Shown: in pieces, positions 1 through 13,867 of the stretch
Numbering within the stretch: position 1 is the first letter of the stretch
Layout of the letters: the number at the start of each line of letters is the position of its first letter
Assembly (NCBI GenBank): GCA_041576165.1
Contig: JBFGLM010000085.1
Coordinates: 1-13,867, forward strand
Source: Acidimicrobiia bacterium
Lineage (GTDB): Bacteria > Actinomycetota > Acidimicrobiia > Spongiisociales > Spongiisociaceae
Length of the DNA: 13,867 nt
Direction of reading: 5' to 3'
Translations under genes and position numbers: made by a program
Notes under the pieces: generated by a model
Database searches by the model: none
What the model was told of the DNA's origin: nothing
Seen by the model: the letters and a program-made list of their open reading frames with translations, nothing else

Positions 1-1
1 C

Positions 2-172
2 GGTCTGCCGCAGCGGGGCGACATCGAGAGGGAGCTCGCGGCTGAACTGGCCCGGCGCCGACGTCTGGAACTCGAGCCACCGGTCCGCATCGTCCGGGGG
101 ATTCAACGCCGGCTGCGCCGAATCCGACCCGGTAGCACCGCTAGTCGAGCCAGTCCCGAACGGCCGCAGTGA
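2..172 (+). CDS. 3' end of an unidentified protein entering from the left edge (partial)
   Basis: Frame starting at base 2 is open to TGA at 170-172: [56 protein letters not shown]. It has a helical, Arg-rich C-terminus and would overlap the convergent transketolase 3' end by 32 nt. No start codon is visible, so it is absent from the ORF track. Confidence 0.45.
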
Positions 173-2093
173 CCGAATCGACTGTGAAACCAAGCTCCTC
201 GGCGATGCGGGCGGCCGGGGCCGATGCCCCGAACCGGTCGATGCCGATCATCAGTCCGCCATCGCCCACAACCCGTTCCCAGCCGAACGTGGCGGCCGCC
301 TCGATCGAGGCAATGGGCAGACCTCCGCCCAACACCGAGCGCCGGTATTCGTCACCCTGGGCGAAGAACAGCTCCCACGACGGCATGCTCACCACCCTCA
401 GCGAATACTGCTCAGCGAGCGCCTCGGCAGTGTCCAGCGCCAGCGAGACCTCCGAGCCGGTCGCAACGAGGACCGCGTCGGTGCCATCGCGAAGGACGTA
501 GGCACCGCGGGCCACGCCACCGACGGCAGCGCCACGGTCGAGGACCGGTATTCCCTGGCGGGTGCCCAGCACAACCACCGGACCTTCCCGATGGTTCAGT
601 GCCACCTCCCATGCCTCCACCATCTCACCGGCGTCGGCCGGGCGTATCACCGTGATGCCCGGCATCGCCCGCAGGGACGCCAGCTGCTCGATGGGCTGGT
701 GGGTCGGCCCGTCCTCGCCCAGGAACACCGACTCGTGGGTGTAGACCCAGATCGAAGGTGCGCCCATCAGCGCGGACAGCCGCACTGCGGGTCGCATGTA
801 GTCACTGAATATGAAGAAAGTCGCACCGTACGGGCGCAACCCACCGTGGAGCGCCATCCCGTTGGTGATCGTGCCCATGGCATGTTCTCGCACCCCGAAA
901 TGGATGTTGCGGCCGGTGCGATCCTTCTTGGAGAAGCTGCCGGAGAACGAGATCTCGGTTTTGGTCGACTCGACCAGGTCGGCCGCCCCGCCAATCAAGC
1001 CGGGCACCTTTTCTGCCATCTGATCGAAGATCTGGCCCATCGCAGCCCGGGTCGCCAGCTTGGAGCCCACTTCGAAGCCAGGGTTGTCCAGCGAAACCGG
1101 CTCCGGGTCGTAGTACGCGTTCCAGCGGGCCGCCAGATCCGGATCGGCTTCGAACATCGCCGACCGACGCTCATTCCACTTGGCATGGGCGGCGCGGCCT
1201 CGCTCCATGGCGGACTGGAAGTGCTCCCGGACGCCGTCCGGGACGTAGAAATCGACGTCGGGCCATCCGACTTCGGCACGCCAGCCGGCGATCTCGGACT
1301 CACCCAGCGGCGCCCCATGTGCCATGGCAGTCCCGGCCTTGGTGGGCGCGCCCTTGGCGATGGTCGTATGGGCAATCACCAGGCTCGGGCGATCCTCCAC
1401 TGCGATGGCCACATCGAACGCCTCGGCAATCGCGGCATCGTCATGTCCGTCGATGCTGACCGTGTGCCAGCCCACGGCCTCAAAGCGAGCCGGCACGTCT
1501 TCGCTGAACGTGATGTCGGTGGAGCCGTCGATCGAGATCTCGTTGTCGTCGTAGACGTAGATCAGCCGGCCCAAGCCCAGGTACCCGGCCAGTGATGCGG
1601 TCTCAGAACTGACCCCTTCCATGAGGTCCCCATCGGAGACGAACCCCCAGGTGCGGTGGCTGACCAGCTCCGAGCCGAAGACGGACCTCAGGTGTTCCTC
1701 TGCGATTGCCATGCCCACCGCTGTCCCGAAACCCTGTCCCAGCGGCCCGGTGGTCATCTCGATACCGATTCCGGGTTCGTACTCGGGGTGCCCGGCGGTG
1801 TGCGAGCCCCACTGGCGGAACGACATCAGCTGCTCCATCGGCAAGGGGAAGCCAGACAGGTGCAGCAGTGAGTAGAGCAGCATCGAGCCGTGCCCGTTGG
1901 AGAGCACGAAACGATCGCGGTCCTCCCAGCGGGGTTCGTCCGGATTCACTTTGAGGTATCGAGTCCAGAGGATCACGGCCAATTCGGCCATCCCCATGGG
2001 TGCGCCGGGATGGCCCGAGTTGGCCTTCTGGACGGCATCCATGGAAAGCGCCCGGATTGTCTGGGCGGCAAGCACGTCAATCGCAGCGGTCAT
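141..2093 (-). CDS. tkt: Transketolase (~650 aa)
   Basis: Motifs [34 protein letters not shown], ThDP-binding SDGDLMEG...[27 protein letters not shown]. Start moved to the ATG at 2093 (MTAAID), which has GGAGGT just upstream (2098-2103, minus strand). Confidence 0.97.
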
Positions 2094-2097
2094 CAGC

Positions 2098-2117
2098 ACC
2101 TCCGGCCCGTGAGCGTA
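2098..2117 (-). promoter_or_regulatory. Putative -10 box (TACGCT, 2112-2117) and Shine-Dalgarno (GGAGGT, 2098-2103) of tkt
   Basis: Minus strand reads TACGCT-cacgggcc-GGAGGT-gctg-ATG, matching the TANNNT -10 consensus and a strong SD. Confidence 0.5.
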
Positions 2118-2148
2118 GCCTCTCAGCCGATCACCGCAGGCTGCGCTC
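2111..2148. repeat. 11-bp inverted repeat with 16-nt spacer in the tkt/sat divergent region
   Basis: GAGCGTAGCCT (2111-2121) and AGGCTGCGCTC (2138-2148) are reverse complements at 10 of 11 positions. Confidence 0.6.
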
Positions 2149-2152
2149 GATC

Positions 2153-2180
2153 TTGTGGATGACACCCGGCCCGGTACACT
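2153..2180 (+). promoter_or_regulatory. Putative housekeeping-sigma promoter of sat-cysC
   Basis: TTGTGG (2153-2158), 16-nt spacer, TACACT (2175-2180), about 80 nt upstream of the GTG start. Confidence 0.4.
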
Positions 2181-2260
2181 CACCAGGAGAGAAGTTTCGG
2201 GCCGACCCGATGCGTCTCAGCCAGTTCCTCTACAACATCCCGATCGAAGGAACCTTTCGC

Positions 2261-3973
2261 GTGCCTACCCAACTGATCACACCACATGGTGGCGCGCTCG
2301 TCGACCTCCTCGTTTCCGACGAGCGCGCAGCCGAACTGAGAGAAGCGTCGCGCTACTGGAGCTCATGGGATTTGACGCAGCGCCAGCTCTGCGACCTCGA
2401 GCTGCTCATGAGCGGCGGGTTTTCCCCGCTGCGCGGATTCATGAACCGGACGGATTACACCAGCGCCCGCGACACCATGCGGCTGGCCGACGGCACGCTG
2501 TTCCCAATCCCGATCACCCTCGACGTGGATGCGGAGTTCGCTGCCTCGGTCGCAGCGGGCCACCGGATCGCGTTACGGGATCCGGAGGGGGTCATGCTGG
2601 CGGTTCTCACCGTCGAGGACATTTGGGAACCGGACAAGAACGAGGAAGCTGAGAAGGCGTTTGGAACCACCAACGCCGAACATCCGGCCGTCGGCTATCT
2701 GATGAAAACTGCGGGTAGCCACTACATTGGCGGATCGATCGAGGGCGTGCACGCTCCCATCCACTATGACTTCGAGTGGCTACGCACCACTCCGGCCGAG
2801 CTCCGCGAGCTTTTTGCCGATCGCGGATGGGACAAAGTCGTGGCATTCCAGACCCGCAATCCCATGCACCGGGCCCACGTCGAGCTCACCCGGCGGGCCG
2901 CCGACGAGTTGGGGGCGCATTTGCTCATCCACCCCGTCGTGGGAATGACCAAGCCTGGTGATGTCGATCATTACACCCGGGTGAGGGTGTATCAGCGGAT
3001 TCTCGGCCGGTATCCAAACGGGGCAGCATTGTCGCTGCTGCCGCTCGCAATGCGGATGGCCGGACCCCGCGAAGCCTTGTGGCACGCCATCATTCGCAAG
3101 AACTACGGCGTCACTCACCTGATCGTCGGGCGCGACCACGCCGGCCCCGGCAGCGACTCGTCGGACACAGCGTTCTACGGGCCCTACGCCGCCCAGGAGT
3201 TGATGTCGCAGCATCAGGACGAGATCGGGGTGGAGATGGTGCCCTTCAAGTTGATGGTGTATGTCCCGTCCCAGGATGCGTACATGCCCGTCGACGAGGT
3301 ACCCGAAGGCACCGAAACCCTCAGCATCTCGGGCACGGACCTCCGGGACCGCCTCGGTAACGGCGACGACATACCCGCGTGGTTCTCTTACCCGGAGGTG
3401 GTCGCCGAGCTGCGGCGCACGAGCCGGCCGCGCCATGAGCAAGGCTTCACAGTGTTCTTCACGGGATTGTCCGGCTCGGGCAAGTCGACCGTCGCCAACG
3501 CGCTGATGGTGAAGCTGCTCGAACGCGGCGGCCGCACGGTCACCATGCTCGACGGTGATGTGGTCCGCAAGAACCTGTCAAAGGGCCTCGGTTTTTCAAA
3601 GGAAGACCGGGACACCAACGTCGAACGGATCGGGTATGTCGCGTCCGAGATCACCAAGGCGGGAGGAGTGGCGATCTGCGCCCCCATCGCCCCTTATGCC
3701 GGTTCGCGCGCAGCCAACCGTGATGCCATCAGCAGCCAGGGCGGCTACATCCTGGTGTACGTCTCCACACCCCTGGAGGTATGCGAGGCCCGGGATCGCA
3801 AGGGCCTCTATGCGAAAGCCCGGGCGGGCGTCCTCAAGGAATTCACCGGCATTTCGGATCCCTACGAGGAGCCGGAAGACGCCGACCTGACGATCGACAC
3901 GACCGAGATCACGCCGGAGCATGCAGCCGATGAGATCGTCGGATACCTCGAGGCTGAGGGGTACCTGGGCTGA
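2261..3973 (+). CDS. sat/cysC: Bifunctional sulfate adenylyltransferase (Sat-type ATP sulfurylase) / adenylylsulfate kinase (~570 aa)
   Basis: N-terminal Sat domain: PHGG, GFSPL.GFM, FQTRNPMHRAH, MRMAGPREA, VGRDHAG, ISGT. C-terminal APS kinase: FTGLSGSGKST P-loop, LDGD, LGFSKEDR, RDRKGLY, FTGISDPYEEP. Start set at GTG 2261 (VPTQLITPHGG) after an AAGGA SD; the ORF-track extension to 2000 overlaps tkt. Confidence 0.95.
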   Translation: MPTQLITPHGGALVDLLVSDERAAELREASRYWSSWDLTQRQLCDLELLMSGGFSPLRGFMNRTDYTSARDTMRLADGTLFPIPITLDVDAEFAASVAAGHRIALRDPEGVMLAVLTVEDIWEPDKNEEAEKAFGTTNAEHPAVGYLMKTAGSHYIGGSIEGVHAPIHYDFEWLRTTPAELRELFADRGWDKVVAFQTRNPMHRAHVELTRRAADELGAHLLIHPVVGMTKPGDVDHYTRVRVYQRILGRYPNGAALSLLPLAMRMAGPREALWHAIIRKNYGVTHLIVGRDHAGPGSDSSDTAFYGPYAAQELMSQHQDEIGVEMVPFKLMVYVPSQDAYMPVDEVPEGTETLSISGTDLRDRLGNGDDIPAWFSYPEVVAELRRTSRPRHEQGFTVFFTGLSGSGKSTVANALMVKLLERGGRTVTMLDGDVVRKNLSKGLGFSKEDRDTNVERIGYVASEITKAGGVAICAPIAPYAGSRAANRDAISSQGGYILVYVSTPLEVCEARDRKGLYAKARAGVLKEFTGISDPYEEPEDADLTIDTTEITPEHAADEIVGYLEAEGYLG

Positions 3974-3974
3974 G

Positions 3975-4040
3975 CGGTTTCGACCGGGGGCCCGATCCAC
4001 GACGGCTCAGGCCGGCGACGTCACCGGTCGTGCCGGATCC
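3975..4040 (+). terminator. Possible structure-only terminator or 3' stabilising hairpins after sat-cysC
   Basis: CGGT-TTCG-ACCG hairpin (3975-3986) directly after the stop, then GATCC/GGATC (3994-3998/4035-4039) and CACGAC/GTCGTG (3998-4003/4027-4032). There is no U-tract. Confidence 0.25.
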
Positions 4041-4183
4041 AGTGCGATCGCTCGCCGGCCGGGGCCGGGGCGAACGGCGCCGTTGACGGCCGCCCAATGA
4101 TCGAACCGACGGACTCGCCGTGTCGTTCTTGGCCCCAATCGGACAACAAACAAACACGATGGTGTACGGCGCGGGCGCTTATA

Positions 4184-4300
4184 GGTTGGGTGACTACGCC
4201 CGGCTGGGGTCGCCGCTCCCCTTGCTGTCGCCACCTCGATGATGGCGCCGGGCTTGCGGCCGGTCCAGGAGGAAGCCAGATGCACAACGCCCACCCGACC
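4184..4300 (+). ncRNA. Candidate structured RNA / cis-regulatory leader upstream of cysQ (family not recognised; strand not certain)
   Basis: Outer helix GGTTGGGTG (4184-4192) / CACCCGACC (4292-4300). Inner helix GCCCGGC (4198-4204) / GCCGGGC (4247-4253) encloses two hairpins, GGGG/CCCC (4206-4209/4218-4221) and GCCA/TGGC (4230-4233/4243-4246). Confidence 0.35.
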
Positions 4301-4327
4301 GAATCAACCGCCCTCACGCGTCGTTGA
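4280..4327 (+). CDS. Putative 15-aa leader peptide/uORF MHNAHPTESTALTRR
   Basis: Perfect AGGAGG (4267-4272) lies 7 nt before ATG 4280. The stop TGA (4325-4327) overlaps the cysQ ATG (4327-4329) as TGATG. Confidence 0.45.
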   Translation: MHNAHPTESTALTRR

Positions 4328-5109
4328 TGTCCGTCGCTCGCCAACACGACCTCGACCGCATCGAGCATGCTCTCGACGTGGCCGGCAAAGCGCTGGCGCC
4401 GTTCACTCCGGGGACCATCGATGCCACCCTGAAGACCGGCGGCGACCCGCTCACCGCCGCGGATACAGCAGTGGACGAGGCTTTGAGGTCGGCGCTGTGG
4501 AACGCTGGGGAAGGGTGGCTCTCAGAGGAGACCGCTGACGACGGACGCCGGTTGAGCTGCGACCGCACCTGGATCGTGGACCCAATTGACGGCACACGCG
4601 AGTTCATACAGGGCATTCCGGAGTGGTGCGTATCGGTCGGTTTGGTCGAGGACGGCCTGCCGGTGGCAGGCGGGATCCTGTCGCCCGCCGCCGGGCACCG
4701 CATCGTTGGGTCGATCGAAACCGGCGTAACGCTCAACGGACAACCGGTCGCTGCGAGCGGCTGCGCGTCGCTCGCAGGGGCGTTGGTCCTTGCATCACGC
4801 AGCGAGGTGAAGCGGGGCGAATGGAACCGGTTCTTCGCTACCGAGATCTCGGTCCGCAACATGGGCTCGGTGGCATACAAGCTGGGCCTGGTGGCGGCCG
4901 GGCTGGCCGACGCCACATGGACCCTTGTTCCCAAGAATGAGTGGGACGTAGCGGCCGGGGCTGCACTGGTGCGCGCAGCGGGCGCCGAGGCTTGGGACCT
5001 TTCCGGATCTCCTCGACAGTTCAACCAGCCCGACCCAAAGATGCCCGGGTTCGTGGCCGCCACCGCCGGCATTGCGGGGCAGCTCCCTGCGTTCCTCGGG
5101 GTTGGCTGA
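4327..5109 (+). CDS. cysQ: Inositol monophosphatase/FIG-family phosphatase, probably 3'(2'),5'-bisphosphate nucleotidase CysQ (~260 aa)
   Basis: Motifs DPLTAAD, LSEE, WIVDPIDGTREF, ASRS, MGSVAYK, EWDVAAG. It sits directly downstream of the PAPS-synthesising Sat-CysC, which favours CysQ over SuhB. Confidence 0.85.
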   Translation: MSVARQHDLDRIEHALDVAGKALAPFTPGTIDATLKTGGDPLTAADTAVDEALRSALWNAGEGWLSEETADDGRRLSCDRTWIVDPIDGTREFIQGIPEWCVSVGLVEDGLPVAGGILSPAAGHRIVGSIETGVTLNGQPVAASGCASLAGALVLASRSEVKRGEWNRFFATEISVRNMGSVAYKLGLVAAGLADATWTLVPKNEWDVAAGAALVRAAGAEAWDLSGSPRQFNQPDPKMPGFVAATAGIAGQLPAFLGVG

Positions 5110-5127
5110 CGCCGACGCCCAGCGTTA

Positions 5128-5856
5128 TCAGCCCGCCATCGCCAGCTCAGCCAAGACGGCGGCAACCGCCTCCGGAGGGTACGCCCCCGTGATCCGCTCG
5201 ACGACGGTGCCGTCGCCATCCAGAATCACGTAGTACGGGAAAGCGGTTAGCCCGTACGACCGGGCGATCGATGACGCCGCGTCGTCGACCAGAACCGGGG
5301 CCGTCCAACCTTCCCGCTCAAGCCACGCTGAAGGCGGGTAGTTGGCCCGAGCCGGGTCATTGGCCGTGGCCACCGAGATCAGCTCGGTGCCGGCCGGGAA
5401 CCCCGTCCCGTCCGTATATGCCTGCATTGGCGGGACCTCCGCCTGGCAGTGCGGGCACCAATGGGCCAGGAACAGTACCGCCTTGGGCGTTCCATCATGT
5501 GTGAGCGACAGGGGCATTCCGTCGAAGTCGACAGATGTGAACTCGGGAGCGATCGCGCCCACCGCCGGATCGGATGGTGCCTGCGGGTCATGCGGCGCCA
5601 GCGTGCCACCGTCGATTTGCACGTCCGGATTGTCCGGCATGGCACCGGACGGGGCTTCCTCGTTGGCAAGGCCAACGGCCACAACCACGATGAACAGCAG
5701 AACCGCCAGCGCCCCGCCGATACCGAGGAGAACCCTCGGATTCATCCGCGGCTCGCGATGGTCATCGACAGCCGGGAGGGCCCTCCGAGCTCGACCACCT
5801 TGGTGGTTCCCGAGCTTGCCACGCGGCTCCGGCCGCTTTCCTTCAGTTCTGGCCAT
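5128..5856 (-). CDS. Membrane-anchored thioredoxin-fold disulfide oxidoreductase (TlpA/ResA/DsbE-like, WCPHC)
   Basis: Basic N-tail, one TM helix (LLGIGGALAVLLFIVVVAVGL), APEF, FLAHWCPHCQAEVP active site, YGLTAFP cis-Pro loop, ILDGDG. The ATG at 5856 directly follows the upstream TGA and has a GAGGAG SD. Confidence 0.88.
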   Translation of the reverse strand: MARTEGKRPEPRGKLGNHQGGRARRALPAVDDHREPRMNPRVLLGIGGALAVLLFIVVVAVGLANEEAPSGAMPDNPDVQIDGGTLAPHDPQAPSDPAVGAIAPEFTSVDFDGMPLSLTHDGTPKAVLFLAHWCPHCQAEVPPMQAYTDGTGFPAGTELISVATANDPARANYPPSAWLEREGWTAPVLVDDAASSIARSYGLTAFPYYVILDGDGTVVERITGAYPPEAVAAVLAELAMAG

Positions 5857-6408
5857 TCACGGACTCCTCGTTGGGGTTGGTGCACGAGCGGCGTGGATTA
5901 CCCGCTGGCGGACCCACATCAGGGCGGCCACAAACAGAAAGCCGGAAAGCGCCATGAGCGGGATCGTCACGAAGCCGAAGTGCGATACCCAGATCTGGGT
6001 GCACGGCGCGGTAGCCGAGCAAAAACTCTCGCCCGGCAGCCACCCGTGCTGTTCCGCCAGGTGGAACACGGACACGCTCGACCCTGCCAGCGACCAGGGG
6101 ATCGCCCACCTCCAAATGTTCGCCCACCCCTGCCACCAGGCCAGCCAGAGCACAAGCGCGAGTGGATACATGAACCCACGCTGGATCCAGCAGAGCAGGC
6201 ACGGCACGAAGTGAGCCACCTCCGACAAGTAGAGGCTGCCGAGAGTGGCCACGGTGGCGACGCTGGCTGCGGCCGGTAGGGCATACGGCCCGATCTCCGG
6301 CGCCAGGTTGTCACGCCGGTACGAAACCATGACTCCCGCGATGCCGGCAGCGCCGGCCAGGGACACCAGGCTCAAAACGGCGAAGAACAGCGTCATTACT
6401 TCGGTCAT
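5857..6408 (-). CDS. dsbB: Disulfide bond formation protein B (DsbB/BdbC family, ~183 aa)
   Basis: GSLYLSE, PCLLCWIQR.FMYPL, second Cys pair CSATAPC, FGFVTIP, multiple TM helices. Start at ATG 6408 (MTEVM). Confidence 0.9.
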   Translation of the reverse strand: MTEVMTLFFAVLSLVSLAGAAGIAGVMVSYRRDNLAPEIGPYALPAAASVATVATLGSLYLSEVAHFVPCLLCWIQRGFMYPLALVLWLAWWQGWANIWRWAIPWSLAGSSVSVFHLAEQHGWLPGESFCSATAPCTQIWVSHFGFVTIPLMALSGFLFVAALMWVRQRVIHAARAPTPTRSP

Positions 6409-6523
6409 TGCCGCCCCCAAGATTGCTGGATCCAGGTGCGCACACCAAAGCGGCAATCGTCCCTTTGCCGCCCGACGTCTGACCCGGCGCGGCGGCGGCA
6501 GACGCGAGGGTGATCGACGCAGG

Positions 6524-6529
6524 TACCAT
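6524..6529 (+). promoter_or_regulatory. Putative -10 box (TACCAT) of a leaderless VIT1 transcript
   Basis: TACCAT is followed by 7 nt and then ATG 6537, with no SD in between. Confidence 0.45.
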
Positions 6530-6536
6530 GCTGCTC

Positions 6537-7262
6537 ATGAACGCTCCCGCTGATCCGGTCGCGCATCCCTACGTCCCGCACGTCGGTGAGTCGCGCCAGT
6601 ACATGCGCGACATCATCCTCGGCGTCAACGATGGTCTCGTTTCGACCTTCCTACTCGTGACCGGCGTCGTCGGCGGTGGTCTGGCAGCCAGCCAAGTGTT
6701 CCTCACCGCCATCGCCGGTGCCATCGCCGGCGCCATTTCGATGGGAGCCGGCGAATATCTCGCGACCGTGTCTCAAGAAGAGGTCTTCGACCGCGAAATC
6801 GCACTGGAGCGGGAACACATCGCCCACCACCGCGAGCAGGAAGTCGAGCAGCTGCACGAGTTCTTCGAAGAGATGGGAGTTGACGGCGACGATCTGGAGA
6901 CCGTCGTTGAGGTGTTCGCCAAAGATGACGAGCGACTGCTGAACGCGATGAAGCGCCTGGAGTTCGGTGTCGTAGAGTCGGAGCGCCGCTCGCCCTACGC
7001 CGCCATGTTCGCCTCCAGCGGCTTGTTCTTGCTGGGCTCGCTCACGTCGGTAGTACCGTTTGCATTCACCACAGATGTCCAGCTCGGGCTCGCCCTGGCA
7101 TCTGTGCTGACGGGCATCGGGCTGTTCCTGGTGGGGGTGCTCAAGACGACGGTGACCAACACGAATCCCATTAGGGCCGGGCTCACGAACCTCGTCATCA
7201 CCGGGATCGGCGGCATCGCCGCATTTCTCATCGGGAGCGTGGTCGACGCCAGCCTCGGCTGA
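6537..7262 (+). CDS. VIT1/CCC1 family Fe2+/Mn2+ transporter (~241 aa)
   Basis: RDIILGVNDGLVS, AGAISMGAGEYL, Glu/His-rich cytoplasmic segment (REIALEREHIAHHREQEVEQL), C-terminal TM helices. Alternative starts are 6510 and 6528. Confidence 0.92.
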   Translation: MNAPADPVAHPYVPHVGESRQYMRDIILGVNDGLVSTFLLVTGVVGGGLAASQVFLTAIAGAIAGAISMGAGEYLATVSQEEVFDREIALEREHIAHHREQEVEQLHEFFEEMGVDGDDLETVVEVFAKDDERLLNAMKRLEFGVVESERRSPYAAMFASSGLFLLGSLTSVVPFAFTTDVQLGLALASVLTGIGLFLVGVLKTTVTNTNPIRAGLTNLVITGIGGIAAFLIGSVVDASLG

Positions 7263-7306
7263 GTCGCCGGCCCAGACTCACGACGTTGCCGGTTCCCCTT
7301 CGGAAT

Positions 7307-9274
<1,968 letters not shown>

Positions 9275-9410
9275 CGTGGCACACTCCCTGTTTTGACCGT
9301 ATTTCGGGGGCGAGGCTACCGCACACGCCGAACCGGTGCGGGCGTGGCTCCGTGTCCCCGACAACCAATTGGCGATAGGTGCGGCCGTGGCTGCCGATGT
9401 AGAGACAACG

Positions 9411-10799
9411 ATGTCCGGTAGCGTGAATGAGTTCACCCGCAAGACCCGAGCACGGCCTATGTCGCCACGCGAGACACAGCACTGGTTTGTTCGCCTGTTT
9501 GCGCTGGCAGTCATCGCCCACGTCGTGGGCAATCCCCCGCTCGGCCCCGACGCAGCCGGCCTGACGGCACTGGCTGCCGGTGGCGCCGCCTGTCTGCTGG
9601 CCGTTCAGCCCTCTGACCGGCGGTTGCTCGTAGCAGCATGCGTGCTGGTGCCGGTCACCGCCTGGCAGGAGGCTCCACAGTTGGGCAACCACTGGCTCCT
9701 CATGTCCTTCGTTTCGGTGGCGATCCTGGTGAGCCAGCGCCGCACCGGATGGTGGGAGCGCTTCGCTCCGACCGGGCGATGGATGCTCATCGGCTTCTAC
9801 TCGTTTGCCGCCTTTGCCAAGCTCAATACGGCTTTCTTCGACTCAACCGCGTCGTGCAGCGTGTTCTACGCCAATCAGAGCCTCTCGTCTTGGGGGCTAC
9901 CGCTTATCACTCCGGGCAGCGGGATCGCGCTGGCCACGGCGATCATGACTGCAGTGATCGAGCTGTCGATACCCCTCCTGCTGCTGGTCGACCGCACGCG
10001 GCACATCGGTGTGGCGCTCGGATACGCGTTCCACACCCTGATATCGCTCGATCTCGACCAGCATTTCTACGACTTCACAGCTGTGCTTTTCGCTCTGTTC
10101 ATCTTGTTCGCGCCCACGGCCGCAGCCCGGCTCGAGCGGTCCGTTGAGCCGCATCTCACGCCTGCGCGCCGAGCCGTCGTTGCCACCATGCTCGGGCTGT
10201 TCGTGCTTGCCGCGGTGCTGCCCCTCAGCCGGCTGAGCCTGTGGCTGCTGACGACCGGCTTCTTCTTCGTGTGGATCCCGACTGCAATTGCCCTGACCGT
10301 CGCCACCTCATGGCGGTTGCGGACACCGGACTGGGTGGGTTTGCGGGTATCGGGCCTGGCGGCGACGCTCCTGCTGGCGCTGGTCGGCCTCAACGGCCTA
10401 TCGCCCTACCTGGAGCTCAAGACCGGTTTCGGGTTCAACATGTACTCAAACCTGGTGACCGCCAATGGGGAGAGCAACCACCTCATCGTGCCCGGCACAG
10501 CTCAGCTGACCGCCGGCCATGCCGATGCGGTCGTCATCATTGCTACGGACGATCCGGCGCTCGAGGCATACGTCGACAGCGGCTACGCGGTCGCATTTCC
10601 CAGACTGGCCCACTATTTGGCCGACCACCCCGATACCTCCGTGACCTACCGGTCGCCGGCTGGAGGTGAACCGACGACCGTGCAGGGGGCCGAGGTCGGC
10701 CGGCATATGGCTGCCATTCCCCACAAGCTGGCGGTGTTCCGCTCGATCGACCTGCAGGTGCCCGCCCGCTGTCAATCGATCTGGCTGCCCGCGCTCTGA
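9411..10799 (+). CDS. Polytopic membrane protein, HTTM / vitamin K-dependent gamma-carboxylase-like
   Basis: Many hydrophobic helices. Motifs LGNHWLL, FYSFAAFAKLNTAFF, IELSIPLLLL, FH..I, YDFT and PYLELKTGFGFNMYSNL resemble the HTTM NH / Y..AG.AKL / E / FH / W-F.M pattern. There is a soluble C-terminal domain. Start is uncertain (ATG 9411 or 9459). Confidence 0.65.
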   Translation: MSGSVNEFTRKTRARPMSPRETQHWFVRLFALAVIAHVVGNPPLGPDAAGLTALAAGGAACLLAVQPSDRRLLVAACVLVPVTAWQEAPQLGNHWLLMSFVSVAILVSQRRTGWWERFAPTGRWMLIGFYSFAAFAKLNTAFFDSTASCSVFYANQSLSSWGLPLITPGSGIALATAIMTAVIELSIPLLLLVDRTRHIGVALGYAFHTLISLDLDQHFYDFTAVLFALFILFAPTAAARLERSVEPHLTPARRAVVATMLGLFVLAAVLPLSRLSLWLLTTGFFFVWIPTAIALTVATSWRLRTPDWVGLRVSGLAATLLLALVGLNGLSPYLELKTGFGFNMYSNLVTANGESNHLIVPGTAQLTAGHADAVVIIATDDPALEAYVDSGYAVAFPRLAHYLADHPDTSVTYRSPAGGEPTTVQGAEVGRHMAAIPHKLAVFRSIDLQVPARCQSIWLPAL

Positions 10800-10809
10800 C
10801 CTGGCGAGC

Positions 10810-12567
10810 TCACCGGCGCCCGATCGTCACCGGCTGTTGGCTGCGATCGGGAGCAGCAGCGTCGAGTGACCCGCGGGCGTGGTAGGAGCTGCGGACCAGC
10901 GGGCCGGACTCGACATGGGCCAATCCGATCCGGTGGCCGAAGGCCGCGTATTCCTCGAACTCGTCCGGCTCCACGTAACGGTGGATGCGCCGGTGACGCG
11001 GTGTCGGTCGTAGGTACTGGCCGATAGTGACGATGTCGACGCCCACCGCCCGCAAATCGGCCAGCGCGCCGAGAATCTCTTCCCGGGTCTCGCCCATCCC
11101 GACGATCAGCCCCGATTTGATCATCACGGTCGGCTCGATCCATCTGGCTCGGGCGAGCAGGGCGAGGGAGCGTCCGTAGCTGGCCGAGGTGCGGATCTCG
11201 CGTTGGAGCCGCAACACGGTCTCGGTGTTGTGGTTGAGGACCGATGGCCGGGCCTCCATCACCCGCCGCAGCGCCTCGTGGTCGCCTTTGAAATCGGGGA
11301 TGAGTACCTCGACGTCACAGCCAGGAACCCGCTGGTGGATCTCCCGCACGGTGTGGGCAAAGATCTCCGATCCGCCATCGTCGAGATCATCGCGATTGAC
11401 GGACGTGATCACGGCGTGACGCAGACCCATCTTCTCGACCGCCTCCGCTGCCCGGAAGGGCTCGAACACGTCGTATTCCGTTGGCCGGCCGGTCGTCACA
11501 TTGCAGAACCCGCACGCTCGGGTGCATTTGTCTCCGAGAATCATCAGCGTGGCGGTGCCCTGGCCCCAGCATTCGTAGATGTTGGGACAGCCCGCCTCCT
11601 CGCACACGGTGTTCAGCTGCAGGTCGCGCATCAAGCGTTTCAACTCGACGTAGCCGTCCCCCATGGCGGCTGTCACCTTCATCCATGGTGGGCGCTCCGG
11701 CTCACCCTCGAGCCGCCCGTTGACCACGACCGGCTCGGCGGCGCGCACTTCCGGTGAGAAAGTCCCCGAGCTGAGGAGCTGATCGACCTCATACGTACGA
11801 GCCCGGCCCTGCCCCCGGCTGAACGCACCGAGCTGGACCTCAGTGGTCTCGAATCCAAACACGCTCTGCATGTGCGGTATCAGACGCTCGACGATGTCCT
11901 CGATCACGAGCTCGCGGCCGGTCAACTCGACCAGGGATGTCGCGGATCGGTCCGTGATACCGCAGGGGTTGATCCGAGAGAAGAAGGACATGTCCGGGTC
12001 GACATTCAGGGCGAACCCGTGCATCGAGACGTGGCGCGAGACCCGCACGCCGATGGCGGCGACCTTGCCCCGGTGGGTCCACACGCCGGTCAGTCCTTCC
12101 TCCCGCCCCGCCTCGACGCCGAAGTCCGAGAGCGTGCGAATGAGCACTTCTTCGAGCGCCCGGACGTAGGGGACGATCTTGCGGGTGTCAGCCAGACGGA
12201 TGATGGGATAGCCGACGAGCTGGCCGGGCCCGTGGTACGTGATGTCCCCGCCGCGATCGATCTCGAACATCTCGGCACCGAGAGAGGCCAGCTGCTCCGA
12301 AGAGATCAGCAAGTTGGATCCGTCGCCGTTGCGCCCGACCGTGTAGACGTGGGAGTGCTCCAGCAGCAGCAGGTAATCGTCTGCGGTGCGGCCACCGACC
12401 TTGCCCTCCCATAGCGCCCGTTGCAGATCCCAGGCTTCGGCGAAAGGAAGCCGGCCCAGCCACCGCGTTCGCAGCTGGGTGGGCCGGGCGACCAAGCTCG
12501 TCGCGACGCCCACTGTCTTCGCTCCGGCCTCGTCGAGCGGGCCGGCCGGACCGCTCTCGCCGTTCAC
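10810..12567 (-). CDS. lipB-lipA: Fused octanoyltransferase LipB - lipoyl synthase LipA (~585 aa)
   Basis: N-domain: LLLLEHSHVYTVGR, DRGGDITYHGPGQLVGYPI, GVW..KVAAIG, HGFALNV, INPCG. C-domain: RPPWMK, TVCEEAGCPNIYECW, CTRACGFC, NHNTET, KSGLIVGMGE, IGQYLRP, GPLVRSSYHA. One continuous frame. The GTG start at 12567 overlaps the E2 stop (GTGA) and has an AGGA SD. Confidence 0.93.
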   Translation of the reverse strand: MNGESGPAGPLDEAGAKTVGVATSLVARPTQLRTRWLGRLPFAEAWDLQRALWEGKVGGRTADDYLLLLEHSHVYTVGRNGDGSNLLISSEQLASLGAEMFEIDRGGDITYHGPGQLVGYPIIRLADTRKIVPYVRALEEVLIRTLSDFGVEAGREEGLTGVWTHRGKVAAIGVRVSRHVSMHGFALNVDPDMSFFSRINPCGITDRSATSLVELTGRELVIEDIVERLIPHMQSVFGFETTEVQLGAFSRGQGRARTYEVDQLLSSGTFSPEVRAAEPVVVNGRLEGEPERPPWMKVTAAMGDGYVELKRLMRDLQLNTVCEEAGCPNIYECWGQGTATLMILGDKCTRACGFCNVTTGRPTEYDVFEPFRAAEAVEKMGLRHAVITSVNRDDLDDGGSEIFAHTVREIHQRVPGCDVEVLIPDFKGDHEALRRVMEARPSVLNHNTETVLRLQREIRTSASYGRSLALLARARWIEPTVMIKSGLIVGMGETREEILGALADLRAVGVDIVTIGQYLRPTPRHRRIHRYVEPDEFEEYAAFGHRIGLAHVESGPLVRSSYHARGSLDAAAPDRSQQPVTIGRR

Positions 12568-13867
12568 ATCACTTCCTGTTCCCAGTCCCATGTCTCGAGA
12601 TTCTGCTTGATACGGCGGAGAAACAGAACAGCGGTGGAACCGTCGAATGCCCGATGATCCCACGACAGGCCCAGATAGCCGATCGGCCGGATGCCGATCG
12701 TATCTTGCCCATCGGCAGTCGTGACCACTGTTGGTCGCTTGGTCACGGTGTCGGTGGAGAGGATCGCAACGTTGGGGACGTTGATGATCGGCGCCGACAT
12801 GAACGAACCAAACGGCCCGGGATTGGTGATCGTGAACGTGCTGCCCGACAGGTCATCGGGCTCGAGCTTTCGGTCCCGGGCTTTCTCGGCCAGGGCCCTC
12901 ACCGCTCGGGCGATCCCGCGCAGCCGCAGGCTGTCGGCCTGGCGGATCGACGTGACGACGAGACCCTCCTGGTTGAGGTCGACGGCGATGCCCAGATTGA
13001 TGTCGTGATGGAACACGGCCTTACGTTCCTCGAGGTAGAAAGAGCTGTTCACGACCGGATACGCGCGCAGCGCGTCCATCGTCGCTCGGGCGATGAAGGG
13101 CAGGTACGTGAGGGAGAACCCCTCTTCGGCCTTGAACTGATCCTTGTGCGCCTGGCGCACCCGCTCGACCGCGGAGTAGTCGACCTCGACTGCTGTCCAC
13201 ACGTGGGCAGCCGTCTGCTTGGCCTTGATCATGTTGGCGCCGATCACGGCTCGCAGCCGGTCCAGCTCCCGTTCCTCGTCACCCCCTCCGGCCGCCGGCG
13301 CCGCCGGCGGGGGTGCCGGCGCACTGGGAGCGGCGGCCGGTGCGGCCGCGGCCGGGGCAGGGGCCGTCGGGGTCTCTGGCGCCGCGGCGGGGGCAGGGGC
13401 GGTCTCGGCGGCGGGTGTCTCCGCCGGGGGGGCCGGAGCCGCCGCCGGGGCCGGAGCCGCCGTGCCGCTTCGTTCGATGAACGCCAGCACATCGTTGCGG
13501 GTGATACGCCCATCCCTCCCGGTCCCTGTGATTTGGGCGGGATCCAGGTTGTGTTCGCGAACCAGTTTGCGGACAACCGGTGACAGGAAGAGCTTGGCAC
13601 CATTGGCCGGCGCCGCTTCGGTGCCGGCAGCGGCTGCAGCTGCGGGCGCAGCTGCCGGTTGGGGCTGGGGCTCTGGTTCGGCGACCGCGACCGGCTCCGG
13701 CTCAGGCGCCGTTTCGCTCGCAGTCACCACCGGTACCGGTTCGGTAGCAGCCTCAGCCGCCGGAGCAGGCTCGGCAGGCGCCGCCTCCCCCGCCGCCGGC
13801 TCACCTATCACCGCCAACGGCGTCCCGACTTCAACCGTCTCACCCTCAGGCACCAGAATCTCCAACA
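12564..13867 (-). CDS. Dihydrolipoamide acyltransferase E2 of a 2-oxoacid dehydrogenase complex (DlaT/SucB/PdhC-like), 5'-truncated by the window edge
   Basis: End of a lipoyl domain (EILVPEGETVEVGTPLAVI), Ala/Pro/Glu linker, peripheral subunit-binding domain (LSPVVRKL...GTGRDGRITRNDV), second linker, and catalytic domain with GSTFTITNPG, PIIN.P and WDHRAFDG. Confidence 0.95.
   Translation of the reverse strand, partial: LEILVPEGETVEVGTPLAVIGEPAAGEAAPAEPAPAAEAATEPVPVVTASETAPEPEPVAVAEPEPQPQPAAAPAAAAAAGTEAAPANGAKLFLSPVVRKLVREHNLDPAQITGTGRDGRITRNDVLAFIERSGTAAPAPAAAPAPPAETPAAETAPAPAAAPETPTAPAPAAAAPAAAPSAPAPPPAAPAAGGGDEERELDRLRAVIGANMIKAKQTAAHVWTAVEVDYSAVERVRQAHKDQFKAEEGFSLTYLPFIARATMDALRAYPVVNSSFYLEERKAVFHHDINLGIAVDLNQEGLVVTSIRQADSLRLRGIARAVRALAEKARDRKLEPDDLSGSTFTITNPGPFGSFMSAPIINVPNVAILSTDTVTKRPTVVTTADGQDTIGIRPIGYLGLSWDHRAFDGSTAVLFLRRIKQNLETWDWEQEVM
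13285..13470 (-). repeat. Low-complexity Ala/Pro linker repeats inside E2
   Basis: APAPAAAPAPPAETPAAETAPAPAAAPETP..., for example GCCGGAGCCGCCG twice near 13432-13462. A second linker lies at about 13610-13800. Confidence 0.7.

Follow-up and report, generated by a model that had tools for sequence, protein, structure and literature searches.

The lipoyl cofactor is assembled by two enzymes, each working on a substrate that is bound to a protein, and in E. coli and mycobacteria the two steps, i.e., octanoyl transfer (LipB) and sulfur insertion (LipA), are carried out by separate proteins. LipA destroys its own auxiliary cluster with each turnover, and fusions of consecutive pathway enzymes are common. 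The closest solved counterparts of the locus described here are LipB (1W66) and LipA (5EXI/5EXJ/5EXK) from M. tuberculosis, and human LIAS in complex with the H protein (8UGO, 8V0J), a single-domain enzyme whose substrate is delivered by a separate transferase. The family NF053790 (bifunctional lipoate--protein ligase/lipoyl synthase, LplA-LipA) likewise places a superfamily enzyme N-terminal to LipA in a chain of ca. 600 aa, with clusters of 606–610 aa that are commonest in Bacteroidota. A full-text literature search, with subscription journals outside its scope, found no paper describing a LipB-LipA fusion, and the accessible portions of PMC10332631, PMC3904984, PMC12246082, PMC9307952, and PMC3917532 make no mention of one.

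The window (i.e., the whole 13,867-nucleotide stretch of Acidimicrobiia DNA that was analysed) carries such a fusion on its minus strand. The in-frame joining of LipB and LipA claimed in the first-pass annotation was confirmed by a stop-free frame with Pfam and NCBIfam matches to both domains, and the domain coordinates and the ca. 50-aa linker estimated there proved correct to within a few codons. The following features were assigned:

12564..13865, minus strand: 3′ part of an E2 acyltransferase gene (E3-binding and catalytic domains), with the lipoyl domain beyond the contig end
12589..12591, minus strand: alternative in-frame ATG start, giving 593 aa, without a Shine-Dalgarno-like run upstream
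12564..12567, minus strand: GTGA overlap of the fusion-gene start with the E2 stop (TGA 12564–12566), read from the sequence
10810..12567, minus strand: LipB-LipA coding sequence, 585 codons plus a TGA stop (10810–10812), with a GTG start (12567–12565)
12505..12567, minus strand: N-terminal leader, residues 1–21, weakly conserved (pLDDT 40–44)
11839..12504, minus strand: LipB octanoyltransferase domain, residues 22–243 (Pfam, NCBIfam, and structure matches)
12064..12066, minus strand: codon of Lys168, the putative Lys of the LipB Cys/Lys dyad (aligned to KVAAIG of 1W66; codon verified)
11962..11964, minus strand: codon of Cys202, the putative acyl-thioester Cys of LipB (aligned to PCG of 1W66; codon verified)
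11710..11838, minus strand: linker, residues 244–286 (ca. 45 aa), semi-conserved and predicted to be partly structured (pLDDT 70–83)
10855..11709, minus strand: LipA lipoyl synthase domain, residues 287–571 (Pfam, NCBIfam, and structure matches)
11569..11604, minus strand: CX4CX5C motif, Cys322/327/333, presumed ligands of the auxiliary [4Fe-4S] cluster (aligned to 5EXI; codons verified)
11503..11526, minus strand: CX3CX2C motif, Cys348/352/355, presumed ligands of the radical-SAM cluster (aligned to 5EXI; codons verified)
10882..10893, minus strand: RSSY motif, Arg559–Tyr562, with the presumed serine ligand of the auxiliary cluster (aligned to 5EXI; codons verified)

ORF listing and translation yielded one uninterrupted minus-strand frame from 10810 to 12663 (617 codons when counted from the most upstream possible start) without internal stops. 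GTG 12567 is most likely the start of the gene, as judged from the AGGAAG Shine-Dalgarno-like run located 5–10 nt 5′ of it, and the gene predicted on this contig in the database (P0002, an identical 585-aa protein) starts there as well.

The LipB half was recognized by Pfam (LplA-B_cat, residues 75–265 of the 617-aa reading, 158 bits) and passed the family cut-offs of both PRK14345/NF010925 (210.1 bits vs. 155) and TIGR00214 (156.9 bits vs. 83.55). It matched solved LipB structures in sequence (1W66, 1.5e-48; 2QHS, 2.3e-48) as well as in modelled fold (TMt of 0.88 and 0.94, respectively), and a Pfam search found no Lip_prot_lig_C (the LplA C-terminal accessory domain) in the protein, in keeping with a LipB-type fold. 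A Cys/Lys catalytic dyad, including Cys176, is named for LipB in the accessible part of PMC9307952. Its apparent counterparts in the window, the KVAAIG Lys and PCG Cys noted in the first-pass annotation, were invariant in 60/60 aligned fused relatives (reaching down to 46% identity), as were the RGG loop and His112.

The LipA half, with LIAS_N at 322–359 and Radical_SAM at 374–535 of the 617-aa Pfam reading, likewise passed the lipoyl synthase cut-offs of PRK05481/NF004019 (400.5 bits vs. 203) and TIGR00510 (346.4 bits vs. 310.25). It matched 5EXI in sequence (2.5e-88) and chain I of 5EXK in fold (TMt 0.92, rmsd 1.4 Å over 284 columns), and was 51% identical to M. tuberculosis LipA over those columns. 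We take the motifs CX3CX2C, CX4CX5C, and RSSY to have the cluster-ligand roles listed above, with positions taken from the 5EXI alignment. The radical-SAM motif set noted earlier was indeed intact, the six cluster Cys together with Arg559, Ser560, and Ser561 being invariant in 60/60 relatives and Tyr562 present in at least 90% of them.

Families, catalytic residues, and folds are thus shared with the M. tuberculosis enzymes. The window's LipA moreover superposes on human LIAS (TMt 0.91, 42% identity) and, by analogy, should bind the lipoyl-carrier substrate as LIAS does. The protein does not belong to NF053790, as it scored 359.2 bits against a cut-off of 800 with only the LipA half matched (323–604 of 606). 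In contrast to that family, its N-terminal domain is of the LipB type with a Cys/Lys dyad and lacks Lip_prot_lig_C, and should therefore use octanoyl-ACP rather than ATP and free lipoate.

The whole-protein model had a mean pLDDT of 89.6 and a pTM of 0.90. In a controlled complex prediction, both domains pack against each other, with LipB strand 31–39, helix 42–58, and linker strand 241–246 on one side and LipA helices 464–477 and 495–507 on the other (76–78 contacts, at least 98% of them shared between runs; partner pLDDT of at least 88). The interface scored 0.90 (0.91, 0.90, and 0.90 in three runs) vs. 0.00 for the best of three controls, a score that rests on a fused-protein alignment of a type outside the tool's calibration. 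The mark was reached by 116/157 solved complexes vs. 2/215 mismatched pairs, counts that are only roughly valid here because our own alignment was used. Since a structure database comparison revealed no solved entry holding both LipB and LipA relatives, nor a single chain covering both domains, the pass is not the memory of a known complex. Interface residues were no more conserved than the remainder of the domain in LipB (p = 0.22) or in LipA (p = 0.14), so that conservation provides no independent support for the interface.

The polypeptide might nevertheless work as two enzymes, either through post-translational cleavage of the linker or through internal initiation close to the PPWMK Trp-Met, which would yield an additional, separate LipA. 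Conservation is lowest in the linker, whose length ranges between 46 and 116 residues within the class, and the LipA domain has an in-frame ATG (Met296) at its beginning. However, Met296 is part of a conserved RKPxW(I/M/L)(K/R) motif and is replaced by Ile or Leu in many relatives, and is therefore not a conserved start. Moreover, linker length is constant within the window's order, where the linker carries conserved motifs, and its pLDDT, the whole-protein pTM, and the defined interface all speak for a single folded body. The frame is kept closed class-wide, which speaks for selection acting on the joined form, and we consider two separately working enzymes unlikely.

Even less probable is that one domain is an inactive remnant with a structural or regulatory role, which would leave the protein a single activity. 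Among 56 full-length fused representatives from other phyla, P0188 lacks the LipB dyad, with Val and Pro in its place, and P0177 has Ser at a radical-SAM Cys. In the window, on the other hand, Lys168, Cys202, the RGG loop, His112, the six cluster Cys, and RSS are all present, both halves exceed the curated family cut-offs, and the genome (a bin with an estimated contamination of 7.5%) holds one LipA match and one LipB-class match only, leaving no other gene to supply a missing activity. It does contain two LplA-like genes and one LipL-like gene, all scoring under curated cut-offs, so the fusion need not be the sole lipoylation route.

The protein is thus very probably a bifunctional lipoyl-cofactor assembly enzyme, both activities of which we infer from architecture, catalytic residues, fold, and conservation. 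The N-terminal LipB domain would take octanoate from octanoyl-ACP as a thioester on Cys202 and, with Lys168 as partner, pass it on to the lipoyl-domain lysine of E2 or GcvH. The radical-SAM cluster of the C-terminal LipA domain (Cys348/352/355) would subsequently abstract hydrogens at C6 and C8, and two sulfurs drawn from the auxiliary cluster (Cys322/327/333, Ser561) would be inserted. The likely consequence of the fusion is a fixed 1:1 ratio of both activities, with both sites in one body, and direct hand-off of substrate from LipB to LipA, as proposed in the first-pass annotation, is an advantage that it may offer.

The first-pass annotation had implied that the fusion is rare and had weighed the prospect that close relatives all have split genes. 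The opposite was found, as close relatives were all fused: a single closed LipB-LipA frame was present in 24/24 family genomes. In a class sample of 151 genomes, 149 gave a match and a single match bridged the linker in 132, of which 114 contained no stop (hand count). Another 15 genomes had a listed HSP over LipA only; the fusion was in frame without a stop in 13 of these and cut by the contig end in one. The last of them (G167, L112) had two TAA codons in the linker, but also an N-run, because of which it was not counted as a true re-split.

Among 80 public loci, 61 were fused (where named, nearly all Acidimicrobiia), four showed LipA only, and 15 were split. The latter came from Actinomycetota with other names or none and had lipB directly before lipA with stop codons between them. 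In a FastTree phylogeny, all 29 Acidimicrobiia LipA domains grouped in one clade (99% support), with the 15 split ones in a neighbouring clade, and the window's LipA belonged to a 46-row clade (99% support) that also contained all 29 named fused loci. The window thus shares the hallmarks of an Acidimicrobiia-type fusion, i.e., LipB followed by LipA, one stop-free frame, and a LipA from the Acidimicrobiia clade. Occurrence of the fusion in other classes of the phylum was considered and rejected, as ten out-of-class genomes examined for their long open frames around LipA were all split, with lipB and lipA in different frames in seven and in the same frame with one or two stops in three.

The reading that the fused frame is an assembly or sequencing artefact, in which a lost stop or an indel joined two ordinary genes, finds some ground in the origin of the window (a 13.9-kb contig from a metagenome-type bin with 7.5% estimated contamination), but is virtually without probability and already refuted by the closed frames in the 24 family genomes (several being single-contig assemblies), the 61 fused public loci, at least 120 database protein clusters with a closed frame, and gap-free contigs of public runs across the linker. 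The check across 11700–11860 called for earlier indeed found these contigs in agreement with the window: X1 record 3 (11584–12238) and X2 record 12 (11575–12246) span the region without gaps, and X5 record 22 (11599–11810) and X6 record 29 (11798–12057), from two further studies, cover it in part, amounting to four runs from three studies, of which X1 and X2 possibly represent the source of the window itself. None of the runs listed was recorded as RNA.

Outside the phylum, database representatives revealed the LipB-LipA order in Planctomycetota (Planctomycetes, Phycisphaerae) and Elusimicrobia, whereas representatives from Oligoflexia had LipA first (LipA-LipB). These fusions, known here from database proteins only, hold both domains in one chain of 490–580 aa, as in the window, and among the 56 full-length representatives 55 kept the dyad and 55 all six cysteines. 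Their LipA domains fell outside the Acidimicrobiia clade (weak support, FastTree). Unlike in the window, LipA came first in 7 of the best 150 representatives, so that at least one fusion arose independently. The LipB-LipA fusion is therefore real but only moderately unusual, being the standard form across the sampled Acidimicrobiia and recurring in other phyla in both domain orders, rather than the rarity first implied.

In other Actinomycetota, the stand-alone genes have the same order as the fusion, with lipB directly before lipA and downstream of E2, but a stop codon and short spacer separate lipB and lipA in 15/15 split loci, and E2 usually lies 1–3.5 kb off instead of abutting as in the window. 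In an ancestor of Acidimicrobiia, neighbouring lipB and lipA genes would have lost the stop codon that separated them, turning the old LipB tail and the LipA N-terminal extension into a linker, and the window's linker appears from its sequence to derive from these two parts.

The Acidimicrobiia fusion also differs from its relatives at the predicted interface. LipA positions 452, 455, 457, 463, 465, 469, 472, 503, 507, and 508 are occupied by A/G/S/V/Q in Acidimicrobiia, in contrast to P, Y/F, R/K, and D/E in split Actinomycetota, LipA-only proteins, and other fusions. Small residues thus stand where other Actinomycetota have polar surface residues, and the fusions of other phyla retain the polar residues of the stand-alone type. 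Compared with the rest of the domain, this small-residue shift had a p-value of 0.16 against split Actinomycetota and 0.04 against LipA-only proteins, and thus stands out only weakly; it is, moreover, one evolutionary event. The domains of the Acidimicrobiia fusion are predicted to pack rigidly rather than to be loosely tethered. The predicted fixed interface, however, says nothing about substrate traffic between the LipB and LipA sites.

The E2 gene was directly upstream on the same strand in 64/88 loci, and in 29/64 related loci (hand count, window included) a start codon was available at the corresponding place with respect to the E2 stop. The fusion gene is probably translationally coupled to the E2 gene via the GTGA overlap, and E2 would be a substrate of the fusion enzyme. 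Open frames of up to ca. 1200 aa around some relatives' matches had suggested an E2-LipB-LipA triple fusion, a candidate that was rejected: the E2 frame read into LipB in 0/64 of the loci with E2 directly upstream, and the very long frames near these genes were open alternative frames over E2. The interface with its lineage-specific small residues and the GTGA overlap with the E2 gene are the new points of this analysis. Taken together, they leave room for a more speculative and rather doubtful reading of the models, in which the Acidimicrobiia fusion, instead of two loosely strung enzymes, would form a rigid machine with two sites and an interface specific to the lineage, made in step with E2, on which a newly made lipoyl domain is octanoylated and sulfurated without release.

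Annotation of the gene as just "lipoyl synthase" had been foreseen, and database sources do call such proteins only "lipoyl synthase" or "lipoic acid synthetase". Because only this activity is named, pathway reconstructions of Acidimicrobiia will wrongly score LipB as missing. Acidimicrobiia are abundant in seawater, sponges, soil, and activated sludge. While knowledge of lipoylation chemistry itself is unchanged by the fusion, a class-wide fusion with a predicted fixed interface provides a test object for the direct passing of an octanoylated lipoyl domain, and opens the question of what the cell gains from a 1:1 ratio of activities. If the fusion were such a rigid machine, it would be a natural system in which to ask whether octanoyl-lipoyl domains are channelled from LipB to LipA, and would also bear on whether stand-alone LipB and LipA associate.

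The minus-strand frame encoding the LipB-LipA fusion is open from position 12663 down to its TGA stop at 10810–10812, with zero internal stops. Its start region, including the junction with the preceding gene of that strand, reads as follows:

12564–12566, minus strand: TGA stop codon of an E2 acyltransferase gene, of which the 3′ part (E3-binding and catalytic domains) lies upstream of the fusion gene
12567, minus strand: GTG start of the fusion gene, overlapping the E2 stop as GTGA and having an AGGAAG run 5–10 nt upstream
12591, minus strand: alternative ATG start, lacking an AGGAAG-like run

The database protein of this contig (P0002, 585 aa) begins at the GTG and supplies the residue numbering used here. 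Convergent with the fusion gene lies a 487-aa frame (9336–10799, plus strand) with many hydrophobic stretches and zero Pfam matches, the two stop codons being 10 nt apart. The window holds a second two-enzyme fusion, i.e., ATP-sulfurylase, APS kinase and PUA_2 domains in one 657-aa frame (2000–3973, plus strand); joining ATP-sulfurylase and APS kinase in one chain is an established bifunctional arrangement in sulfate activation. Pfam further revealed a redoxin/thioredoxin-like gene beside a DsbB-like gene (5128–6456, minus strand) and a VIT1-family iron transporter gene (6510–7262, plus strand), and gave zero matches for a 301-aa frame (4314–5219, minus strand).

In the fusion protein, Pfam recognized LplA-B_cat, LIAS_N and Radical_SAM domains, and NCBIfam assigned the N-terminal half to LipB (210 bits, cut-off 155) and the C-terminal half to lipoyl synthase (400.5 bits, cut-off 203). 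Against the NCBIfam model for LplA-LipA fusions (NF053790), in contrast, the protein scored 359 bits versus a cut-off of 800, with the LipA half alone matched, and by this sequence comparison it is outside that curated family. The halves align with Mycobacterium tuberculosis LipB (1W66; 1.5e-48), including the KVAAIG lysine and PCG cysteine, and LipA (5EXI; 2.5e-88), including CX4CX5C, CX3CX2C and RSSY. Lys168, Cys202, the RGG loop, His112 and the six cluster cysteines are invariant among 60 aligned fused proteins (identity down to 46%), as are Arg559, Ser560 and Ser561, and the codons of the catalytic residues were confirmed at their window coordinates. An AlphaFold2 model built from this 60-row alignment (mean pLDDT 89.6, pTM 0.90) resembled solved LipA (5EXK; TMt 0.92) and LipB (2QHS; TMt 0.94) in its respective halves, and structure comparison found no solved chain spanning both domains (TMq at most 0.48). 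By every sequence and modelled-fold criterion applied, the protein belongs to both LipB and LipA, and both activities are predicted.

Four lines of evidence establish that the fusion is real. Firstly, the best 120 database clusters (538–608 aa) all combine PF21948 with PF04055; their source names, where given, read 'lipoyl synthase' or 'lipoic acid synthetase', just as the first-pass annotation had expected of automated labelling. The joined architecture is already in the databases, under an incomplete name, and a full-text literature search, confined to non-subscription journals, found no paper on it. Secondly, the window's own genome contains a single match to the fusion protein. Thirdly, a match was found in 40 of 41 family and order genomes, a tally including two genomes flagged as unpublished (G028 and G039), on neither of which the conclusion depends. 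All 24 other family genomes carry one full-length match, the opposite of the uniformly split genes that would have argued against a genuine fusion. In three of these 24, the match begins at query residue 1–2, a position upstream of the real start, and contains a stop; one of the three (G013, locus L006) has no stop between the LipB and LipA domains. Finally, contigs from four public sequencing runs (three studies; two runs are possibly the window's source) match the window gap-free over the linker. In one contig of run X2, three bases are absent at 12498–12500 (one plus two; overall in frame), inside the poorly conserved N-terminal leader.

Throughout the class Acidimicrobiia, a match was present in 149 of 151 sampled genomes (the breakdown being a hand count over 150 listed rows). 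A single match bridges the linker in 132 of them; 114 of these matches are stop-free and the other 18 contain one or two stops, possibly at match ends. Another 15 showed a LipA segment alone among the matches listed; upon extraction of all 15 loci, LipB and LipA proved to share one stop-free frame in 13, while one was cut by a contig end and one was G167. The last two are G136, with a match running from a contig end, and G067, with a match outside those listed. Departures from an intact frame comprise two TAA codons plus an N-run within an enlarged linker (G167, locus L112) and frameshifts within the LipB domain (G031, L122; G083, L123); assembly error or decay of the copies could account for them.

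Across a phylum sample of 201 genomes (including the unpublished G245, G226, G264, G317, G182, G340, G293 and G198), the 15 class members were all fused, and outside the class no stop-free match bridging both domains occurred among the matches listed. Non-class genomes instead carry LipA in frames of about 290–450 aa and LipB in a match of its own; the ten with the longest open frames were inspected as candidate fusions, and all ten were split. Of 80 public loci retrieved with the fusion protein, 61 were fused, 15 split and four LipA only (three at contig ends, one from Marinimicrobia). Apart from a few vague or odd bin labels, the fused loci are titled Acidimicrobiia, Acidimicrobiales, Microthrix, Spongiisociaceae, Poriferisocius or OCS155; taxonomy look-up placed Spongiisociaceae, Microthrix and Poriferisocius in Acidimicrobiia. 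The split loci stem from Dietzia, Nocardiaceae, Microtetraspora, Micromonospora, Dactylosporangium (two), Nocardioides, Nanopelagicales (two), Mycobacterium, Streptomonospora, Brooklawnia and three actinobacterial bins. In all 15, lipB and lipA share a reading frame, probably through selection by a search able to extend an alignment through a stop.

In split Actinomycetota, lipA begins within about 50–250 nt after lipB and encodes a conserved N-terminal extension ending in RKPxW(I/M)(K/R). In fused proteins, the LipA domain begins at this motif, and the stretch before it still resembles the split-lipA extension and the LipB tail. Because motif and preceding stretch resemble the split genes, the linker looks like an old LipB tail, spacer and LipA N-terminus read through after stop loss. 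Measured between two fixed flanking alignment anchors (residues 216 and 290 of the trimmed sequence), the linker region spans 46 to 116 aa (median 74; 69 non-redundant proteins) and 74 aa in the window's protein; within the window's own order its length is constant, and it contains two conserved motifs. In a LipA-domain tree (168 domains; FastTree only, root not inferred), all 29 named fused loci fell in one clade (99% local support) and the 15 split loci in another (100%).

The first-pass annotation could not say how widespread the architecture is, and both domain orders turned out to recur beyond Acidimicrobiia. In the ESM Atlas, fused LipB-LipA clusters are commonest in Planctomycetota, whereas LplA-LipA clusters with an extra ligase C-domain occur in Bacteroidota. 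A scan of 1.84 billion representatives yielded 24,546 matches, the best 150 of which were classified using the window's two halves: in 73, LipB preceded LipA (both domains being near full length in 50), in seven, LipA preceded LipB (near full length in six), and 66 had LipA only and four LipB only. Pfam confirmed the order in 7/7 reverse and 11/11 forward cases tested. The few named forward-order carriers are one 'Planctomycetes bacterium', one Phycisphaerae and one Elusimicrobia, and the named reverse-order carrier is an Oligoflexia. As judged from sequence, the existence of the reverse order proves that at least one LipB/LipA fusion arose independently. Among near-full fused representatives, the LipB dyad and all six cysteines were each kept in 55 of 56; two non-class fusions depart from this, Val and Pro occupying the dyad positions in P0188 and Ser one radical-SAM cysteine position in P0177. 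Five LipA proteins of 480–543 aa (P0216, P0218, P0223, P0269 and P0261) bear extensions of about 60–250 residues at either end that Pfam did not recognize, and may be further, unnamed LipA fusions.

Of 88 loci where LipB was matched (L013 and L014 duplicating L002 and L004 in these counts), 64 have E2 as the immediately preceding gene in the same orientation. Fused loci usually leave less than 120 nt between E2 and the LipB domain, against mostly 1–3.5 kb in split Actinomycetota, and 29 of the 64, the window among them, offer a start codon that overlaps the stop of E2. Elsewhere in the window's genome bin (estimated contamination 7.5%), contig 23 carries two adjoining LplA-like genes (L094 and L095; 139 and 57 bits to TIGR00545, cut-off 280) and contig 14 a weak LipL-like gene (L096; 37 bits, cut-off 400), because of which a salvage or relay lipoylation route may exist beside the fusion.

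When LipB (residues 24–250) and LipA (285–575) were modelled as separate chains, each with its own part of the 60-row alignment, the interface scored 0.90 (runs 0.91, 0.90 and 0.90) versus 0.00 for the best of three controls, with 76–78 contacts, run agreement of at least 98% and a partner pLDDT no lower than 88. Of 157 solved complexes, 116 attain the score mark, as do 2 of 215 mismatched pairs; these counts are rough here, with our own alignment in use. No single solved entry combines a LipB relative with a LipA relative, so this pass is not memory of a known complex. Within the terms of the model, the prediction supports binding between the domains, with LipB 33–65 and 243–248 predicted to contact LipA 428–430, 451–475, 496–509 and 547–548. 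Conservation is not higher at interface residues than in the rest of each domain. At ten LipA interface positions, residues are small or apolar in Acidimicrobiia, alongside an invariant Gln455; Pro, Tyr/Phe or charged residues occupy these sites in split Actinomycetota, LipA-only proteins and other fusions. This shift exceeds that outside the interface only weakly (p from 0.03 to 0.16) and concerns a single lineage. What merits experiment is the rigid packing predicted for the two domains, together with the probable tight coupling to the E2 gene.
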